Virus record (IMG/VR): IMGVR_UViG_3300046003_007336
Span: 134,513 to 198,512 of that record
Length of the DNA: 64,000 nucleotides
DNA from: a virus
Strand: one strand, 5' to 3'
Positions 1 through 64,000 of this stretch are shown here, in pieces; positions within the stretch are counted from its first letter, which is position 1, and every line of letters begins with the position of its first letter. Position numbers and translations under genes: made by a program. Under the pieces are notes generated by a model. That model was not told where the DNA came from, searched no databases, and saw only the letters and a program-made list of their open reading frames with translations.

Positions 1-183
1 CACGCCGTCGAGGGACCAGCGGGCGATGAGAGAGTGGAACTTCCGCGTCGTCGTGGTCACCTCGTCGTTCAGATCAGTCTCCGTGAGGACGACGGTGGTG
101 AACCCGAAACGCCCGACCGTGATTGCGATCTTGGTCACTTCGCCGGTCGGCTTCGTCATCGTGATGGTTGCGGTCTCGGGCAT
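1..183 (-). CDS. hypothetical protein, runs off left window edge (not in ORF track)
   Basis: ATG at 183 preceded by GGAG; open to position 1 (MPETATITMTKPTGEV...). Confidence 0.65.
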   Translation of the reverse strand, partial: MPETATITMTKPTGEVTKIAITVGRFGFTTVVLTETDLNDEVTTTTRKFHSLIARWSLDGV

Positions 184-373
184 GCGCGATCTCCAAAATG
201 GTTCAGACCAGCATTGCACATTTGGATTGCGTGTCAAGAAAAGACTGCGACGAGGACCCTATTTAGTCTCGCAACTTTCTTCGAAAGTCTCCACACATCT
301 CCAAAAAACGGACTCCTAAATACAAGGTGCGGCACACACGACCTAACCTTTCCTCTTACTAGGAGACCTAACA

Positions 374-1156
374 GTGGCACGACAAATGAAGCGCGCTAAC
401 GCCAAACGCGCTGACAAGCCTAACCCCCGCGAAGACCGCAACCAGTCCTATGGCCGCCAAGGTCAGCAACAGCGCGAAACCCGCGATGACAGTGCTGAAT
501 CGATGCGCCCCAAAAAGCGGGTTGAACTCCTCCCACGCAGCGTTGCTCAAGAGGATTACTGTGACGCTCTCCTCGACCCCGACAAGCACGTCGTGTTCGC
601 CATGGGCCCCGCAGGTTGCGGAAAAACCCTTCTCGCCACCCAGTATGCCGTCAAGGGTCTCCTCGACGGTAGCTTCGATAAAATCGTCATCACTCGTCCG
701 GCCGTCTCGGTCGATGAGCAGCACGGCTTCCTGCCAGGCGGCCTCGTAGAGAAAATGCAGCCGTGGATGATGCCCATCCTGGACGTCTTCAAAGAACACT
801 TCTCGCCCGCCCAGGTCGCGAAGATGATTCAGAACGAAGTCATCGAGATCGCACCGCTAGCCTTCATGCGTGGTCGGACGTTCAAGAACTCCATCATCAT
901 CGCCGACGAAATGCAGAACTCAACGACGAGCCAGACCAAAATGGTCCTGACCCGTATCGGCGAGAACTCGAAAATCCTCATCACGGGCGACCTCAAGCAA
1001 CACGACCGGGGCTTCGACACCAACGGTCTCAAGGATTTCGTTGAACGCCTTGAGAAGCGCGTCAGCCCATCGATTTCGGTCATCCGCTTCGGGAACTCAG
1101 ACGTGGAACGTCACCCCGTCATCGAAGACATTCTCGCCATCTACGGCGACGATTGA
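374..1156 (+). CDS. phoH: PhoH-family ATPase
   Basis: GPAGCGKT Walker A, RPAV, RGRTF, IIADEMQN, GDLKQHD, RHPVI motifs; GGAG RBS; TAAATA at 317-322. Confidence 0.95.
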   Translation: MARQMKRANAKRADKPNPREDRNQSYGRQGQQQRETRDDSAESMRPKKRVELLPRSVAQEDYCDALLDPDKHVVFAMGPAGCGKTLLATQYAVKGLLDGSFDKIVITRPAVSVDEQHGFLPGGLVEKMQPWMMPILDVFKEHFSPAQVAKMIQNEVIEIAPLAFMRGRTFKNSIIIADEMQNSTTSQTKMVLTRIGENSKILITGDLKQHDRGFDTNGLKDFVERLEKRVSPSISVIRFGNSDVERHPVIEDILAIYGDD

Positions 1157-1182
1157 TCTGCACTGCTTTGCCGCATAGAGAG

Positions 1183-1206
1183 GGCGCCCTTCGGGGCGCC
1201 TTTTTT
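1183..1206 (+). terminator. rho-independent terminator after phoH
   Basis: GGCGCCC-TTCG-GGGCGCC followed by T6. Confidence 0.9.
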
Positions 1207-1465
1207 ATAGGACGTCGATGACGTCCCCATCCGCGTCCAGATAGGTGATCGTGTAGCGGGGGTCCGACGTGGACATGCAAGACAGACAGCAAGCCACTAT
1301 CTCAACGGTGCCTACGGGGTCCTGGGAGGGGTCCCTGACGGCCTGAATGGTGGTTTGGCATGTCGGGCACCGAACCGTCAACATACAGTCGCAGCGGGCC
1401 GCCCTAGGGGCTCCACAACGCAGGCAGCGGACGTTCTGGTCTATCAGATGATCTATCGGAGTCAC
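1205..1465 (-). CDS. small Cys-rich (Zn-binding) hypothetical protein
   Basis: GGAGG RBS before GTG at 1465 (track start 1531 lies inside the RNA candidate); several CxxC motifs. Confidence 0.6.
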   Translation of the reverse strand: MTPIDHLIDQNVRCLRCGAPRAARCDCMLTVRCPTCQTTIQAVRDPSQDPVGTVEIVACCLSCMSTSDPRYTITYLDADGDVIDVL

Positions 1466-1486
1466 GAAATCCTCCAGAATTAAATC

Positions 1487-1830
1487 AAGGGCGAGCGGAT
1501 AGTCAGTCCACTCGCCCTTAGACCTTACCATCCCGCAAAGGATGATTCGGAGGCCTAGATAGGAGGCCTTGAAGTTTTTCGCTTCGGCGCACCCGTCCGA
1601 AGACAGATGTAATGCTTGGTGTCTGAGACGGTCTTCTAACCGCTAGCTGAGTATGGTTCAGCCATTTCCTCCACCACTGAACGCAGGGGACTCGGACTAC
1701 ATCCAGATCGTCTTGCGACGATCTCGAAGGTTCAATGTGCCGTTCCTCTTGCGAGGGGGCTTGGCTTCCCTTCCTTGAGCCCGAAGCTCTGGGTTGGGGT
1801 GGGTGGCTGCGCGGCCACCGCCTGAACAAC
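1487..1830 (-). ncRNA. candidate large structured non-coding RNA of unknown family
   Basis: About ten hairpins on minus strand including GCAA and C(UUCG)G tetraloops, G-U-compatible long-range stems, upstream promoter, no credible ORF. Confidence 0.7.
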
Positions 1831-1833
1831 TCC

Positions 1834-1862
1834 TTTCTAGCCAGACCCGATCAGGGGTGCAA
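1834..1862 (-). promoter_or_regulatory. sigma70-type promoter upstream of the RNA candidate
   Basis: TTGCAC-N17-TAGAAA on minus strand. Confidence 0.5.
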
Positions 1863-1875
1863 CTGGATTTTTCGG

Positions 1876-1916
1876 TTATCCACAGGCTACGAGTTATCCA
1901 CAGTTTCTGTGGGCAA
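1876..1916. promoter_or_regulatory. DnaA box cluster
   Basis: TTATCCACA at 1876-1884 and 1894-1902; degenerate inverted TTGCCCACA at 1908-1916. Confidence 0.65.
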
Positions 1917-2486
1917 ATATGCCCACTCTGGGAAACGAAGTTTGAAAGCGATCAGGTCTCCCTGCTTCTCGAAGAAGAGGGTGTGCTGGGCCGTGACCGC
2001 TCCCTTGAAATGCTCGTAGAAACCCCACAGGCCGCCCAGCGGGTTCGTCCGCGTGAACTCGCGATAGATGGTATTGTGATCGACCGTCGAGAGGTCACGG
2101 ACCTCGACGCCATAAAAGATTTTCCCCGCTGCCAGCATCTCCTGGTAGCGATCTTCGTTGAGGTAGTTGGTGTTGATCTCGCCTGCGGGCTGCCAGAATC
2201 GGTTGTCCCCCGTGCGGATGCGGGTGTCGCGGCACATCTGGATGACGCGCTTGGCCTGCTTGTAGTCTCCCAATTTGATGTGACGGCGCACGCTATCCAG
2301 CCACTGAAAGCGGATGTGTCGAAGATGGAGGTCGCCGTTCAGGCCGTCCTGGTCTTTACGGTAGTTCTCTTTCTCCGTCCGCATGTGATTGAGGTCGCGG
2401 TTGCAGCGGTCCCGAATTAGCGCAAGGCCGCGCCGCCCGCGCTCGCGCTTCCCAGCCCGCCATTCTGCTGCGGAGATGAACCTCAT
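1887..2486 (-). CDS. hypothetical protein with C-terminal AFKLRF motif
   Basis: 199-aa ORF with 4-nt overlap to the upstream gene. Confidence 0.7.
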   Translation of the reverse strand: MRFISAAEWRAGKRERGRRGLALIRDRCNRDLNHMRTEKENYRKDQDGLNGDLHLRHIRFQWLDSVRRHIKLGDYKQAKRVIQMCRDTRIRTGDNRFWQPAGEINTNYLNEDRYQEMLAAGKIFYGVEVRDLSTVDHNTIYREFTRTNPLGGLWGFYEHFKGAVTAQHTLFFEKQGDLIAFKLRFPEWAYLPTETVDNS

Positions 2487-3151
2487 TGGATATCGTCAAT
2501 CGGCGGCGTGCGCCACTCTGTCTGGAGCCACCGTTGGTCGGCCCGGCTCTTTTCGTCGAAGTGGTCACTCCCCGCTGTCTCCTCAAAGGTGAACTCTGAA
2601 CCGAGTTCGATGTGCTTGAGACGAACGTTAGACCAGCGATAGTAAAAGAGGTCGCGATCATCGAGCCTGAATACGAATGGCCGGATATACTGTTCGGAGA
2701 TCGAGTATTGACGCTTCTCACCAATAGATGGTGTCACGGTGCCGCGCCAGATGTCGTATATCCGTTTGCCATCCTCGGTAAAGACGGGGCGGAGGGCGGA
2801 GAGGAAATGCCCGGCGATGCGGCCACGAGGAAGTCGGTAGACGCTCTGGGTGGTCTTGGCGTATTCGAACAGCCCCTTGGTCGTTCGGGACACCACGACG
2901 TGTTGTTTTGGAAGAGTGATTGAAAGGGGGATACGGATTTCGTCGCGGTTCCACCGCTCGGCGGCTTCCCGGCCAGTCAGTTCGTTCCGGTTCTCGGCCA
3001 CAAGTGGTCCATCGCAGCAATTCGGCCGCGAGCACGAGACCCGCATGTTTATTCTGCTATAACTGTTGCCGGGTGCGAACGCCGAAGCCAGTCCCGGATA
3101 ATTGCCGCACCACGGGCAGGCGTTCATCACTGGCTTGATCTTCGGATACAT
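2483..3151 (-). CDS. hypothetical protein with N-terminal Lar-like Zn finger
   Basis: CPWCG...C..P.CC..GP...EAAERWNR resembles the Lar restriction-alleviation pattern. Confidence 0.55.
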   Translation of the reverse strand: MYPKIKPVMNACPWCGNYPGLASAFAPGNSYSRINMRVSCSRPNCCDGPLVAENRNELTGREAAERWNRDEIRIPLSITLPKQHVVVSRTTKGLFEYAKTTQSVYRLPRGRIAGHFLSALRPVFTEDGKRIYDIWRGTVTPSIGEKRQYSISEQYIRPFVFRLDDRDLFYYRWSNVRLKHIELGSEFTFEETAGSDHFDEKSRADQRWLQTEWRTPPIDDIQ

Positions 3152-3157
3152 CTTCCG

Positions 3158-3185
3158 GGTCTACCACACCGAATATACATGTCAA
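3158..3185 (-). promoter_or_regulatory. sigma70-type promoter, leaderless start
   Basis: TTGACA-N16-TAGACC, 6 nt before ATG 3151. Confidence 0.65.
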
Positions 3186-3187
3186 GC

Positions 3188-3219
3188 AAAAGAAAAGGGC
3201 CGCCCTTTCGAGCGGCCCC
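3188..3219 (-). terminator. terminator after major capsid gene
   Basis: GGGGCCGCTC-GAAA-GGGCGGCCCT followed by TTTCTTTT on minus strand. Confidence 0.9.
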
Positions 3220-3244
3220 CTCTTACCATCAGTAAGAACTGGTC

Positions 3245-4456
3245 TTAGATGAAGGTCAGGTTGGCGGTGTTGATACCGACCAGACCCAGGTAGTCAGCAG
3301 CGTTACCCAGCGAGTTCGCCGTGTTGGTCAGTTCGACGTAGCCGTAGCGCGTCATGAACGAAACAACCGGTTCCATCGTGTTGGGGTCGATGACGACGCC
3401 CGACGAGGTCAGCGGCACGTAGGGGCAGTAGAACGCGGCGGCGTCCATTTCGTTGCCCTTGTAGCCGACCAGAACCGGGGTTCCGTCCGAAGCGTACTGG
3501 TCAACGTAAACGCGCATCGTGTTGTTCAGGGTGCCGACGAACTTGGTGTTGGTCGGAGCCTCGAACACGCCTTCCGTGGTGCGGGCGAACGCCGAAGTGG
3601 TCGCCGACTGGAGGACGGTCAGAGCGGTCGGGGAAACGACAACCCAGTTACCGGCGCCACGACGGGTGCGGGCGGCGATCAGGTTGGCCTGACGGTTGAT
3701 CAGGATGGCCAGAGCAGCGTGAACGTCACCAACGAAGGTCGGGGTGCCGGTCTTGGCGTTCTGGTCGAACGTCGCGGTCGGAGCACCCGGCAGGGCGCGC
3801 AGCGAGACGAGGATTTCCTGGTCGATCTCGGCGGTGATTTCCTGAGCGAGGGCGCCCATGATTTCAGCCTCGATGTCAATGCCCTGCTGAGCTTGGGCGT
3901 CCTGGGCAGCTTCGAAGGTCCAGCGAGCCGCGAGCTTGCGGGTCTTGGCTTCAACAACTTCCTTCAGGATTTGGATGGAGATACGGTTACCCGCACGACC
4001 TTCCAGAGCAGCCGTCACAGCAGCCTTCGGGTTGGCGACGTTCTCGTTACCCGAGTAGTAGCGGGCGATGTCGAACGGCGACAGAGCTTCCGAACCAGCG
4101 GTCACGCCCGAGCCGTTCGTGGGAACGGTGTCGGCATAGCGAACGCGCAGGGTGTGGATTTGGGCAACCGGACCCGTCATCGGCTGGACGCCGATGATTT
4201 CGTTGGCGATGACGGTCGGCATGACGCGGCGGATAACCGGCAGGATGACCTTGTTCAGCGTGGCAACGTTGGCGGCCGAGGTGGCGCCCGAGGTAGCGGT
4301 TTCCATCAGAGCACGGCGGGTGTTATCCAGCACGGTCTCCATGATCTTCTTCTTGTTCGCGTTGAGCGAACCGTCGAAGTTGTGGGTCAGGTCGTTGCCT
4401 TCGCAAAGAGCTTGCTTGGTCGCCTGCCACTGGGATTCAAAAAGGTTCTTAGACAT
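3245..4456 (-). CDS. major capsid protein (T4 gp23-like)
   Basis: VQPMTGP, RKLAARWTFEAAQDA, AFYCPYVPL, FMTRYG motifs; strong codon bias. Confidence 0.95.
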   Translation of the reverse strand: MSKNLFESQWQATKQALCEGNDLTHNFDGSLNANKKKIMETVLDNTRRALMETATSGATSAANVATLNKVILPVIRRVMPTVIANEIIGVQPMTGPVAQIHTLRVRYADTVPTNGSGVTAGSEALSPFDIARYYSGNENVANPKAAVTAALEGRAGNRISIQILKEVVEAKTRKLAARWTFEAAQDAQAQQGIDIEAEIMGALAQEITAEIDQEILVSLRALPGAPTATFDQNAKTGTPTFVGDVHAALAILINRQANLIAARTRRGAGNWVVVSPTALTVLQSATTSAFARTTEGVFEAPTNTKFVGTLNNTMRVYVDQYASDGTPVLVGYKGNEMDAAAFYCPYVPLTSSGVVIDPNTMEPVVSFMTRYGYVELTNTANSLGNAADYLGLVGINTANLTFI

Positions 4457-4477
4457 AGTATAAAATCTCCTAAGGGA

Positions 4478-5722
4478 TTAGTTTTTCTGAATACCGGCAA
4501 GACGGACGACTTGCGCGATATTGGCTTCGATTTCCGGGTCGGTTGCTTGAATGCTTTCGACCAACCGGTTGTTACGTTGGTCACCAGTGACCACCGCAGC
4601 AGGTTGCGCCTTGGTCTCAGAGAGAACCCTGGCAGTCTGCGATTGCATCTTCCGAGCGGGCGCCGATTCGGCGACAACAGGGAGGAGGCGTTCAAAAGAC
4701 TTGCGGAGTTGCGCCGTGGGGGTGCTATCCAGCATGCCTTCCATCACAGCCCGCTTTTCGCCACGTAGTGGAGCGAGAAGTTCGGACATGATCTTCGCAC
4801 GTTCCGAGCGGTCTTCGGCCAGACGTGCCTTGCGGACGGCGGCTTCAGAGGCCTTCTCGGCTTCCATGAGACGAGCCTTCGAGGTTTCGAGTTCGGCCTT
4901 TTGGGACTCCAGAATGTTCTGGAGCTTCTTGGCTTCGGTCGAATCGGCGAAGTAGCTGGACATGAACTCGGAGATGAAGGACTCGAAAATCTTGCGTCCG
5001 AAGTGATTCTGACGGTTGCGTTCGAGGTCTTCGTGGATTTGTCCCATTTCGCGAGTGAGTTGCTCGCTGACGTGACGGTCCAGTTTCCGGGCGGATTCTT
5101 TGATGAATCGCTCCTGAGTTTCCTTCAGGCGACGACGGTTCTCGGTGACCAGCTTGATGCGGGTTTCAACCAGGGCCTTACGGTCGAGGTCGAATTCTTC
5201 AAGCTCACGGCCAAGTTGCTTGACCACGAACTCGTCGATTTTCTTGACGTGCGTGTTGTGTGCTTCCGAAAGCTTGGTCTTGAGGACGTTGACTTCGTTT
5301 GCAGCGGCGACGCGCGCCTCGGCTAGGCTCTTGCGCTCAGCGCGAAGGGCCTTGACTTCTTCTGCCAGTTGAGTGGCAATGAAAGTATTTGCGCTCGTGA
5401 GTTGTTCATTGATGCGCTTGCGGTAGGTCGAGCGACCTTCAGCCAGGGCAGTTTTGACCGACTCGTGAGCTTCACGCAGCTTGTCCAGTTCAGCGGACTT
5501 CTGCGACTCGTAGGACTTGATTACGTCAGTGATGGCGCAATCCATAGCCTCTACAAGATGGTTCTTGTCGTGTTCGTAGCGTTGAGCCAGTTCAGAACGA
5601 ACCGATTCTTCAACCTCTGCGCGGACCTCAGAAACCTTTGCATCAAAGGCTTCTTGCAGCGTCGCGAGAAGTTCCGCAGGGAGCACGTCCGAACCAAGAA
5701 TGTCGGTTAGGGTTTTATCCAT
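4478..5722 (-). CDS. prohead core/scaffold protein (gp22-like)
   Basis: Long charged coiled-coil protein between protease and capsid genes. Confidence 0.8.
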   Translation of the reverse strand: MDKTLTDILGSDVLPAELLATLQEAFDAKVSEVRAEVEESVRSELAQRYEHDKNHLVEAMDCAITDVIKSYESQKSAELDKLREAHESVKTALAEGRSTYRKRINEQLTSANTFIATQLAEEVKALRAERKSLAEARVAAANEVNVLKTKLSEAHNTHVKKIDEFVVKQLGRELEEFDLDRKALVETRIKLVTENRRRLKETQERFIKESARKLDRHVSEQLTREMGQIHEDLERNRQNHFGRKIFESFISEFMSSYFADSTEAKKLQNILESQKAELETSKARLMEAEKASEAAVRKARLAEDRSERAKIMSELLAPLRGEKRAVMEGMLDSTPTAQLRKSFERLLPVVAESAPARKMQSQTARVLSETKAQPAAVVTGDQRNNRLVESIQATDPEIEANIAQVVRLAGIQKN

Positions 5723-5853
5723 TGGATTCGAATCTCCTCAGGTGAAATATTTCTCGGGAGGAGAGCATATCGGCCACTCTTCTCTATCCATATTTACTTA
5801 CGGGTGATTCAAACCTCTGATTTACTGTCAAAAAACGTGTTTTTCTTTGCCAG

Positions 5854-5887
5854 AAAAGCAAAACCCCTCGGAGAATACTCCGAGGGG
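5854..5887 (-). terminator. terminator after prohead protease
   Basis: CCCCTCGGAG-TATT-CTCCGAGGGG followed by TTTTGCTTTT. Confidence 0.85.
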
Positions 5888-5914
5888 CAAGCTATACTCT
5901 TTCGAGTGCAGTCT

Positions 5915-6535
5915 TTAGAGCTTTTGAACCCAGTTCAGAAGCTCCTTGTGGAGGTGCTTCTGGGCCTTGGGGTCATCCATAACGGCCTCAGCAAGTGAGG
6001 AAATCATGTTTCCACGGCGGCCCTGCATGGCCTCGTAGACGGCCTTCGGATAAGCATCCGGGGCCGAGGGCTTCGCAACGATATCAACGGTGACGATCTC
6101 GAAATCTGAGACACGCCCTGAGTCATCAACATCACCTGAACCACGGCTTGAAACGCCGAGCTTGACGCCCGATTCCAAGAGGGTCTTGATGATGTTGCCC
6201 ATCGGCGTCGGCAGAATCTTGAGGCTGCCGTGACCGACGTTGTTCTCCATCCACATCTTGGTGATCATGTGTGAAACACGGTCGATGTTGATGGTGAGCT
6301 TATCAGGGTGATCACACTCGCCGAGAACACTGTCTCCGCGAGAGATGATCGAGTTTACGTCGTCTACTGCCTTTTCGATTTCTCGAACCGGGTAAACGCG
6401 ACCGTTAAGGTTGCGGACGCCGCCCTGGATGAACACACCCTTGAGGGTGAGGCTCTTTCCTTTGCCTTCGCCTTCGTCTTTTGCTTCGACGATGACGCCT
6501 GCTTGATCAAAGTTTAGTCTTTCTACTAGCAGCAT
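5915..6535 (-). CDS. prohead protease (T4 gp21-like)
   Basis: GVFIQG..RNLNGRVYP, LGECDHP, GVSSRGSG, DIVAKPSAPDAYP. Confidence 0.95.
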   Translation of the reverse strand: MLLVERLNFDQAGVIVEAKDEGEGKGKSLTLKGVFIQGGVRNLNGRVYPVREIEKAVDDVNSIISRGDSVLGECDHPDKLTINIDRVSHMITKMWMENNVGHGSLKILPTPMGNIIKTLLESGVKLGVSSRGSGDVDDSGRVSDFEIVTVDIVAKPSAPDAYPKAVYEAMQGRRGNMISSLAEAVMDDPKAQKHLHKELLNWVQKL

Positions 6536-6558
6536 GAGCAGCGTCCTCCCTTACTTGA

Positions 6559-7512
6559 TTACTTCTTGAGACCCGACAGCGGCGAACGGGTGTTCGGCTT
6601 GGAGGTCTTGCCACCAACGCCAACTTCCGAGCCTTCTTTGCTGTTCTTCGGAGCAGCAACCGACGAGAGTGCCGAGTTGGCAGTCTTGACGTTGTTGCGA
6701 CGCTTCTTCAGGTCTTTGACGCCCGGAGCGGTTTCGCGCTCAAAACCAACGTGGTTGGTGGACTTCAGACGAACCGGCTCACCGCCTTGACGGGCAGCGA
6801 TGGACTTCTGCGGCAGGGTGGACTTGCCCTGTTGAGCGAAGGTCTTGCCAGCAGCGATTTCCTTGCCATCGGTGGACAGATCGATGTTGATCTTTTCCAG
6901 TTCCGAAACGACCGACTCAGCCAGATCGTCGAAACCTTCTTCGATTTCGTCTTCTGCACCGGCTTCCGGGCCCATGTCGTCTTCGAGGCCAACGGCAGCA
7001 GCAGCGTCGTCAGCTTCCGGCTCCGAACCTTCGGCGTCGAAGCCGAACTGGTCGCCTTCGTCAGCACCGTCGTCGAGACCGCCATCTTGGCCGAGCATCT
7101 CTTCGAACTTGTCGGCCAGACCTTCGAGAGACGCCAGGAGGTCTTCCATGCGCTCTTCGACGTCTTGCGCCGGGGCTTCTTCGCCGCCCATTTCAGCGGG
7201 TTCTTCAACGTCGAAGTTGCCGCCCATGCCATTGGCATCGTCAGCTTCGCCTTCTTCGGCTTCGGCGCCGAACGGGTTGGCATCGGCTTCTTCGCCTTCA
7301 CCATCCGTCAGTTCGGACATGTCGGCTTCAGAGAAGTATTCCTCTTCGACGACTTCTTGATCGAAGCCTTCGGCCGAGGGGTCTTCGCCATTGCGCATCG
7401 ATTCGTGAATCTGACGGGCACGGGCGACGATGAACTGATGCATCAGTTCTTGAGCTTGTTCTGCGTCACCGTTGAGGTGATGAATCACAGCTTGTTCGAG
7501 GATAGAGCGCAT
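6559..7512 (-). CDS. acidic head-associated protein
   Basis: Very E/D-rich with basic C-terminus; head module; TAAATA at 7557-7562. Confidence 0.7.
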   Translation of the reverse strand: MRSILEQAVIHHLNGDAEQAQELMHQFIVARARQIHESMRNGEDPSAEGFDQEVVEEEYFSEADMSELTDGEGEEADANPFGAEAEEGEADDANGMGGNFDVEEPAEMGGEEAPAQDVEERMEDLLASLEGLADKFEEMLGQDGGLDDGADEGDQFGFDAEGSEPEADDAAAAVGLEDDMGPEAGAEDEIEEGFDDLAESVVSELEKINIDLSTDGKEIAAGKTFAQQGKSTLPQKSIAARQGGEPVRLKSTNHVGFERETAPGVKDLKKRRNNVKTANSALSSVAAPKNSKEGSEVGVGGKTSKPNTRSPLSGLKK

Positions 7513-7609
7513 TTTTTTCTCCCAAAAAGGTTGCTAGACGCATTAGCGTCCTGCTTTATTTAGTTTTGAGAGAAACCGGCGTCAGAATAGGCTGCGAAAA
7601 GGCCGGTTT

Positions 7610-7855
7610 TTAGAACATACCGCCGCCCATGCCACCGCCATCGGCTGGTGCGCCGTACATGATCGCCAGAAGGTCTTCGCGTTTCATGTTCTCTAGCGTG
7701 CGCAGGGCGCGCATTTTCTTCAGCCTGTTGAGATGACGCAGCGTCAATACGGGTTTGCGGGTGTCGCTAAGCTCGCGTTTATTCAGCTTGTCTGCGGCGG
7801 GGTCGTAATACCCCGTCGAGACGTCTTGTGGGTCATTGAACTCGTTGAGCTTCAT
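7610..7855 (-). CDS. small head-module protein
   Basis: 81 aa; GGAG RBS; TAAATA at 7878-7883. Confidence 0.75.
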   Translation of the reverse strand: MKLNEFNDPQDVSTGYYDPAADKLNKRELSDTRKPVLTLRHLNRLKKMRALRTLENMKREDLLAIMYGAPADGGGMGGGMF

Positions 7856-7880
7856 GAATGTCTCCAGGCCTCTGGCTTAT

Positions 7881-9677
7881 TTAGCCGAGCGGACCAGCGG
7901 GAGCCCCACCAGGAGGCGGAGCACCCGGTGCGCCACCATCGGCTGGCGGTGCACCCTCCATCTCGCCACCTTCCATATCCGGCTCGTCCATCGGCATGTC
8001 GTCCATACCCATGTCGCCCATCGGACGGATACCAACCGAAGACAGGTCCGCATCGTTCTCGCTTTCGGCCGGGCTGGAACCCGTCGCGCGCTTGAGCTTG
8101 GCGGCGTTTTCCTGTTTCCACAGCGTCTCGTTTTCGAGGATTTCTTCTTCCGTGAGGTTGAGGAACCGCTTGAGCTTGAAACGCTCAGAGAGAATCTTGA
8201 TGCCAGCGACTTGGCTATAGACGGCGGCTTGCGCCTGATCGACTTCGATCTGACGATACTTGGTGAAGTTCTGCGGCGGGTTGAAGCGAATCTCGTAGAG
8301 GTTCGAATCGATCACCATCTCACCTGACTCTGCCAGGAACTTTTTGAACTCGAAATCGAAGACGGGGGCCAGCAGGGTCTGGAGACGCATGCAGTATTTG
8401 TTGAAGCGGTATTCCTGAATCATCGCGGCGCCGAGCTTGCCGTCGTTGTAGGCACCCTGGCCGCTCTCGTCGTCGCCGAGCGGGAGGTATGATTGCGGGA
8501 TGCGGAGACCACGGGCCAGCTTCTTGGTGAACGCGGTCATGTCGCCGATCTCACCGAGGTTGTCTCCGCCCGGCAGGGTTTCGACCTTGGAGCCCCGGCC
8601 TTCAGCGGACTGTGCGAAGTAGAAATCCTCGTTGATCGACAGGGGATTGTAGGCCGCGTCGATCATGGAGTTGCCGCCGCCGCTGTGGTTGGGGATACGA
8701 CGCTGGTGGATTTCGTTCTTCACCTGCTCGATGTGAGCACGAGCCTTGACGGGTGGCATGTTGCCGACGTCGATGTAGAAGACGCGGCGTTCTGGCGCGC
8801 GCTGGACGCGATAGATGATGACCGAGTCCTCAAGGAGTTCCTTCTGCTTGAAGGTCTTGAAAACCGGCTCCAGAACCGACTGACCGAACGGCCAGTTGAT
8901 GTCCATGCCGACGCTGAGGCTGAGGTGAACGACGTGATCTGCGTCGATGGCGAACAGTTCGTTCGACGGGTTGTTGTTCTGGCGCATCTGGCGCGGGTCA
9001 CGCCCAGCACCAGCCATACCGAACGCACCGGAACCACCGCCCGACGACGGGCGAGCCGTGGTGATCGCGGCGCCGCCGTTGGCAGAGCGATACTGGCTCA
9101 TGTCGGCCTTGGAGGCAGCGAACTTCGCTCCGTTGTTGTAGTCGAAACCACGGATGAAATACTCAATGGGCTTCTTGCCGTCTTCTTCATCGACGCGGAC
9201 CATCTCGACCGAGTAGTGATCGAGCCAGAGCCATTCAAAGGTCTCTGGGTCACGAAGGAAGAACGCATCGCCGTTCTTGATGCAGTTGCGGAACGTATAC
9301 CAGAGACGTTTGCGGAACTCGTTCGTCTTGACCCACTTCGCCATGTTGGATTTGAGGATTTTGATCTCAGTCTCGGTGGCGGAATCGTCCAGATAGTGGA
9401 TTTCGAACGGCTCGTCGTTCTGCTCCTCAGACTGGGTGCAGAAATCAGCGATAGTGTCGAGAGCCGCGTTGATGTCGGAGTCGCGGTCCATGTCGTCATA
9501 CTGGTAATAACGCTGGATGCGGTTCGGGTGACCAGCGTAGACTTCCGGGAGGTAGCTCGAATAGTTTGAGCTTGTACCAGTGGGCTCCGACATCCTGTCG
9601 TAGAAACCCATCGCCTGGGACGCGCCGTTGTTATCTTGTGTCGGTTGAGCTACCGAGAAATACTTACGCCAACTCAT
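7881..9677 (-). CDS. portal protein (T4 gp20-like)
   Basis: LEDSVIIYRVQRAPERRVFYIDVGNMP, EDFYF, GSKVETLPGG; likely start MSWRKYF. Confidence 0.95.
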   Translation of the reverse strand: MSWRKYFSVAQPTQDNNGASQAMGFYDRMSEPTGTSSNYSSYLPEVYAGHPNRIQRYYQYDDMDRDSDINAALDTIADFCTQSEEQNDEPFEIHYLDDSATETEIKILKSNMAKWVKTNEFRKRLWYTFRNCIKNGDAFFLRDPETFEWLWLDHYSVEMVRVDEEDGKKPIEYFIRGFDYNNGAKFAASKADMSQYRSANGGAAITTARPSSGGGSGAFGMAGAGRDPRQMRQNNNPSNELFAIDADHVVHLSLSVGMDINWPFGQSVLEPVFKTFKQKELLEDSVIIYRVQRAPERRVFYIDVGNMPPVKARAHIEQVKNEIHQRRIPNHSGGGNSMIDAAYNPLSINEDFYFAQSAEGRGSKVETLPGGDNLGEIGDMTAFTKKLARGLRIPQSYLPLGDDESGQGAYNDGKLGAAMIQEYRFNKYCMRLQTLLAPVFDFEFKKFLAESGEMVIDSNLYEIRFNPPQNFTKYRQIEVDQAQAAVYSQVAGIKILSERFKLKRFLNLTEEEILENETLWKQENAAKLKRATGSSPAESENDADLSSVGIRPMGDMGMDDMPMDEPDMEGGEMEGAPPADGGAPGAPPPGGAPAGPLG

Positions 9678-9751
9678 ATGTCGTCTCACTTTTAAGTCAA
9701 GGGGCAGTATAGCAGAGCCCGCATTGTGAGACTATTTAGTATAGACAGAAC

Positions 9752-12589
9752 TTAGGAATCTTTGATCTGGGTTAGGAGGACGTTTGTTCTCCGGGCAGCA
9801 GCCCGCTGTTCTTGCTGAATACCAAGCATGGCCTCGAACATTCCCTTCATATCCTTCTGGGTTTTGTTCAGTTGCTCGAACAATCCGGTGTTGGCGCGGT
9901 TGGCGTTTGTCTGTGCAGCCAGGGTTTCGTTGATGGTTCCCAGGCGGCCTTCGGTAGCCCTCGCAGCGTCTGGCGCGGTGGCGGGGCGGGCTCTGCCGAA
10001 GTTTCGGGCCAGCATGCCACCCAAGGCTGCTGGCATAGTCATGGGATTCAAGAGGGGGGCGGCGCGGGCCAATGGCCGTGCAGCATTACCCGCCATGCGA
10101 CCGAGGCCACCAACGAACCTGTCCGTGCGGTCGCGGCCAATCAGATCACGGCCCAGGATGGCCCCATCCATGAGGAGAGAGCCGATGGTTCCGATAACCG
10201 GAACGGTTCCCATAGCCGACGAGAGGCCTTCCATTCCGGCGCCGACACCGTCGCCCTCGGCGAGACGCATAGCAGCCAGACCGGCACCAACGCCGAGACC
10301 GACGCCGGGGATTTTCTTACCCAGGATGCCGCCAACGCGTCCTGCAACACGAGCACCGATGCGAGCCGCACCGCGCATACCAGCACGACCACCCACACGA
10401 CGAGCAACGCCACCGGCAACCCGCGCGACGCGAGACCCAGCAGATGCATGGGTTGCGACAGATGCGGCCGGGCGGGAGGCTCCACGAACGCCGCCTGCGA
10501 CGCTGCCAGCAACGTCAGTAGCCGCTCCGGCGATATCACCCATGAACATGCTTCCCATCAGGGCGGCACCGCCAACGGCTCCCGCGAGACGACCGCGACC
10601 ACCACCCATGAGGCGACCGGCCACACCGGCTGCACCGCGTCCACGACCCATGTGGCGGCCACCATCGGAAACGTCACGCACACGGCTGCCGAAGCTGCCA
10701 CGGGCCGCTCCACCACCACCACGACCACCGCCACCACCGCCTCGTCCACCACGTCCACGACGGCCCCGGCCACGACCGAAGCCGCCGCCCATGCCACCAT
10801 TGACGATCACGTTTGCGGCGTTGATGTTGACGTTGCTTCCCATCATGTGACGGAAAATGCCACCGATGACCTTCGGGCCCAGCCAGAGCAAAAGACCGGC
10901 ACCGACGAGGGCGATCTTTTTGGCCGTGTCACCGAAGGTGTTGCCGATGAAATCCAGACCAGACGTGAAGGCATTGACGACGTGCCCGATAGGGGCCGCG
11001 ATCATGGTCAAGTAGCTGATAAGGGTCAGGATGCCCTTACCGAAATCTGCCGCGATATCGATGCCCGTCTGGAGAGTTTTGGCGAACCGCTCAACGTCTT
11101 CGGGTTTGAGATTGGCGAAGTAGTTGCCGATCTTTTCACCGAGCATCTTCGCAGCCATTTCGAAGTTCTTGAACGACTCGGAATCGAACATGTAGGCCAT
11201 GTTCTCATCGAGCTTCTCAAGGCTGCCGAACAGTCCCTCCAGAACGCTTCCGGCGAGCCGCTTGAAGATGTTACCAAGGGCCAGAAGACCGTTGGTCAGG
11301 CCCTTGTTGGCCTCCTGCTGCTGAGCCAGTTGACGGAACTCGGCCGCCGACATGTCCTTCATCGCAGCATCCATGTTGATGATCTGCTCAGCGTGAGTGT
11401 TTCCGGCCAGAACTTGTAGGCGGAGAGATTCGCGGTTCGCGTCAACTTCGCGCTTGAATTTCTGCATGAAGGCGAACGAGAGGTCTTGGCCCTCAGTCGC
11501 CGACGACGCGTTGTCCATCGCGGAAATCCAGTCCTGCTGGGCCGAGATCATCTGTGGGAGGCCGCCCTGCGCGAACATCTCGGTGCCCTGGTTGAACAGG
11601 GCCGACTGATGACCGAGAGCGTTGGACATGAAGTTGGCCAGCAACTGGCCGGACTCGCCGGGGATAGCTGCCATGGCCGAGACGGCGCCGTTGGCGGCAG
11701 CCGAGAAGTTTTCCATGGAAGCCTCGGTCATTCCGCCCATGCGGGCCGTAATGGCGGCTTGAGACATGGCCTCCATGGTGGCCTTGAGGATTTCCTCACG
11801 GCCCTTACCGAATGCCTTGGAGAGATCACCCACGCCTTTGGCGAGCGCGATTGAGTTGGCCTGAGAGCGCGTCGAGTTGGCGGCTTCCATGTTGCCGAAG
11901 TGACGCTGCTGTTCGAGGTATGACATCGTCACCTCGTTGAGGCCCTCAATGGTGTAGCCGTACATGCCGAATTTCTCGGTTGACTGGCGAACACCCTTGG
12001 CGAGTCGCATAACGTCCTTCTGTCCGAAGGCCGCGATGGTCTTGCCATTTTTCTTGATCAGGTCGGCGAAATCAGACAGCGGGAGACCAGCGGCAGCGGC
12101 AGACCGCGCCATGGTGAACAGGCTTCCGTTGAAGGTCTGACCGACCTCGGCTGTATCCCGGTAGGTGCGGATGAGGTTTGTCGCGCCGCCGATCATGCCG
12201 CCGATGACGCCACCCATGCCGAAGTATCCAGCGAACTTGGACAGTGACCGACCGGCCTCGTCTGAGTTCTGACCCAGGACGCCAACGCCCTTGGCTGCGC
12301 CCGACAGGGAACGACGCATGATGCCCCGTTCGTTCTCATCGAGCTTGTGGGATTTGCGGCTCTGGCCTTCGCGACGCTTCAGATCACCGTCGAGCTTCAC
12401 CCTGGCCTTGGCACGATTGTCTTCTTCGCGATCACGGGCGCGGTCCTTTGCGCTCGTGCCAGAACCGGAAGACTTGGAGTTGCGATTCTTCTGATCGGCG
12501 AGCGAGCGCGTGACCCTATCGAGAGAACCAGTGTTCTTCCGAAGTTCATTCATGAACTGCTCAAACTGTTCGGAAGAAATATCGCTCAT
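9752..12589 (-). CDS. putative tape measure protein
   Basis: 945 aa, helical Ala/Gly-rich with hydrophobic segments; divergent from chaperone gene. Confidence 0.7.
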   Translation of the reverse strand: MSDISSEQFEQFMNELRKNTGSLDRVTRSLADQKNRNSKSSGSGTSAKDRARDREEDNRAKARVKLDGDLKRREGQSRKSHKLDENERGIMRRSLSGAAKGVGVLGQNSDEAGRSLSKFAGYFGMGGVIGGMIGGATNLIRTYRDTAEVGQTFNGSLFTMARSAAAAGLPLSDFADLIKKNGKTIAAFGQKDVMRLAKGVRQSTEKFGMYGYTIEGLNEVTMSYLEQQRHFGNMEAANSTRSQANSIALAKGVGDLSKAFGKGREEILKATMEAMSQAAITARMGGMTEASMENFSAAANGAVSAMAAIPGESGQLLANFMSNALGHQSALFNQGTEMFAQGGLPQMISAQQDWISAMDNASSATEGQDLSFAFMQKFKREVDANRESLRLQVLAGNTHAEQIINMDAAMKDMSAAEFRQLAQQQEANKGLTNGLLALGNIFKRLAGSVLEGLFGSLEKLDENMAYMFDSESFKNFEMAAKMLGEKIGNYFANLKPEDVERFAKTLQTGIDIAADFGKGILTLISYLTMIAAPIGHVVNAFTSGLDFIGNTFGDTAKKIALVGAGLLLWLGPKVIGGIFRHMMGSNVNINAANVIVNGGMGGGFGRGRGRRGRGGRGGGGGGRGGGGAARGSFGSRVRDVSDGGRHMGRGRGAAGVAGRLMGGGRGRLAGAVGGAALMGSMFMGDIAGAATDVAGSVAGGVRGASRPAASVATHASAGSRVARVAGGVARRVGGRAGMRGAARIGARVAGRVGGILGKKIPGVGLGVGAGLAAMRLAEGDGVGAGMEGLSSAMGTVPVIGTIGSLLMDGAILGRDLIGRDRTDRFVGGLGRMAGNAARPLARAAPLLNPMTMPAALGGMLARNFGRARPATAPDAARATEGRLGTINETLAAQTNANRANTGLFEQLNKTQKDMKGMFEAMLGIQQEQRAAARRTNVLLTQIKDS

Positions 12590-12689
12590 AATGCCCGCAT
12601 CTGCTAGTATTCATTGATATTTATGTGTTCGATTATGTGGGCAGTTTATGCGTCCATAAATACGGACATAAGTCATTCCAAAGGAACTC

Positions 12690-13565
12690 ATGACCAACAT
12701 TGTTGACGGCCCCGAGACCGAAGTTGCGATCAACCCACTCACCAAGTATTTCCGCGTTCCGGGTCTCGACGTGACTCTGCCGACTCAGGGTATGTTCTTC
12801 CCCGCTGGCACGGCGTCTCTCCAGGAAGGCGGCACCGCCTCCATTCTGCCGATGCGGGCAGCGGACGAACTCCTACTCAAGCATCCCGACATGCTGCTGA
12901 GCGGCAAGGCCATTGAGGAACTCATCCGTAGCTGCGTTCCGGCCATTCACGACCCCATGCTGGTAAGCACGCCGGACCTCGATGTCCTCCTGCTCGCTAT
13001 TCGTGCAGCGACCTACGGGGACGAGATGGAGGTGCAGGCCGACTGCCCGAACTGTGGCGCCGAGAACCTCTTCGGAGCCAACCTGCCGATGATCTTGCAG
13101 AACGCCAAGGTGATCACGGAGGAGGACATCCAGGTTCGCCTGTCAGACGATCTGGTCGTCTATGTCCGGCCCTACAACTTCAAAGACGCCACCCGGCTGT
13201 CGATCATGACCTTCAACGAGACCCGCAAGGTTCAGAATATCGAGAACACCGACGAGGAGCCCGACGCCAAGGTCAAGCAGATGAACACCAGCATGGAATC
13301 GCTGACCAAGCTGTCGGTGGAAATCATGTCCGACTGCGTGGTGAAAATCATGACCCCGGATGGCGAGGTCACCGACCGCAACCATATTCGTGGCTTCGTG
13401 GTCAACACGACCAGGAACTGGACGTCTAAAATCGACGAAAAGCTTCAGGAACTCAACGAGAAGGGCATCGACAAGTCTGTCAAGGCAACGTGCTCGTCTT
13501 GTAAGCACGAATGGGACACCAGCATCGAGTTTGACCCGGCAAGTTTTTTCGATTCCGGCTCCTGA
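12690..13565 (+). CDS. baseplate hub/tail assembly chaperone (gp26-like)
   Basis: YFR.PG, MRAADELLLK.PD.L.SG, AIRAATYG, CPNCG and CSSC Zn motifs; TAAATA at 12657-12662. Confidence 0.8.
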   Translation: MTNIVDGPETEVAINPLTKYFRVPGLDVTLPTQGMFFPAGTASLQEGGTASILPMRAADELLLKHPDMLLSGKAIEELIRSCVPAIHDPMLVSTPDLDVLLLAIRAATYGDEMEVQADCPNCGAENLFGANLPMILQNAKVITEEDIQVRLSDDLVVYVRPYNFKDATRLSIMTFNETRKVQNIENTDEEPDAKVKQMNTSMESLTKLSVEIMSDCVVKIMTPDGEVTDRNHIRGFVVNTTRNWTSKIDEKLQELNEKGIDKSVKATCSSCKHEWDTSIEFDPASFFDSGS

Positions 13566-13783
13566 GGGCCACGACCTACGAAGGGGTACAGGCTCTGATC
13601 AACCAGTACCGGTATGAGCAGAGAGAACTCAGGCAGCACATCATTTCCATCCTGTGGCACATGCGGGGTGGGATTTCCCGCGAAGAAGCGTGGAGCCTTG
13701 CCCCGGTTGAGCGCGCTGATATAATGAAGTTCATCGAAGAACGAATGAAGATCGTCGAGAAAACAAAGCTACCCATGATATGA
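13544..13783 (+). CDS. -1 frame extension of the chaperone (predicted frameshift product) or separate short ORF
   Basis: T TTT TTC heptamer, hairpin 6 nt downstream, -1 frame open 77 codons to TGA at 13781-13783. Confidence 0.65.
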   Translation, partial: FFRFRLLRATTYEGVQALINQYRYEQRELRQHIISILWHMRGGISREEAWSLAPVERADIMKFIEERMKIVEKTKLPMI

Positions 13784-14262
13784 CGAAACGTATATCCGAC
13801 AGCGAAATCTACGTCTCAGTCCCAGTTCCGAAGTCGATGGTTTCGGAGATGGGGGACCTCATGGCCGAGTTCTATCCAGGCCTACGCATCAACGAAGTCA
13901 GCACCACTATGCTGGCTTTGCTCTTGCTCTCAAGGGGAGACAACGTTGAGTGGATGCGTGGCATGGTGGATGAAATCAACCTGCCAAACTACGAAATCGC
14001 CGCCCGAGAACATCCCGTGGAAGTAGAGGGCAACACGACCGCCAATCTGGGTAAAATTCTATGGTGCGCTCAGAACGCATCTGCGGGATGGAGCTATCGG
14101 TTCGTTAGAAAACGTCGGAGGAATGCCGAACTCGTCACGGTCGGCCATGTTGAGTTCAGCTTCACCGAGCCCCTCGACGTATCGAAGTTTTTCTTCAGCT
14201 TCACGGACGCAAAGCCTATCGACTCTTCTGAATCTCTTCGATGTGGATACCAGCAAGGTTGA
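13780..14262 (+). CDS. hypothetical protein
   Basis: ATGA overlap with upstream frame; 160 aa. Confidence 0.65.
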   Translation: MTKRISDSEIYVSVPVPKSMVSEMGDLMAEFYPGLRINEVSTTMLALLLLSRGDNVEWMRGMVDEINLPNYEIAAREHPVEVEGNTTANLGKILWCAQNASAGWSYRFVRKRRRNAELVTVGHVEFSFTEPLDVSKFFFSFTDAKPIDSSESLRCGYQQG

Positions 14263-14605
14263 GATGACGCCGGACGTGCGTGCATCGCCATCCTGGCTTA
14301 TTGTTGGCCAACGTCCGATATAGCTCAAGGACCGACTGCAAGCTGGCGTCCTTGCATCGCCACGTTCCGTTAGCCTGATTGACCACCAGATTGGAATCGC
14401 CGAGGAACTCGACGTCCGGGTAGCCGCACTCATCGGCGAGTGTGGCAGCCATCAGAAGGGCCAGCCACTCCGCCTTGTTGTTCGTGCCGTGGTCGAGGCG
14501 ATAGTGAACCACTTTCTTGGCGATGCCGGGTTGGTCTGGCACGAACACGCATGCCTCCATGGAGCCGGGGTTGGGCTGGCAGCCGCCGTCGAAGTAGATT
14601 TTCAT
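14216..14605 (-). CDS. rnhA: ribonuclease HI-like protein
   Basis: YFDGG..PNPG, TNNKAEW.AL, GDSNLVVNQ.NG.W motifs; TGATG coupling at 14605. Confidence 0.9.
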   Translation of the reverse strand: MKIYFDGGCQPNPGSMEACVFVPDQPGIAKKVVHYRLDHGTNNKAEWLALLMAATLADECGYPDVEFLGDSNLVVNQANGTWRCKDASLQSVLELYRTLANNKPGWRCTHVRRHLNLAGIHIEEIQKSR

Positions 14606-14841
14606 CAGAAGTTTTGGAGTTCCTGACCGCGCTTGGTCTTGATAAAATACTGATGACACTTCGCAGTGGTGTGCATCTTGGTGACGGAGACGCCGGGCCT
14701 CACCTCGGTGGTGACCAGATACCGGTCTCCTACAATGCAGCCGTTGGCGAAATAGTCAACCGCCGACAGGCTGGCCACGCATATCGCGACCACGAATCCG
14801 ACTGCCACCAATGTGGCAATCCGGTCGTCTTTGTTCTTCAT
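14605..14841 (-). CDS. small membrane protein
   Basis: N-terminal hydrophobic helix; coupled to neighbours. Confidence 0.65.
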   Translation of the reverse strand: MKNKDDRIATLVAVGFVVAICVASLSAVDYFANGCIVGDRYLVTTEVRPGVSVTKMHTTAKCHQYFIKTKRGQELQNF

Positions 14842-15095
14842 GGCCGGGCCATTTTTCTGACCGCCCGAGCCTGCGCTTTCGCGGCCTCGCGCATGTAATC
14901 CCGAGCCAGCTTCGGGGCCTTTTCCTTCACATATGTGGATGGCGTGTGGCGGCCGGGGTCATCCTTGAGGAGACGCTTCTTGTAGAAACCACCGCGACCA
15001 TACTTGACCGCCTGCTGGACGTCCGCAGGAGCAACCCCACGAACGCCAGCTTCGATTTTCTTGACCTCGCCACCACGAGCCAGGAACTCCGCCAT
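14838..15095 (-). CDS. hypothetical basic protein
   Basis: MAEFLARGGEVKKI...; start chosen just downstream of the upstream gene's stop. Confidence 0.55.
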   Translation of the reverse strand: MAEFLARGGEVKKIEAGVRGVAPADVQQAVKYGRGGFYKKRLLKDDPGRHTPSTYVKEKAPKLARDYMREAAKAQARAVRKMARP

Positions 15096-15103
15096 GTAGT
15101 CGG

Positions 15104-15889
15104 TCAACGGCGCGCACCCCGGATGTTGTTGACGCCCGTGGCGTCCCGGTTTCGAGCACCCCGCAATCCCGGAGGCGCACGGTCGCCCTGCCGGAGCGGC
15201 GGGTCGGTCAGGCGCAACAGGTAGTCGGCTTTTTCCTGATAGCGGAACTCGACGCCCCATTTGTTCCGGTCATTGCTTTCGCCCTCGCGAATGATGCAGA
15301 CATTCCACTTCGCGTCAGTGGGCAGAACCCCATGCAGCTTGATCGGCACGGCGTTGTAGGCCGAGCGCACCGCCTTGCCGTCATCGACCACGACTGCTCG
15401 GTTGACGAGTTGGACGTGACGCTTCACCCGCCCATCGTGGGGCTGAATGAGGGTGATGGGCCCAGAGGTCTTTTTCATCATGTCCTCGGCTTGCGAGCGA
15501 TGCGTCCGAACCATCTCGACCACGAGGGCACGACGGGTCGCCGGATGCAGGGAGACGGTGTTACCGACTGCGCCCAGCAGCAGCTTCGTGCGCTCGTCGA
15601 GGCTCGACCGTCCGTTCTCATCAAAGAGATAGGCGCGATAGGGCTCCAGGGTCTTCGGAAGGTTGTCCGAGGTCAGCGACGAGATCGAGACGCCCAGCGC
15701 GGCCATTTCACCCAGAAGGGCTTCATTGATGGTGGCGAAGATTTCCGGCGACGTGCGGAGCCACGGGGCGAACCCGGCCAGAACACCGTTGTAGTAAGAA
15801 ATCTCGTTGCGGATGAAAGAGCGCAGCCGGGGCTTGTCGTCCGGGGCAACCTCTGCTTCAAAAGTCCATCGTGATGGCATATGCGCCAT
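15104..15889 (-). CDS. hypothetical protein resembling the N-terminal half of TnpB, no RuvC
   Basis: By-eye alignment to TnpB N-terminal F..L..YN..L pattern and IKLH..L..WxV pattern; GGAG RBS. Confidence 0.45.
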   Translation of the reverse strand: MAHMPSRWTFEAEVAPDDKPRLRSFIRNEISYYNGVLAGFAPWLRTSPEIFATINEALLGEMAALGVSISSLTSDNLPKTLEPYRAYLFDENGRSSLDERTKLLLGAVGNTVSLHPATRRALVVEMVRTHRSQAEDMMKKTSGPITLIQPHDGRVKRHVQLVNRAVVVDDGKAVRSAYNAVPIKLHGVLPTDAKWNVCIIREGESNDRNKWGVEFRYQEKADYLLRLTDPPLRQGDRAPPGLRGARNRDATGVNNIRGARR

Positions 15890-15947
15890 AGTGTTTCTCC
15901 AAATATGAGAGCATCATATCCAGCGAGACCTCCGAAAAGCAAAATGT

Positions 15948-16352
15948 TTAGGGGTTGGGCTTCAGGGTGTTGGCCTGAATGCGGGCCGATATCCATTTGT
16001 TGAACGACAGGGGGTCCAATAGGGCATGTGAGACCATGATCTCGTAGGTTTCCCAGTAGGACATCTCGGATTTGGAAGCACAAATCCGCAGAACCGTTCG
16101 GGTGAAATCGTCGGGGTTCAGGGTGACCAGGGCTTTGAGTTCATCCGAGGAGCCGTAGTATTTGGGCCAGTCGGATGCCTTCTGGGAAATCCGGCGCCGT
16201 TTCTTGCCCTTTAGGGGTGGCTTGGCCACGCGGTTCCAGAAAATCTTCTTGCCGATATAATACATCCCGGTAGAGATTTGCTCAATGCGATAGATGAAAC
16301 CAACCGCATCTTCAGGGGCCTGCGTAAACTCTTGGCCATCATACATCCACAT
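15948..16352 (-). CDS. GIY-YIG family endonuclease
   Basis: GFIYRI...YYIGKK, YYGSS; TAAATA 5 nt upstream. Confidence 0.85.
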   Translation of the reverse strand: MWMYDGQEFTQAPEDAVGFIYRIEQISTGMYYIGKKIFWNRVAKPPLKGKKRRRISQKASDWPKYYGSSDELKALVTLNPDDFTRTVLRICASKSEMSYWETYEIMVSHALLDPLSFNKWISARIQANTLKPNP

Positions 16353-16402
16353 ACCCCTATTTACAGTTTACAGCACCGGCCCTCGTGTTGTAGTGTGCTG
16401 GC

Positions 16403-16753
16403 ATGCGCTTGAAGAGAGGCGAGGTCGCCAAGAAGCGGCGTGTTCGCACCCGGAGGACAAAAAGAACGGCACCGAGCATCCGCTCGATGATTCGTCCTGC
16501 CCGCTACGCTGGGTTCGATTTCATGGTGCAGTTGAAGCCGGTGTCTCGTTGGGACTTCGAGATCATCGACCGTAATCCCCTCTTGGAAACCATCCGGGCG
16601 GCTGGCCTATCGCGCTTCAAGATCGTCAAGACCGATGGGTATGCGGATGCCTTCATTCGCATCTACGTGGCCAATATAGCTGCCGTCCTGGCTATCAAGA
16701 TGATCGCGGGCGACGAAGTTTGGAAGATATTCCGTCTCGTCGATAAGAAGTAA
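16403..16753 (+). CDS. hypothetical protein
   Basis: 116 aa; promoter-like TTTACA...TAGTGT 6 nt before ATG. Confidence 0.6.
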   Translation: MRLKRGEVAKKRRVRTRRTKRTAPSIRSMIRPARYAGFDFMVQLKPVSRWDFEIIDRNPLLETIRAAGLSRFKIVKTDGYADAFIRIYVANIAAVLAIKMIAGDEVWKIFRLVDKK

Positions 16754-16790
16754 TTTGGTTCCCGGATAGGGGTTCTAATATACTTCATGT

Positions 16791-17306
16791 ATGAACGAAG
16801 ATGACCCCAAGCTTGACGAGTTCCTCAGCCTTCTGAATACCGCCGTTTCTGTTGAAGAACTAGAAAAAATCGAAGAAGATGAAGAAGAAGAACTCGACAC
16901 ATCTCTGAGTTTTGTTACTTCATCCAATACCCTTTGGGTGAACGGCAACGTCGGTATTGGCGCAAGCGTGGGTCATTCCACGTTGAGCTTCACCGGAGGA
17001 GCTACATTTTCAAGCGGCAACGCGTTCTCGACTTCGCATGCCGAATATCTACGAGGCGAGGAAATCGAAGGTCAGTTCGTCGTCGAGGTTAAATCTGAAC
17101 TTCCGGTGGTGATCAAGACCCAGAACGGAGAGATCAACCTCGACAAGCTGGCGGCAATGATGACTCGTATGGACGAGGTCTTCTGTGTGGTCGAGAAAAT
17201 GAACGCCGACGACCCAAACTTTCCCGCACTCCAGACGGCATATCGGCACTTCCGGGTCGTCGAAGCTATCGCCCGCAGCACGCCTCCGCCCGAAGATGGC
17301 GAGTGA
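16791..17306 (+). CDS. hypothetical protein
   Basis: 171 aa, acidic N-terminus. Confidence 0.65.
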   Translation: MNEDDPKLDEFLSLLNTAVSVEELEKIEEDEEEELDTSLSFVTSSNTLWVNGNVGIGASVGHSTLSFTGGATFSSGNAFSTSHAEYLRGEEIEGQFVVEVKSELPVVIKTQNGEINLDKLAAMMTRMDEVFCVVEKMNADDPNFPALQTAYRHFRVVEAIARSTPPPEDGE

Positions 17307-17619
17307 GTGGTTCAACACCGCCTACATGGCGGTGAGATCGGGTCATCGACCCCTATATGACGTTGTGAGACGCCCGCAGTGGCATAACCTGACAGTCGAG
17401 GGAGCACTGGCGGTCTTGCTGGACAAACGATTCAGCGTGCCCCTCAAATATCATATCGACGATGCCTATATGGCCTCGGAAGAATTCCTCAACCTTCTCG
17501 ACGAGACCAACACCGACCTGGGGCCATGGGTGTCGTTTCGCCACAACGAATCCGTCTACATGGTTTTCTCAAGCGCGGCAGACGCGGCGGTGTTTCGCCT
17601 GATGTGGTCCGCCTACTAG
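17296..17619 (+). CDS. hypothetical protein (C-terminal AAVFRLMW motif)
   Basis: 107 aa overlapping upstream stop. Confidence 0.65.
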   Translation: MASEWFNTAYMAVRSGHRPLYDVVRRPQWHNLTVEGALAVLLDKRFSVPLKYHIDDAYMASEEFLNLLDETNTDLGPWVSFRHNESVYMVFSSAADAAVFRLMWSAY

Positions 17620-18530
17620 AACCGACCCAAGGCGTCGATGGCGAGCGGGATGTCTCCCCAGATCGCGGCGGCCTTGTCGCCATAGAAATAGTCCGGCTGC
17701 CCGGAATCGCGCTTTTTCTGAAGAGCACGAAGGTTGTTGTGCATGGTGTTCTTGAGACTGTGGAAGCCGAACATGAACTCCTCCAGACCCTGCACGTCTC
17801 CAGCGGCCTTGAGTTCCTTGATGCGCGGCACCGCATTGCGGACGTCTTCCATCTTGAAGTCGCCCATGATGAGGAAGCCCAAACTGGAAAATGTTTTGAT
17901 CACATTCAGCGACGCCATGAAGGCCGCGTTGACGGCCGATTTCTTCTCGGGATTGTCGCGGGCCATGCGGAGGGCCGTAGCGGCTTCCTTGTAGGACGCC
18001 AGGATGGCCTTGCCGATGGGGGCGAGTTGTCCGGGCTCGACAGTGATCTTGCCGCCAGACTCGACGAAGTCCCGCATCGATATTGCGGTGCGGGGCGTCA
18101 TCCGGGCGCCTTCCAGGACACCGTTCTTGCCCCCGTAGGCGAGCCACTTCGCGATCACGTTCAAGTAATCGGGCACCTCATCCATGGAGTTGATGTAGTT
18201 GCCGCCATAGAAAATCGGGATGAAGTCTCTGACGACGATGCCGGGGTTCTTGCGGGCCAACCCATGCAGGGTGTCGAAGCCCATGTGGTGCTCATCGGAG
18301 CGCGCGATGGGGATGATGTGGTTCGACGTCTTCGAGATCATCGTGTAGCCGACCTCACCCATAGTTCCCGGCTTTGCGTCGCCATCCCCCATGGAGTTGC
18401 CATCGTAGACGTAGACGCGCCACCGCTCGACGTCCGCGAGGCTATCGGTGATCTGATATTTCTTCGGGTCCAGCGCAGGGTGGAGTTGGAACGGCTGGAT
18501 GGATTCGACGAGGGTGATCAGATTGCGCAT
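17616..18530 (-). CDS. late-expressed hypothetical protein, possibly virion-packaged
   Basis: Start MRNLITLVES 4 nt after TAAATA (18535-18540). Confidence 0.7.
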   Translation of the reverse strand: MRNLITLVESIQPFQLHPALDPKKYQITDSLADVERWRVYVYDGNSMGDGDAKPGTMGEVGYTMISKTSNHIIPIARSDEHHMGFDTLHGLARKNPGIVVRDFIPIFYGGNYINSMDEVPDYLNVIAKWLAYGGKNGVLEGARMTPRTAISMRDFVESGGKITVEPGQLAPIGKAILASYKEAATALRMARDNPEKKSAVNAAFMASLNVIKTFSSLGFLIMGDFKMEDVRNAVPRIKELKAAGDVQGLEEFMFGFHSLKNTMHNNLRALQKKRDSGQPDYFYGDKAAAIWGDIPLAIDALGRF

Positions 18531-18553
18531 CGGATATTTAGCCCTCAAATTCT

Positions 18554-18955
18554 CTAAGCATCACGGACCTCGGGGAATCGGAGACGGAACTCCACCCCGG
18601 CACGAGCTTTCTCGAAAGCGACCAGGATTTTTCCTTGCCTCGGGCACAGGATGACTGTCCAGCGACCGAGTTCCAGATCGTCTGCAATGATTTCGAGAAT
18701 GGCCTGAACGACCATCTCAACATCGTCATCGCGATACTCAATGAAGGCTTCGAGTTCGAACACGACCTTGATGGCCTTGACGACTCGTTCGGGCGTGGCC
18801 GCGAACACGCTGCCACAATAGTCGAGATAGCCAGTGGCGGTAAGTTCCGCCCGCCGTTGATTGGCAACCCCCCACCGGCCCTGTAGGAGGCCGTGCGGGA
18901 ACTGCGGAACTTTTTCGCTGATTTCCGACGCGGTTTCGAGGGAACGGAGATGCAT
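18554..18955 (-). CDS. hypothetical protein
   Basis: TGATG coupling at 18955. Confidence 0.6.
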   Translation of the reverse strand: MHLRSLETASEISEKVPQFPHGLLQGRWGVANQRRAELTATGYLDYCGSVFAATPERVVKAIKVVFELEAFIEYRDDDVEMVVQAILEIIADDLELGRWTVILCPRQGKILVAFEKARAGVEFRLRFPEVRDA

Positions 18956-19350
18956 CAAACAATCCCCGTGTGCGTCGGTCCCGAATAGAGGAGCATGAAT
19001 TTGGCGATGTCTTCTTTGTTCGTGAAGCACACGCCCCAGGACATGCCGAGGCTGACGCCCCGCACGGAGGTCCACGGCCCGTCGAAGGGGTCGTCCTTCA
19101 GGTATTCGATGAGGTCTTCAACGGCACCGAGACATTCCAGGAGGCTGTCGATCAGGGCTGCATGCCGATATCCGCGTTTGGCCATGGCGACCATCTGGAC
19201 GGCAGCTTGGTCGCCATTCAGATATTCGAAAATGCTGGCTGGCGGCGAATAGCCGGGGAGATGGGAGAACTGATAGACGCCGTTGGACGAATATCCGCCA
19301 GTCATGACGAGATGGAGTTTGTCGATCTTGACGCCAGCGTTACTTTCCAT
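18955..19350 (-). CDS. hypothetical protein (C-terminal IAKFMLLY motif)
   Basis: Coupled operon gene; start MESNAG chosen over track start 19395. Confidence 0.6.
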   Translation of the reverse strand: MESNAGVKIDKLHLVMTGGYSSNGVYQFSHLPGYSPPASIFEYLNGDQAAVQMVAMAKRGYRHAALIDSLLECLGAVEDLIEYLKDDPFDGPWTSVRGVSLGMSWGVCFTNKEDIAKFMLLYSGPTHTGIV

Positions 19351-19720
19351 ACCAGCACCAGCGGGGCTCAATGGCGAGGAAGGCGTAGGGGTCATTGGCG
19401 ACGTGCCCCCACGCCTCGTTGTAGGCCCGGAAGCCCTTCTCCTCGGTGATGTCGGAATCGTTGAAATCGTTTTCGGGGTACTCGATATCCTGGAGCCAGG
19501 ACAGGATGGAATCTGCCGCAGTCTCTGGGGTATCGAGTGGATAGGGGAAGGGCTCGGCGGTCTTGCTGTCGGTCCAGAACAAGATCAGCCGTGCAGGCTT
19601 GCCTTCGCGCTCCTCGACACGAAAATGCGTTGCGCGGCGGTGCTGGCCGAGCATAATCTGCATCACCGAGACGAGGTCTCGGCGACTACGCGTCCCAATA
19701 TCGATGGAGAAGTTGTCCAT
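19340..19720 (-). CDS. hypothetical phage protein
   Basis: TGATG coupling at 19720. Confidence 0.65.
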   Translation of the reverse strand: MDNFSIDIGTRSRRDLVSVMQIMLGQHRRATHFRVEEREGKPARLILFWTDSKTAEPFPYPLDTPETAADSILSWLQDIEYPENDFNDSDITEEKGFRAYNEAWGHVANDPYAFLAIEPRWCWYGK

Positions 19721-20121
19721 CAGCGAACCCGCTTGGACGGCTGGCCGGGCAGAATCATGGCGCCGCCACTCGCGCGACAATCGTCGGCGAAGCTCAGACG
19801 GGCGTCACCGTCGATTTCCTCGACGACCGGGAAGGGACCCACGTTGGGTTCCTTGGCGGCCTTCTTGGTCGTCTCGTCGATCTGACGCACGTAGTCGCCC
19901 ACGGACTGCCCCTGAACGGTGCAGAACCATTGGACGGGCGGCTGGCCTTTCTGGGGCGGGGTGTTGTGGTTGTCGAACCAGTAGTCGAGGATGCGTTCGG
20001 CGTCCTCGCGGTCCTGCCAGCCGGTCGCGCGTTCGATCTTCACCCAACCCGCGCCGTCGTAGGCGTCCTTGGGACGATATCCATCATAGTAGAAGGCGCG
20101 GCCGAGGCGAATGACGAACAT
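19720..20121 (-). CDS. hypothetical protein
   Basis: 133 aa coupled to the aaRS-like gene. Confidence 0.65.
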   Translation of the reverse strand: MFVIRLGRAFYYDGYRPKDAYDGAGWVKIERATGWQDREDAERILDYWFDNHNTPPQKGQPPVQWFCTVQGQSVGDYVRQIDETTKKAAKEPNVGPFPVVEEIDGDARLSFADDCRASGGAMILPGQPSKRVR

Positions 20122-20858
20122 CAGAGCACACCCTGGCTGACCACGACCATGCGGTCGATGCCGAAGGCGACCTCGAAGACCCGGTTGGGTTTCTGGCCGG
20201 GGATGTCAGGGAAGTCGGTGCGGATGGAGGTCGAGGCGACTTCCTTCCATTCCGGGGTGCCGGTCGTGGGCGACGTCCACAGGACTTCGATGTCGATGGT
20301 CTCCGTGGAATACGAGGGCAGGCGGTCGCTCGGAACCAGCCGGGTTTCCAGACCGGTCAGCTTGGCGACCACGGGCACGAGCGCATCACGAACGGTCTGC
20401 GGGATGGGCGCCATGGTGTTCTCGCCGTAGATGCACTGGAACTCCAACTGGTAGAAGGAATTGAAGCGCAGCTTGGCCGCCGTCGCGCCGTCCGAGCGTT
20501 CCTGCCGGAAGCTCTGGCCCATGGTGTAGACGCAGAAAGGCGGCTTGGCGTTGGTGGACCGGAAGAGTTCGACCGCCATCAGGTAGGAGCCCATCGTGGT
20601 CTCAGCCCGCAGGGCGTAATCCTGGCCTGCGATCTGGTCACGGAGCACGAAGACGTCGTCGTCGGCGTAGGCTGCGGACATGAGGCTGCGCGGCATGAGG
20701 ACCGGAGTGTCGGTCTCCTCGAAACGCCACATCTGGTTCATGTCCAGCAGGGTCTTCTGCACGCAGCCGACCAGCGAGGACTTGATGATTTCGCGGAGGC
20801 GAATCTCGTGGTCACGCCATGAGCGAAGCGCGGTCGTATCGTAGGGGGCGGATGACAT
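20121..20858 (-). CDS. truncated class II aminoacyl-tRNA synthetase-like protein (GlyRS-type catalytic core)
   Basis: LRAETT, motif 2 SFRQE...LRFNSFYQLEF, EVAS.S.RTDF, motif 3 FGIDRMV; ends right after motif 3. Confidence 0.8.
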   Translation of the reverse strand: MSSAPYDTTALRSWRDHEIRLREIIKSSLVGCVQKTLLDMNQMWRFEETDTPVLMPRSLMSAAYADDDVFVLRDQIAGQDYALRAETTMGSYLMAVELFRSTNAKPPFCVYTMGQSFRQERSDGATAAKLRFNSFYQLEFQCIYGENTMAPIPQTVRDALVPVVAKLTGLETRLVPSDRLPSYSTETIDIEVLWTSPTTGTPEWKEVASTSIRTDFPDIPGQKPNRVFEVAFGIDRMVVVSQGVL

Positions 20859-20912
20859 GGTGGGCTCTCTCTAAAGGTCCCGCCACCATAGTGGGAATGA
20901 TTATTTCGTCAA

Positions 20913-21299
20913 TCAAAAAAAGTCTGTCTTGTCATCGCCGAAGCGAAGCTTAAACGCCATCATGTCACGCTCTCTGGAGAACTTGATCTCCACTCTACAG
21001 TATTGACTGGGAGGAAAAGTGGCCCAAAGGGATTTCTGCCTTGCGCAGTTAGCATTCATCCAGACCCGTCCGGTGCAGTTCCGGTTCGCGAACGCGATCA
21101 TGCATTCACCATCTCGGTCGAACTGGTAATATTCCTGAACGAGAGGATAGGTGTCGAAATCATATTGGAGGATGAAACGGGGTTTCTCCAATAGAGACGA
21201 TATTGCTCCCCGAAAGGTGAGGCAAATCTCGACGGCGTAGAGGATTTTGTCTCCTCTCTGCCCCGAACTATCCGCCCAGGTTCGCCGAACGACCTTCAT
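20913..21299 (-). CDS. hypothetical protein (C-terminal MMAFKLRF motif)
   Basis: 128 aa; 4-nt overlap with upstream gene. Confidence 0.6.
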   Translation of the reverse strand: MKVVRRTWADSSGQRGDKILYAVEICLTFRGAISSLLEKPRFILQYDFDTYPLVQEYYQFDRDGECMIAFANRNCTGRVWMNANCARQKSLWATFPPSQYCRVEIKFSRERDMMAFKLRFGDDKTDFF

Positions 21300-21607
21300 C
21301 GCGGCGCCGGGGTGGTCCAGTCATGGAAACGAATGGCGGCGCGGTAGAATCGCAGCCACGCCAGCACCTGCATGACAGGGTGGCCGATGAGATTGTGGAC
21401 TGCCCACGCGTGCTTGGGCCAGTTGAGGCGGCGTCCTTCCAAGGCGGAGGGCTTGAGGAGCATGACGGTCTCAATGGCATCGTTGCCCTCGGCGACGTGA
21501 CGCGCCCCCGACTTGGTGACGATCTCCACGCGCGCGAGACCGGTCTCGGGGAGGATGACCTCCGCGATCTCGTCCGGTGCAAGCAGGTGGAGACCGGCCT
21601 TGATCAT
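21296..21607 (-). CDS. hypothetical protein
   Basis: MIKAGLHLL...; TGATG coupling at 21607. Confidence 0.65.
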   Translation of the reverse strand: MIKAGLHLLAPDEIAEVILPETGLARVEIVTKSGARHVAEGNDAIETVMLLKPSALEGRRLNWPKHAWAVHNLIGHPVMQVLAWLRFYRAAIRFHDWTTPAPR

Positions 21608-21855
21608 CAGAAAATCAGGTCGAGAATCGAACCGATAACAAACAGGATGAGGCCGAGCACGCCAAGTTTGGCCTGAAGATCGAACGGATTGTTGGTGCCG
21701 GGCTTGAACGGGCGAAGCATTCCGTAGATGCCGAAACCAATGCTGGCCAGCAAGGCGAGCACGGCCAGGATGTTTGCCCCCAAGAGGAGGAGTGCTCCGG
21801 CAAAAACGATCAGGCCGAGCGAGATCATTTTTTCTTTGTTGGTTGCGATTTGCAT
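21607..21855 (-). CDS. small multi-pass membrane protein
   Basis: About three hydrophobic helices; TGATG coupling at 21855. Confidence 0.7.
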   Translation of the reverse strand: MQIATNKEKMISLGLIVFAGALLLLGANILAVLALLASIGFGIYGMLRPFKPGTNNPFDLQAKLGVLGLILFVIGSILDLIF

Positions 21856-22070
21856 CAGTCGGGTTCTTCCAATTTGACGGTGACGGGTTCGAAGTTTTCC
21901 TGGCCGAGAGTTTCGAGCCAGTGCGTAACGGTGTCGGGAACCGACAACAAGACGGCTTTCTGGAACGGTTGATTGGGCCGCCCTCCCTTTCCCACGTAGG
22001 TTCCTGGGATGAGAGAACCATCGCGGCCTCTGCCTTTGCAACGTAGAACGACGAATTCTTGAGTGGCCAT
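21855..22070 (-). CDS. hypothetical protein
   Basis: ATG 5 nt after TAAATA (22076-22081). Confidence 0.65.
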   Translation of the reverse strand: MATQEFVVLRCKGRGRDGSLIPGTYVGKGGRPNQPFQKAVLLSVPDTVTHWLETLGQENFEPVTVKLEEPD

Positions 22071-22152
22071 GCTGCTATTTAACTTACGGTAGCGGACGCA
22101 AGGGTCTCAAGGAAGATCAGGGCCTCTTCCCGCATGGCTTCGTGGTTGGTCG

Positions 22153-23472
22153 TCACGCGACCAGACCACCCGTCTTGGCCGACAGATCGAAGTGCGTTTC
22201 GATGAAGGCGATCACTTCCAGCGCGGGCGTCGAGCGCGAGAACACGATGTTGGGGCCGTGCTCATCCAGCATGACGGCCTTGATGCCCGGTGCGACCTTC
22301 TGGAGGCCCCGTGAGGTGGCTTGGCCGCATTGGTGGCTGCCGCACTCGTTAGGCCTCTGATCGACGTGTGAGAGGACTTCTGACGCACCATCACGGGGTG
22401 GGCAGTGGAAATGCACGATGCACTCGGCCTCGGGGTGCTCGCGGAAGATCACCCGCTGAGACTGGCCGCCGACGCTGGGCTTGCCGCCGTGGGCGATCAC
22501 TTTCTCGTCCCCGTATTCGACCAGGATGAGGCCTTCCTCGGGAAGCTTGTTGAAGTCGCGCTTGCGGCGCGATGTCAGGATGGAGCCGTCGTCGATCTTG
22601 GCGGCGAAGTGGCCCACCGTCGCGCCCCGGAAGGGCTTATAGGCGCCACGCACGATGCAGTGATTGACGACCTCGCGGAGGTTCTCGGGCACACGGGGGT
22701 CACCCCACGCCACAGGCGGACCATCGACGACGGTCGAGCGCGTGAAAGTGTTGGTCGAGCGCGAGAGCAGCATTTCGACCAAGCCGTCGAGGCACTCGTT
22801 TCGGTCATGCGTCTGGAAGTGACGCGATTCCTCGGGTGTCACGACCATGTTGAGGCGCGTCACCGTGTCGTTGGCCAGCACCAGATTGGCGGAGTTGGCC
22901 TTGAGGAGATGGAGCCCGGCCGCATACTGTTCGTCCGGCGTCGCCCCCGTCGTGGTCTTGAAGGCGACGAGGAAGATGTCCTTCCGCTCCTTGCGGATGC
23001 GCGAGATCAGCTTGTCGGCGGGGTCGAGGGCCATCCATCGACTGCCTTCACTGGTTTTCAGCCTCTCCTCATGGGAGCCAGAATTCGTCCTATCCCAAAG
23101 GTAGGTTGACGGCGGCTGTGCCGTCTTCATCACCACACCGTCGTAGTCGCACAGGGCGGCGTTCATGATAATGACGCGGGTCTCGGGGTCAGCGATCAGC
23201 CCATCCACGAGATCACTGACATCCTGGTTGGTGACCAGACTGCTCGTGTGATCGGCCATCTTGGTCAGATGTAGGGTGACCTCGCGCTCGGCCTGCTCTT
23301 CAAGCACGGTCGCGTAGGTGTTCGAAATCGCGCGACCTTCGCGCGCCGCTTCCACCATGGTGTTGATGATGACGCGTTCGAGATAACGGGCCGTTCCGCC
23401 GAATGCCGGAGCCGCCAGAGCGAGGTGGTTGCGAACGTGGGAGAAAGTCCCACCGCCGATGACGTGTATCAT
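22153..23472 (-). CDS. CoaB/DFP-like domain fused to class II aldolase-like domain
   Basis: N-terminal: VIGGGT, MNAALCDY, LVAFKT, ANLVLAND; C-terminal: LTSRRK.DF, IVHFH, HGPNIV. Confidence 0.7.
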   Translation of the reverse strand: MIHVIGGGTFSHVRNHLALAAPAFGGTARYLERVIINTMVEAAREGRAISNTYATVLEEQAEREVTLHLTKMADHTSSLVTNQDVSDLVDGLIADPETRVIIMNAALCDYDGVVMKTAQPPSTYLWDRTNSGSHEERLKTSEGSRWMALDPADKLISRIRKERKDIFLVAFKTTTGATPDEQYAAGLHLLKANSANLVLANDTVTRLNMVVTPEESRHFQTHDRNECLDGLVEMLLSRSTNTFTRSTVVDGPPVAWGDPRVPENLREVVNHCIVRGAYKPFRGATVGHFAAKIDDGSILTSRRKRDFNKLPEEGLILVEYGDEKVIAHGGKPSVGGQSQRVIFREHPEAECIVHFHCPPRDGASEVLSHVDQRPNECGSHQCGQATSRGLQKVAPGIKAVMLDEHGPNIVFSRSTPALEVIAFIETHFDLSAKTGGLVA

Positions 23473-23717
23473 TGCTCGGTCTCGATGAAAGGGGCGGGTT
23501 GGTCGTTTTTGTGGAGGATTTCGGCTTCGAGGTTGTCCTCGTGATAGCCCATGCCGGTTTTCTTCTCGGAGTCGATGCGGACATAGTGGCCCACAGGGAC
23601 TTCGCCCTTCGCGGTGATCATCTTCGCGTCGGTGGGGTCACACGGGTTCGAGACCACGCAGACGCCGAGGTCGAGTTGATGTCGGACGAGAACCCGATCA
23701 CCTTTGGCGAACTTCAT
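23469..23717 (-). CDS. hypothetical protein
   Basis: 82 aa; overlapping operon gene. Confidence 0.6.
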   Translation of the reverse strand: MKFAKGDRVLVRHQLDLGVCVVSNPCDPTDAKMITAKGEVPVGHYVRIDSEKKTGMGYHEDNLEAEILHKNDQPAPFIETEQ

Positions 23718-24196
23718 TTTTCCTGCTCCTTCAAGGCGGCCTCAAGGGCGCGCTGAAGCACCTCGGGTGGAACAGCGAAACCATCCCGAGACAGTGACGC
23801 CATCATGGCCGCGACCGGAGCTTCGACGACCGGCTCAACGTAAATTTCCGCGTCAATGCTGAACGAGGCGCCCTTCACTGAGCAGGAACCGTTCTCGATA
23901 GTGGCCGTGACATTGACGACGCTGCACGACCGAATGGACAGCGGGTTGCCCAACCGGTCCAGAATAGCGTTGATGTCATCCCGCAGACAGAAAGGCCACG
24001 CGTGATCGCTCGTCGCCACGACGTCGCCGGTATGCTCACCGGGGACGACACCGACTTTGTTCTCGTCGGCGAACATGACGATCAAGTTCGAGTCGGCGGC
24101 CCACGTCCAGACAACGTAGTCCCAGCCGTTCTTGCGCGCCAGTTTCTCGACTGCCTTGAGGTTCGGGACTTCGGTCATCAGTTCTCGATCAGCCAC
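23714..24196 (-). CDS. hypothetical protein
   Basis: 160 aa; operon context. Confidence 0.6.
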   Translation of the reverse strand: MADRELMTEVPNLKAVEKLARKNGWDYVVWTWAADSNLIVMFADENKVGVVPGEHTGDVVATSDHAWPFCLRDDINAILDRLGNPLSIRSCSVVNVTATIENGSCSVKGASFSIDAEIYVEPVVEAPVAAMMASLSRDGFAVPPEVLQRALEAALKEQEK

Positions 24197-24465
24197 GCGT
24201 CTTCCGTGCCCTGCGGGTTGGCCAGGAAGGAATCACAGTCTTCGGAGTTGGCGAACTCCGTCATTTCGGCCAGCCACCTCTTCTCGTTGAGGCCGGAGAA
24301 ATATTTGGCGCAACTCGGGTCAACCTCGACCCTGATCTTGCCGTTGTGGACCGTACAGGCGAACATCACGCCTTCCAGCAGGGTGTCCCCTACGGAGTAG
24401 CCGTCCAGAAAGGCGACGTCGATCTCGGTCGGGGCGTCCTCGTCTCCCTTGACGAAAACCTTCAT
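24178..24465 (-). CDS. hypothetical protein
   Basis: 95 aa; operon context. Confidence 0.6.
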   Translation of the reverse strand: MKVFVKGDEDAPTEIDVAFLDGYSVGDTLLEGVMFACTVHNGKIRVEVDPSCAKYFSGLNEKRWLAEMTEFANSEDCDSFLANPQGTEDAWLIEN

Positions 24466-24866
24466 GCGCTGGCCTCCAGCTTGTCCTCACCGGCCTCCAG
24501 CTTGGCCCACTGAGCGGCCTCCACGGCTTCATATTCATCCTCGGTCAGGATGGAGGTCTCGCCGACCTCGAAGCCGAAGTCGCGGAAAACCTGGGCCCAT
24601 TTTTCGAACAGTTCGTCCTGTTTCTCGACGGTGACGTCCATTGAGCCGAAGCCGAGGATTTCGAACTGAGGATTGAAGGCGACTTCGTGGCGGCCATACT
24701 GGTCTTCCAAGGCCGCCCGGTGGATGAACTGGTCGGATTCCAGAGCGGCCTCAAAGGCGTCAAACTGCGCCTCGGTGCCATCGACTGACAAGACGAAGAT
24801 GCGATGAACATCGTTTTCTGCGTGGTCTGAGAAGGCGACGAACCCGAAGGTGAACAGTTTGCGCAT
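24462..24866 (-). CDS. acidic hypothetical protein
   Basis: 134 aa; coupled. Confidence 0.65.
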   Translation of the reverse strand: MRKLFTFGFVAFSDHAENDVHRIFVLSVDGTEAQFDAFEAALESDQFIHRAALEDQYGRHEVAFNPQFEILGFGSMDVTVEKQDELFEKWAQVFRDFGFEVGETSILTEDEYEAVEAAQWAKLEAGEDKLEASA

Positions 24867-25309
24867 CAGCGGTTTCCTTTTGCGGACGATTTGGCGAGCT
24901 TGTGTCCGGCGACGAAGCGGCGGCTCTCGGCCATGAGTTCCTGGTCGAGCGCGCTGGTCTTCGGGTTCGAATAGACGGTCTCGTTGTCCTTCAGCTTCTT
25001 CTTCAGGACGGCGAGTTCATCGCCCTTTTCGAGGATGACCCGAAGGCTGGCCACGAGGGCTTCACGGGTGACCGGGATGCCGGGCTCGGTCTGGTCGGGG
25101 TCCTCGTTATACATGCGCGTGAAGGCGATGCTGGACCCGCGCACGAGTTCACGGATGTCGCGGATGTCGTCCTCATAGGCGTTCAACCACCGCTCCAGTT
25201 CGCGGTCGAGGTGGCCACCATCGCCCGAGGCCATGTCGGCGATGTTCAGCATCGCGGCAACCATGTTCTCTTCGCGAGTGAGGAAGAAATATTTCACGAG
25301 TTTCTCCAA
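24866..25309 (-). CDS. hypothetical protein
   Basis: 147 aa; TTGCCA-N16-TATATT promoter-like sequence upstream. Confidence 0.65.
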   Translation of the reverse strand: MEKLVKYFFLTREENMVAAMLNIADMASGDGGHLDRELERWLNAYEDDIRDIRELVRGSSIAFTRMYNEDPDQTEPGIPVTREALVASLRVILEKGDELAVLKKKLKDNETVYSNPKTSALDQELMAESRRFVAGHKLAKSSAKGNR

Positions 25310-25357
25310 GGGATTTGGTTTACGAATATAACGGGCTTTGTCGTTCTGGCAAGGGGT

Positions 25358-25573
25358 TTAGAACACGTCCGAAAATATAAGGCGAAACTCTATCTCGGCC
25401 GCAGCAGTCTGCGCGGCGACGATGAGGGGCCATCGTGAATTCGTGACGGTGAGTTGGGGATGCTGCTCAGCAAAACGGGCGGCCTCGCGTTCCCGCGCAC
25501 AGACCGGGCAGGGCACGCGCCCGACGCCAACCGGCGCATTGCCAGTGCAGGACGGAACCGCGATCTCAATCAC
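25358..25573 (-). CDS. small Cys-containing protein, paralog of the next ORF
   Basis: C..C..ER.AA.FA..HP.L and terminal EFxLxF/Y shared with 25570-25821. Confidence 0.65.
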   Translation of the reverse strand: MIEIAVPSCTGNAPVGVGRVPCPVCAREREAARFAEQHPQLTVTNSRWPLIVAAQTAAAEIEFRLIFSDVF

Positions 25574-25821
25574 TGCACCAACTCCCCGTAGAGGAGAAGG
25601 AACTCCATGCGGGCCGCCTCATCATCGGCGTGGATGCGAAGATCATTCTCGGGAGTCCACTGCGTTTGCAGTCTGGGATGCTCTCTGGCGAACTTGGCGG
25701 CACGTTCGCGATCAATACAAAAAGCACACGAGCCCACCGACAAGCCGGAGTTATCACACGACCGAATCTTTAGCACATCAGCCACGGGCACGAATCCCCT
25801 CAAGCTGAACGCGGAGTTCAT
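25570..25821 (-). CDS. small Cys-containing protein, paralog of the previous ORF
   Basis: As above; real start may be GTG 25791 after GAGG. Confidence 0.65.
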   Translation of the reverse strand: MNSAFSLRGFVPVADVLKIRSCDNSGLSVGSCAFCIDRERAAKFAREHPRLQTQWTPENDLRIHADDEAARMEFLLLYGELVQ

Positions 25822-26182
25822 CGCATTCTTCGCGAGATGGTTTGCCCTCGCTGGCGTTGATGATTGACGACACTACCGAGGCGGAGACCTGGGCCCCACG
25901 GGCGATGTCGGCCATCGACCGCATCGTGCCAAGATGGTTGGACCACACATAGGCGGTCAGATCGTCGCGGGTCTCGAACTTCCCGGTCGTCTTCGGGCGC
26001 CGGGCTTTCTTGACACGCGGCTCGGGGACGGGCGGCACCCATCCGGCGACGAAGATGTAGGTCTTGCCCCCGCTGGTGTCGTAGCCGAGGTCACGGGCCA
26101 TCTGGAGGCATTTGTGGCAGTCGTGACTGTCCAGCCCCTCGGTGATTCCATGGCGGCAGGTGCGGTATTCCCAGAAAGACAT
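25778..26182 (-). CDS. hypothetical protein with Zn-finger-like N-terminus and HTH-like C-terminus
   Basis: CRHG...CHKC; MADIARGAQVSASVVSSII. Confidence 0.6.
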   Translation of the reverse strand: MSFWEYRTCRHGITEGLDSHDCHKCLQMARDLGYDTSGGKTYIFVAGWVPPVPEPRVKKARRPKTTGKFETRDDLTAYVWSNHLGTMRSMADIARGAQVSASVVSSIINASEGKPSREECDELRVQLEGIRARG

Positions 26183-26364
26183 CAGTATTTCCCGTTCAGC
26201 GACTTGCCGCCTTTGAGGGCGTGAACCATCAGGGCGTCGCCCAAAATATCCCCAAGATTGGTCTGGCCGGTTTCTTCACCAGCCCGCCAGGGCTCCTCAG
26301 CCTTGCGCTGGGCCTCTAGGCGGTCGATGCGGGCGCGACGTTGTTCCGGTGTTTCACGTGGCAT
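26182..26364 (-). CDS. small hypothetical protein
   Basis: 60 aa; coupled. Confidence 0.55.
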   Translation of the reverse strand: MPRETPEQRRARIDRLEAQRKAEEPWRAGEETGQTNLGDILGDALMVHALKGGKSLNGKY

Positions 26365-26719
26365 CGGGAAGCTCCGTCAGGAAACGCTCGATAGTCTTTT
26401 CGAGGTCGCGGACGCGCGAGATGTGATCGCGTTTCTCGTCGGCCAACGACTTGCGGGCGGAGAGAAGGTGATGACGCATGTACGCGTAGGCTTCCTCGGG
26501 CTCGATGGCCCGCATGGACTTCCGGGAGTCCGTCGAGGCCAGTTTCTCATCGACTGAGTAGCCCTGTCCCTGTTCCTTCATGTCGTCGAGCGACATCACC
26601 CAGAAGACGCCGCCGCGAACGCGAACGATTTTGGCCGGGCAGTCCCAGCCGAACGTGGATGTGTCGCCCGAATACCAGATGTAGTTTCCGACGACGATGT
26701 GTTCGACCGGAAGGCTCAT
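26354..26719 (-). CDS. hypothetical protein
   Basis: ATGA overlap at 26716-26719. Confidence 0.6.
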   Translation of the reverse strand: MSLPVEHIVVGNYIWYSGDTSTFGWDCPAKIVRVRGGVFWVMSLDDMKEQGQGYSVDEKLASTDSRKSMRAIEPEEAYAYMRHHLLSARKSLADEKRDHISRVRDLEKTIERFLTELPDAT

Positions 26720-27039
26720 TCGGACTTGCCCCAGACGACGTCGGTTTGGCTGATAGTGGTTTCGACGCCAGCCTTCCACTGCCACACAACACCGCCGTAA
26801 GGTCCGGTGGTCGCGGCATCATCATACCAGTGTAGAGTGATGACCACCCAGGTGTCGTCGCTGTTCTCGCTGATGCCATGGAGCATCACACGCATGCTCT
26901 CGTGGTCGGTCATGAAGGAATCAAACTGAAAATCGTCTCGATGGGACCGCTGGCGGAGAACCAGAAACTGGGGCAACTCCACGCAGGGATTTTCGACGGC
27001 AGTGTTGAGGACTGCGAGGAACTTGGTGATGTCGATCAT
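26716..27039 (-). CDS. hypothetical protein
   Basis: 107 aa; overlapping. Confidence 0.6.
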   Translation of the reverse strand: MIDITKFLAVLNTAVENPCVELPQFLVLRQRSHRDDFQFDSFMTDHESMRVMLHGISENSDDTWVVITLHWYDDAATTGPYGGVVWQWKAGVETTISQTDVVWGKSE

Positions 27040-27392
27040 TTGATTTCAAACTCCTCGGTCCACATGACCGTCATGTTCTTGTAGGTCACGGTATGGTGGA
27101 GAACCTTCCAGCCAAGGTCGGTGGCGGTGATGAACAGGGTGGGGAACGGCTTGCCCTCCTCCCAGATGTAGTGGCCATAGCGGAACACCTCCGGGTCGCC
27201 CCACGAACCGACGCATTTGTCAGCGTGCGTGCTGCTGCACCGTTTGAGCCGACGCGTCTCCAGCTTCCCCTTCGCGGCGATTTTGTCGAAAATATCCGAC
27301 CCGAATGCCTTGACGGCTTGCTCGCGCGAATACCCCTTCCTCTTTTTAAGGTCGGTGTAGTCGGTGAACAGCGAGGTCTCGGGGATAATCAA
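27036..27392 (-). CDS. hypothetical protein
   Basis: 118 aa; overlapping. Confidence 0.55.
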   Translation of the reverse strand: MIIPETSLFTDYTDLKKRKGYSREQAVKAFGSDIFDKIAAKGKLETRRLKRCSSTHADKCVGSWGDPEVFRYGHYIWEEGKPFPTLFITATDLGWKVLHHTVTYKNMTVMWTEEFEIK

Positions 27393-27673
27393 ATTCGAGC
27401 CCCCATGTAGACCGTAACATTGAAGACGACCGACTTCAGGCCGCGCGTGCCCCCGATGACGGGGAGCGAAAGCGATTCCATACCGCTGAGGGCCACGTAG
27501 CCGACTTCATCCATGACCGGCAGATCGCGCAGCAGGGGGCGCGACGGGATGGCCGAAATCAGGGCGTGAACGTCGTCCATCAGCATGTGGGTGGTGAATG
27601 CGTTCGCGGTCTCGCCGAGGTCTTGTTGAACCCAGTCGGGTCCGCCGACATACTGGAAGGTGACCTTGATCAT
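27389..27673 (-). CDS. hypothetical protein
   Basis: 94 aa. Confidence 0.55.
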   Translation of the reverse strand: MIKVTFQYVGGPDWVQQDLGETANAFTTHMLMDDVHALISAIPSRPLLRDLPVMDEVGYVALSGMESLSLPVIGGTRGLKSVVFNVTVYMGARI

Positions 27674-27674
27674 C

Positions 27675-28046
27675 TTAGAACCTCAGGCTCGGCTTCGTCA
27701 TTCCCTGCGGGGTGATGACGTGGTATTCGTCGTCACCGCCCTCCTCCTGATACCTCAGGACCAGCTTACCCGACGCCATGTGGGCGGCGATCTTCGCGGA
27801 GTCGGTTTCGTCCCAGCATCCCCAGACCGTGATGCCGTTGCGATAGGTGCCGTCCTGCCGGTCGAAGAAAACGACGCCCCCATTCTGGAATTCGATTTCG
27901 ATCAGCCGCTTCGGGTCCGGCCCAACGCGGCTCTCGATGAGTTCGCGGGTGTAGTGGTTCTTCAGGAGCGCGGCGTTCAGCGCGTCGATGTCCTTGAAGA
28001 CCACGTTCTCGCTCTGGTGGACTGACAGTTGGTTTTCGCTCGACAT
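27675..28046 (-). CDS. hypothetical protein
   Basis: 123 aa; GGAG RBS; promoter-like sequence upstream. Confidence 0.65.
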   Translation of the reverse strand: MSSENQLSVHQSENVVFKDIDALNAALLKNHYTRELIESRVGPDPKRLIEIEFQNGGVVFFDRQDGTYRNGITVWGCWDETDSAKIAAHMASGKLVLRYQEEGGDDEYHVITPQGMTKPSLRF

Positions 28047-28102
28047 GCGGGGCTCCGAAAAATGGTTTCCCCAACCTACAGCGAAATTCTATCTTGTAAA
28101 GG

Positions 28103-28136
28103 AAAAACGAAGAAAGGCCCCCGAAGGAGCCTTTCT
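28103..28136 (-). terminator. terminator after gp46-like gene
   Basis: AGAAAGGCTCC-TTCG-GGGGCCTTTCT followed by TCGTTTTT. Confidence 0.85.
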
Positions 28137-28138
28137 CT

Positions 28139-30196
28139 TTAGTTGTGGGCCTCGTCCTGGTCCAATGTAGTAAAACCGTTTTCCTTCCTGACCCACATCG
28201 TTCGGTCGATGCGGCCAACGAGTTCCTCGCGGTGGCTGATGAGGAAGACGTTCTTGCCACGGTCTCGGGCCATCCCCTTCAGAACACCCAGAGCGGCTTC
28301 GGCGCCCTGGCCACACATCCCGGAGTCCATGAGTTCATCCAGCCAAATCAGGTTGATCGACGTGTTCATGCTTTCCCAGACATCGCGGAAGCCCCACGAG
28401 GTCGCCATGATGACGCGGTTCATTTCGCCACGAGAGAGTTGCTCGAAATCGTAGTCCTGGCCCAGGAGGGTGATATCTACGGTGAGGTCAGATTGGAACT
28501 GAACCTCGTGCGGAAGACCAAGCTTGTCGAGGTAGAAATTCAAACGCGAGTTCAGATAGGAGAGGTTCTGGTCGATGATGCGCTTGCGAATGAACGAGTC
28601 CTTTCCGGTCAGGAGCTTCAGAAGGAATTCCTGGTGCTTGAGGAGTTCAGTCAGGTTGTTGATCGGGTCGTAATCGATCACTTGCAAGGCAGCTTTGAGG
28701 TCCGTGACTTGGTTCTCGAAGGGGTTGACGGCTTCGAGTTCCTGTTTGAGATCGCGCTCGATGGCGTCGCGGGCTTGCTTGGTCCGGTAGACGTCGTCGC
28801 GTGACTTGAAGTTTACGTCCGGTTTTTCACCCAGTTCTCCCAAACGATTCAACGTGGTCTCGATGTCGCGAATGATGCGGTCCATTTTGACCTTGCCCGC
28901 CGCGAGTTCAGCGTCCTTGGCGTCGGCCTCGATGAGGAGGTCGGCCTGTCGGGTTTTCTCTTCATCTTTCAGTTGCTCGATCTCGACGAGGACGAGTTCC
29001 GCTTCATCGCGGGCCTGAATGGCTTCAGCGTCTTCGCGGTCGGCCTTGGTGATCAGGTCAGCTTTCTGGGTCTCCAGGTTGGACAGCACGGTTTTGAGGT
29101 GATCGGTGCCCTTCAAACCCTGCCCGCAGCAGACACAGTCAGAGGAATCGCTGGCCAGGATGTCGGCGTCGATCTTCAGAATATCCTTGCGGAGTTTGGT
29201 GGCAGCATTGACGTGACGATCTGCGTAACCGAGTTTGCGGTCATGGTCGGCCATCATGCGCTTCACCTGTGCCTCCACGCCCTGAGCGGCGGATGCTCGT
29301 AGTCGTCGGGCCTCAACCTCCACGGCGGAGAGTTCTCGCTTCAAGAGACTGACCTCGCGTTCGCCACCGTCTAGGGCAGCAGTGAACTCGCGTTCGCGTT
29401 CCATGAAGGCATCAAGAGCATCGAAGAGCTTGATCTCCGCGTCGAAGTCCATGGCTTCCATGAGGGCGAGATCGGCCGTCAGCGTGTCGATGCGGGTTTT
29501 GCTCGTCCGCCCCCATGTATCGAATTTCAGCACGGCCTGCGTGACGGCGTTCTCGATGCGGGAGTTGGCCTCAATGGTGGCATTGATCGATGCGGTCTGG
29601 TCCCGGATGCCGTCCTTGGTCAGCGTGATGAGCTTCTTCAGGACATCGGCCCGCTGACTGATCTGCGTAATGCCGAGCAGTTCTTCGATCACGGCTCGCT
29701 GGTCGCTCACGCTGAGCTTGAGGAAGGGGTCGGTGAAGGTGTTGAGGGCCACGATGTGCTTGAACATCGTGTGCGTCATGCCGAGCAAGCGTTCGATCTC
29801 TTCCTGCGTATGGCGGTTCTCGCCTTGCGCCTCGTCGGTCTCGATCTTGAGTTCCTCGTCATTGCTATAGAGCTTCATGACGTCTGGCTTCTTGCCGCGC
29901 TCGATGCGGTAGGATTTTCCATCCCGTTCGAACTCGATGGTGACCAACATCGCCTTGCCGTTGATGTTGTTGATCAAGTTGGGGATTTTGATCTTCGTCA
30001 GCGGCTTGCCGAACAGAGCGAATGAGATCGCTTGCAGCATGGTGGATTTGCCCGCTCCGTTGCGGGTCGTGCCTCCATTGCTGTCCGTGCTCGAACCCAG
30101 GACCAGAGTCAGTCCAGCATCATCAAGCTTGATAGCCTGCGTGACAGCACCGACGCTGAGGAAGTTCTTCATGGTGACGTTGGTGATCTTGATCAT
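28139..30196 (-). CDS. SbcC/Rad50-like recombination ATPase (T4 gp46-like)
   Basis: MKNFLSVG, Walker A NGAGKST, coiled coil with CVCC hook, LSRGE signature, Walker B IWLDE, ISHR. Confidence 0.95.
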   Translation of the reverse strand: MIKITNVTMKNFLSVGAVTQAIKLDDAGLTLVLGSSTDSNGGTTRNGAGKSTMLQAISFALFGKPLTKIKIPNLINNINGKAMLVTIEFERDGKSYRIERGKKPDVMKLYSNDEELKIETDEAQGENRHTQEEIERLLGMTHTMFKHIVALNTFTDPFLKLSVSDQRAVIEELLGITQISQRADVLKKLITLTKDGIRDQTASINATIEANSRIENAVTQAVLKFDTWGRTSKTRIDTLTADLALMEAMDFDAEIKLFDALDAFMEREREFTAALDGGEREVSLLKRELSAVEVEARRLRASAAQGVEAQVKRMMADHDRKLGYADRHVNAATKLRKDILKIDADILASDSSDCVCCGQGLKGTDHLKTVLSNLETQKADLITKADREDAEAIQARDEAELVLVEIEQLKDEEKTRQADLLIEADAKDAELAAGKVKMDRIIRDIETTLNRLGELGEKPDVNFKSRDDVYRTKQARDAIERDLKQELEAVNPFENQVTDLKAALQVIDYDPINNLTELLKHQEFLLKLLTGKDSFIRKRIIDQNLSYLNSRLNFYLDKLGLPHEVQFQSDLTVDITLLGQDYDFEQLSRGEMNRVIMATSWGFRDVWESMNTSINLIWLDELMDSGMCGQGAEAALGVLKGMARDRGKNVFLISHREELVGRIDRTMWVRKENGFTTLDQDEAHN

Positions 30197-30771
30197 ACAG
30201 GGAATCTCAGTTTGAATTCTATGGCGGTTTTCTCGTCGGTGAAGGCAAAGCCGGTAGCGGTGCGGAAGGCGTAGCCCTTGCTGTTGTGGGCCAGCCACAT
30301 CCACATCTGGGCGAGTTCTTCGGACATGCGGAAGAAACCGTCGCCGTAATCGTTGACAGACGATTCCGCGAAGATGAGCCGGAACTTGCCCGAGGTGGGC
30401 AGGGTCGGCATGTAGGCCCGCTCGGTTGATTGACCGGCAAACTTGGAGCCATACTTGTGGAACCAGCGTAGGAAACGAGTGCGATCTGCCTTCTTGCCGA
30501 ACAGGACAGTGATGTCTGTGAACTTCATTTCAACCAAGGGGGCGGCAGTGCTGAACGACGAAACGAGTTGAAAATTCGTGACGTCGGGGTTTCCGCCCAA
30601 CCAGATTGCGAAATGGAACAGATTGAAGCAACGGTGCGGTTCACCGAGGCCGGGTTGGCGCAGGGACGGTGCGGTCTTTTCTTGAAGGGGAACCGCGTAA
30701 GTAACGCCCCACTCTGACAACCGACCTCTGCTAAGGTTTTCTTCTATCATTGTTGGAGTATAGACGAGCAC
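30193..30771 (-). CDS. hypothetical protein (C-terminal AIEFKLRF motif)
   Basis: 192 aa; ATGA overlap with gp46-like gene. Confidence 0.65.
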   Translation of the reverse strand: MLVYTPTMIEENLSRGRLSEWGVTYAVPLQEKTAPSLRQPGLGEPHRCFNLFHFAIWLGGNPDVTNFQLVSSFSTAAPLVEMKFTDITVLFGKKADRTRFLRWFHKYGSKFAGQSTERAYMPTLPTSGKFRLIFAESSVNDYGDGFFRMSEELAQMWMWLAHNSKGYAFRTATGFAFTDEKTAIEFKLRFPV

Positions 30772-30887
30772 CCCCGAGGAGTCGAAAATCGAAATCGGTT
30801 AACGGAAGATTTCGTTCTCGGCTGTACTTCATCGTTACTTGCGGGAAAACTGCTTGGCAAGAAACGCCAGCGGGGTTAAATAAGCGC

Positions 30888-31391
30888 ATGACCCCTTATC
30901 TGTTTCACGGCACGTCCATCTACGCCATGCTGGAGATTGCCAGCCAGAACCGCGTTGAGGGCGGCCAGAACGATGATTTCCACCACGGCGTCAGCCTGAC
31001 GCGCTCGCTCGATCTGGCGGGCGATTTCGCCAACACCTCCGATGTGATCTGGCGCGACCATATGGGGATTGGCGAAGACCTCCCCGAGACCACGGGGGCC
31101 GTTCTGGTCTTCAGTCGCGAGCTTCTCGAACAGGGCCACGAACTCACCGAGGTGGACTTCTTCGACGACGAGACCCGCGATGAACAGGAAGAGCGCACCA
31201 ACGGCTCCATCGAAGAAGCCTCGACCTACATCGTCGCCATCGTGGTCAACCCGGTGGACCTGGAAACCTATGCGATGATGGCGTCACAGACCGACATGCT
31301 CTCCGACCCCACTGCGGTTATCGCATCGTTGAAGACCAGCGGCCTTATGATCTCGCCCGAGCAGGCATCGGCCAATTTCTCAGAAGCGTGA
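30888..31391 (+). CDS. putative ADP-ribosyltransferase-fold protein
   Basis: LFHGTS, GVSLTRS..LA..FA, EQEE motifs; ATG 5 nt after TAAATA. Confidence 0.55.
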   Translation: MTPYLFHGTSIYAMLEIASQNRVEGGQNDDFHHGVSLTRSLDLAGDFANTSDVIWRDHMGIGEDLPETTGAVLVFSRELLEQGHELTEVDFFDDETRDEQEERTNGSIEEASTYIVAIVVNPVDLETYAMMASQTDMLSDPTAVIASLKTSGLMISPEQASANFSEA

Positions 31392-32120
31392 AACCAGACT
31401 GTAGTGCGTCTCGTTGACTATGCCGATGGAATCGTCCTGCATGGCTAGCTCAAGCATGGCCAGCCGTTTCTTGCGTCCGTTCCAGTGTATCGAGACTGGT
31501 CGGCATTTTAGACCAGACCATTTGTGCTCACACGCTGCGATGTCTTGCCGAGTCTGCACCGGGCCGATCTGATCAGAACCCCCCTTGGCCTGAACAGGGA
31601 CGACGCATTCAACGCCATCTCTATCCCGACCGACGTAAATGTCGTCTATTTCTACTTGACCGATACTCGGTATCTTGGTTCGAAGATGGCTCTGAATACG
31701 ATGGAAAGTTCCATCTAGAAACTTGCTCATCAGTCCATTATCTGCCACCGTGGCGAGAACGGACTGTTCGTCGTTGGTTCTATATTTCTGAACCATCTCT
31801 GGAGAGTTATCTATTACTTGGATTGTCTCGATGGTCTCGTTCGGGAGAATCCGGCACTCGTTGGCGAGGTAGAAACGGTAGAGGGCATCACCGGCTGGTT
31901 TGATAATCCACGTTTTTCCTGCCGGGGCGGTGTTCGTAATATGCGTCGGGAGTTCTTGTCTATACCGATATGAGTAGACGATGTCGCCAAGGTTCTTGGG
32001 CGTTTTTACGTTTTCTACTTGCCCGAGTTCTTCTCGGTCGAAAACAAACTCGGTAGCTCCGGGTGTGTAATGTTTGTAGAACACGGTAGTCATGATGTAA
32101 GAATAGGCACTAACTCTCAT
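31380..32120 (-). CDS. putative PD-(D/E)xK endonuclease
   Basis: EIDDIYVG...VPVQAKG; visibly AT-richer than flanks. Confidence 0.6.
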   Translation of the reverse strand: MRVSAYSYIMTTVFYKHYTPGATEFVFDREELGQVENVKTPKNLGDIVYSYRYRQELPTHITNTAPAGKTWIIKPAGDALYRFYLANECRILPNETIETIQVIDNSPEMVQKYRTNDEQSVLATVADNGLMSKFLDGTFHRIQSHLRTKIPSIGQVEIDDIYVGRDRDGVECVVPVQAKGGSDQIGPVQTRQDIAACEHKWSGLKCRPVSIHWNGRKKRLAMLELAMQDDSIGIVNETHYSLVSRF

Positions 32121-32229
32121 AACCCAATAGTATAGATGGGTTGCGAATACTTCAACTTTTTCTTGATGATTTTTTCGTTGACAAAATAATCCTCGGAGCT
32201 AATTTCAGGGGGCTCAACGAGGAACCCCC

Positions 32230-33078
32230 ATGCTTCAACTTGTCCCCACCGCCACCGCACCGGAAACCGTCCGCTTCTCAGTTCATCGGTTCGATGACCT
32301 CGATACCGCGCCATTCAGCACCGACGACTATTCGCGGATGAAGTTCGGCGCAGACTCCGTGGCGAAACGGTTCGCCAACGAGATGGCCCAGGTCTTCTTC
32401 GATCAGCACCGCGAACTTCTGACCACCCGCTGCGTGGTCCTGCCAGCCCCGGCCACGACGGTTCCGGTGGCCTCGACGATGATGACCCTGCACTTCATCG
32501 ACCGCCTCAATGTCCTGCTCGACCGGGCCGGAATGGAGCCCGTCGAGTGGTCGCACGTCCATCGCAATTTCTCATTCAACGACACCTACGCGTCCGCCGA
32601 CAGCGACACCCGCAAGGAGATGCTGGCCCGCGACCGCACCTTCCTGAACACCGACTACATCGAAAACGCCACGATCATCTTCGTCGATGATGTGGTGATC
32701 ACCGGCGCCCATGAGAACCGCATGGAGGCGTTCGTCCGTGACTGCGGCCTCGTCAATCAGATCGTCCTGGCCGCCTACGCGCGCTATGACGGCGTCGTGG
32801 CCTCCACGGAGATGAAGCTCAACCATGCGCGCATCAAGACGGCGGCCGACATGGTCAGCCTGTCGATGGACGAGCCCGACTTCCGCATCACCACTCGGGG
32901 CGTCCGACTCATGCTCGGAGAACAGCCCCAGCAGTTTGCCTTCCTCCTCAGCGAGGCAAGCTCGGATTTCGTGCGCGAACTCTATCGGTGCGCCATCGTG
33001 AAGGGCTATACCCGTCACGAGCCCTACGCGGCCAATGTTCAGGTTCTGCGGCTGGTCGTGCAGGAAATCGACGGATGA
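32230..33078 (+). CDS. phosphoribosyltransferase-like protein
   Basis: PRPP-binding IIFVDDVVITGAH; TTGACA at 32178-32183; GAGG RBS. Confidence 0.8.
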   Translation: MLQLVPTATAPETVRFSVHRFDDLDTAPFSTDDYSRMKFGADSVAKRFANEMAQVFFDQHRELLTTRCVVLPAPATTVPVASTMMTLHFIDRLNVLLDRAGMEPVEWSHVHRNFSFNDTYASADSDTRKEMLARDRTFLNTDYIENATIIFVDDVVITGAHENRMEAFVRDCGLVNQIVLAAYARYDGVVASTEMKLNHARIKTAADMVSLSMDEPDFRITTRGVRLMLGEQPQQFAFLLSEASSDFVRELYRCAIVKGYTRHEPYAANVQVLRLVVQEIDG

Positions 33079-33380
33079 ACATCGAACTACCCGGCGCCGT
33101 CCTTCCTTCGAACTGGGTTCTAGCGACGATGCCAGCCATCGAACGCCTGCAACCCGGCATCACGGAGAAGGGCGAGGGCTGGGTAGTTCTGGTCGCCCGC
33201 GAACATCGCGACGCCGCGTTCATCACTCAAGAAGAACGCTATCATGAGATGCTCGGGTGGGCACGAGAGAACAACATCGAAATCGACCTCCGCATGATCG
33301 CGCAAGTCGGAGATACATTCTGGAAGGCTGAGGTTGCCACCTACGGCGCCGCCTCCCTGTTCTATTTGAGGTGGTCGTAA
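33075..33380 (+). CDS. hypothetical protein (C-terminal ASLFYLRW motif)
   Basis: ATGA overlap at 33075. Confidence 0.6.
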   Translation: MNIELPGAVLPSNWVLATMPAIERLQPGITEKGEGWVVLVAREHRDAAFITQEERYHEMLGWARENNIEIDLRMIAQVGDTFWKAEVATYGAASLFYLRWS

Positions 33381-33724
33381 TGGCGTCGAAAGCCGAGATT
33401 CAAGAACGCAAAATCCGCAAGGCCGTCATCGCCGCCTTGAAGGAAGTCTCGCGATGGAAAGCCTACAAGGACAAGATCGTGCGCGACGACGGTCTGTGGA
33501 TAAAGGAGGGAGACCATCGCGGCCACGAGGGCGCGACGCTCAATATCGGTTCGCCACATCACCGCGTTCCCCAACTGTACGTCAAACTCCAGCCCCACCG
33601 CCATCGCCAAACGGACCTCACCCGAGACGAACTCACTGACCTGTGGGACAAGATGAAGTTCTCGGAAGAGGGAGAATGTCTGTTGCCCCGGCCGGTCCTG
33701 GGACTGCTCGGGGTGGCCGAATGA
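33380..33724 (+). CDS. hypothetical protein
   Basis: TAATG coupling at 33380. Confidence 0.6.
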   Translation: MASKAEIQERKIRKAVIAALKEVSRWKAYKDKIVRDDGLWIKEGDHRGHEGATLNIGSPHHRVPQLYVKLQPHRHRQTDLTRDELTDLWDKMKFSEEGECLLPRPVLGLLGVAE

Positions 33725-34470
33725 TCATTCTGACCAAGGGGCCCATCGATATGGATGCCCTGCTCGGCACATCGGCGATCAAGCTCAAGAAAGCCCCGAC
33801 GATCAAGGTCGCCGAGACGGAGGCGTCGCCACACACCTTCTACCGTTTCTTCTGGAACAGCGTCACCTTCGAAACGCTGGGCGCGATCATGCACGAGGAC
33901 GACCTCTGCACGTGCAAGCTGGAGCACGACGTCCGCGCCGCCGTGACGTGGCTCAACGACGCCAGATATCGCTATCACCTCCACGAGGACCGCCTAAAGT
34001 TTTCCGAGAAAGTTTCGGAAGAGGATTGGTCCCGCGTCAATCGCTATTGGAGCGATTACCGGGAGTGGCCCGGTAGTACGATTTCCAACTATGCCGACTA
34101 CGGTGCACAACTCAACCGCAGCCTGAACCGCGATGAGAAGACGAAAAACTGGGAGACCCAGCATCTCTTCCTCTACATCTACGATCTCAAGACGGCCGAA
34201 CGTTTCGCCAAAAAGTTTGGCATGACGTTCACCGAGGAAGAGATTCCGTGGAACCCGGCGCCGAAGCCTGTCCCGGCACCCGTGTTCGTCCACGGTGACC
34301 TCGACCATAGCGGTTGCGTCACCCCCACGCCTGCGGTGTCGCCAGGATGGCAGTTCGCCTCGCCGACGATTGACACCCAGAGTGCCGAACCGCCGACGAG
34401 GCGTTGGTTGTCCAAAATGTTGTTCGGAAACCCTGGTACGTCTGACGAAGTTGGGCGCCGGAGGCTTTAG
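33721..34470 (+). CDS. hypothetical protein
   Basis: ATGA overlap at 33721. Confidence 0.6.
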   Translation: MIILTKGPIDMDALLGTSAIKLKKAPTIKVAETEASPHTFYRFFWNSVTFETLGAIMHEDDLCTCKLEHDVRAAVTWLNDARYRYHLHEDRLKFSEKVSEEDWSRVNRYWSDYREWPGSTISNYADYGAQLNRSLNRDEKTKNWETQHLFLYIYDLKTAERFAKKFGMTFTEEEIPWNPAPKPVPAPVFVHGDLDHSGCVTPTPAVSPGWQFASPTIDTQSAEPPTRRWLSKMLFGNPGTSDEVGRRRL

Positions 34471-35507
34471 AGGTCGGGCAGAGACCGATAGATTTCCACG
34501 AGCTTGTCCGGCTTCATGGTTGGGCTCTGAACGGACAGGAGACCATCGACGACGATCTGATCGACCGATTGGAAGATCACCTCCTCGTTGAACTCCTGGA
34601 CGCCGTAGTCACGCGGCGCATGGATGAGTTCGATCTTCCGCAGGCTGTGGCTCTGGACGAACGTCTCCTTGATGAGTTGGGCTTCCTCGTAGGAGATGTC
34701 GATGTCCAGCGTGCAGCGCGCGGTCAGCTTGGGCTTCAGCATCCGCTCGGTGTCGTTTAGGAGTTGGCTGAGCGTGAAGGTGCGGAACAGAGGCTGGTCC
34801 GGCCACGCCTTGAACTCGGGCTCCTTGCCCCATTCGAGGAACATCATGCCCCGGTCTTCGTCCCATGAGTCCGCGAAGTTGAACGGGAACGGGTTGCCGG
34901 TATAGATGACCTTGCCCTTCGCCTGACGGAAGTGGAAGTGGCCCGAGAACACGTATTCGGTCTCGTTGATGGAATCGAAGTCTTCGGCCTCAATGCCGAC
35001 GCCGCTGTGCGGCATTGGAACCTTGGCGTTCATCATGAAGCCGGGCAGTTCCAGGTGGCCGAAGACGTAGCGGGATTTGACCGACTTCATCATCTTGTGC
35101 TCATCGCCGACCAGCCACGGCAGAACCGTCACGCCACCAATCGTAGTGGGCTCGCGGATGACGTTGATGTTCGGCAGATGGCGGGCGAACTCGATGGAGG
35201 AGATGTCGCGCTTGTTCCGATACAGGAGATCGTGGTTGCCCGGAATCCAGATCACCTGCTTGAAGGCGTCGTTGAGCTTTTGCATGCCCTCAAGGCTGTA
35301 GTGCATCGTCGAGACGTGCAGGGAGTGGCGGTTGTCGTGCCAGTCCCCGAGCATCAGACAGGTTTCGGCACCCCAGGTCCGGGCCTCTTCAATGAACCAG
35401 TCGATGAAATCGAGGTTGTCCTGATTGGCCACCGGGCTATTGCCGGTGCGGCCGAAGTGAATGTCAGTAAGGGTGACGGCCTTCTTGAATAGTTGGTCCA
35501 TGTCCAC
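34467..35507 (-). CDS. SbcD/Mre11-like nuclease (T4 gp47-like)
   Basis: DIHFG, GDWHD, GNHD, GHLE, GHFH phosphoesterase motifs. Confidence 0.95.
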   Translation of the reverse strand: MDMDQLFKKAVTLTDIHFGRTGNSPVANQDNLDFIDWFIEEARTWGAETCLMLGDWHDNRHSLHVSTMHYSLEGMQKLNDAFKQVIWIPGNHDLLYRNKRDISSIEFARHLPNINVIREPTTIGGVTVLPWLVGDEHKMMKSVKSRYVFGHLELPGFMMNAKVPMPHSGVGIEAEDFDSINETEYVFSGHFHFRQAKGKVIYTGNPFPFNFADSWDEDRGMMFLEWGKEPEFKAWPDQPLFRTFTLSQLLNDTERMLKPKLTARCTLDIDISYEEAQLIKETFVQSHSLRKIELIHAPRDYGVQEFNEEVIFQSVDQIVVDGLLSVQSPTMKPDKLVEIYRSLPDL

Positions 35508-35582
35508 ATGATCTAGAATGTAGACCAGAGATTACACCACCGGGGAGCCGGGGTGCAAATAACATGCGGACTAAATAGTCCC

Positions 35583-36149
35583 ATGACCAAGGTAAACAAC
35601 GCCGTCGCGATCACTGGTGGAAACCACAAGGGTGATCGCCACGTAGACGACTTCTACCCCACCACACCCGAGTGCGTGTATTCCTTTCTGGCGTTGGAGC
35701 GTGATCACCTCAAGGGCATGAAAATTCTTGAGCCCTGCTGCGGCGACGGGGCGATTTCGAAAATCCTCATCCAGGAAGGGTTCGAGGTCGAGAGTGCGGA
35801 CCTGTTCGACCGGGGCTACGGAGAGGTCGGGAAGGACTTCCTGTGGACGATGGAGACGTCGTGTCAGGCTCTGATCACCAACCCGCCGTTCAAGCTCGCG
35901 GAGGCGTTCATCTACCACGCTCTGGAGGTGCTGGAGGTCGAGTATATGGCCATGCTGTTGAAATCTCAGTATTGGCACGCCAAGGGACGCTCCGCCCTAT
36001 TCGCGAAGCATCCCCCGGCAGTCGTCTACCCGATGACGTGGCGCCCGGATTTCCTCGGCAAGGGTTCGCCGACCATGGACTGTCAGTGGACGGTCTGGCG
36101 AAAGTCTGACGTCAAGGGCACGCTGTATCAACCGATGATGAAGGTCTAG
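35583..36149 (+). CDS. DNA amino-(N6-adenine/N4-cytosine) methyltransferase
   Basis: DFYPTTP, LEPCCGDG SAM motif, ITNPPF; ATG 5 nt after TAAATA. Confidence 0.85.
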   Translation: MTKVNNAVAITGGNHKGDRHVDDFYPTTPECVYSFLALERDHLKGMKILEPCCGDGAISKILIQEGFEVESADLFDRGYGEVGKDFLWTMETSCQALITNPPFKLAEAFIYHALEVLEVEYMAMLLKSQYWHAKGRSALFAKHPPAVVYPMTWRPDFLGKGSPTMDCQWTVWRKSDVKGTLYQPMMKV

Positions 36150-36664
36150 GCGCGGAACTGTTTCCCTTCGCGCTGTAGGAAGTTGTTTACGTCGTTTCGA
36201 GTCAACGTGCGGCCGGGGAACTTGGCGTTGACGGCGCGGCATATGTCGTCGATCTTGACTTTCTGAGATGCGTTCGCCAACTCGATGATCAGATGCTTCT
36301 GGTCCAGGTTGAGCGGGGCGACTGGGCCACTATCTTCGACCAGTTTGTCCAGCCTAATGAACTGTTTGTGGGGAGCTTCTCCGTGGACTTTATATTGGCT
36401 GATCGTCCCGTGGCTGAGACCAAGTTGAACTTCGACCAGGGAATGCCAGTTCTTGTTTTTCTTGAGTTTCTGGGTAGCTTTCTTCTCAAAATCGTTGAAT
36501 GAGACCATCCCCTCGGCTTCGTGGGCTATGTGGTGTTCATCCAACATCTCGGTCAGGCGTTCGATCTCCGAGCGGGCGTCGGCGAGTTCTCTGGCCTGCT
36601 GTGTATTCAGTCGCAGCAAGTCGTTCAAGTTCTTCTCGAACTGAGAGATGACTTTGTCGGTCAT
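36146..36664 (-). CDS. hypothetical protein, possible HTH
   Basis: 172 aa; coiled-coil N-terminus. Confidence 0.6.
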   Translation of the reverse strand: MTDKVISQFEKNLNDLLRLNTQQARELADARSEIERLTEMLDEHHIAHEAEGMVSFNDFEKKATQKLKKNKNWHSLVEVQLGLSHGTISQYKVHGEAPHKQFIRLDKLVEDSGPVAPLNLDQKHLIIELANASQKVKIDDICRAVNAKFPGRTLTRNDVNNFLQREGKQFRA

Positions 36665-37146
36665 TTGAAACTCTCGTGAACAAGATTGCGGTGGTTCTTG
36701 AGGAAAACAACCTTCTCCTTGATAAGTTCATCCTTCCGGCGCGTGAAAGAAGCCAGTTGGTTCGCTTGGTCCCAGTCACCCATTTGTCTGAGTTCACCCA
36801 AAGACAGCCCCGAGGGTCCGGCTGCGAGAAGAAACTCTAGCATCCTGCGCTTGTCATAATTCCGCCGCTGTTTCTCGGGTTTCTCGGCGGCCAGGGCGAC
36901 GCGGATGCGAGCAGTAGCATCCTTCACCGCACTCCGATACCGGTTCACATCCTCATTGGCCCGTCTGAGTTCAGACCTGGACGAAAATGGGTCGTCGGCT
37001 TCGTCGTTGGTGAATTTGAGACTACCGACGTCGATACCGTCAGCGACAAGCATGCTCTTGAACTTATCGAGGAACGCGAGGCGTTCTTTCGGTTCTTCGG
37101 AAGACAACGCCACTTTCAGCATGTGGGTTAGCTGCTTCTCACTCAC
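36661..37146 (-). CDS. hypothetical protein
   Basis: 161 aa; overlapping. Confidence 0.6.
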   Translation of the reverse strand: MSEKQLTHMLKVALSSEEPKERLAFLDKFKSMLVADGIDVGSLKFTNDEADDPFSSRSELRRANEDVNRYRSAVKDATARIRVALAAEKPEKQRRNYDKRRMLEFLLAAGPSGLSLGELRQMGDWDQANQLASFTRRKDELIKEKVVFLKNHRNLVHESFK

Positions 37147-37838
37147 TGGGACGCATGCTGATGAACAGTTGAATTCACCACCCCCTGAATCATTTTCTGG
37201 AACTCGGGGTCAGCGAGAAAATCGGCTCTCGCGATCTGGAGTTGGCTGTTGAGGCTGGTCACTTGCGATTCAAGTTCGATGCGTTGGCGGAGATTGAAAA
37301 TCTCCCGCTTCGAATCGGCGAAGAACTGCTTTTTTCCCTTGTAGGCCAAGGACTTGAGCCACGCCTCAGACTCGTCGTTATCCCGCTCACCGAGTTCGAT
37401 ACGGAGCTTTTTAATCTCGCGTATTTCGGGGTTTCGGTAGGCGAAATCGAAGGGAAGAAACAGTTTGTCCGCTCGTGCCTTGGCGAACTCGTACTTGACC
37501 GCATCTGGATTTTTTTCGTTCACCGAAATGACCGCCCAGGTCTCCGGTCGGCCGGGCTTGGTTGCGGATTTGCTCGGAGCCACCTGTCCGTTCAAGAGAA
37601 GATTGTTAAACTTCCCTCCCATTTTGATAAGGCCGCGCGCCGCCGATATCAGGGCTCGTAGCTCCCACATGTATACGGGGTTTTGGGACATGACCGCGTC
37701 GAAAAGAGTTACCTTTTTCTTCCCGAGAGTGTCGAAATACGCGTCCATGCGATCTCGGGCAGAGGACAACGCGGGTGGTTCGCCAAGGGTGGACGACGAG
37801 ACTACGAGTTTCATGGGGTTCCTTTCGGCAATGTTCAC
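37143..37838 (-). CDS. hypothetical protein
   Basis: 231 aa. Confidence 0.6.
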   Translation of the reverse strand: MNIAERNPMKLVVSSSTLGEPPALSSARDRMDAYFDTLGKKKVTLFDAVMSQNPVYMWELRALISAARGLIKMGGKFNNLLLNGQVAPSKSATKPGRPETWAVISVNEKNPDAVKYEFAKARADKLFLPFDFAYRNPEIREIKKLRIELGERDNDESEAWLKSLAYKGKKQFFADSKREIFNLRQRIELESQVTSLNSQLQIARADFLADPEFQKMIQGVVNSTVHQHASQ

Positions 37839-37894
37839 CGCGTAGGCTCATCCCATGAAGGGGTCAATTAAAAAAATGGAGCCCTGGCGTTTTT

Positions 37895-38824
37895 TTAATT
37901 CCCCCGCATCGCCTTCAGCATCTGCTGTGCCACGGCTCTGATCATCGGCACCGGAACCGCATTGCCGGTCTGCTTTCTGATCTCGCGAGCCGACACCACG
38001 ATCTTGAAATCGGCCGGGAAGCCTTGGAAGGCCAGGAGTTCACGCGAGGACGGTAGCCGGACCCCGTTGACCAGAATGTAGTTGTGGCTGCCCTCGCGGC
38101 GCAGCGCGACGCTGTAGGGAAGGGCAGAGACCAACCCGGCCTTGTTCTCGTGCCAGATGGCCGGGAAGGGGGGCTGGACAGCCTTGGCCAGCATGCTGGC
38201 GGCTCGCTTGTCGCGGATGTATTGGCTGGCCAGCAGGCTGGCGTCCTGGTCCGCGCCGGGTTCGAGGAAGTCGGCCAGATTGGCGCGCGTCAGGTTCACC
38301 TCCGGCCACTCGAACGGGACGTCAGTGCGGAAGCCGACGATGATGGTCCGCTCGCGCTTCTGCGGCAGGCCGAAGTCCAGTGCATTGAGGATGCGGGTGT
38401 GGACTCGGTAGCCCAACCCCTGAAGGGTCTGTTCGATCACCGCGTAAGTGTTGCCGCCGTCGTGGGCCTTCAGGTTCTTGACGTTTTCGAGCAGGAATGC
38501 GGCTGGCTTCTTCTCATCCAGGATGCGAGCGATGTCGAAGAAGAGCGTCCCCTTCGTGGTGTCCTGAAATCCGAGGCGTTTGCCCGCCACGCTGAAGGCC
38601 TGACACGGAAATCCACCGAGGAGGATGTCGTGATCGGGGATGTCACGAGCATCAATCGCAGTGATATCGCCGGACGGGCGGTGGCCGTAGTTGGCCTCAT
38701 AGGAATCACACGCCTTGGCGTCGATCTCCGAGGAGAATACGCACTCACCGCCGAGTTCATCGAACGGTATCTTGATGCCACCGATACCCGCGAAGAGGTC
38801 GATGAACTTAAAGGTTTCAAACAT
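37895..38824 (-). CDS. dcm: DNA (cytosine-5)-methyltransferase
   Basis: DLFAGIGG, GGFPCQAFS, ENVKNL, QKRER, GNAVPV motifs. Confidence 0.95.
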   Translation of the reverse strand: MFETFKFIDLFAGIGGIKIPFDELGGECVFSSEIDAKACDSYEANYGHRPSGDITAIDARDIPDHDILLGGFPCQAFSVAGKRLGFQDTTKGTLFFDIARILDEKKPAAFLLENVKNLKAHDGGNTYAVIEQTLQGLGYRVHTRILNALDFGLPQKRERTIIVGFRTDVPFEWPEVNLTRANLADFLEPGADQDASLLASQYIRDKRAASMLAKAVQPPFPAIWHENKAGLVSALPYSVALRREGSHNYILVNGVRLPSSRELLAFQGFPADFKIVVSAREIRKQTGNAVPVPMIRAVAQQMLKAMRGN

Positions 38825-38855
38825 TCAGAAGTATACCGGCTAGTATAGAGGTGGT

Positions 38856-39647
38856 TCAATATTCGTCGAAGGTGCCGACGACTTTGCTCATGACGCTCAG
38901 AATATGAGATTTCGTCACGTTCTTGATGCGCAAGCAGTCCTGCATCTCGCGCATTACTTCGTCTGATATGAAGCCCACCTTGCCTGCACTGCGGAGGTGG
39001 AAGACCATGTGATCTTCCGGGATTCGGCAGATCAGTTCGGTCTTGGAGTGGCTCGTGTAGGAGATGATCTTCTCATCAGTCTCCGCGTCTGAAATCCACA
39101 GGTTGTTCGTGGTCCGGTCGCCGATGTCCTTGGTCACCCACTCGGCCTTCATGGGGCGGCGGAGATGCTTGAGGAGATGCTCGCCACTCTCGTTCCAGAC
39201 AGCGACCTTCTCATTGGAGTAGATCATCGTCGAAATGCCGAACTCGCCGCCGCATTCTTCCATGACCTCGTCGAGTTCGTGGAAGAGGTCGTCCATGATT
39301 TTCTGCATGGCGATCTCTGGCGGAGTCTCTTGCGTGAGCCCGGCCGACCGCCTCGTCAGCACAATCTGGAAATGCCGCCCCGGCGCGATGCGGTCGGGCT
39401 TGGCGCCCTGGCATTTCAGTTCCGTGATGGAGGTGATGTTACCCCTGCGGTCGCGACAGACGACATCGCGGAAGGTCCGCTTCGACTTCGTGTTCTTGGG
39501 GGTGAAGTTGTGCGCCGGGTAGCCGTGCGCCTCGCGGAACATCTGCTCGTGAGTGGGGCCGTTGATCACCAGCCTGCCGTTGTTCTCCGAGTAGTTCCGG
39601 TTCAGTAGTATTTCGAAATTCGAAATCGCTTGAGGGGTAGTGAGCAT
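38856..39647 (-). CDS. hypothetical protein, possible type II restriction endonuclease
   Basis: RDVV...ITELK PD-(D/E)xK-like spacing; directly upstream of the C5 methyltransferase. Confidence 0.4.
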   Translation of the reverse strand: MLTTPQAISNFEILLNRNYSENNGRLVINGPTHEQMFREAHGYPAHNFTPKNTKSKRTFRDVVCRDRRGNITSITELKCQGAKPDRIAPGRHFQIVLTRRSAGLTQETPPEIAMQKIMDDLFHELDEVMEECGGEFGISTMIYSNEKVAVWNESGEHLLKHLRRPMKAEWVTKDIGDRTTNNLWISDAETDEKIISYTSHSKTELICRIPEDHMVFHLRSAGKVGFISDEVMREMQDCLRIKNVTKSHILSVMSKVVGTFDEY

Positions 39648-39721
39648 GGTCTCCGTGACTGCTTTGACAATACGGAGACCATACCCTTTACTTATTGGTG
39701 ACTACAAATTACTTCGCCGTC

Positions 39722-40582
39722 TTAGTATTCGTCGTCCATCGTTTCTTCGGTGATGGACGCAGATTTTGCCTTACGGCCGGGCTTGGCCGGGGCCGGGGTC
39801 ATCGGAGCCTGATGGGCGAACTTCGCGCCCAGTTCGTCTTCGATCTGTCGGGTATAGGACGGAGCCGCACCTGCCATGATGAGAATGTCGTCGCGGATAA
39901 GCTGCGTGCGCTTCTCGACATTGGCGACCCGTAGGAAGCAGTTCCGAACGGTGGTGGTGTAGAACGCGAACGGGTTGTCGCCCTTGGCCTCGTTGAACTG
40001 GAGGCCGACCTGGGAGAGTTGCAGGAGGGCGTTGGAACGCATCTCGTCAACGTAGGAATATCCCCGCCAGTTGTTGCGACGCGAATACCGGTCGGCAAGC
40101 ATCATGAACATCTGTGCGAGACGGTTGGAGATTCGACCCCGTTCGGGCGCGAAACCATCTCCGTCAAGGGGGCCCTTCCAATGAGAGCGACCGACCTCGA
40201 CCGCCACGCCGTCACGGAGGACATAGTGGGAGAAAGGCGGGAAGTTGACGCGGAGGTGACCCTGGCCATCGACGCTGCGCGAACGACGTTTCTTGTCATC
40301 GCAGAGCGGGACGTGGGCGTGCGTCATGACGCGGAAGACAACATCTTCGACGTTGGTCAGTTGCTCGACGACGGCGTTACCGCGCCGTGGCTTCGAGTTC
40401 CTTTTGACCATGACGCGTTCAGCGAACTCCTCGGTGACCTTGCCAACGCCATCGACGATTGCATGATACTCGGAGAACTTCGGGTCCACGAACTCGCAGT
40501 AGGAGTTCTTGGAACGGTGAATCTCCAGTAGGAGTTCTTTATTCGTGATGTAGTTTAGCTTTTTGGGGGGAGTTGGGGTCAT
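39722..40582 (-). CDS. late transcription sigma factor (T4 gp55-like)
   Basis: YITNKELL.EI, YS...NWRGYSY.DEM, FN.....NPFAFYT...NCF.R. Confidence 0.85.
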   Translation of the reverse strand: MTPTPPKKLNYITNKELLLEIHRSKNSYCEFVDPKFSEYHAIVDGVGKVTEEFAERVMVKRNSKPRRGNAVVEQLTNVEDVVFRVMTHAHVPLCDDKKRRSRSVDGQGHLRVNFPPFSHYVLRDGVAVEVGRSHWKGPLDGDGFAPERGRISNRLAQMFMMLADRYSRRNNWRGYSYVDEMRSNALLQLSQVGLQFNEAKGDNPFAFYTTTVRNCFLRVANVEKRTQLIRDDILIMAGAAPSYTRQIEDELGAKFAHQAPMTPAPAKPGRKAKSASITEETMDDEY

Positions 40583-40709
40583 GAATTCCTAGTTGGGGGA
40601 ACGATTTATCCAGTATAGCGTTCCGGGTTTACTTGGGCTATATATACTTGTAAAATAACAGTAATCTCTGGACTTTACTCCTCCGATAAATATCGGAAAC
40701 GGAGTTGCT

Positions 40710-41744
40710 ATGTCTGATACACTATTCGGAGAAGAATATATTTCGTTCGGCCAGCCCGGATATGCGGCGCAGCAAGAACGATTTCGGAGCGCGAGCAACG
40801 CCGAAGCTGTGCGGGCGGCGACTGATCGCTTCAGTGCCGCGCAGGCGACAAGCGAAGCACGTCTGAACGCCAACCTCGCGGCGATTAACGGAGCCAGCAC
40901 TCCAGATCAGTTCGGCGCCATTCTGAACCGCCTCGGTAGCGGCGGCGGAGCCACGGTGTCTCCTGGCGCGATGTCCTCAAGCGGTGGTGCGGCAGCAGCA
41001 GGCGGCGCGGCGGCAGTGGTTCCCGGAGGCGCCGTGGGCACCTACAACGCCGATGGTTCCTATAACCTCGAAGACGTAGAGGTTACCGGCGAGCGAGTTC
41101 GTCAAGTCCAGATGTCAGATGATCGGCGTGTTCGCCTCAAGGCCATCGTGGGGCAAGAAGAGAACGTCTATGGACCGAACGAGCCCGAGAACCTTCTCTC
41201 TATCCTGCACAGCACGGGCGGGATGCTGTTCCCCTATACGCCCACCATCTCGGTGAGCCAGGACGTCGATTACCGGTCTGCCGACCTCACCCATACCAAC
41301 ATGGACATCATGTCCTATAGCCGGACGCCAAGCGTGACGTTGTCTGTCACGGGTCGGTTCTCGGTGCAGAACCAGCGCGAAGGCCGTTATGCTCTGGCCG
41401 TGCTGCATTTCCTCCGCGTTGTTTCGAAGATGCATTTCGGCGAGATCGATGCCGAAGAAGGCAAGGCCGGGCTGCCGCCTCCCGTTCTGTGCTTCGACGG
41501 ATACGGGAACTACATGTTCAACAATCTTCAGTGTGTGCTGAAATCCCACAACTACACATTCGATGACACGGTCGATTACGTGGACATCAAGGGCCTGAAC
41601 ACGATCACCCGCGTCCCGTCTCTGTTCACGCTCGCGATAACTCTGACCGTCACCCGCTCACCACAGTCCCAGCGAAGCGAATTCAACATGACCGACTTTA
41701 GGTCCGGCCGCCTCATGCGCGGCGGAAACAAGGGGTGGATTTAA
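40710..41744 (+). CDS. baseplate/tail-tube initiator-like structural protein
   Basis: LFPYTPTI, H.N....SY..TPS, PPPVL.FDGYG; late promoter at 40687. Confidence 0.65.
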   Translation: MSDTLFGEEYISFGQPGYAAQQERFRSASNAEAVRAATDRFSAAQATSEARLNANLAAINGASTPDQFGAILNRLGSGGGATVSPGAMSSSGGAAAAGGAAAVVPGGAVGTYNADGSYNLEDVEVTGERVRQVQMSDDRRVRLKAIVGQEENVYGPNEPENLLSILHSTGGMLFPYTPTISVSQDVDYRSADLTHTNMDIMSYSRTPSVTLSVTGRFSVQNQREGRYALAVLHFLRVVSKMHFGEIDAEEGKAGLPPPVLCFDGYGNYMFNNLQCVLKSHNYTFDDTVDYVDIKGLNTITRVPSLFTLAITLTVTRSPQSQRSEFNMTDFRSGRLMRGGNKGWI

Positions 41745-42052
41745 TGTCCAAGATCAACTACGCACCATCATCGCCATATGCGAGCACTGCACAAACTTCG
41801 TGGCATATTGGTCGCTATAAGCATCGCCGCATTGTCGCGCACCGCGATGATCGCATCTATGTAGTCAAGACCGGAGAAGAATACCGCCCTGACAAGCTCG
41901 CGTTGGCTCTTTACGGCAGCGAAGCCTATTGGTGGGTGTTCATGGTCAGAAACATCAAAGTAATCCGCGATCCTATTTGGGATTTCAAGGCCGGTCTCAG
42001 TATAATGGTGCCTTCGGCGGCGCATCTGAAGTCTGCCTTGGGAGCAAAATGA
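41744..42052 (+). CDS. baseplate wedge subunit (gp53/LysM-like)
   Basis: YRPDKLA..LYG....WWVF..RN. Confidence 0.8.
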   Translation: MSKINYAPSSPYASTAQTSWHIGRYKHRRIVAHRDDRIYVVKTGEEYRPDKLALALYGSEAYWWVFMVRNIKVIRDPIWDFKAGLSIMVPSAAHLKSALGAK

Positions 42053-45036
42053 GCGGACCAATGAGAAGGACGCCTGCTGGAACGGCGGCGCCGGTCAACA
42101 GCGGAGAGATGCTCCAAGATAGAGCCGTTACCGGGCCCGTTGATCGCGAGGCTCTGGCGGCTCTCGCTCGTCCACCAACGCCTGAAGAAACTGCCGCCTA
42201 CGATGCTCGTCGCGCGGCAACGGAACAAGACGCCCAGCCCGCGCCGGAGCGCGCCGTCATCACTGACGAGCGGGCCTATGCGATTCAGGACGAGCTTGCC
42301 GCTGACGACGAGTGGTACAAGCCCAATCCGCTGAACCGATATCTGAATGCCGCCTATCATTTCCGCTTCTGCATGGCGTCAGACTCTGATTTCCTGTCGG
42401 CCCAGAACGGTGGCGGTAGCCTGATCGACGCCTATGATGACGTGGCAAAGGTCGTCCTGGCCGAGAGCGGCGTCACGGCAGGCTTCAACATCAAAGAAGT
42501 TCGCATCCAGCAAAAAGTCGGAATCGTTTCTCCCGAGCAGATGCAGAATGGTGTGGCCAAGTTCGACATCACCATCATCGAGAACCTGGGCACATCATTC
42601 TTGGAAAAAATGAAGAATGCTGCGTTGAAGCTCCGCATCAAAAACATCCGCGAATGCCCGTACTTCCTCGAACTCTACTTCATGGGATACGACGAAGACG
42701 GTGCCCCCGTAACGAACTTGCTCGCCGACGACGACCTCGGCCAAGGCGGTCGCTGGGTGTATTCGCTTGGCGTGTCGAAGATCAAGACCGCCTTCGAATC
42801 GCAAGGCTCGGAATATCAAATCGAAGCCCGCCCGTTCTCCAGCATCACGGCCAACTCCGAGGCAGGCCGCATCTCCGACATGATCACCATCAAGGGTCGC
42901 ACGGTCGGTGAGATGCTGACAAGCCTCGCCGAGGCCCTCTCGACCGCGCAAGACGAACGCCACGGTTTCCCGCTGGTTACTTACAAGTTCACCACGCACC
43001 CGATCACCAACTATGAGGGCGAAGACCTTTCGACGTTCTCCATCGCGCCGCCCGACCCGGAACTCAATGACGCCTCAAACCTCACCATGGATGAGTCCGG
43101 TATACCCACTATCCAGATCAGAGGCGGGACCATCGCCGGAGCCGTAAACACCATCCTGGCCAGTTCGGCTCGTGTGCAGGAACTGGCCAAGAACATCCCC
43201 ACGACCTCAGAGGTCGATACGTCTGAAGAACAATCGACAGAGAGCCGGGTCCGCGAATCCATCGTGTTCCAGATCGAACCAGAGGTCGTCAACGGCGAGT
43301 TCGACCACGTAAGCGGAAAATATGCCTCCGAGGTCAACGTTCACATTCATGGCCTCTATACGCAGTCCCCCATTGTCTCTCGCCAACAGGTGGAAGACGC
43401 GAAGGACCCAGCCGTTCAGGCACAGATGATCACCAAGTTGAGAGAGAACGGGTTGCTGCACAAGCGATACGATTATCTCTTCACGGGCAAGAACACCGAA
43501 GTCATCAACGTGGATACCAACTTCGAGTTCGCGTGGTCTGCTGTTTTGCCGCTCGTCTACGGTCACCGCATGACCAATGAATCTGTCACCACGCATGCTC
43601 GTTTCAACGAGAACGTCATGGTCGCGCGCGGTTTCCAAGCAGAACTTACCGCTCTGCGAGATCAAATCCGCGAGGCCAACTTGCGTCTCGCCACGGCGCA
43701 GGAAGAACTCGCAGAACTCGACTCCGAAGACGACGGATACGAGGCCAAGAATGCCGAGGTCGCCGCGATCAGCGCAGAGCGGAATACCCTTCAGGCACAA
43801 TCGGACGCCAAGAACGAGCAGCTATCCAACAGTCGTATCGCTGTTCGGGATACCGCACCAGAGCAGGACAGCCTACCGAGTGGAACAATTTTCTACGCGG
43901 AAGACCTCGACGAGGTCTCTCAAGAAGACCAGATGCTCGCTATCTCGTTCAGTCAGCAAGACACCCGTGCGGCCACCGGAGAGGGAGCCTCGGCGCCCTA
44001 CCATCGTGACCGAGGTCTCTACGGAGCCATTCTGGACCAACTCTATACCGGACAGATGCTCAGCATCGACCTGGAGATCAGAGGTGACCCATTCTGGCTC
44101 GGACAGTCCGACATCGAGCGCAGAGAGGCCAACGCGGCATCTGCGACCGCGCGCGCTGCCGGGACGCCTGCACCGGCTGCTACATCAGCGGCGGCCGATT
44201 TCTTCAAGGGCGAGAACACCATCCTGTTCACCATGGCATTCCCGTTCACGGTGGATGACGACGGTGGCGTGATCATGCGCGAAAACGACGCTGGGTCTCG
44301 CAAGGATTTGTTCGACGGTTTCTACACCGTGGCTGGTGTTGAGCACATCTTCGAAGGAGGGCAGTTCCGCCAGACTCTGGACTGCAAACGCCTTCCCCTG
44401 ATCGCCATCCTGAACTCTCAGGGCCTCCAGAGTGAGAACCAAGCCCAGTTCGACGCCGCTCAGGGTAACGCTCCTCCTGGAGATACGGGAGCCCCGTCTG
44501 ACCTCGCCAACGCGGGTGCTGCGGCTCCTGCCGCAACCGGAACGACTGCACAGAATATGACCATCATGTATGATCAACTTCGCAGAAACGGCTATACGGA
44601 GGAAGGAGCAAAAACGATGGTGGCCCAGATCGGTCGCGAGAATGGTTTCCAACCCGACATCATGTTTGGAAGTCACGACGACCCCTACAACCGGGCTCGC
44701 AACAGCGGCATCATGTCTTGGCAGGGGGAGAGAGCCGATGCCGTTCGGGCCTACATGCAGCAGCGCGGCTTCGTCAATCGAGACGGTACGTTCTCGCGTA
44801 GCGAAGCGGCTCTGCGGGCTCAGGTGGACTTCATGCACCAGGAGCTACAAACGGCACCTTATCGACGTTCTTACAACGCCATGCGGGCTCCTGGCGGAAC
44901 CTATCAAACCATCGAAAGCGTGGTTGGCGACAACTACGTGCGGTGGAGACGAACCGACCCCGTCTACAGCGCGAACGGTTATCGGAACCAGAATAGGGCT
45001 TACAACCAAATCAACCAACTGGTTGGCGGAACCTAG
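42049..45036 (+). CDS. baseplate hub-like protein with C-terminal phage tail lysozyme domain
   Basis: I.GDPFWL, GFY.V..VEH.F.GGQF.Q.L; C-terminal IGRENGF.P, GI.SW.G.R, QVDF..QEL. Confidence 0.75.
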   Translation: MSGPMRRTPAGTAAPVNSGEMLQDRAVTGPVDREALAALARPPTPEETAAYDARRAATEQDAQPAPERAVITDERAYAIQDELAADDEWYKPNPLNRYLNAAYHFRFCMASDSDFLSAQNGGGSLIDAYDDVAKVVLAESGVTAGFNIKEVRIQQKVGIVSPEQMQNGVAKFDITIIENLGTSFLEKMKNAALKLRIKNIRECPYFLELYFMGYDEDGAPVTNLLADDDLGQGGRWVYSLGVSKIKTAFESQGSEYQIEARPFSSITANSEAGRISDMITIKGRTVGEMLTSLAEALSTAQDERHGFPLVTYKFTTHPITNYEGEDLSTFSIAPPDPELNDASNLTMDESGIPTIQIRGGTIAGAVNTILASSARVQELAKNIPTTSEVDTSEEQSTESRVRESIVFQIEPEVVNGEFDHVSGKYASEVNVHIHGLYTQSPIVSRQQVEDAKDPAVQAQMITKLRENGLLHKRYDYLFTGKNTEVINVDTNFEFAWSAVLPLVYGHRMTNESVTTHARFNENVMVARGFQAELTALRDQIREANLRLATAQEELAELDSEDDGYEAKNAEVAAISAERNTLQAQSDAKNEQLSNSRIAVRDTAPEQDSLPSGTIFYAEDLDEVSQEDQMLAISFSQQDTRAATGEGASAPYHRDRGLYGAILDQLYTGQMLSIDLEIRGDPFWLGQSDIERREANAASATARAAGTPAPAATSAAADFFKGENTILFTMAFPFTVDDDGGVIMRENDAGSRKDLFDGFYTVAGVEHIFEGGQFRQTLDCKRLPLIAILNSQGLQSENQAQFDAAQGNAPPGDTGAPSDLANAGAAAPAATGTTAQNMTIMYDQLRRNGYTEEGAKTMVAQIGRENGFQPDIMFGSHDDPYNRARNSGIMSWQGERADAVRAYMQQRGFVNRDGTFSRSEAALRAQVDFMHQELQTAPYRRSYNAMRAPGGTYQTIESVVGDNYVRWRRTDPVYSANGYRNQNRAYNQINQLVGGT

Positions 45037-45554
45037 TTGTAGGCTGCCCGCCAACGACGGTAGGTGGCTTCGTTGCACCACGAATTCTGGAAGGCTTCAC
45101 GGGCGCCCCGCGTGCCAACGCGGATGCCTTCCCATTCGCCGCTGGTTTCTCGAACGCCGATCACAACCGACTCGGCTCGCGAGATGGCGCGAATGGCGTC
45201 GCCGCCTTCGCCGCGCCACGGGTTCATTTGCAGTCCTCGCGCCGTCAGCCCCGAGGATGAGAAATCATATTCTTCGATGCGGGACTGGGTCCTGAACAAC
45301 GACTGGCTCAGGTTGGTGGTGCCCGCGTAGGCGGACAGGCCCATGTAGGACGGGAGGCGAACGTTCGTCCTGACATTCTTCACGATGACGGAGAAGCGCG
45401 GGTTCGCATCCGAGCCATCACACTCGAAACTGATCTCGACGCCGTTTCGAGTCGTGACCCAGACATCGGCCTCCCCATTGGAACGCCAGACTTCATCGCC
45501 AGCCAGGGCGGGCGTCGCGAGCAGGGCCATCAAGGCAATAAGAGCGATTTTCAT
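45033..45554 (-). CDS. secreted/periplasmic hypothetical protein
   Basis: Signal peptide MKIALIALMALLATPALA; own TTGACA promoter. Confidence 0.75.
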   Translation of the reverse strand: MKIALIALMALLATPALAGDEVWRSNGEADVWVTTRNGVEISFECDGSDANPRFSVIVKNVRTNVRLPSYMGLSAYAGTTNLSQSLFRTQSRIEEYDFSSSGLTARGLQMNPWRGEGGDAIRAISRAESVVIGVRETSGEWEGIRVGTRGAREAFQNSWCNEATYRRWRAAYN

Positions 45555-45603
45555 GTCTTGATGATGTATTAAGTCCGGCTTTTGTCAAGCCATAAATATC
45601 AGC

Positions 45604-47190
45604 ATGAATAAGAAGTGCTGCAAAAAGAAGATCACCGATCACGCCATTTACGTCGGCATCGTGAAAAGCAATACTGACCCACAGTGCATGGGACGAATTT
45701 CCGTCTGGATTCCAGAACTTGGCGGAGACCCAGCTAATGCCTCGAACTGGTATACGGTCTCGTATGCATCCCCGTTTGCTGGGGCGACCTCACCCGATAA
45801 TCTTCGGCGCGATGCGGAAGACATGGATGGCTCGCAGTCCAGCTACGGGATGTGGATGCAGTCCCCCGATCTTGAAAACCAAGTCCTGGTTTGCTTTGCC
45901 AACGGTGACGTCGGCAAGGGTTTCTGGTTTGCTTGCTTGTGGCAGGCCAACATGAACCACATGGTTCCCGGCATCGCGTCCTCCGTGACACCGGATGGCA
46001 GCACGGCACCTTCGGTCGAATACAACAAGCGAAGCGACGTCAACGTCAACTCCCCCAAACGTCCTGGCTTCATGCCGCTTCACAACGCTCTCCAGACGCA
46101 GGGGCTGGGCGAAGATTTTGAGCGCGGATGGACAACGGCATCGGCTCGTCGGGAATCACCGTCCAAGGTCTACGGCATTCTGTCTCCGCGTGGCAACCAA
46201 CTCTACATCGACGACAATCCCGAGAACGAGTTCATGCGTATGCGGACTCGCAACGGGGCGCAAATTCTTGTCCACAACACGTCCGGCTACGTCTACATCA
46301 ACTCCAAAGACGGTGCCTCCTGGGTTGAAATCTCAGACACGGGCGTGGACATCTATTCCCAGAACAGTGTCAGCATCCGAGCCGAGAACGATCTCAACTT
46401 CCGAGCCGACCAGGACATCATTCTAGACGCGGGCGGAAACATTCGCGGCACAGCGGGCGGCGCGGTATCGTTCAAGAGCGGAGCCAACACTGAAATTGCG
46501 GCCGGGGGCTCATTCATTTCCAGCGCAGGCGGAGACCTCACCCACAAGGCGGGCGGAAACATCGCGCAGAGCGCGGGCGGGACGGCAGCCAGAACGGCTG
46601 CGTCGATCAAGGATAACTCTGGCGGCCCGGCTGCCCCTGCGGCTTCGGCTCCTGGCGGCGTGAACCGCATGCCCGCCCATGAACCGTGGCCCTATCACCC
46701 TGGCGCGACCTCCATGGGGGCACAGATCGGAAGTGGAGACGGCATCAACCACGATGCTGATCGCGTCAACGCATCAGGAGACAATGCCGCCGACGAACCC
46801 ACGACGGGCTCTGGGCGTCTTGGTGGAGGAGCCGACAAACTGGCTGGTGTCCACCCCGATCTCGTGCGCGTTGTTCGACGTGCCGCCACGATCACGACGT
46901 GTGATTTCCGAGTTCTGGAAGGATTGAGGACGCGGGCCCGGCAGGTTCAGCTTGTGCGCTCCGGCGCATCCAAGACAATGAACAGCCGCCACCTAACCGG
47001 ACACGCTGTGGACCTTGGTGCTCTGGTCGGCGGCAAAATTAGCTGGGCGTGGCCTCACTACAACAAAATCGCACGGGCGATGAAGGAAGCTGCCCGACTC
47101 GAACGCGTTGAGATCGAGTGGGGCGGAGACTGGCGATCATTCAAGGATGGCCCGCACTTCCAACTTTCGTGGGCTAGGTATCCGCGATAG
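45604..47190 (+). CDS. baseplate spike (T4 gp5-like) with C-terminal M15 peptidase
   Basis: MGRISVWIPEL OB-fold, P.LENQVLV.F..GD; SRHLTGHAVD...WGGDW..FKDGPHFQL. Confidence 0.9.
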   Translation: MNKKCCKKKITDHAIYVGIVKSNTDPQCMGRISVWIPELGGDPANASNWYTVSYASPFAGATSPDNLRRDAEDMDGSQSSYGMWMQSPDLENQVLVCFANGDVGKGFWFACLWQANMNHMVPGIASSVTPDGSTAPSVEYNKRSDVNVNSPKRPGFMPLHNALQTQGLGEDFERGWTTASARRESPSKVYGILSPRGNQLYIDDNPENEFMRMRTRNGAQILVHNTSGYVYINSKDGASWVEISDTGVDIYSQNSVSIRAENDLNFRADQDIILDAGGNIRGTAGGAVSFKSGANTEIAAGGSFISSAGGDLTHKAGGNIAQSAGGTAARTAASIKDNSGGPAAPAASAPGGVNRMPAHEPWPYHPGATSMGAQIGSGDGINHDADRVNASGDNAADEPTTGSGRLGGGADKLAGVHPDLVRVVRRAATITTCDFRVLEGLRTRARQVQLVRSGASKTMNSRHLTGHAVDLGALVGGKISWAWPHYNKIARAMKEAARLERVEIEWGGDWRSFKDGPHFQLSWARYPR

Positions 47191-48616
47191 AGCGGCATAG
47201 CTCGTAGAACGACGCCATCTCTGGGAAAGTCGCCAGGAAATCTGTTCCTCGGCGCCGGTCATGCTCTGAGAAAAAGAGGAAGAAATCTGCTCGCTCCCTC
47301 TTGGCCCGTTGCCCTGACGGTGCAGAGGCAAACTCGCCTTTGATGACGTTGTAGAGCCGTTCGAACTTGTCGATCTCCCAGAGATGGAAGCCGTTGTATC
47401 CCACGTCCGGGTTCTCGGGCTGAATACGGTGATCGCGCATCCATTCCAGGGTTGCGGCAACGTGTTCAAGATAATCGTCCGTCAGGATGTAGGCGGCCTG
47501 ATGCTTGGGGTCTCGCAGGTAGGGGAAGTCCATCAACAGAGGGGCGTGAGAGGGGTCTGTGGCCCTTCCGAGGTGTTTTACTCTCAACGCCAGCATGTCC
47601 GCCAAGAAAGGCGTGTAGGACGTCACGGAGAGGGCGTTGAAGGTGCTCATGATGACGAACGAGACGTCCGGGCAATCTTGCAGGAAGGAATCGATGCCAG
47701 CCAGCCACTTCGCGTAGTCGAGGCCGTTTCGGATGTATTCGGCCTTAGCTCCATGAGCCTCCGCGCTTGTGTAGATGACTAGCTTCTTGACCGAGCCCGC
47801 ATCGGTGATCTTCTGGCAACGGTCTAGGAACTTGGCCATCAGGGGAGCCGGGACGCACATGTTGGTGTTGATGGATAGTTCGAGGTCTGGGCGAGGGTTG
47901 GCGATAATCCAGTCCAAGACCTTGAAGGTGTTGGGGTTCATCAAGGGCTCGCCGCCCGTTATGCGGAAGTGTTGGAGGGCTGGGTAGAGTTCGGGCCACC
48001 ACTTCCAGAAAGCTTCCACGTAGGGATTTGCTTCCCGGTTCGGGATGGGCATCATGCCCTTGGCCTTCATATCTTCGAGGTTGTTGAACTTTCTCGACGT
48101 CGGGTACGGGCCATATTTCTCGATTTCAGCCATCCACATCGACGACACCACCGGCATGCAGTAGGAGCATTTGAAATTGCACGCATGGCCGAAACTGACT
48201 TCAACGTAGGACGGCTGAACGTTGGCATCCCACTCGGTCTTGCCTAGTCGGTCGATGTCTGGAAAGGCCCACGCTTCTGCTGATTTGTAGACACGGTCTG
48301 AAGGATTGTTGGACCCGTTGTCCTCGACCCTCCAACAGTAATCGCATTCCTCGGGGCGTTTGCCATTCAGCATGAGGCGACGCTGCTCTTTTTTGAAGGC
48401 CGAGTTGTGAAGTGCGTTTGGGTTGGCCAGCACTTCTTCGACGCTGACCTTGTGGACGGCCGGGTGGTGGCAAGAATGGGTGGTGCCGTTCTGGAGGTGG
48501 ATGGTGACCTGATTCCATTTCGCGGCGCACATGGTCGGCGACACCGCGTCGAGGGCGTCAAGGGTCTTTTGAAGACGGGGTTCTTCGCTCGACCTGAGCT
48601 TCAGGCGATGAATCAT
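47174..48616 (-). CDS. radical SAM protein with N-terminal auxiliary Cys cluster
   Basis: CNFKCSYC, ITGGEPL, SINTN; CAAKW...HSCHH, CDYCW. Confidence 0.9.
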   Translation of the reverse strand: MIHRLKLRSSEEPRLQKTLDALDAVSPTMCAAKWNQVTIHLQNGTTHSCHHPAVHKVSVEEVLANPNALHNSAFKKEQRRLMLNGKRPEECDYCWRVEDNGSNNPSDRVYKSAEAWAFPDIDRLGKTEWDANVQPSYVEVSFGHACNFKCSYCMPVVSSMWMAEIEKYGPYPTSRKFNNLEDMKAKGMMPIPNREANPYVEAFWKWWPELYPALQHFRITGGEPLMNPNTFKVLDWIIANPRPDLELSINTNMCVPAPLMAKFLDRCQKITDAGSVKKLVIYTSAEAHGAKAEYIRNGLDYAKWLAGIDSFLQDCPDVSFVIMSTFNALSVTSYTPFLADMLALRVKHLGRATDPSHAPLLMDFPYLRDPKHQAAYILTDDYLEHVAATLEWMRDHRIQPENPDVGYNGFHLWEIDKFERLYNVIKGEFASAPSGQRAKRERADFFLFFSEHDRRRGTDFLATFPEMASFYELCRSIADT

Positions 48617-49476
48617 TCGTTCCTCAGGCGGAAAGTTTCGCGGAAGAATACCGAAGCCTGTTCGTCCAGAACAGGGATGACGAAGCCGGTCTTGCGTTCG
48701 ATTTCGTATCCGTGCTTTTCCATTGCTTCGACGACATCAGTATGCTGCACGGACTTCCAGAGGCCGTCGAACCAGTCATAGTCGCGAACCTGGACGTGAT
48801 CGAAACTGGGGTCAAGCATCATCGCCCAACCCATGCGGGCCCCCAGCATCGCCCATACCCCATGAGTGACGTCGGCGCCGACGCAGGACCAGACCCGGAT
48901 GTTGCGGATGTTGGTCGCGTGGAGAGCCTTCATCTCGTTGGCGGGAACCCGCATGCCCCGGTCGAGCGTGAGCTTCACGCCTTCGCGGAAGCCGACTCGG
49001 AAAGCCTGATAGGGCGAACCGTTGTTCCACACTTCAGAGAAGCATTTGTTGATGCCCTTGTATTCGTCCTGCCAGCAGAAATCGACCGCATGGGTGGGGT
49101 TGCTGGACGTCTCGTGACCGACGCCACCCGCGAGGACGAATGCCTTGCTCCAGAGCTTCAGACCGCCGTTTCCGTACATGAGACCGTTCATCATGTTGAT
49201 GCCGTTCCACGAGAAACAATCGTTTGGACGCGCCGGGTCTAGTTCGATGGTCTCGTTGAAGAACTCCGGCATGACGATGTTGTCGGCGTCTACAGAGATG
49301 AACCAGTCGGTCTCGGACTGTTCGGCGCAGGCGCGGTGAGCGGCATCGAAGCCCTTCACACCGTGGACCCGCTTGGCCCACGGTGCTTTCTCCAACAGGT
49401 CGGCGTAGTGTTTTTCGGCGTTGGGCTCATCGTATGAGATGAAAAAAATGTCGAACTCAGTCAGGGAATGCTGCAC
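48613..49476 (-). CDS. glycosyltransferase-like protein (GT-A fold)
   Basis: FFISYDEP, VHGVKG.DAAH, SVDADN DxD motif. Confidence 0.7.
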   Translation of the reverse strand: MQHSLTEFDIFFISYDEPNAEKHYADLLEKAPWAKRVHGVKGFDAAHRACAEQSETDWFISVDADNIVMPEFFNETIELDPARPNDCFSWNGINMMNGLMYGNGGLKLWSKAFVLAGGVGHETSSNPTHAVDFCWQDEYKGINKCFSEVWNNGSPYQAFRVGFREGVKLTLDRGMRVPANEMKALHATNIRNIRVWSCVGADVTHGVWAMLGARMGWAMMLDPSFDHVQVRDYDWFDGLWKSVQHTDVVEAMEKHGYEIERKTGFVIPVLDEQASVFFRETFRLRNE

Positions 49477-49482
49477 AGGGCC

Positions 49483-51060
49483 TCAGAAATACTTTACCAG
49501 ATACCCAGCAAAGTACGGCATACGGACATGTATTTCAAATTCATCGGTAATCTCTACCGGTGTCTTGTGAATACTACCGTCAACGAGTTCCACGATATCT
49601 TTGATCGGACCCGTCGCCGGAGCGTAGAAGGTATCGTCGCCTTTCTTGATGTAGAATAGTTCTGCATATTTGCTTGCGGTTGGGCTCTCTCCCAGGAACG
49701 AGGCATGCTTGGGGCCCCCACCACCGCTCACCCTGATCTTGATCGTCGTGGGGTCGATGAGATCGAAAATGATCGCCGCTGGTCTGTCGAGCGGGCTGTC
49801 CAGGGTCACGAGCGGGCGAGGAATCGAAGGGTCGATGGCCAGCCCACCCGCCTCTTCATAGTAGTCTATGAAGGTGCAGAGTTCGGCCTTTGTCTTTACC
49901 CGGATAGTGGTCAGGTCTTCGATCTCACCGAAGTCCATGGGCGCGTTGCACAGCGGGACAGAAATCCCATCGACGGATATTTCATCGGTACGAAAATGAG
50001 AAGGATGCACCGTGTTGGTTTTTCTGAGAACGCCCTTATCAAGTCTATAAACGATGAGACCGGGCGGCACCGGGTCTGACGAGTTGAGGTGGCGGGCGGT
50101 GACCCATTTGGTGTCCGGGGTTTCACTGATGAACGAGTACACGCGCTCGTACATGAGTTGGACATAGACGGAGAACTCGTCGGGCAAGACCGAGGTGAGG
50201 TTGATGCGCACGCCATCCCTGAGTTCGACCATTACGGTCGTGATGACGGCGTCGATGTCTCCGGGCTTGGTGATGACCACCATGGTTTTGTCATGGGGAC
50301 GATCATACGGGATGCTGCCATCTCCGTACATGTGGACGGTCAAAGTTCGACCCTCGTCAGCGACGCCGATGATCACACAAGATTTCAGGGTATCGAAATC
50401 TTCTGCGGTAATGCGTGGCGCCTCGACAAACTCTTCGAAACGGCTGCCGAGCGGCAATCTCGTTACTGTCTCTTCGTAGCCCGATGGGTCGAATGTGTTC
50501 AGAGTGGTTCGGTACTCGAAGCCGATGTGCTCGAAGGAACCTACAGCGATGATATCGAAATGCTCACCCCGGATACTGATCGGCGTCGGAACCACCATGG
50601 TTTTTTTCGCGGCCAAATCCTTCAAATCGACCTTCATGGTGAATGCGATAGCGTCTGTGGTCTTGTCGATAAAGAGGAACTCCGCCGTCACGACTTCCTG
50701 ACAGACGAGGTCGAGGCCCTTGGTCTTGTTGATCAGGCGGACGTCAACCAGGGAGCCCTCTTTGGGCATCGTGAGGAGAATCAAAGAAGTCTGCGGCGCG
50801 GTTCCGAGAGCACCAACCGGAATGAGGTCGGTGGATAGGCGGCGAACAAGGAATGGGCGCGTTGGAACCAGAACGTGACTGAGACGATCTGGAGAGAGGG
50901 AGACGCCCCACGCGTCCGGGGAATCTTCTCCGGTCATGAACCGGAGAGCGATCTCGTCCTCGACGGACAGAACCGCATAGGCGGCGTGGTCTGGAGATGG
51001 CCGGAGACTAACGCCATGGATGGTCCCCATGCGCTCGTCGTAGTAGACGAATCCGGTCAT
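49483..51060 (-). CDS. hypothetical protein in the GT cluster
   Basis: 525 aa; ATGA-coupled. Confidence 0.7.
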   Translation of the reverse strand: MTGFVYYDERMGTIHGVSLRPSPDHAAYAVLSVEDEIALRFMTGEDSPDAWGVSLSPDRLSHVLVPTRPFLVRRLSTDLIPVGALGTAPQTSLILLTMPKEGSLVDVRLINKTKGLDLVCQEVVTAEFLFIDKTTDAIAFTMKVDLKDLAAKKTMVVPTPISIRGEHFDIIAVGSFEHIGFEYRTTLNTFDPSGYEETVTRLPLGSRFEEFVEAPRITAEDFDTLKSCVIIGVADEGRTLTVHMYGDGSIPYDRPHDKTMVVITKPGDIDAVITTVMVELRDGVRINLTSVLPDEFSVYVQLMYERVYSFISETPDTKWVTARHLNSSDPVPPGLIVYRLDKGVLRKTNTVHPSHFRTDEISVDGISVPLCNAPMDFGEIEDLTTIRVKTKAELCTFIDYYEEAGGLAIDPSIPRPLVTLDSPLDRPAAIIFDLIDPTTIKIRVSGGGGPKHASFLGESPTASKYAELFYIKKGDDTFYAPATGPIKDIVELVDGSIHKTPVEITDEFEIHVRMPYFAGYLVKYF

Positions 51061-51923
51061 TTCAATGCCTCCTCGTAGGTGGCCAGCACGGCGTCGGAAA
51101 TGAACTCCTTGACGTGATAATGGAAGGGAAGATGCTGCGAGAACCTCCCGACCTTGACGGACAAATTGGGGGTGACGGTTCCAGAGATATACTTGGTCCA
51201 GTCCTCCTCCAGGTTGGCGATCTGCCAGTCTTGAAGGCGAGATTTCATGTGCACGAAAGTCGGGAGACCGCGACCCGGATAGGTCATCTCGCGCTCCTTG
51301 CCGATCAGCTTCATGGCAAGAGCGAACACGACGTCTGTGCTGACCTCTTTGGGTCGGGTTTCATCCAAATATTCGAAGAAAAACTTTTCCCAGTTGTGAT
51401 AGATGATCTCAGCCATGGCGAATAGCTCCTGCGCTGCTTCGTTGGCCTTGAAGAACATCATTGCCGTATAGACGTTGGGGAGATCGTTCGAGGTGAAAGT
51501 CCGGCGATAGTAGTCGGAGGTGATGACATCTCCTCGATAGCTATGGACTTCGGTGCATGCCCAAACATCCTGGGTCGCCAGAATGTCCCACCAATGATCT
51601 ACACTCGCGGGGAAGATCATGTCGGCATCGAGCTTGATCGTCTCCTCATAGGGGGTGACGTGCATGGCCTTCCATTCGTTTTCGAGTTTCCAGTCCGAGT
51701 TGCTCGCCTCGTCCAACCACGGAACGTCGATGACCTCGTCGAACACCTCGCGATAGCGATCTGGGACTTCCTGCCCCGGCGTGATGACAACGCTCAGATG
51801 GGGGACGTCGGTCTGTGTGGCTTTCAGGCTTAGGGCCAGACCATAAGCGAGACGGAGGTAGTCGGTGGAGCCATTCTGTGCGAATACCAAGAACCCCCGC
51901 TTGCGTTTGAATGTCCTGCTCAT
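51057..51923 (-). CDS. glycosyltransferase (GT8-like)
   Basis: TPYEETIKLDADM DxD motif, NVYTAMMFF. Confidence 0.75.
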   Translation of the reverse strand: MSRTFKRKRGFLVFAQNGSTDYLRLAYGLALSLKATQTDVPHLSVVITPGQEVPDRYREVFDEVIDVPWLDEASNSDWKLENEWKAMHVTPYEETIKLDADMIFPASVDHWWDILATQDVWACTEVHSYRGDVITSDYYRRTFTSNDLPNVYTAMMFFKANEAAQELFAMAEIIYHNWEKFFFEYLDETRPKEVSTDVVFALAMKLIGKEREMTYPGRGLPTFVHMKSRLQDWQIANLEEDWTKYISGTVTPNLSVKVGRFSQHLPFHYHVKEFISDAVLATYEEALK

Positions 51924-52810
51924 TCGTCACCGTAAAGGCTGACGATCTGATCGATGTGGCGACCAATAGAAAACTTGTTCATGATGTGAACATTGATGCC
52001 CTTCACGTTTGCGACGGTGAACTTGTATCGGTGTGTCTCGTCATTGATGAGAAAAATGAACTCGTTGCGACGCGGGACTGAGATGAGTTCGTCACAGTCG
52101 AACGATGTCAGAATTTCCCGAGCAGGAAGCTCGGCCACCAGACCCTCCGTCCAGCCATTCATGATATGCATCGCGATTGAGAACGCATAGTCGTTGCGAA
52201 ACAAGCGACCAGGGAAGCGATAGAGGTGCTGATAGTAGGCGTAGTTCTCACGCACGTGATCAACCATGTCGAAGATAATTTTCACCTCCGGGGTCTTGCG
52301 GAAATACACGCAGGTGGCCCAAGCCATTTTGAGACCGAAAGGCTCCAAGCGGGCCTCGTCTGCTTGAAGGGGTTTCTGGTTGATTTTGCGCGCCGATGTG
52401 TTGATGCGGAAAGCCTCCGGGCTGTCCCAGACCTGATCGAGTGTCTTGTCCATGACGAGATAGTCGGCGTCTATGAGGATGGTCTCATCATAGGGGCTCA
52501 GGTGATAGGCCATCGCCCTCGTGGCGTTCTTCCACGGAACTTCGCGAGCAGTCGAGAGAGTGTCGTGGACCTTGCGGGTATTGTTTCCATCAGATTCGTA
52601 GGGACGAATGATGATGTCATCGAAGGCTCTATTCACCAGAGCTTCCCCGCGCGACTTCACGAGCCAGCCGTGATCACCATCGCTGGTGACGAGGCAGACC
52701 TTGATGTCGGGACCCAGATTGGACTTGATCATCAGAGCATTGCAGAGCGCGATGGCGACGTAGTCGATCTGTTCGTTGTTGTTAGCGAAAATGAGAAAAC
52801 CGCGCGACAT
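51920..52810 (-). CDS. glycosyltransferase (GT8-like), paralog of previous gene
   Basis: SPYDETILIDADY, FRNDYAFSIA. Confidence 0.75.
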   Translation of the reverse strand: MSRGFLIFANNNEQIDYVAIALCNALMIKSNLGPDIKVCLVTSDGDHGWLVKSRGEALVNRAFDDIIIRPYESDGNNTRKVHDTLSTAREVPWKNATRAMAYHLSPYDETILIDADYLVMDKTLDQVWDSPEAFRINTSARKINQKPLQADEARLEPFGLKMAWATCVYFRKTPEVKIIFDMVDHVRENYAYYQHLYRFPGRLFRNDYAFSIAMHIMNGWTEGLVAELPAREILTSFDCDELISVPRRNEFIFLINDETHRYKFTVANVKGINVHIMNKFSIGRHIDQIVSLYGDE

Positions 52811-53160
52811 CAGACCCCCGTTGCGGCTTTCACCGTGCGCGCTTTGCGGAGAGCTTCCATGTCCATGTAATATTCACCGAGAGCGTCTGTGTAGATTTCC
52901 TTGAGGTTGGCGAGGAATATTTCGCAATCTGGAATCATGATCGGGACGTTTTTCTCGGCCAGAATAATCTGGTCCCAGTTCTTACCATCTTGGATGAGCA
53001 TATCCACGAAGGCGATTAGTTCCCGACTGGCTTTGAAAATGCCCCCGTGGCTGGCAAGCATCAGGGCATTGTCAAACCGCTGTTCGAGAATTTTCTTCTG
53101 CTGAAAAACAGTCGTGGCGTAGTTGGCGTGCTCTAGTGCTTTGGATAGACGGTCGTCCAT
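52810..53160 (-). CDS. hypothetical protein
   Basis: MDDRLSKALE..NY; GAGG RBS; TGATG coupling at 52810. Confidence 0.75.
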   Translation of the reverse strand: MDDRLSKALEHANYATTVFQQKKILEQRFDNALMLASHGGIFKASRELIAFVDMLIQDGKNWDQIILAEKNVPIMIPDCEIFLANLKEIYTDALGEYYMDMEALRKARTVKAATGV

Positions 53161-53216
53161 GAAATCCTCTCGAATACGAGGTGAAATCATAGCAGAACCG
53201 ACTATTGAAGTCGATT

Positions 53217-54149
53217 TTAGAAGCCAGATACGGTGGTGTACGAGGGAGTCGCCATACCAGACAGCGCGAGGTTGGGGCGATAGTGATCGAACGCGATGTT
53301 GGTGCCTGAGGAGACATTGTCCTCGAACCCGGTGTGCTCATCGTTCATGGTAATGACGAAGCGGATGCCATTGCCGTTTCCGCCGTTGGTGCCGACACGG
53401 TTCAGAACCTGGGCGGTGATCGTCAGGTCGTTGGATGCATAGGCACCTGAGCCGATGTTGACGCCGTTGAAAATCGTCACCGGAGAGGTGGTCATGTTGT
53501 AGAAACCGTGGGTCGTGGCGACTGCGCCGGTCGAGGACCCGGTGATCGATACAGAGCTAGCGTTGATCGTCAGTGTTCCGAGCGCGCTGGTCAGAATCGT
53601 GCGCCAATTAACGTCCTGCGAGCCACCCCCAGTCGGGTGTCCACCACGAATACGAATCTGACCGCCTGCATTGAAATAGTAGCGGGCGGCGTTCTCGGAG
53701 CCGAAACCGACGTCAATGGTGGTGGCGATAGACGCGTTCCAGGTTGTGGCACGCGTGACAGTATGGGCGCCAGAAGTCAGCGTCATGCTTCCTGCGGCTG
53801 CCGTCAGACGATTGGTCGAAATGGCGGCCACGAAACTGTTCAGGTCTTTGGCGTTGCTCGACGGGGCATCGGCCTCGTGGGCAAACACGGTCTGTCCAGC
53901 CGTAAACTGACCAGTCGTGGGAAGTGTGGCGATTGCCGTGCCTTGGTGAACCGCACAGACTTCGACCATGGCGCGCAGGTTCGTCCATTCGTCAGCATCA
54001 ATCGCTTGGCCAGCAACGACATCATTTTGCGTGATGGCGGTCTGCCCGTATCCGAAGTTGCCCGTGCCGGTGCCATAAACGGACCTGACAGTAGCCAGCA
54101 TCGCGTTAATGTCCGCAGCAAGAATGGTATTGCCCTTGATGTAAGCCAT
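53217..54149 (-). CDS. virion structural protein (tail/baseplate fibre-like)
   Basis: Gly/Thr-rich; GYGQ, ARYYFNAGG.I motifs. Confidence 0.7.
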   Translation of the reverse strand: MAYIKGNTILAADINAMLATVRSVYGTGTGNFGYGQTAITQNDVVAGQAIDADEWTNLRAMVEVCAVHQGTAIATLPTTGQFTAGQTVFAHEADAPSSNAKDLNSFVAAISTNRLTAAAGSMTLTSGAHTVTRATTWNASIATTIDVGFGSENAARYYFNAGGQIRIRGGHPTGGGSQDVNWRTILTSALGTLTINASSVSITGSSTGAVATTHGFYNMTTSPVTIFNGVNIGSGAYASNDLTITAQVLNRVGTNGGNGNGIRFVITMNDEHTGFEDNVSSGTNIAFDHYRPNLALSGMATPSYTTVSGF

Positions 54150-54152
54150 TCG

Positions 54153-55019
54153 TTATTTCACCCCGTAGACGACGAGGACCGTTCCATTTTCGTAGGTCTC
54201 TTTGGCTTCCAGAGCGCGGGCGATGACCGGCTGACCGGACCAACGCGGCAGGGAAGTCAGGTGACCAGCCGTGGTGCTCAGGTAGAGGGGAGCGAACTTC
54301 TTGACGGGACCAACAACCTTGACCGGAACGCGGCCCAGGTATGCGACGAAGGGGTGGGTGACGTCATCACCGGCACCCTCGTTCATCCGCAGAGCGGGGT
54401 CGGTTGAGATGATTCCGATGACGTGGTCGTCACCGACAGCCTTGCAGATTTCGGCGTGGCCGCCGAGAGTGACGACATCACCGGGGACGAGGTCTTCGGA
54501 AGCCGCGAAACGTTCGGCGACGTCGGCGTATTGCGCGGAGGTGGCGACACCTTTGAAGGTATTGGCGGTCAGGTCACCCGAGCTATCCCGAACAGCAACG
54601 GTGGAGACCGTGGCGGTGAGGGAGGAGTCGTATCCATCCAGGAGATCAGCATTGAGGCCAACGACCTTGGCGGTTGAAGATATGATCAGCGGCGGCAGGG
54701 TCGTGGTGGTGGCGATAAGCTGGTTGGCCGAAAACGTCGATGTCCCACCGGATACGGTGATGATCTTGAACCACGTCGAACCGTTGTAGAGTTTCAGAGA
54801 GTCGTCAGTCTTGTCATACCAGAGTTGGCCCTCAAGCGGGTGAGCGGGCTGCGCTGAGTGAGCAAAGTTCTCCAGCATGTGGACGAAATTTTCAGCGATC
54901 AACTGACCGTACTCGGTCTGACGACGGCCAATCAGGGCAACCGACGAAAGCGTCGAGTTGGGCGCGTTCTCGTCAATCTGTCCTAGCGTAGTTCCGTCGC
55001 TTTTAGTGATAGTATACAT
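54153..55019 (-). CDS. tail/baseplate protein with C-terminal YADVAERF domain
   Basis: YGQLIAENFVHMLENFA, P.EGQLWYD, ATSAQYADVAERF; TAAATA at 55054-55059. Confidence 0.75.
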   Translation of the reverse strand: MYTITKSDGTTLGQIDENAPNSTLSSVALIGRRQTEYGQLIAENFVHMLENFAHSAQPAHPLEGQLWYDKTDDSLKLYNGSTWFKIITVSGGTSTFSANQLIATTTTLPPLIISSTAKVVGLNADLLDGYDSSLTATVSTVAVRDSSGDLTANTFKGVATSAQYADVAERFAASEDLVPGDVVTLGGHAEICKAVGDDHVIGIISTDPALRMNEGAGDDVTHPFVAYLGRVPVKVVGPVKKFAPLYLSTTAGHLTSLPRWSGQPVIARALEAKETYENGTVLVVYGVK

Positions 55020-55084
55020 CGAATCTCCAGTCAGTATGCCGCCATGCTGACCTTATTTATGCTGCCAGTATAGGCAGTGTTTTA

Positions 55085-55687
55085 TCAGACCATGTAGATG
55101 CGAAGAGTATATTCGATCTCGATAATTCTGTTCTGTGATTTCAAAATAGGGTGGAAAATCACGTGGGTGAGGAGCTTACCGTTCCCGTTGCTAGAAAAGC
55201 CCTTCAGGCCAATCTCATCGAAGACGTATTGCTGTTCCATGTCAGAGGCGTCGTCGATTTCAGTCTGGGAGATGACGGGCTCGTTGTGGCCCAGCGTGCA
55301 GGTGACCACGATGTCCGCGTAGGTGGCATTGGAACCACCGTGCTGAACCGTGATGTTGTTGGTATCCCGCTGGTCGGCGTCCATCTGCGGGCTCATGTCA
55401 TCCACGACCTTGCTGTAGGTCTGGTTGTAGAGTTGCGAATCTGACGTCTGGGTGTTGGGCGGGAAATAGTTGATCGCGCCGATGCCGGACACCGTTGAGG
55501 CACCGTTTCCAAAGCACATTTCATGGATGTGACCACTGGCTCGGTTGGCCAGAACCAGGGCGAGGGACTCGCTCATGTTGACGAAGTTGATCGAGTTCAT
55601 CTTGTCGAGCAAGAGTTCACCAGTTTCAGCATCCGTGATCTTCACGTGGCCGACCATCTTGGCATCTGCATTATCAATCAACGGCAT
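55085..55687 (-). CDS. baseplate structural protein
   Basis: GHVKI.D..TGE.L.DK.N.I, FDEIGL, THVIFHPI.K. Confidence 0.7.
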   Translation of the reverse strand: MPLIDNADAKMVGHVKITDAETGELLLDKMNSINFVNMSESLALVLANRASGHIHEMCFGNGASTVSGIGAINYFPPNTQTSDSQLYNQTYSKVVDDMSPQMDADQRDTNNITVQHGGSNATYADIVVTCTLGHNEPVISQTEIDDASDMEQQYVFDEIGLKGFSSNGNGKLLTHVIFHPILKSQNRIIEIEYTLRIYMV

Positions 55688-55836
55688 CAGTGAGTATCCT
55701 TACGAAAATCTTTGCGGTGAACCAGATCACCTTTTTGTCTCAACAGAACTTGTTCTGTTGTTTTGTCCCGGATGATGAGATGCTCGACTATTGTCGGCTG
55801 CATTCCATCATCCGGTATCTTTGAAGTATTATCCAT
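55687..55836 (-). CDS. 49-aa ORF missed by the track
   Basis: ATG 5 nt after TATAAATA; TGATG-coupled to next gene; MDNTSKIPDDGMQPTIVEHLIIRDKTTEQVLLRQKG... Confidence 0.65.
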   Translation of the reverse strand: MDNTSKIPDDGMQPTIVEHLIIRDKTTEQVLLRQKGDLVHRKDFRKDTH

Positions 55837-55857
55837 TACTCTATTTATAGTGTCGAA

Positions 55858-58800
55858 TTACTCAAACCAAGCATCGGGGAGATTTTCCCCAGTGATGAAC
55901 TTGTCAAGAGGTGCAATGATGAGAGACTGGGCATTGATTACCGGGGTCGAAATCGCATGGTCGGTAGCGATGGTCTGGAACATGACCACCACGTAGGTGT
56001 CGTCCGGCGCGTCACCCGTGAGGGTAATCTCCACGCCGTCATTGTCCACGACCGCGTCGAAATCCACGCCCACCATCAGGCTCTCACGAGCATAAGGGGT
56101 GCCGATTTTAACGACGGTCAGCCCCGCAATGGAGGTTGCTCCTTCCAGACGGAAGACCTTTGACACCTCGTCGCCGGTCGTGACCGACATGAGGTGGCTT
56201 TCGCGACCACGACGGGTCCAGCGGGTTCCGCGATGCAGACCCGACAGCGTGATCGTGGTGCCATCTACGTCCATGCCCGAGTATTCGACACGTTCGTTAC
56301 CGATCATGACGGCACCGCGTGCATCCTGCTCCGGCATCGGGAAGCCGGGCTCGTAGATGCCCTCCTGCTCGATAGTGACCTCGTTGTTGGCGATCACCGA
56401 CGCCGTCAGGGCCTTCTTGGTATCGTTGAAGCGCAGGTATTCCCATGCGTTCTCAATCGAGTAGAGGGTTTTGGCGACGTGAGTCTGTCCGACCGGTAGA
56501 AGTTTCCAGCGGTAGTCGTGGTCAAGCTGTTTCTGGCCAGCGGTTGGCTGGACGGTCGGCAGGAGTTCGACGAAGTTGCGGTCGTTGTCCCACTCGTTTT
56601 GGTCCCATTCGCTGGTCTCCCATCCGGCGATCTTGACCGGAGTCATGAGAGCGTTGAGGGGGCGAATAGCTGTGCACTTGATGCTGTCTTCTTCATCGGT
56701 GTGGATGGTGATCGAAAGCATATCGCGGGGCTGGACGCGCAGTAGTTCCGGGGGACGCTCGTAGGCGTTGGGGTCCAGGATTCCAGAGCCCGTGACGGTG
56801 GTTCCCGAATCATCGCCGTTGATGATCAGGTCCATGGCGAGGCTCTCGTCGATGTCGTTGCCGTCCAGGGTCTCGCCGCCGAAGGCGAAAGAGCCCGAGG
56901 TTCGGTTGAAAACCAGGGTGGCGCGGAAACGACGAACCGAGCAATCGTCATCGAAATTGTAGGACAAGTCGTTGTCCGTCAGACGCTGACGAGTTCCATC
57001 CCATAGAGGCTTCCAGAGCCGATACGGCTTCTGGTAGTTCTCATACCAGGACTTCCACGGCTCCTGCGTGGAGATGATCTCCAGGTCGGCCGCCGAGGTG
57101 AGCTTCAGAGTCCGATAAGCCTGCTTCTCTTCATCGTAGTAGATGGGTTTGTCGAAGTCCGTCACCTTGGTGTTGACGAGTTCTAGCGTCGGGTTCAGCG
57201 TCCGCGCGAAGTCACGGGTCTTAACCCGGTAGGGTTTAACTTCGTCGATGTAGGCCAGCAGGCTTTCGGTCCCGTCGCTGATCTGCACAGGCGTCTGAGA
57301 AATCTCTTCATTGTAGCCCGCGATGTAAAGGAACGAGGTCTTGAAAGCCCACGAAACTTGGTCGAGGTGAGAGTGCGCGAAATGCACCATAGAGAAGAAG
57401 AGTTCATTGACCTCTTCGTCCGTGAAATACTCACGCACCACATCGGCCATGATGCGGAGTTCGTTGGTGCCGTCTCGATTAGATACCGTTGCAAGGCCGT
57501 AGGAGGCGTCGTAGGGCGGCAAAGTGGTTGTCGAGTAGAAGTTCTCGCCGAAAGCCACGGTGCCCTTCTCACGGGCCACCACGACCCATTGACCATCCAC
57601 ATAGGCAGTCCAAACCCACGAACCCGTTCCGTCGTCTTCGATGAAGACAAACTTGGAGCGCGGCGAGGGGTTTTCGGCGAGATTGCGCTCAGCGAAAGTT
57701 GCATAGCGGATTACGGGCGGGCTGTCCTTGCTGTAACCGGTCGCATACCAGTCGATCACACTCCAGAAATCCGAGGTCCGGTAGTCCTGAATGCGGATGA
57801 GGTCGAACGTCCCAGTGTATTTCCACAGTGACCAGAAACCACCAGTGGGCTGCACAAGGATGCGGGTTCCCGAGGCCATGGCGGTAGACCGCATCTCGGC
57901 CTCGCTGGACACGACGAGATCGTAGGTGTCCGCGACTTTGAACAGGGTGTTGGCCTGCGTAATGCGCACGCTGTTGGGAGTGGCCGGGTTGTCGAGAGAT
58001 GGCTGATATTCCCAAACCGTCCAGAACGGCGTGTCTGTCGTCGTGGCGTTGACTAGCACACGGCGTTTTGCCGCCCGGAAGGTCGGGCTCATGAGGAGCT
58101 TATTTCGTTCTTCGATACTCGAAACCGTATAGTCGATTTCCAACGGCGAGGTCGGCACCGGCTGCCATCCGATATTTTCTTCACTGCTCCAGCGGAACGC
58201 CTTGCGAATGGGTTGCTCTTCCAACAGGGCATCGACAAGTGCGGAACGGTCCTGCGTTATGTTGGTGCGCGCCAGAATGATGTTGACCATGTTGACGAAG
58301 GATTCGCGTGCCGCCAGGACCGAAGTTCTGACGTTACCGTTGCCGACGAACAGCGATTGGCGCGGACGAACGCCAACACCGTGGCGCATCGAAACATGCA
58401 GTGCCGGGTCGGGAACAAGACGGTTCATGACATCGACGCCAGCAATGGAATCGATCAGTTTCGACCACAACGGCGCCGGAGGAAGCGAGCGTTCGTCGTT
58501 GGCTCGCAGGAGCGTCCATTCGCTATGCAAGACACCGTCGTTGGCCCGACGCTTGATCTCCAACTGGAATACGGTGGAGACGTCGTTGAGGTAACCGGTG
58601 ATTCCCGATACCAGGATGCGGTTCGGCGAAATCGGAGCAAACCACGGAATGTTTGCCGCAGTGGGGCTTTCGATCATACGAGCAACTGTCGTGGAGTCGA
58701 TCTTGCGGCCCGGATAGTTGACAGTTTCGGCACGATCTTTGACCCAGAAATAGTAAACCGGAACCATGCGCGACACCTTGGCGTCGAACTCAGCTTGCTC

Positions 58801-61800
58801 AACCCAACGGGCGTCCTCACCACCGTAGACCGAACCATCGGTCCACTGGGCTGGCAGCACGAGGCTGCGTGTCCATTCGTAGACGTCAACCGACGAACCG
58901 GGGGCTATCCTTCCCCAGTTTTGGACCCGGTGCGCAATTTCTGCTTCATCGCGTGTGCTACTCTGGTTGAAAACATCGGTCTCGGCTTGAAGGAAACGAG
59001 CACGCGACATGTCCCACCACAGAACACCAGTCTGTTCGGAAGACCACAAGTCTCCGTTGTCGTAACGGGCCGGGTCGTAATCAACCTTGAAGGTCAACTC
59101 GCGCTCGGCTGCTCCAGCAATGGCTCCGACAACGGGGTCATATACGAGCAAATGATCGAGGATGAGCGGCTCGGGCATCATTTGCTGTTTGGTGATTTTG
59201 GTGTCGCGGTCGTAGATGAGCGAACCCACGATCTGAGTGGAATCCATCTTTCGAGCTTGGCGGCGAGCAATAACCAGTGTGTCGCTGACCTTGCGGTAAA
59301 CTACCCACGGAGAACCATTGACGTAAGCATAATCGCCTTCCGACACCCAAGATGACGCAGTCGCCGCGCTAAGATTTTCGAAGCGAAGAGAACGAAGGAT
59401 AAGGATACCAGGACCGACCGAGCCTTCTTCGGCTGGGGTTAGATCAGCGAAGCTTTCGGGGTCGTCTTCTTCGACAGCCCCGTAGAGAGTCCCGGTATCG
59501 ACGGGCATGTCGATCTCAATATAGGATATGCCGGATTCAACGCCTACCGCAGTGATGGTTTGCAGGCCGCCGATGTCGGTGCCTTGGGTTTCGCCATTGA
59601 TCAAAACCGTCGCGCCGATGTCGTCCGAGGTCAGATCGTGAGCCGTCTCGAAGAACACACGTGCCGTGTCGCCATCGACGACCGCCCGCAGAGTTCCACA
59701 GGATACCAGACGGTGAACATCGAACGTCCGAGCAGGAGTATCGTAGAGCCATACCTTATCGTCGGCTACGAACGTTTGACCGCTCACATACGCCGCCTGG
59801 AAGGCATCGATATCGAACAACGCGTGCTGGACCTCGGAACGACGAACCCAACCCGCAGTTGGCAAATCGTCTGGTGCCGATGCAAGGTTGGCGCGGCGAG
59901 GGAACACCTGTGTGGTGGATTGCGGAGCGTGAATGAAACGATTCGCAGACGCGGTGTTGTTGACGCGGACGATGTCCGCCGATGACGTGCCATCTTCGAA
60001 AACGATCTGCTGCGGGTTGCGGCGAATGTTAGACTGGAAGAGATCGAAAGAAACCCGCTCCGACGCGTTGGCGGCTCCGTAGTTACCTGCCTTGAACGCC
60101 CACTCTTCGAGGAAGCGGAGGTTGCGAGACTGGTTGATGAACTGGCTTCTGAGAAGCTTATCAAAAACTCCGGGGGCGCCCTTCTGCTGAACCATACCCT
60201 GATAGAATTCGAACTGCTGAGTGTCCGAGAGCATCAAGTTTTCCATGTAGGGCCGCTGCTCGAAAGCAGTTACGTGACGTGCGTGATCGCGCAAAACCTT
60301 GTTGCCGGATTGCTCAATGTCGAACATGGTTCGGATATCTTCGGCCGACTTGTCGAAGTTGGACTTGATCTGGTTGTCGATCATCATGAAGCCCGGCGCG
60401 TCCATTCGGCCCTGCCAGTTAGATGCAATCTCGCCGATGATCTTCATACGGGGCTGACGGAGATCGAATAGCGGCTTGTAGATGACGTCTCCAAAAATGG
60501 TTTCGTTGGTGAAAATGAGCGCATGCTCGATTTCACCGATGTGGAGACGAACGCCGAACAGATCATTGTTCCGCACAGTCATGGTCATTTCTCCGTCGAG
60601 ACGGGAAACGAAGGTGTCGCGGCGATCAATAGGAAGACCAACTCGATTGACGATACCGTAGACGCCGTTGAATGAATCTTCGAGAGGATAGATGGTGCCG
60701 TGCTCAGTTTTGAACTTCAATTTCTGGGCACCCGGAGACATGGCGATGAAGTTACCCGGAGCCCATTGTGTTTGGGCCCACGATAGGAACTCCTTGACCG
60801 ACATGGACCAGTCCTGGACCTCGGCGTCTTCGTTCTGTTCTTCGAATACCCAACCCCGAGACACCAACCAACGCTCGTAGCCGAGGATGACGTCCGCGAT
60901 TTCCTGGAAAGTCGTGAACTCGGTTCCGTAGGGAACCGCAATGACGTCATCCGAAGCCACGAGATAGTTGAGAACGCTTGCCGCTTCCGGTCGGAGCATG
61001 TCCGGGCGAGCATCCCAGAAGGTTGCTTCGAACTTGGCGGTCGATAGGTGGGGACGCTTGCACTCGTAGATAGAATCCCGATAATCGATCAGAGTTCCGG
61101 TCTGGTAGTAGACGTTCGCCTTCCAATCGACGATCACGACCTCGGGGACATCTGAAATAGAAATCGTGGAGGTGGGACCGGCTTCTTCGCCAAGGATGAC
61201 GTAGAAATTGGGATTCGTGGCATCGTAGCCGATGACACGCCAACCCCGGCCAGTCCACTCGATCAGCATGCCGGAGTAGAACTCCTCGCGAGTGCTGGGT
61301 GAGTTGTAGAGCGCGATGGTGATATCTTCTTCCGGCACGAGGCCGAAGTTGTCGGCCGTGACGCGGAGGTTGTCCGTAGAGGTGAAACCGCCCATGCGAT
61401 GTCCGAGGCGCACGCTAACAGACTGAACTGCGGCAGTGAGGATGGACGAGTCCTGACCCTTGGAGATCAGATGCTCGACAAGCCATTGCTGGATGCCGTC
61501 CACCGTGACGCGGGCACCCGCTGCGTCGGTGTCGCCGTGCATGACCAGATCAACGTTGCGAGGACGCGACGATGTCGGGGCGTAGATGGTCTGGCCGTTG
61601 ATGATTGAGACGTTGACGGTGTCCCAGTTTGACTCCACCCAGCGAGCAGGCTTGATCAGGTATCCGAGCTTGGCTAGCGCGAAACGATATGCGGGGCTCT
61701 CGCGCCACATCGCTTCTACCGGAGAACCATCACCGATCTTCCAGTTCCGCTTGGCCTGCTGGTAGGTCGGAGGCGTGGTGACGATCTGGGCGGCGACCGG

Positions 61801-64000
61801 GTCGATCAGGTTGCCAAGATCATCCACGGGCAGGATGGAGAGAAGGTCAGGGCGGGCATAGATGGGGTCGATGCCAGCACGGGGGCCCGCAGCAATGTTG
61901 CCGAGCTTGAGGTCGTTCCACAGTGACGTGTTTCCGCGAGTGTAAGGCGCGGCGCCGTATTCGGTATCCCACCAGTCTGGTTTGAACGCGAAACCGAGCA
62001 TTTCCCACGGGTCGGTGTGTGGGCGGTCAGTGTCGAAGAAATGCCGGTAGATGCCGCGCCAGTTGCCCGGCAGAAGGTTGCCGTCATAGTCTGTGCTTGC
62101 CCCGTAGTTCCAGGTGAACGGGTCTCCCTGGTCGAAGGTCGAGTTGGCCCGGAAGTCCAGCGAGTTAATCTGAGACCAGCGGATAAACATAGGCGTAAGA
62201 AGAGTGTTGATCTCCTCGCGGCTATAGCCGGTCTGGTAGTTACGGAACGCGCCAGCCCGGTAGGCATCGAGACGCACGCCGGGGAAATTCTCATCACGGA
62301 ATTTCTCCGGGATGGCATCATAGATGAGGTTTTCCAGCGCGAGCAGGGCCGCGTCGCGGGGGTCGTTCACGACCAGTTCAACGATGTCAGCCACAGACAG
62401 GGTTGCGAGCACGTTCACGATTCGACCATTGAAAGTCACGTTCGTGGTTTCGGTGCCGTTTACGAGAACCGTGATGGGCCCAGTCGGCTCGGCGTTGAGA
62501 TTGAAAGTCTTGGCAGAGGTTCCATCGTATTCGAAGGAGAGGCGTTCGCCGAACAGAGGCAGACGCGACCCGTCGTGGCCTTGCAGGAACGAGCCCACGA
62601 TAGCGGGTTCGGTGCACGGAAGGATGCCCATAGCGGCTGGCGTCGGCGGAATGAAGTTCTGACCACCACCGACGCGACTCAGTGCGAACGGAAAATCGGC
62701 GGTCTTGTTCACCTTGAGCATGTCCAACACGGACATGAGCCACGTTGATGCCGACTGTGTCGCATCGATCATGCCATTGTTGATAGACGTCACGACCTGT
62801 TGCGTGAAGCGGCTGCGGAAGCGAGCGTATTCGTGCTCGACGAAGCGTGCGGCATCCATGTAGTCGAAATTCTTGTCGGAAGCGAGCAGCATTAGCTTCA
62901 GGAGCGACGAGCGGTGCTGAAGGATGCGCGTGCCAGCCTTGAGGTCACGCGCGGTGTCGCGCCAGTTGTTTCCACTGTAGGTCTCACCCTCAAAGCCGTC
63001 CTGATTGAACATCACCGAATCGAAATGATCGAACCACTCGTTGCGAGTGATGAACTGGATGTTTTCGTTCTCGGGGTTGGCCTGGAGGTTAGACGGTACG
63101 GAGAAAAAATCACCATTGACGGTTTGCCGACTTTCGAGATCAGCAAGGTGCCAATCGTTGGCGTAAGCGTCAGCATCGACGTCGATGCCCTGGTGACAGT
63201 AGAAAGCAAACCCGGAGATGGTCCCGTTTGCGTATGTGTAGGTTGATCGACTCGACAGGTCGTTCTCGAAAATGAACTGACCCAACGTGTCATACTTGAC
63301 GTTGCGACCCAGAATCGAATCGACGATCTCGCCTTCTGCGTATCCGAAGATGCGGTTGCCAGCAAACGTGCTCTCCGGGTATTCGCCCGCGTCGCCGAGA
63401 CCCACAAAGTTGAGGTCGTAGAGGTTGAACAGCGGGGCAGTCTGGTAGCCGAAAAGCTGAGCCTGCTGCCAGATGACGCCGTTGTAGTGATATTCGAGAC
63501 CGGAGCCCTTGACCGAAACAACGTCGCCGGGTTCGGCATCCACTTCCGGCAGAAGGACCATGATTTCCTGACCATTGTTATCGGTCGCGGAGGTCACGGT
63601 AGCGATGGTGTGGCTGAGGTCTGGACGATTGGGGTATTCGGTTGAGATCAAAATGCGTTGACCGTCCGTAAGGCCGTCGTTTGAAACGATGGTGGGGTTG
63701 AGGTCCCACTGGTCGAGGTCCCACGGCAGGGTATCCCATGCACCGGGCTGAATGACGCCATCGACTGCTGCCTTTCGGTTCCGGCCGTAGTTGTAGAGTT
63801 CCAGGTCTTTGATGAACTCGATGATGGGGCGGCGAGCACTGCGGTCGGGGAATACCTTTCCCGACCAGGAATAGGAATCGCGGTGTACCCACAGGTTGTT
63901 GAATGACCACGGGTTGCCGTTTCGAGCATTGCGCTCGATCAACGTATACATGGGGTCTAGTCCGATGTAGTCATCCGAGTATTCGGTCAGGAGGATGGTT
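55858..64000 (-). CDS. very large baseplate wedge-like protein, 5' end outside the window
   Basis: Frame stays open from ATG 63951 to the window edge; more than 2,700 codons; HSMVHFA, YIDEVKPYRVK, PWE.LGF..KP.WW motifs. Confidence 0.8.
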   Translation of the reverse strand, partial: TILLTEYSDDYIGLDPMYTLIERNARNGNPWSFNNLWVHRDSYSWSGKVFPDRSARRPIIEFIKDLELYNYGRNRKAAVDGVIQPGAWDTLPWDLDQWDLNPTIVSNDGLTDGQRILISTEYPNRPDLSHTIATVTSATDNNGQEIMVLLPEVDAEPGDVVSVKGSGLEYHYNGVIWQQAQLFGYQTAPLFNLYDLNFVGLGDAGEYPESTFAGNRIFGYAEGEIVDSILGRNVKYDTLGQFIFENDLSSRSTYTYANGTISGFAFYCHQGIDVDADAYANDWHLADLESRQTVNGDFFSVPSNLQANPENENIQFITRNEWFDHFDSVMFNQDGFEGETYSGNNWRDTARDLKAGTRILQHRSSLLKLMLLASDKNFDYMDAARFVEHEYARFRSRFTQQVVTSINNGMIDATQSASTWLMSVLDMLKVNKTADFPFALSRVGGGQNFIPPTPAAMGILPCTEPAIVGSFLQGHDGSRLPLFGERLSFEYDGTSAKTFNLNAEPTGPITVLVNGTETTNVTFNGRIVNVLATLSVADIVELVVNDPRDAALLALENLIYDAIPEKFRDENFPGVRLDAYRAGAFRNYQTGYSREEINTLLTPMFIRWSQINSLDFRANSTFDQGDPFTWNYGASTDYDGNLLPGNWRGIYRHFFDTDRPHTDPWEMLGFAFKPDWWDTEYGAAPYTRGNTSLWNDLKLGNIAAGPRAGIDPIYARPDLLSILPVDDLGNLIDPVAAQIVTTPPTYQQAKRNWKIGDGSPVEAMWRESPAYRFALAKLGYLIKPARWVESNWDTVNVSIINGQTIYAPTSSRPRNVDLVMHGDTDAAGARVTVDGIQQWLVEHLISKGQDSSILTAAVQSVSVRLGHRMGGFTSTDNLRVTADNFGLVPEEDITIALYNSPSTREEFYSGMLIEWTGRGWRVIGYDATNPNFYVILGEEAGPTSTISISDVPEVVIVDWKANVYYQTGTLIDYRDSIYECKRPHLSTAKFEATFWDARPDMLRPEAASVLNYLVASDDVIAVPYGTEFTTFQEIADVILGYERWLVSRGWVFEEQNEDAEVQDWSMSVKEFLSWAQTQWAPGNFIAMSPGAQKLKFKTEHGTIYPLEDSFNGVYGIVNRVGLPIDRRDTFVSRLDGEMTMTVRNNDLFGVRLHIGEIEHALIFTNETIFGDVIYKPLFDLRQPRMKIIGEIASNWQGRMDAPGFMMIDNQIKSNFDKSAEDIRTMFDIEQSGNKVLRDHARHVTAFEQRPYMENLMLSDTQQFEFYQGMVQQKGAPGVFDKLLRSQFINQSRNLRFLEEWAFKAGNYGAANASERVSFDLFQSNIRRNPQQIVFEDGTSSADIVRVNNTASANRFIHAPQSTTQVFPRRANLASAPDDLPTAGWVRRSEVQHALFDIDAFQAAYVSGQTFVADDKVWLYDTPARTFDVHRLVSCGTLRAVVDGDTARVFFETAHDLTSDDIGATVLINGETQGTDIGGLQTITAVGVESGISYIEIDMPVDTGTLYGAVEEDDPESFADLTPAEEGSVGPGILILRSLRFENLSAATASSWVSEGDYAYVNGSPWVVYRKVSDTLVIARRQARKMDSTQIVGSLIYDRDTKITKQQMMPEPLILDHLLVYDPVVGAIAGAAERELTFKVDYDPARYDNGDLWSSEQTGVLWWDMSRARFLQAETDVFNQSSTRDEAEIAHRVQNWGRIAPGSSVDVYEWTRSLVLPAQWTDGSVYGGEDARWVEQAEFDAKVSRMVPVYYFWVKDRAETVNYPGRKIDSTTVARMIESPTAANIPWFAPISPNRILVSGITGYLNDVSTVFQLEIKRRANDGVLHSEWTLLRANDERSLPPAPLWSKLIDSIAGVDVMNRLVPDPALHVSMRHGVGVRPRQSLFVGNGNVRTSVLAARESFVNMVNIILARTNITQDRSALVDALLEEQPIRKAFRWSSEENIGWQPVPTSPLEIDYTVSSIEERNKLLMSPTFRAAKRRVLVNATTTDTPFWTVWEYQPSLDNPATPNSVRITQANTLFKVADTYDLVVSSEAEMRSTAMASGTRILVQPTGGFWSLWKYTGTFDLIRIQDYRTSDFWSVIDWYATGYSKDSPPVIRYATFAERNLAENPSPRSKFVFIEDDGTGSWVWTAYVDGQWVVVAREKGTVAFGENFYSTTTLPPYDASYGLATVSNRDGTNELRIMADVVREYFTDEEVNELFFSMVHFAHSHLDQVSWAFKTSFLYIAGYNEEISQTPVQISDGTESLLAYIDEVKPYRVKTRDFARTLNPTLELVNTKVTDFDKPIYYDEEKQAYRTLKLTSAADLEIISTQEPWKSWYENYQKPYRLWKPLWDGTRQRLTDNDLSYNFDDDCSVRRFRATLVFNRTSGSFAFGGETLDGNDIDESLAMDLIINGDDSGTTVTGSGILDPNAYERPPELLRVQPRDMLSITIHTDEEDSIKCTAIRPLNALMTPVKIAGWETSEWDQNEWDNDRNFVELLPTVQPTAGQKQLDHDYRWKLLPVGQTHVAKTLYSIENAWEYLRFNDTKKALTASVIANNEVTIEQEGIYEPGFPMPEQDARGAVMIGNERVEYSGMDVDGTTITLSGLHRGTRWTRRGRESHLMSVTTGDEVSKVFRLEGATSIAGLTVVKIGTPYARESLMVGVDFDAVVDNDGVEITLTGDAPDDTYVVVMFQTIATDHAISTPVINAQSLIIAPLDKFITGENLPDAWFE

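Follow-up and report, generated by a model that had tools for sequence, protein, structure and literature searches.

The minus strand of a T4-like jumbo phage carries, at positions 1487-1830 of the stretch analysed, a 344-nt sequence that is probably a real new RNA element, being either the leader of the small gene p86 that follows it or a stand-alone RNA. A function at the RNA level, taken over both of these readings together, is likely, because the sense strand is unusually stable in two diverged copies, because a putative promoter and the predicted 5' end are kept across a change in coding status, because the core contains compensatory changes, and because no coding signal is present. The element lies outside every family of Rfam 15 and was found in two phages, the present one and that represented by the contig L209; it is a candidate for a new RNA family with a narrow distribution.

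The window, i.e. the whole 64-kb stretch of DNA that was analysed, comprises bases 134513-198512 of a 198.5-kb IMG/VR record and lies at that record's end; the completeness of the record was estimated by CheckV as 44%. Its genes include those of the Gp23 major capsid protein and an S77 prohead protease, and complete genomes of 450-610 kb are among its nearest relatives when gp23 is compared (70-88% identity). The jumbo-phage origin that was proposed for the RNA in the initial annotation is supported. Elsewhere, the record encodes many tRNAs and a permuted, two-piece tmRNA of alphaproteobacterial type, judging by which the host is probably an alphaproteobacterium. The RNA belongs to a fast-evolving island (p222, p199, the RNA and p86) between the gp23 and phoH genes. 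The gp23 gene is closed by a strong canonical terminator (3222-3193), downstream of which a promoter with a perfect -35 hexamer (TTGACA, N16, TAGACC; 3185-3158) serves the hypothetical genes p222 and p199; a terminator scan found none between p199 and the RNA. The features of the locus are as follows.

374-1156, plus strand: phoH gene, convergent with the minus-strand island
1205-1465, minus strand: p86, a zinc-ribbon-like protein of 86 aa with 8 conserved cysteines; GTG start, Shine-Dalgarno sequence GGAGG at 1471-1475
1487-1830, minus strand: body of the structured non-coding RNA; predicted start near 1827-1830, 3' end past the hairpin at 1486
1834-1839, minus strand: putative -10 hexamer TAGAAA, 17 nt after the -35 hexamer; TAGGAC in L209
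1857-1862, minus strand: putative -35 hexamer TTGCAC, identical in L209
1875-1884, minus strand: DnaA box 2, an exact match 18 bp after box 1 and 12 bp upstream of the -35 hexamer
1887-2486, minus strand: p199, a hypothetical protein with a coding score of 0.22, the 3' end of which overlaps DnaA box 1
1893-1902, minus strand: DnaA box 1, TGTGGATAAC, an exact match that contains the reverse complement of the consensus TTATCCACA and overlaps the last codons of p199
3245-4456, minus strand: Gp23 major capsid protein
5915-6535, minus strand: S77 prohead protease

The minus strand of the 344-nt stretch has a predicted MFE of -141.5 kcal/mol (z = -4.16) that none of 100 dinucleotide shuffles equalled, versus a z of -1.90 for the plus strand, so that the claims of a strand-specific structure and of a fold better than shuffled sequence are both sustained. 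A z this low (-4.15) was reached by just one of 50 random 344-nt segments of this genome. After regression of MFE on G+C, the stretch ranks 40th among 2306 segments of the genome (top 1.7%), and its three stable GNRA or UUCG hairpins within 350 nt place it in the top 0.7% or so of minus-strand segments; the first rank for this hairpin count is held by the locus of the GOLLD RNA of the same phage.

Codon log-odds are negative in all six frames of the stretch. A 103-codon ORF with a TTG start (1518-1829) has a score of -0.37 and a GC3 of 0.55, compared with 0.72 in the long genes of the phage, and is not kept at the homologous locus of L209; indeed no ORF is conserved across the spacer between the two phages. 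The gap therefore contains no credible ORF, as had been claimed, and no conserved protein of the kind named as a possible refutation. Covariance models of Rfam 15 (4227 families) gave no match at the gathering threshold anywhere in the 64-kb window, and a relaxed scan (E <= 10) of positions 1350-1950 gave just two matches at chance level (E of 8.7 and 9.2). The models left unmatched include those of ROOL, OLE, RNase P, 6S, SRP, riboswitches, the T-box, group I and II introns and small ribozymes. No tRNA or tmRNA was found in the window by ARAGORN, and the L209 spacer likewise has no Rfam 15 match. The initial annotation's failure to assign the sequence to a known RNA is upheld by these searches. 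A group I intron was considered and rejected, as there is no model match and p199 and p86 are separate complete ORFs, each with a homolog on L209.

When the minus strand was read directly, every local helix listed in the initial annotation was present at its position (1705-1724 and 1745-1756, both with GCAA loops, 1593-1606 with a UUCG loop, 1777-1789, 1802-1819, 1646-1662, 1551-1569 and 1529-1544). So was the terminal stem, to which the terminator scan assigns 14 bp at 1520-1486 and a U-rich tail. The elements of the RNA, all on the minus strand, are listed from 5' to 3'.

1802-1819, minus strand: P2 hairpin, GGUGGC/GCCACC with loop CGCGCA, in the predicted fold
1768-1798, minus strand: P3 hairpin, in both MFE and centroid folds, forming with P4 a variable 5' domain (1739-1798)
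1739-1760, minus strand: P4 hairpin with a GCAA loop, in both MFE and centroid folds
1705-1724, minus strand: P5 hairpin, a perfect 8-bp stem with a GCAA tetraloop, in the predicted fold
1641-1700, minus strand: conserved core GUCCGAG...GCG...GGUGGAGG, from RNAalifold on a sequence-only alignment with L209
1667-1697, minus strand: P6* hairpin of the core
1644-1664, minus strand: P7 hairpin of the core
1628-1643, minus strand: P8 hairpin, in the predicted fold
1618-1622, minus strand: conserved ACACC between P8 and P9
1590-1609, minus strand: P9 hairpin with a UUCG loop, in the predicted fold
1551-1569, minus strand: P10 hairpin, in the predicted fold
1523-1550, minus strand: P11 hairpin, in the predicted fold
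1486-1520, minus strand: 3' hairpin, 14 bp with a U-rich tail, terminator-like, 20 nt ahead of the p86 start codon

The 3' hairpin has the properties of an intrinsic terminator (14-bp stem with 8 GC pairs, at least 5 T in 8 positions of the tail). The sole strain SNP in the RNA, A to G at 1620, falls within the conserved ACACC. Two long-range helices that had been proposed and that gave the RNA its multi-domain look (1704-1696 with 1613-1605, and 1827-1822 with 1735-1730) do exist as complementarities in the sequence, but their pair probabilities are 0.003-0.04, their enforcement costs 4.0-4.2 kcal/mol singly and 6.4 kcal/mol together, and a reading of the alignment with L209 reveals no counterpart there. 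Two other helices, one closing the 5' end with CGAA(U/C)C and the other pairing GG(A)UGU with ACACC, were rejected, their enforcement costing about 4-12 kcal/mol. The P2 loop is self-complementary in both phages (CGCGCA here, GUGCACA in L209), which is compatible with a kissing dimer and may be taken as no more than a lead.

Relatives of the RNA were sought widely. No relative was found by blastn or megablast among 50,697 phage records, by nhmmer at 80 gp23-linked loci, about 100 loci with pairs of DnaA boxes and 80 PhoH-linked loci, or by degenerate motif scans of JGI metagenomes and GTDB genomes; the sole match of a degenerate motif in IMG/VR (L208) was rejected as a chance match within coding DNA. 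In five complete related jumbo genomes, blastn gave only chance matches of 14-23 nt. A 308-nt covariance model (R1) found nothing in 32 related records and no paralog in the phage's own genome, and a model of the core (R2) found nothing in 39 records. No paralog or homolog was found in eight complete related jumbo genomes; therefore, this is not a widespread class of RNA. The only relative is on L209, a 2.9-kb Logan contig that was reached through P0006, a remote homolog of p199. The homolog search proposed in the initial annotation was thus negative when conducted directly with nhmmer and BLASTn, but yielded by way of p199 one syntenic homolog with compensatory changes.

The gene order of L209 (a p199-like gene, a 272-nt spacer, a p86-like ORF of 91 aa and a convergent phoH gene) is the same as here. 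The two PhoH proteins are 86% identical (79% at the DNA level) and the island has diverged, so L209 is fairly closely related to the present phage, with fast evolution in the island. The sense strand of the L209 spacer has a z of -3.14, with none of 200 shuffles as good, and the antisense strand a z of -1.41. Over their lengths the two RNA bodies are collinearly similar (global score z = 4.4, with none of 300 shuffles as high); taken by itself, the best local segment does not reach significance (equalled by 28 of 300 shuffles).

Structural conservation is clearest in the core, a block of 60 alignment columns (1641-1700 of the window) with a single 2-nt gap. RNAalifold predicts two hairpins in which all 12 pairs are kept and five are changed on both sides (one U-A to C-G, one C-G to U-A, and three in P7), whereas no such changes were counted in any of six slid controls; this structure was derived from the same alignment on which it was tested, and the shuffle control (14/500) is weak with two rows. 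Whole-length MAFFT alignments of the two sequences did not reach significance (SCI 0.22-0.31, alifold z of -0.9 to -2.6). Of the covariation anticipated in the initial annotation, the part in the core is therefore seen as double changes in excess of the controls, but the part over the full length, with two sequences, is not significant. Imposing the RNA's own local structure on L209 left pairing intact in 11 of the 18 double changes, compared with 2-9 in slid controls, and most single-sided changes broke pairs. When P2, P10-P11 and the 3' hairpin were aligned block by block with MAFFT, the alignments were incompatible with the structures.

The hairpins outside the core have been kept to different degrees. 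Loops predicted independently in the two sequences coincide within four alignment columns for P2, P5, P6*, P11 and the 3' hairpin. P2 has an L209 counterpart at the same alignment position, with loop centres 1.5 columns apart. The P3-P4 domain is missing from L209 as one gap of about 63 columns. P5 is represented by a hairpin in another register (three of its eight pairs being kept column for column), P8 is not kept in register, and P9, the UUCG hairpin, is missing. Counterparts of P10 and P11 are of like size and in the same order, that of P11 with loop centres one column apart and that of P10 identifiable by position only. At the position of the 3' hairpin, L209 has a hairpin without a U tail, which abuts the Shine-Dalgarno sequence and start of the p86 homolog as it does here.

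Upstream of the predicted RNA start, the promoter postulated in the initial annotation is a putative one that gains support from L209. Hexamers separated by N17 are present, and the -35 hexamer and start sequence are kept in L209, but the match to the E. coli consensus is weak (by hand count, three of six positions at -35 and four of six at -10) and the sequence fails a promoter scan. Its -10 hexamer TAGAAA is similar to the TAGACC that stands behind the perfect TTGACA ahead of p222. In L209, the identical TTGCAC is followed 17 nt later by a -10 hexamer of the TAG type, and both copies have UUGUUC(A/G)GG at the predicted start. TTGCAC is located inside the p199-like ORF in L209 and is non-coding here; therefore, its conservation is not due to a coding constraint.

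The DnaA-box 9-mer TTATCCACA occurs exactly four times in the whole 198.5 kb, two of these occurrences being those upstream of the RNA. L209 has one (709-717) at the equivalent place, with about the same spacing to TTGCAC by hand count. A third exact box of the present phage is at C1:86408, about 40 bp upstream of a promoter (TTGACC, N17, TATAGT), and is part of the same 13-mer, CTGTGGATAACTC, as is present ahead of the RNA; the only place where this 13-mer recurs is there, in front of the promoter from which the GOLLD RNA of the phage would be made. The RNA behind that box matches GOLLD (RF02032) in its 3' half, over the full length of the model, at 116.6 bits (E = 4.8e-31), which is below the gathering threshold of 150. 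Two ORF-free structured RNAs of one phage thus have a consensus DnaA box in common, oriented alike, a similarity that is suggestive but was recognised post hoc. A wider similarity of the two promoter regions was considered and rejected, since it ends at the 13-mer, as was the notion that RNA genes of related phages generally have DnaA boxes, since the exact boxes of those phages are mostly in coding sequence, with one upstream of a tRNA cluster.

The 3' hairpin is followed by 10 nt, the Shine-Dalgarno sequence GGAGG and the GTG start of p86, and the 20 nt between hairpin and gene leave no room for a promoter of its own. The frame of p86 is the best of six, with a GC3 of 0.72, and the protein is 51% identical to the 91-aa protein of L209, with eight of eight cysteines kept; by these sequence characteristics p86 is a real conserved gene. 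The start codon of the L209 homolog is likely the TTG preceded by GGAG that aligns with the GTG here. Scans of IMG/VR, the records of relatives and GTDB genomes with a p86 profile found no homologs besides that of L209, and the AlphaFold model of p86 has a pLDDT of 45. P0006 is the sole relative of p199 in an exhaustive phmmer search (29% identity, E = 2.5e-7), and an Atlas search with p199 returned unnamed viral clusters only, all below 0.9. In a word-indexed set of 5.8 billion proteins, p199, p86 and p222 are all ORFans; other contigs that bear them are from the same phage in other samples. The only match of the flanking proteins in Pfam, PHROGs and PADLOC was a sub-threshold Lar-like zinc ribbon in p222.

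The reading towards which there is a slight lean, at somewhat less than even chance, is that the RNA is an attenuator-type leader of p86 whose terminated form accumulates. To the structure signal, the absence of coding and the one diverged syntenic copy with kept promoter elements and compensatory changes in the core, this reading would add transcript ends, control by DnaA and a cis-regulatory role. Transcription would start at about 1827-1830 from the weak sigma-70-type promoter TTGCAC, N17, TAGAAA, and initiation would probably be gated by host DnaA, given the two consensus boxes just upstream. The resulting RNA of about 340 nt is predicted to fold into a row of about ten hairpins around the core at 1641-1700, and may be that part of the p86 transcription unit which lies next to the promoter and is bounded by the terminator, ending in the 14-bp hairpin 20 nt before p86. 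Its fold would set how much transcription or translation reaches p86, and the terminated form would accumulate as a stable RNA of about 340 nt. The lean derives from two observations, namely that p86 lacks space for a promoter and that the L209 hairpin is not a canonical terminator, from which it follows that the RNA should at least sometimes form the beginning of the p86 transcript. Neither an antiterminator nor a ligand pocket could be recognised for such a leader, and no known riboswitch or T-box model matches. The putative promoter fails the scan and no terminator was found between p199 and the RNA, so the RNA may be no more than a 3' UTR or spacer belonging to the p222-p199 operon. The synteny with p86 may also reflect only common descent, PhoH being 86% identical between the two phages.

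The RNA could instead be stand-alone, acting in trans or structurally, whether as a scaffold, as a decoy or within an RNP (perhaps with p86), and similar in kind to GOLLD and ROOL; it would then be expressed from a promoter of its own, end at its own terminator and yield a stable product of about 340 nt, read-through into p86 being incidental. This is possible but on the whole rather unlikely. It accords with the terminator-like stem and U-rich tail of the 3' hairpin, with the GNRA and UUCG tetraloops, with the gain or loss of whole hairpin domains between copies as in large ncRNAs, and with the self-complementary P2 loops, as well as with the company that the RNA keeps in this genome: GOLLD behind the same DnaA-box 13-mer, the two-piece tmRNA and the many tRNAs. 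The lack of a U tail in L209, where read-through into p86 is therefore required, speaks against this reading, as do the lack of a separate p86 promoter and the absence of the RNA from the eight related genomes. A bolder form of the stand-alone reading is distinctly improbable: that a new class of ornate RNA is made alongside GOLLD under the same promoter module sensing host DnaA, and self-associates through the palindromic P2 loop, perhaps with p86, into a dimeric or higher-order particle. If true, it would link the replication state of the host to the assembly of phage RNA.

The two DnaA boxes could also mark a replication element, in which they and the promoter would constitute an origin and the transcript would prime replication through an R-loop or activate it, in the manner of T4 oriF/oriG, ColE1 RNA II or the activation of ori-lambda. 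The boxes are exact, 18 bp apart and directly upstream of the putative promoter, one is kept in L209, pairs with the same period are found on about 100 stretches of viral contigs (many in multi-box clusters), and cumulative GC skew has a local minimum at about 134-136 kb of the record. The global skew minimum, however, is near 100 kb, away from the RNA locus, in a record that is less than half complete; no AT-rich unwinding element is present, and the transcribed region has a G+C content of 57% and ends in a terminator-like hairpin. The same box precedes GOLLD, which is an RNA gene, and this speaks for control of transcription. A role in replication is very improbable. The remaining alternative is that there is no function at the RNA level: the region would be a fast-evolving spacer in which the hairpins are terminators, DNA inverted repeats or remnants of decayed genes, and the likeness to L209 would be residual descent. 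The non-significant covariation over the full length, the many one-sided changes that break pairs, the modest rank of the MFE when corrected for G+C only, the fast-evolving ORFans on either side and the non-significance of the best local similarity taken alone are all in keeping with this. Repeats at the DNA level would be symmetric, however, whereas both copies are far more stable on the sense than on the antisense strand; the core has five double compensatory changes versus none in slid controls; and the -35 hexamer and 5' end have been kept across the change in coding status. Synonymous sites are estimated from PhoH (79% of nucleotides at 86% of amino acids) to be near saturation, so neutral DNA should not have kept the collinear similarity observed. 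A lack of RNA-level function is accordingly unlikely.

Large structured RNAs are increasingly being recognised in jumbo phages, and in this genome GOLLD is accompanied by a two-piece tmRNA, many tRNAs and several further candidates. If a second structured RNA, ORF-free and driven by a promoter, does share a DnaA-box module with GOLLD, it would be the first hint of regulation of such RNAs through the host replication initiator, and would offer a compact, experimentally tractable example of about 340 nt beside a small zinc-ribbon protein. The claim can be tested either way, since the RNA is available in two diverged copies, its core is defined, its ends are predicted, and the samples of origin are named (SRR35488161, SRR27420180 and JGI 3300042889, and SRR25399969 for L209).

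In kind, the RNA is closest to GOLLD (RF02032) and ROOL. Like them, it is encoded by a phage, lacks ORFs and has many hairpins capped by tetraloops, a promoter (putative in this case) and a terminal hairpin; unlike them, it is less than half their size, matches neither model in sequence or structure, is known from two phages, and is located directly ahead of a protein gene and not near tRNAs. GOLLD and ROOL are reported to form RNA-only multimers by cryo-EM in a preprint (bioRxiv 10.1101/2024.12.08.627333).

The self-complementary P2 loop (GCGC here, GUGCAC in L209) has a formal likeness to that of a dimerising RNA. The HIV-1 dimerisation initiation site has kissing loops of the sequence GCGCGC or GUGCAC, and the changes of G to U and C to A between the two phages similarly keep the palindrome; the likeness is formal only, and short loop palindromes are common by chance. 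Systems linked to DnaA include the DnaA stimulation of lambda pR, the DnaA-regulated promoters of Caulobacter, and the primer transcripts of T4 oriF/oriG. The arrangement of consensus boxes just upstream of a weak -35 hexamer, kept in L209, looks like that of DnaA-dependent promoters and origins; unlike such origins, it has no unwinding element, and its transcript would end in a hairpin. In layout, the locus resembles that of attenuating leaders (riboswitch, T-box or protein-binding), in that a promoter, a long structured 5' region and a strong hairpin are followed within 20 nt by a Shine-Dalgarno sequence and a small gene, although it matches no aptamer model and has no identified mutually exclusive antiterminator. 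The RNA measures 270-345 nt and has gained or lost hairpin domains as a whole, so that it is larger and more plastic than most leaders; if it is one, a lytic phage would have a cis-regulator of unusual size and plasticity.

The segment between the major capsid gene gp23 and phoH, read from sequence comparison, is diverging much faster than its flanks. Identity to the corresponding products of a 2.9-kb contig from a relative with the same gene order (L209) is 29% for p199 and 51-52% for p86, versus 86% for PhoH, and the p222-p199-RNA-p86 segment as a whole is missing from every IMG/VR relative examined. The N-terminus of p222 resembles a Lar-like zinc ribbon at a sub-threshold score (E 0.027). 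Other samples supplied four almost identical copies of the RNA, and the sole variant among them is A to G at window position 1620 (minus strand), within the conserved ACACC pentamer. Features of this segment and of the wider phage genome are as follows.

Window 1205-3151, minus strand: p222, p199, the RNA and p86, between gp23 and phoH
Window 3158-3222, minus strand: canonical terminator followed by a promoter, between gp23 and p222
G000:C1:86459-87340 (L082:2460-3340), outside the window: GOLLD RNA, from its RF02032 match
G000:C1:76105-76554 (L094:17605-18054): permuted (two-piece) tmRNA, alphaproteobacterial-type

The terminator 3' of gp23 is strong (13-bp stem and U tract) and is directly followed by TTGACA, N16, TAGACC, a very short leader and p222; this arrangement suggests that the phage uses TAGA-type -10 elements.

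Elsewhere in the record, of 50 randomly sampled 344-nt windows, the two with the lowest shuffle z-scores (-3.56 and -4.15) fall at G000:C1:43058-45430 (plus strand, outside the window), and by folding prediction this may be another strongly structured region. Antisense to gp23, window 3889-4339 (plus strand) carries four GNRA/UNCG-capped hairpins in 350 nt, a density second genome-wide to that of GOLLD.

The 3' half of the ~830-nt GOLLD RNA matches the full length of RF02032 at 116.6 bits (E 4.8e-31), under the gathering score of 150. A hairpin forms its 3' end, a putative promoter (TTGACC, N17, TATAGT) precedes it, and an exact DnaA box lies within CTGTGGATAACTC, ~40 bp upstream of the -35 element. 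In a complete 453-kb relative (L206, G004:C1:406957-409966), an exact TGTGGATAAC lies ~130 bp upstream of a promoter (TTGACA, N17, TATAAA) driving a tRNA cluster, and may be a further DnaA box beside a stable-RNA promoter. At least 14 tRNA genes are clustered in L093-L095 of the present phage; together with the alphaproteobacterial-type permuted tmRNA, these suggest an alphaproteobacterial host.

What the first reader, a model, noticed from the sequence alone, without database searches (positions are those of the whole stretch)
15104..15889. TnpB-like protein that ends where the RuvC nuclease should start
WTFEAEVAPDDKPRLRSFIRNEISYYNGVL aligns without gaps to the TnpB N-terminal pattern (Y.F.L.P...Q...L...FG..RFVYN.AL). 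KRHVQL...VVDDGK...IKLHGVLP...WNVCIIRE...KWGVEF parallels the TnpB segment (IKLHRPL...IKSVTISR..GKWYVSI) that precedes RuvC-I. The ORF then ends in a short basic tail, with no GIDLG motif, no Zn finger and no tnpA nearby. It has its own promoter and RBS, so it looks domesticated rather than decayed. Inference: a WED/REC-only RNA-binding or RNA-guided DNA-binding factor, unlike TldRs, which keep a dead RuvC. The orphan structured RNA at 1487-1830 is a testable but unproven partner.
Basis: inference. Interest (0 to 1): 0.7.

Follow-up and report, generated by a model that had tools for sequence, protein, structure and literature searches.

The report
Nuclease-less TnpB recognition lobe, giant phage
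A giant T4-like phage keeps, as an ordinary conserved single-copy gene, only the DNA/RNA-gripping front half of TnpB (the transposon ancestor of CRISPR-Cas12) with no cutting half, so an RNA-guided nuclease scaffold has probably been re-used as a non-cutting nucleic-acid-binding protein whose job is still unknown.

Summary

The protein stops at the WED/RuvC boundary with a conserved cap and a disordered basic tail. There is no RuvC, zinc finger or TnpA here, nor in two complete sister genomes.

It is not a decayed gene. It belongs to an unnamed family of at least 111 clusters, all under 346 aa. The family is single-copy and syntenic in ~340-470 kb T4-like phages, and dN/dS is about 0.1 in one clade.

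Sequence similarity to TnpB is not significant, so descent from TnpB rests on fold and topology.

I found no RNA partner. One sister clade has a large conserved RNA just downstream, but cultured Sinorhizobium phage Phosso keeps that RNA's core without the protein, and this window has the protein without the RNA.

A small nuclease gene (PDDEXK_15, or here a short SegE-type GIY-YIG) almost always lies upstream, and RNase HI often downstream.

Best reading: a protein-only DNA or junction binder in replication/recombination.

This scan has noted similar half-TnpB genes in other genomes.

The parts
15107..15889 (-). CDS of the 261-aa stand-alone TnpB-like recognition lobe (stop codon at 15104-15106)
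   Evidence: ORF list and sequence. Family of 111 representative clusters. AF2 model with pLDDT 92, pTM 0.86. TnpB/Cas12 fold matches.
15851..15871 (-). WED strand beta1 (residues 7-13)
   Evidence: DSSP on the model. VIA alignment of model 2-218 to TnpB 1-174. TnpB WED is residues 1-12 plus 117-176.
15473..15838 (-). REC-like helical insertion (residues 18-139, six helices). Near-invariant E29 and N34 lie in the first helix.
   Evidence: In TnpB the REC domain is likewise inserted between beta1 and beta2 of WED.
15200..15442 (-). WED strands beta2-beta7 (residues ~150-216) plus a conserved C-terminal cap (Y223...D229, 'DYLLRLTDPP')
15410..15424 (-). K156-R157-H158-V-Q160 motif at the REC-to-WED beta2 junction. 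Q160 is invariant in 92/92 sequences; K, R and H are each kept in at least 84/92.
   Evidence: The equivalence to TnpB Q121/T123/N124 (target-strand phosphate contact and TAM read-out) is inferred from position in the fold; it was not superposed residue by residue.
15107..15199 (-). Disordered basic tail (residues 231-261, pI 12) in place of the RuvC/TNB nuclease lobe
   Evidence: pLDDT falls to 43-70. Charge figures. Relatives have tails of variable length and median net charge +4.
15897..15900 (-). GGAG ribosome-binding site
   Evidence: Read from the sequence. The same GGAG spacing is seen in six relatives.
15951..16352 (-). Context: short SegE-type GIY-YIG nuclease (134 aa, catalytic domain only), directly upstream on the same strand, in the slot that holds PDDEXK_15 in most relatives
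   Evidence: Pfam SegE_GIY-YIG at 2.6e-28. It is the only copy in 198.5 kb. It is 81.5% identical to the copy in L094, where the neighbouring WED/REC proteins are only 48% identical.
14219..14659 (-). Context: RNase HI-type gene (probable start at 14605), the usual downstream neighbour of the family
   Evidence: Pfam RVT_3/RNase_H. An RNase H gene follows the family gene in L004, L086, L094 and the L074 clade.

Best explanation
Shown: the gene encodes a stand-alone copy of the TnpB/Cas12 recognition lobe. This is a seven-stranded WED beta-barrel with a helical REC domain inserted between strands 1 and 2. It ends at the point where TnpB continues into its RuvC nuclease, and carries a short conserved cap and a disordered basic tail instead. 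It is a single-copy, syntenic gene under purifying selection in giant T4-like phages. It sits in a replication/recombination gene block (gp46-like, resolvase-like PDDEXK_15 or a GIY-YIG nuclease, RNase HI, baseplate and portal).

Inferred: it is a non-catalytic nucleic-acid-binding protein. It would use the WED-REC cleft, which in TnpB holds the TAM DNA duplex and the start of the RNA-DNA heteroduplex, to recognise double-stranded DNA or a duplex/hybrid junction. The invariant KRHxQ motif at strand beta2 would make the key contacts and the basic tail would add non-specific affinity. I think it most likely acts without a guide RNA, as a DNA- or junction-binding accessory factor of phage DNA replication, recombination or gene control.
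For: - Fold: the AF2 model has pLDDT 92 and pTM 0.86, with topology beta1, six helices, six strands.
- Foldseek against the PDB puts TnpB, Cas12f, Cas12n and Fanzor almost exclusively among the hits at E<0.1 (the exception, 2vrw_B, has probability 0.09). The match to 8ex9_A, the RuvC-unresolved TnpB, has target TM 0.57.
- TnpB WED is residues 1-12 and 117-176 and REC is 13-116, so the match covers the whole recognition lobe and nothing else.
- The family is real and has a constant size: 111 clusters at E<=1e-3, none longer than 345 aa. Profile searches of 114-604 and 605-2000 aa find no longer form.
- There is one copy in each of G000, G001 and G002, and no RuvC, TNB or TnpA Pfam match in them.
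- dN/dS is 0.08-0.12 in one clade.
- Synteny holds from 22% to 48% identity.
- The proteins are basic: pI 9.8 here, family median 9.4, with a basic tail.
- Against an obligate RNA: genes are tightly packed around it here and in most lineages. The window gives no Rfam hit at gathering score, and the held 198.5 kb no match to the sister-clade RNA model. Phosso has the sister-clade RNA core but not the protein.
Against: - No sequence-level link to TnpB: hhalign E 0.22, and no hit in Pfam, PHROG or the PDB by sequence. Common descent therefore rests on fold and topology.
- Nothing here measures binding. Which nucleic acid is bound, and whether binding is sequence-specific, is inference.
- The placing of KRHxQ at the TAM/phosphate-contact position was not checked by residue-level superposition.
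- In 7 of 7 contigs of one sister clade a conserved structured RNA module starts about 30 nt after the stop codon, so an RNA partner cannot be excluded for that clade.
- Timing of expression is unknown, because no promoter was recognised.
Confidence: 0.6

Rival explanations
1. Targeting subunit of a split nuclease. The WED/REC lobe supplies recognition, and a separately encoded small nuclease next to it (PDDEXK_15 in most lineages, a short GIY-YIG here, or the RNase HI downstream) supplies cleavage in trans, taking the place of the RuvC lobe.
For: - A small nuclease gene lies directly or within one gene upstream in nearly every context. PDDEXK_15 fills that position in L004, L006, the L074 clade, L085, L086 and L095, and is one gene away in L001.
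- Where PDDEXK_15 is missing, a SegE-type GIY-YIG occupies the position: the window, L094 and L096.
- The window's GIY-YIG is the only copy in 198.5 kb. At 134 aa it has only the catalytic domain.
- An RNase HI gene, which has an RNase H fold like RuvC, follows on the same strand in many lineages and overlaps the stop codon in L004 and L086.
Against: - All these phages share gene order by descent, so adjacency may only be inherited synteny.
- PDDEXK_15 is a widespread resolvase-like phage gene (T5 D14 type). It also occurs in Phosso and SCTP-2, which have no match to the family profile, and in the PA5oct group and Campylobacter phages, where tblastn with four family members found nothing.
- The GIY-YIG gene is 81.5% identical between two phages whose WED/REC proteins are 48% identical, and it sits at slightly different places. 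That pattern fits a mobile homing endonuclease.
- No interaction was tested.
Confidence: 0.15
2. RNA-guided (TldR-like) DNA-binding protein whose guide RNA is encoded elsewhere in the genome, for instance the structured RNA candidate at 1487-1830.
For: - The fold is that of an RNA-guided protein family.
- In Cas12f dimers the second protomer often has only its WED/REC part ordered, as in chains of about 194-200 residues such as 9nzp_B and 7wju_B.
- In the L074 clade a conserved RNA module with covarying hairpins begins right after the gene in 7 of 7 contigs. The region is more conserved than synonymous sites of the gene.
- Phosso, which lacks the protein, also lacks that 5' module.
Against: - In TnpB the RNA scaffold binds a surface formed by WED and RuvC, and the heteroduplex channel needs RuvC. 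Half of both is missing here.
- There is no non-coding space beside the gene in the window, L001, L004, L006, L085, L086 or L096.
- The covariance model of the sister-clade RNA finds nothing in the window, including 1200-2100 with filters off, or in the rest of the genome.
- The window gives no Rfam hit at gathering score, and at E<=1 only a chance-level ctRNA_p42d match (25.8 bits against a gathering score of 50).
- The core of that RNA exists in Phosso without the protein.
- The 1487-1830 RNA is absent at DNA level from two complete genomes that carry the protein.
Confidence: 0.12
3. Decoy or counter-defence protein. It would be a mimic of the Cas12/TnpB recognition lobe that soaks up host crRNA or omega-RNA, or competes for PAM/TAM sites, to blunt host type V CRISPR or TnpB-like systems.
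For: The fold mimics the RNA- and PAM-binding half of type V effectors. Phages are known to use partial mimics of defence components (general knowledge, not tested here).
Against: - The gene holds a fixed syntenic position in a replication/recombination block, is single-copy, diverges deeply (down to 21% identity) and is under strong purifying selection. That profile is typical of a housekeeping phage gene, not an arms-race accessory gene.
- It has no detectable sequence similarity to any Cas12 or TnpB that it would mimic.
Confidence: 0.06
4. The fold resemblance is convergent or reflects a very old shared module. On this view the protein is an unrelated OB-fold-plus-helical-bundle DNA-metabolism factor, or even a relic of the module from which TnpB was built, and not a TnpB derivative.
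For: No significant sequence similarity. No family member of any length carries a RuvC domain. The REC part is larger than in ISDra2 TnpB (about 120 against 104 residues, six helices against four).
Against: - The shared topology is unusual: a helical domain inserted between strands 1 and 2 of a seven-stranded barrel.
- hhalign's best local alignment is in structural register and pairs the near-invariant Asn of both families, N34 with N33.
Confidence: 0.07

Closest known systems
IS200/IS605 TnpB (ISDra2 TnpB; PDB 8H1J, 8EXA, 8EX9; PMC10097598)
   Different: No RuvC nuclease, no TNB zinc finger, no adjacent omega-RNA, no transposon ends and no TnpA. There is no significant sequence similarity. 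The REC domain is larger. The gene is single-copy and vertically inherited in a phage, not mobile.
TldR, TnpB-like nuclease-dead repressors (bioRxiv 10.1101/2023.11.30.569447)
   Same: Both are nuclease-less relatives of TnpB kept by selection. Some TldRs are carried by phages.
   Different: TldRs keep the TnpB fold and RNA-binding interface, with a mutated or C-terminally trimmed RuvC, and have an adjacent guide RNA. This protein lacks the entire nuclease lobe and has no adjacent RNA.
Second protomer of Cas12f dimers (e.g. PDB 9NZP chain B, 7WJU chain B, 8DZJ chain B)
   Different: In Cas12f that protomer still has a RuvC domain in its sequence and acts as part of a dimeric nuclease.
Unnamed phage protein A0A345MN37 (280 aa, BFVD)
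   Same: Same fold over the full length (TM 0.72/0.67, rmsd 3.1, E 2e-12, 20% identity). It is probably a family member.
   Different: It has no name or function on record, and I could not place its genome.

Membership tests
TnpB (IS200/IS605 OrfB) | WED beta-barrel with the REC helical domain inserted between beta1 and beta2 (the recognition lobe) | tested here: met
TnpB (IS200/IS605 OrfB) | Significant sequence match to the TnpB N-terminal family (Pfam PF12323) or to TnpB profiles | tested here: not met
   No Pfam hit for the protein or for 92 relatives. hhalign against an InsQ-type profile gives E 0.22. A PDB profile search finds no TnpB or Cas12. The TnpB profile I could build was narrow (10 sequences).
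TnpB (IS200/IS605 OrfB) | RuvC domain with the D-E-D triad (Pfam PF01385) | tested here: not met
   The ORF ends at the WED boundary. There is no PF01385 match in six frames of G000, G001 or G002, while the controls do match.
TnpB (IS200/IS605 OrfB) | TNB zinc finger (Pfam PF07282) | tested here: not met
   One Cys in the protein. No PF07282 match in G000, G001 or G002.
TnpB (IS200/IS605 OrfB) | Transposon context: TnpA, element ends, and an omega-RNA overlapping the 3' end | tested here: not met
   No Y1_Tnp. The gene is single-copy. The next gene starts 8 nt after the stop. No Rfam hit.
TldR (nuclease-dead TnpB repressors) | Retained TnpB fold including the RuvC scaffold and RNA-binding interface, plus an adjacent guide RNA | tested here: not met
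   The whole nuclease lobe is absent. There is no adjacent non-coding DNA. TldR definition.
Unnamed family of stand-alone recognition lobes in giant T4-like phages (alignment A2) | About 220-345 aa with E29, N34, KRHxQ and Y223 conserved, and syntenic between a resolvase-like nuclease gene and RNase HI/baseplate genes | tested here: met
   phmmer E values of 1e-49 down to 1e-4 against 110 other clusters. Conserved columns. Synteny.

The most novel reading that the evidence does not exclude
The recognition lobe is one half of a split, modular targeting system. It would work in trans with the small nuclease encoded beside it (PD-(D/E)xK, short GIY-YIG, or the RNase H-fold enzyme downstream) and, in some lineages, with a large structured RNA. 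That would make it either a new architecture of targeted nuclease or a living picture of the parts from which TnpB/Cas12 was assembled (WED/REC gene followed by an RNase H-fold gene).
Probability: 0.15. Interest if true: 0.9.

Novelty: new variant of a known kind. Interest (0 to 1): 0.68.

Why it matters
TnpB is the ancestor of all Cas12 enzymes. The domestications known so far (Cas12 subtypes, Cas12k, TldR, Fanzor) all keep the two-lobed protein. A conserved, selected family made of the recognition lobe alone shows that this half can fold and be useful by itself. It offers a very small (~230 aa) natural scaffold for DNA or RNA recognition. It also raises a testable question about where TnpB came from, because the gene is often followed by an RNase H-fold gene. 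I found no paper describing such proteins in three literature searches (a fourth failed). tblastn with four family members found none in 50,697 deposited phage genomes, so the family is known only from metagenomes.

Tried and rejected
- **Sequence annotation.** Pfam, PHROGs and a PDB sequence search of the protein gave nothing. A PDB profile search with 92 relatives gave only chance hits. Pfam scans of all 92 relatives gave scattered single hits.
- **Profile comparison with TnpB.** hhalign against an InsQ-type TnpB profile found only the N-terminal 31 residues, E 0.22. A forced global hhalign was meaningless.
- **Search for a form fused to RuvC.** phmmer over all lengths found nothing above 345 aa. 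Profile searches of 605-2000 aa and 114-604 aa found none.
- **Deposited phages.** tblastn of four family members against 50,697 phage genomes gave no match.
- **Decayed tnpB.** Rejected, because of family size, constant length, single copy, synteny and dN/dS.
- **RNA partner.** Rfam at gathering and at E<=1 on the window gave no relevant hit; the only match was a chance-level ctRNA_p42d. blastn of the sister-clade spacer against the window gave nothing. Covariance model R1 of the 5' RNA module found nothing in the window, in L001-L006, in the rest of G000, or in 1200-2100 with filters off. By eye there is an 'AGATCG...GGATGTAG' resemblance in the 1487-1830 candidate, but the model does not support it. 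The 1487-1830 DNA has no match in G001 or G002.
- **Conserved small partner ORF.** The small ORFs downstream of the gene are not homologous between lineages.
- **Tool failures.** The ESM Atlas look-up and one literature search failed. One contig look-up was not sent.

Full report
**What is there.**
On the minus strand, 15889->15107 (stop at 15104-15106), lies a 261-aa ORF. It has a GGAG ribosome-binding site 8-11 nt before the ATG. It is packed between two genes. Upstream, 58 nt away, is a 134-aa SegE-type GIY-YIG nuclease gene (15951-16352). Downstream, 8 nt after the stop, is an 85-aa ORF with a borderline SutA RNAP-binding-domain match (14841-15095). A 78-aa membrane-type ORF and an RNase HI-type gene follow. 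The window is 57% G+C and belongs to a T4-like phage with portal gp20, capsid gp23 and T4 baseplate matches. It is part of a 198.5-kb IMG/VR record that CheckV rates 44% complete, which implies a genome of roughly 450 kb.

**Sequence searches.**
The protein has no hit in Pfam, PHROGs or the PDB by sequence. It is nonetheless not an orphan. phmmer over 1.84 billion representatives finds 111 clusters at E<=1e-3, all 345 aa or shorter and most 220-300 aa. In an alignment of 92 of them, Q160 is invariant, and E29, N34, K156, R157, H158 and Y223 are kept in 84-91 of 92 sequences. All end in a short, variable, basic tail.

**Structure.**
AlphaFold2 with that alignment gives a confident model (mean pLDDT 92, pTM 0.86). 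It has strand 7-13, six helices between residues 18 and 139, six strands between 158 and 216, a well-ordered cap to about residue 230, and a disordered tail.
- Foldseek against the PDB returns ISDra2 TnpB first (8exa_A, E 2.3e-4). Nearly every further hit at E<0.1 is TnpB, Cas12f, Cas12n, Cas12m, Cas12k, Cas12g or Fanzor; the exception (2vrw_B) has probability 0.09. Against the TnpB chain in which only WED and REC are resolved (8ex9_A), the target-normalised TM-score is 0.57.
- The TnpB structure paper defines WED as residues 1-12 plus 117-176 (a seven-stranded barrel) and REC as 13-116, inserted between beta1 and beta2. The match is therefore to the complete recognition lobe and ends where TnpB's linker to RuvC begins.

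**Sequence-level relation to TnpB.**
I built a small TnpB profile from E. coli InsQ and viral relatives. It pairs the near-invariant N34 with the invariant N33 of the TnpB set. But E is 0.22, so it is not evidence by itself. Membership in TnpB by sequence is therefore not met. Relatedness rests on an unusual shared topology.

**Not a fragment, not mobile.**
- No family member of any length has a nuclease domain.
- Six-frame searches that read through stops find no OrfB_IS605, TNB or Y1 transposase in this record. They also find none in two complete sister genomes, G001 (462 kb, terminal repeats) and G002 (465 kb), while the control genomes do match.
- Each of the three genomes has exactly one copy.
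- In the one clade with close enough pairs, dN/dS is 0.08-0.12; dS is saturated, so this is rough.

**Context.**
Across relatives from 48% down to about 22% identity, the gene keeps the same place in giant T4-like phage contigs (92-465 kb). It lies near gp46-like, baseplate and portal genes. It is usually transcribed divergently from a PDDEXK_15 gene and often followed by RNase HI. PDDEXK_15 is PHROG 244, annotated elsewhere as a Holliday-junction resolvase or T5 D14-like.

In the window PDDEXK_15 is absent. The genes that flank it in relatives are present (win_116, win_171), and the short GIY-YIG gene occupies the slot. The same replacement by a SegE-type gene is seen in L094 and L096.

The window's GIY-YIG is the only copy in 198.5 kb. 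It is 81.5% identical to the L094 copy, although the adjacent recognition-lobe proteins are only 48% identical. I read this as a mobile homing endonuclease. Even so, the constant presence of a small nuclease next to the gene keeps a split-nuclease model alive.

**RNA partner.**
The window offers no non-coding room next to the gene, no Rfam hit at gathering score (at E<=1 only a chance-level ctRNA_p42d match) and no tRNA.

In one sister clade (seven IMG/VR contigs) the gene is followed within about 30 nt by three things: a hairpin, an invariant 23-nt element that itself forms a hairpin, and about 1.15 kb of ORF-free DNA conserved in blocks. The region has covarying stems and an EGFOA-like core (36.1 bits, against a gathering score of 37.7). 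A marine relative has an 863-nt ORF-free, strongly structured spacer at the same place, with z = -9.6.

Three results argue against this RNA being a general partner:
- A covariance model of the 5' module finds nothing in the window, in six other loci or in the rest of this genome.
- The cultured Sinorhizobium phage Phosso (PV764938.1) has, between its resolvase and RNase HI genes, an unannotated 1-kb ORF-free gap. That gap is homologous to the core of the RNA. Yet its 469-kb genome has no match to the protein family, although the same query matches in G000-G002.
- Most lineages have the protein with no adjacent spacer.

The RNA and the protein are therefore separable. One small hint remains: Phosso also lacks the 5' module that abuts the gene wherever the gene is present. 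The RNA candidate at 1487-1830 shows no link to any of this.

**Mechanism.**
In TnpB the TAM duplex sits in the WED-REC cleft. Q121, T123 and N124, at the start of WED strand beta2, contact the target-strand phosphate and the TAM. The RNA scaffold and the heteroduplex channel both need RuvC. The phage protein keeps the cleft, and has its only invariant motif (KRHxQ) at the start of beta2. It is basic (pI 9.8, family median 9.4) and adds a basic tail.

I therefore favour a protein-only DNA or junction binder acting in the replication/recombination block (confidence 0.6 for the package). The fold and the domesticated status are much firmer than the function. The rivals are a split nuclease, an RNA-guided binder, a decoy, and a convergent or ancestral module; each is scored separately.

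**Novelty.**
Three literature searches found no description of a RuvC-less, recognition-lobe-only TnpB relative (a fourth failed). TldRs keep the RuvC scaffold. tblastn with four family members found none in 50,697 deposited phage genomes, though BFVD holds one unnamed look-alike.

This scan has already noted similar 'half-TnpB' genes in other genomes, including giant T4-like phages. Those notes are unchecked and were not used as evidence. I found the sister-clade RNA before reading them. My Phosso result bears on the note that proposes an RNA-protein particle.

Noticed in passing
L097 (Sinorhizobium phage Phosso PV764938.1) 2981-3994, minus strand; also L074:5835-7003, L075, L076, L081: A large (~1-1.15 kb) ORF-free, block-conserved region with an EGFOA-like core lies between the resolvase/recognition-lobe genes and RNase HI. 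It is unannotated in a cultured phage, so it could be tested by RNA-seq. In the L074 clade it is more conserved than synonymous sites of the neighbouring gene.
   Followed up: partly
window 15951-16352 (-): A short SegE-type GIY-YIG protein (134 aa, catalytic domain only), the sole copy in 198.5 kb. It is 81.5% identical to the copy in L094, far more than the neighbouring genes, and sits where relatives have PDDEXK_15. It is probably a mobile homing endonuclease.
   Followed up: partly
window 14841-15095 (-): An 85-aa basic protein whose first 20 residues match the SutA RNA-polymerase-binding domain, right at Pfam's cut-off (29.5 against 29.3 bits). It may be a phage RNAP-binding factor. It is not conserved next to the gene in other lineages.
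   Followed up: partly
window 14219-14659 (-) and L074:7004-7420: In the RNase HI-type proteins the usual last catalytic Asp motif (N..AD) reads NLAG in both phages. This was seen by eye only.
   Followed up: no
L090:16705-17154 (G000 about 76105-76554); tRNAs in L089-L091: The phage carries a permuted, alphaproteobacterial-type tmRNA (95 bits) and at least 14 tRNA genes, which points to an alphaproteobacterial host.
   Followed up: no
L095:5751-6613: A marine (TARA) relative has an 863-nt ORF-free spacer right after its recognition-lobe gene. It contains very long perfect hairpins and folds with z = -9.6. It is not similar to the L074-clade RNA model.
   Followed up: partly
L001:11154-12681, L006:11426-12762: The portal (gp20-like) genes of related phages are interrupted by an intein (Portal_T4 / Intein_splicing / Portal_T4).
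   Followed up: no
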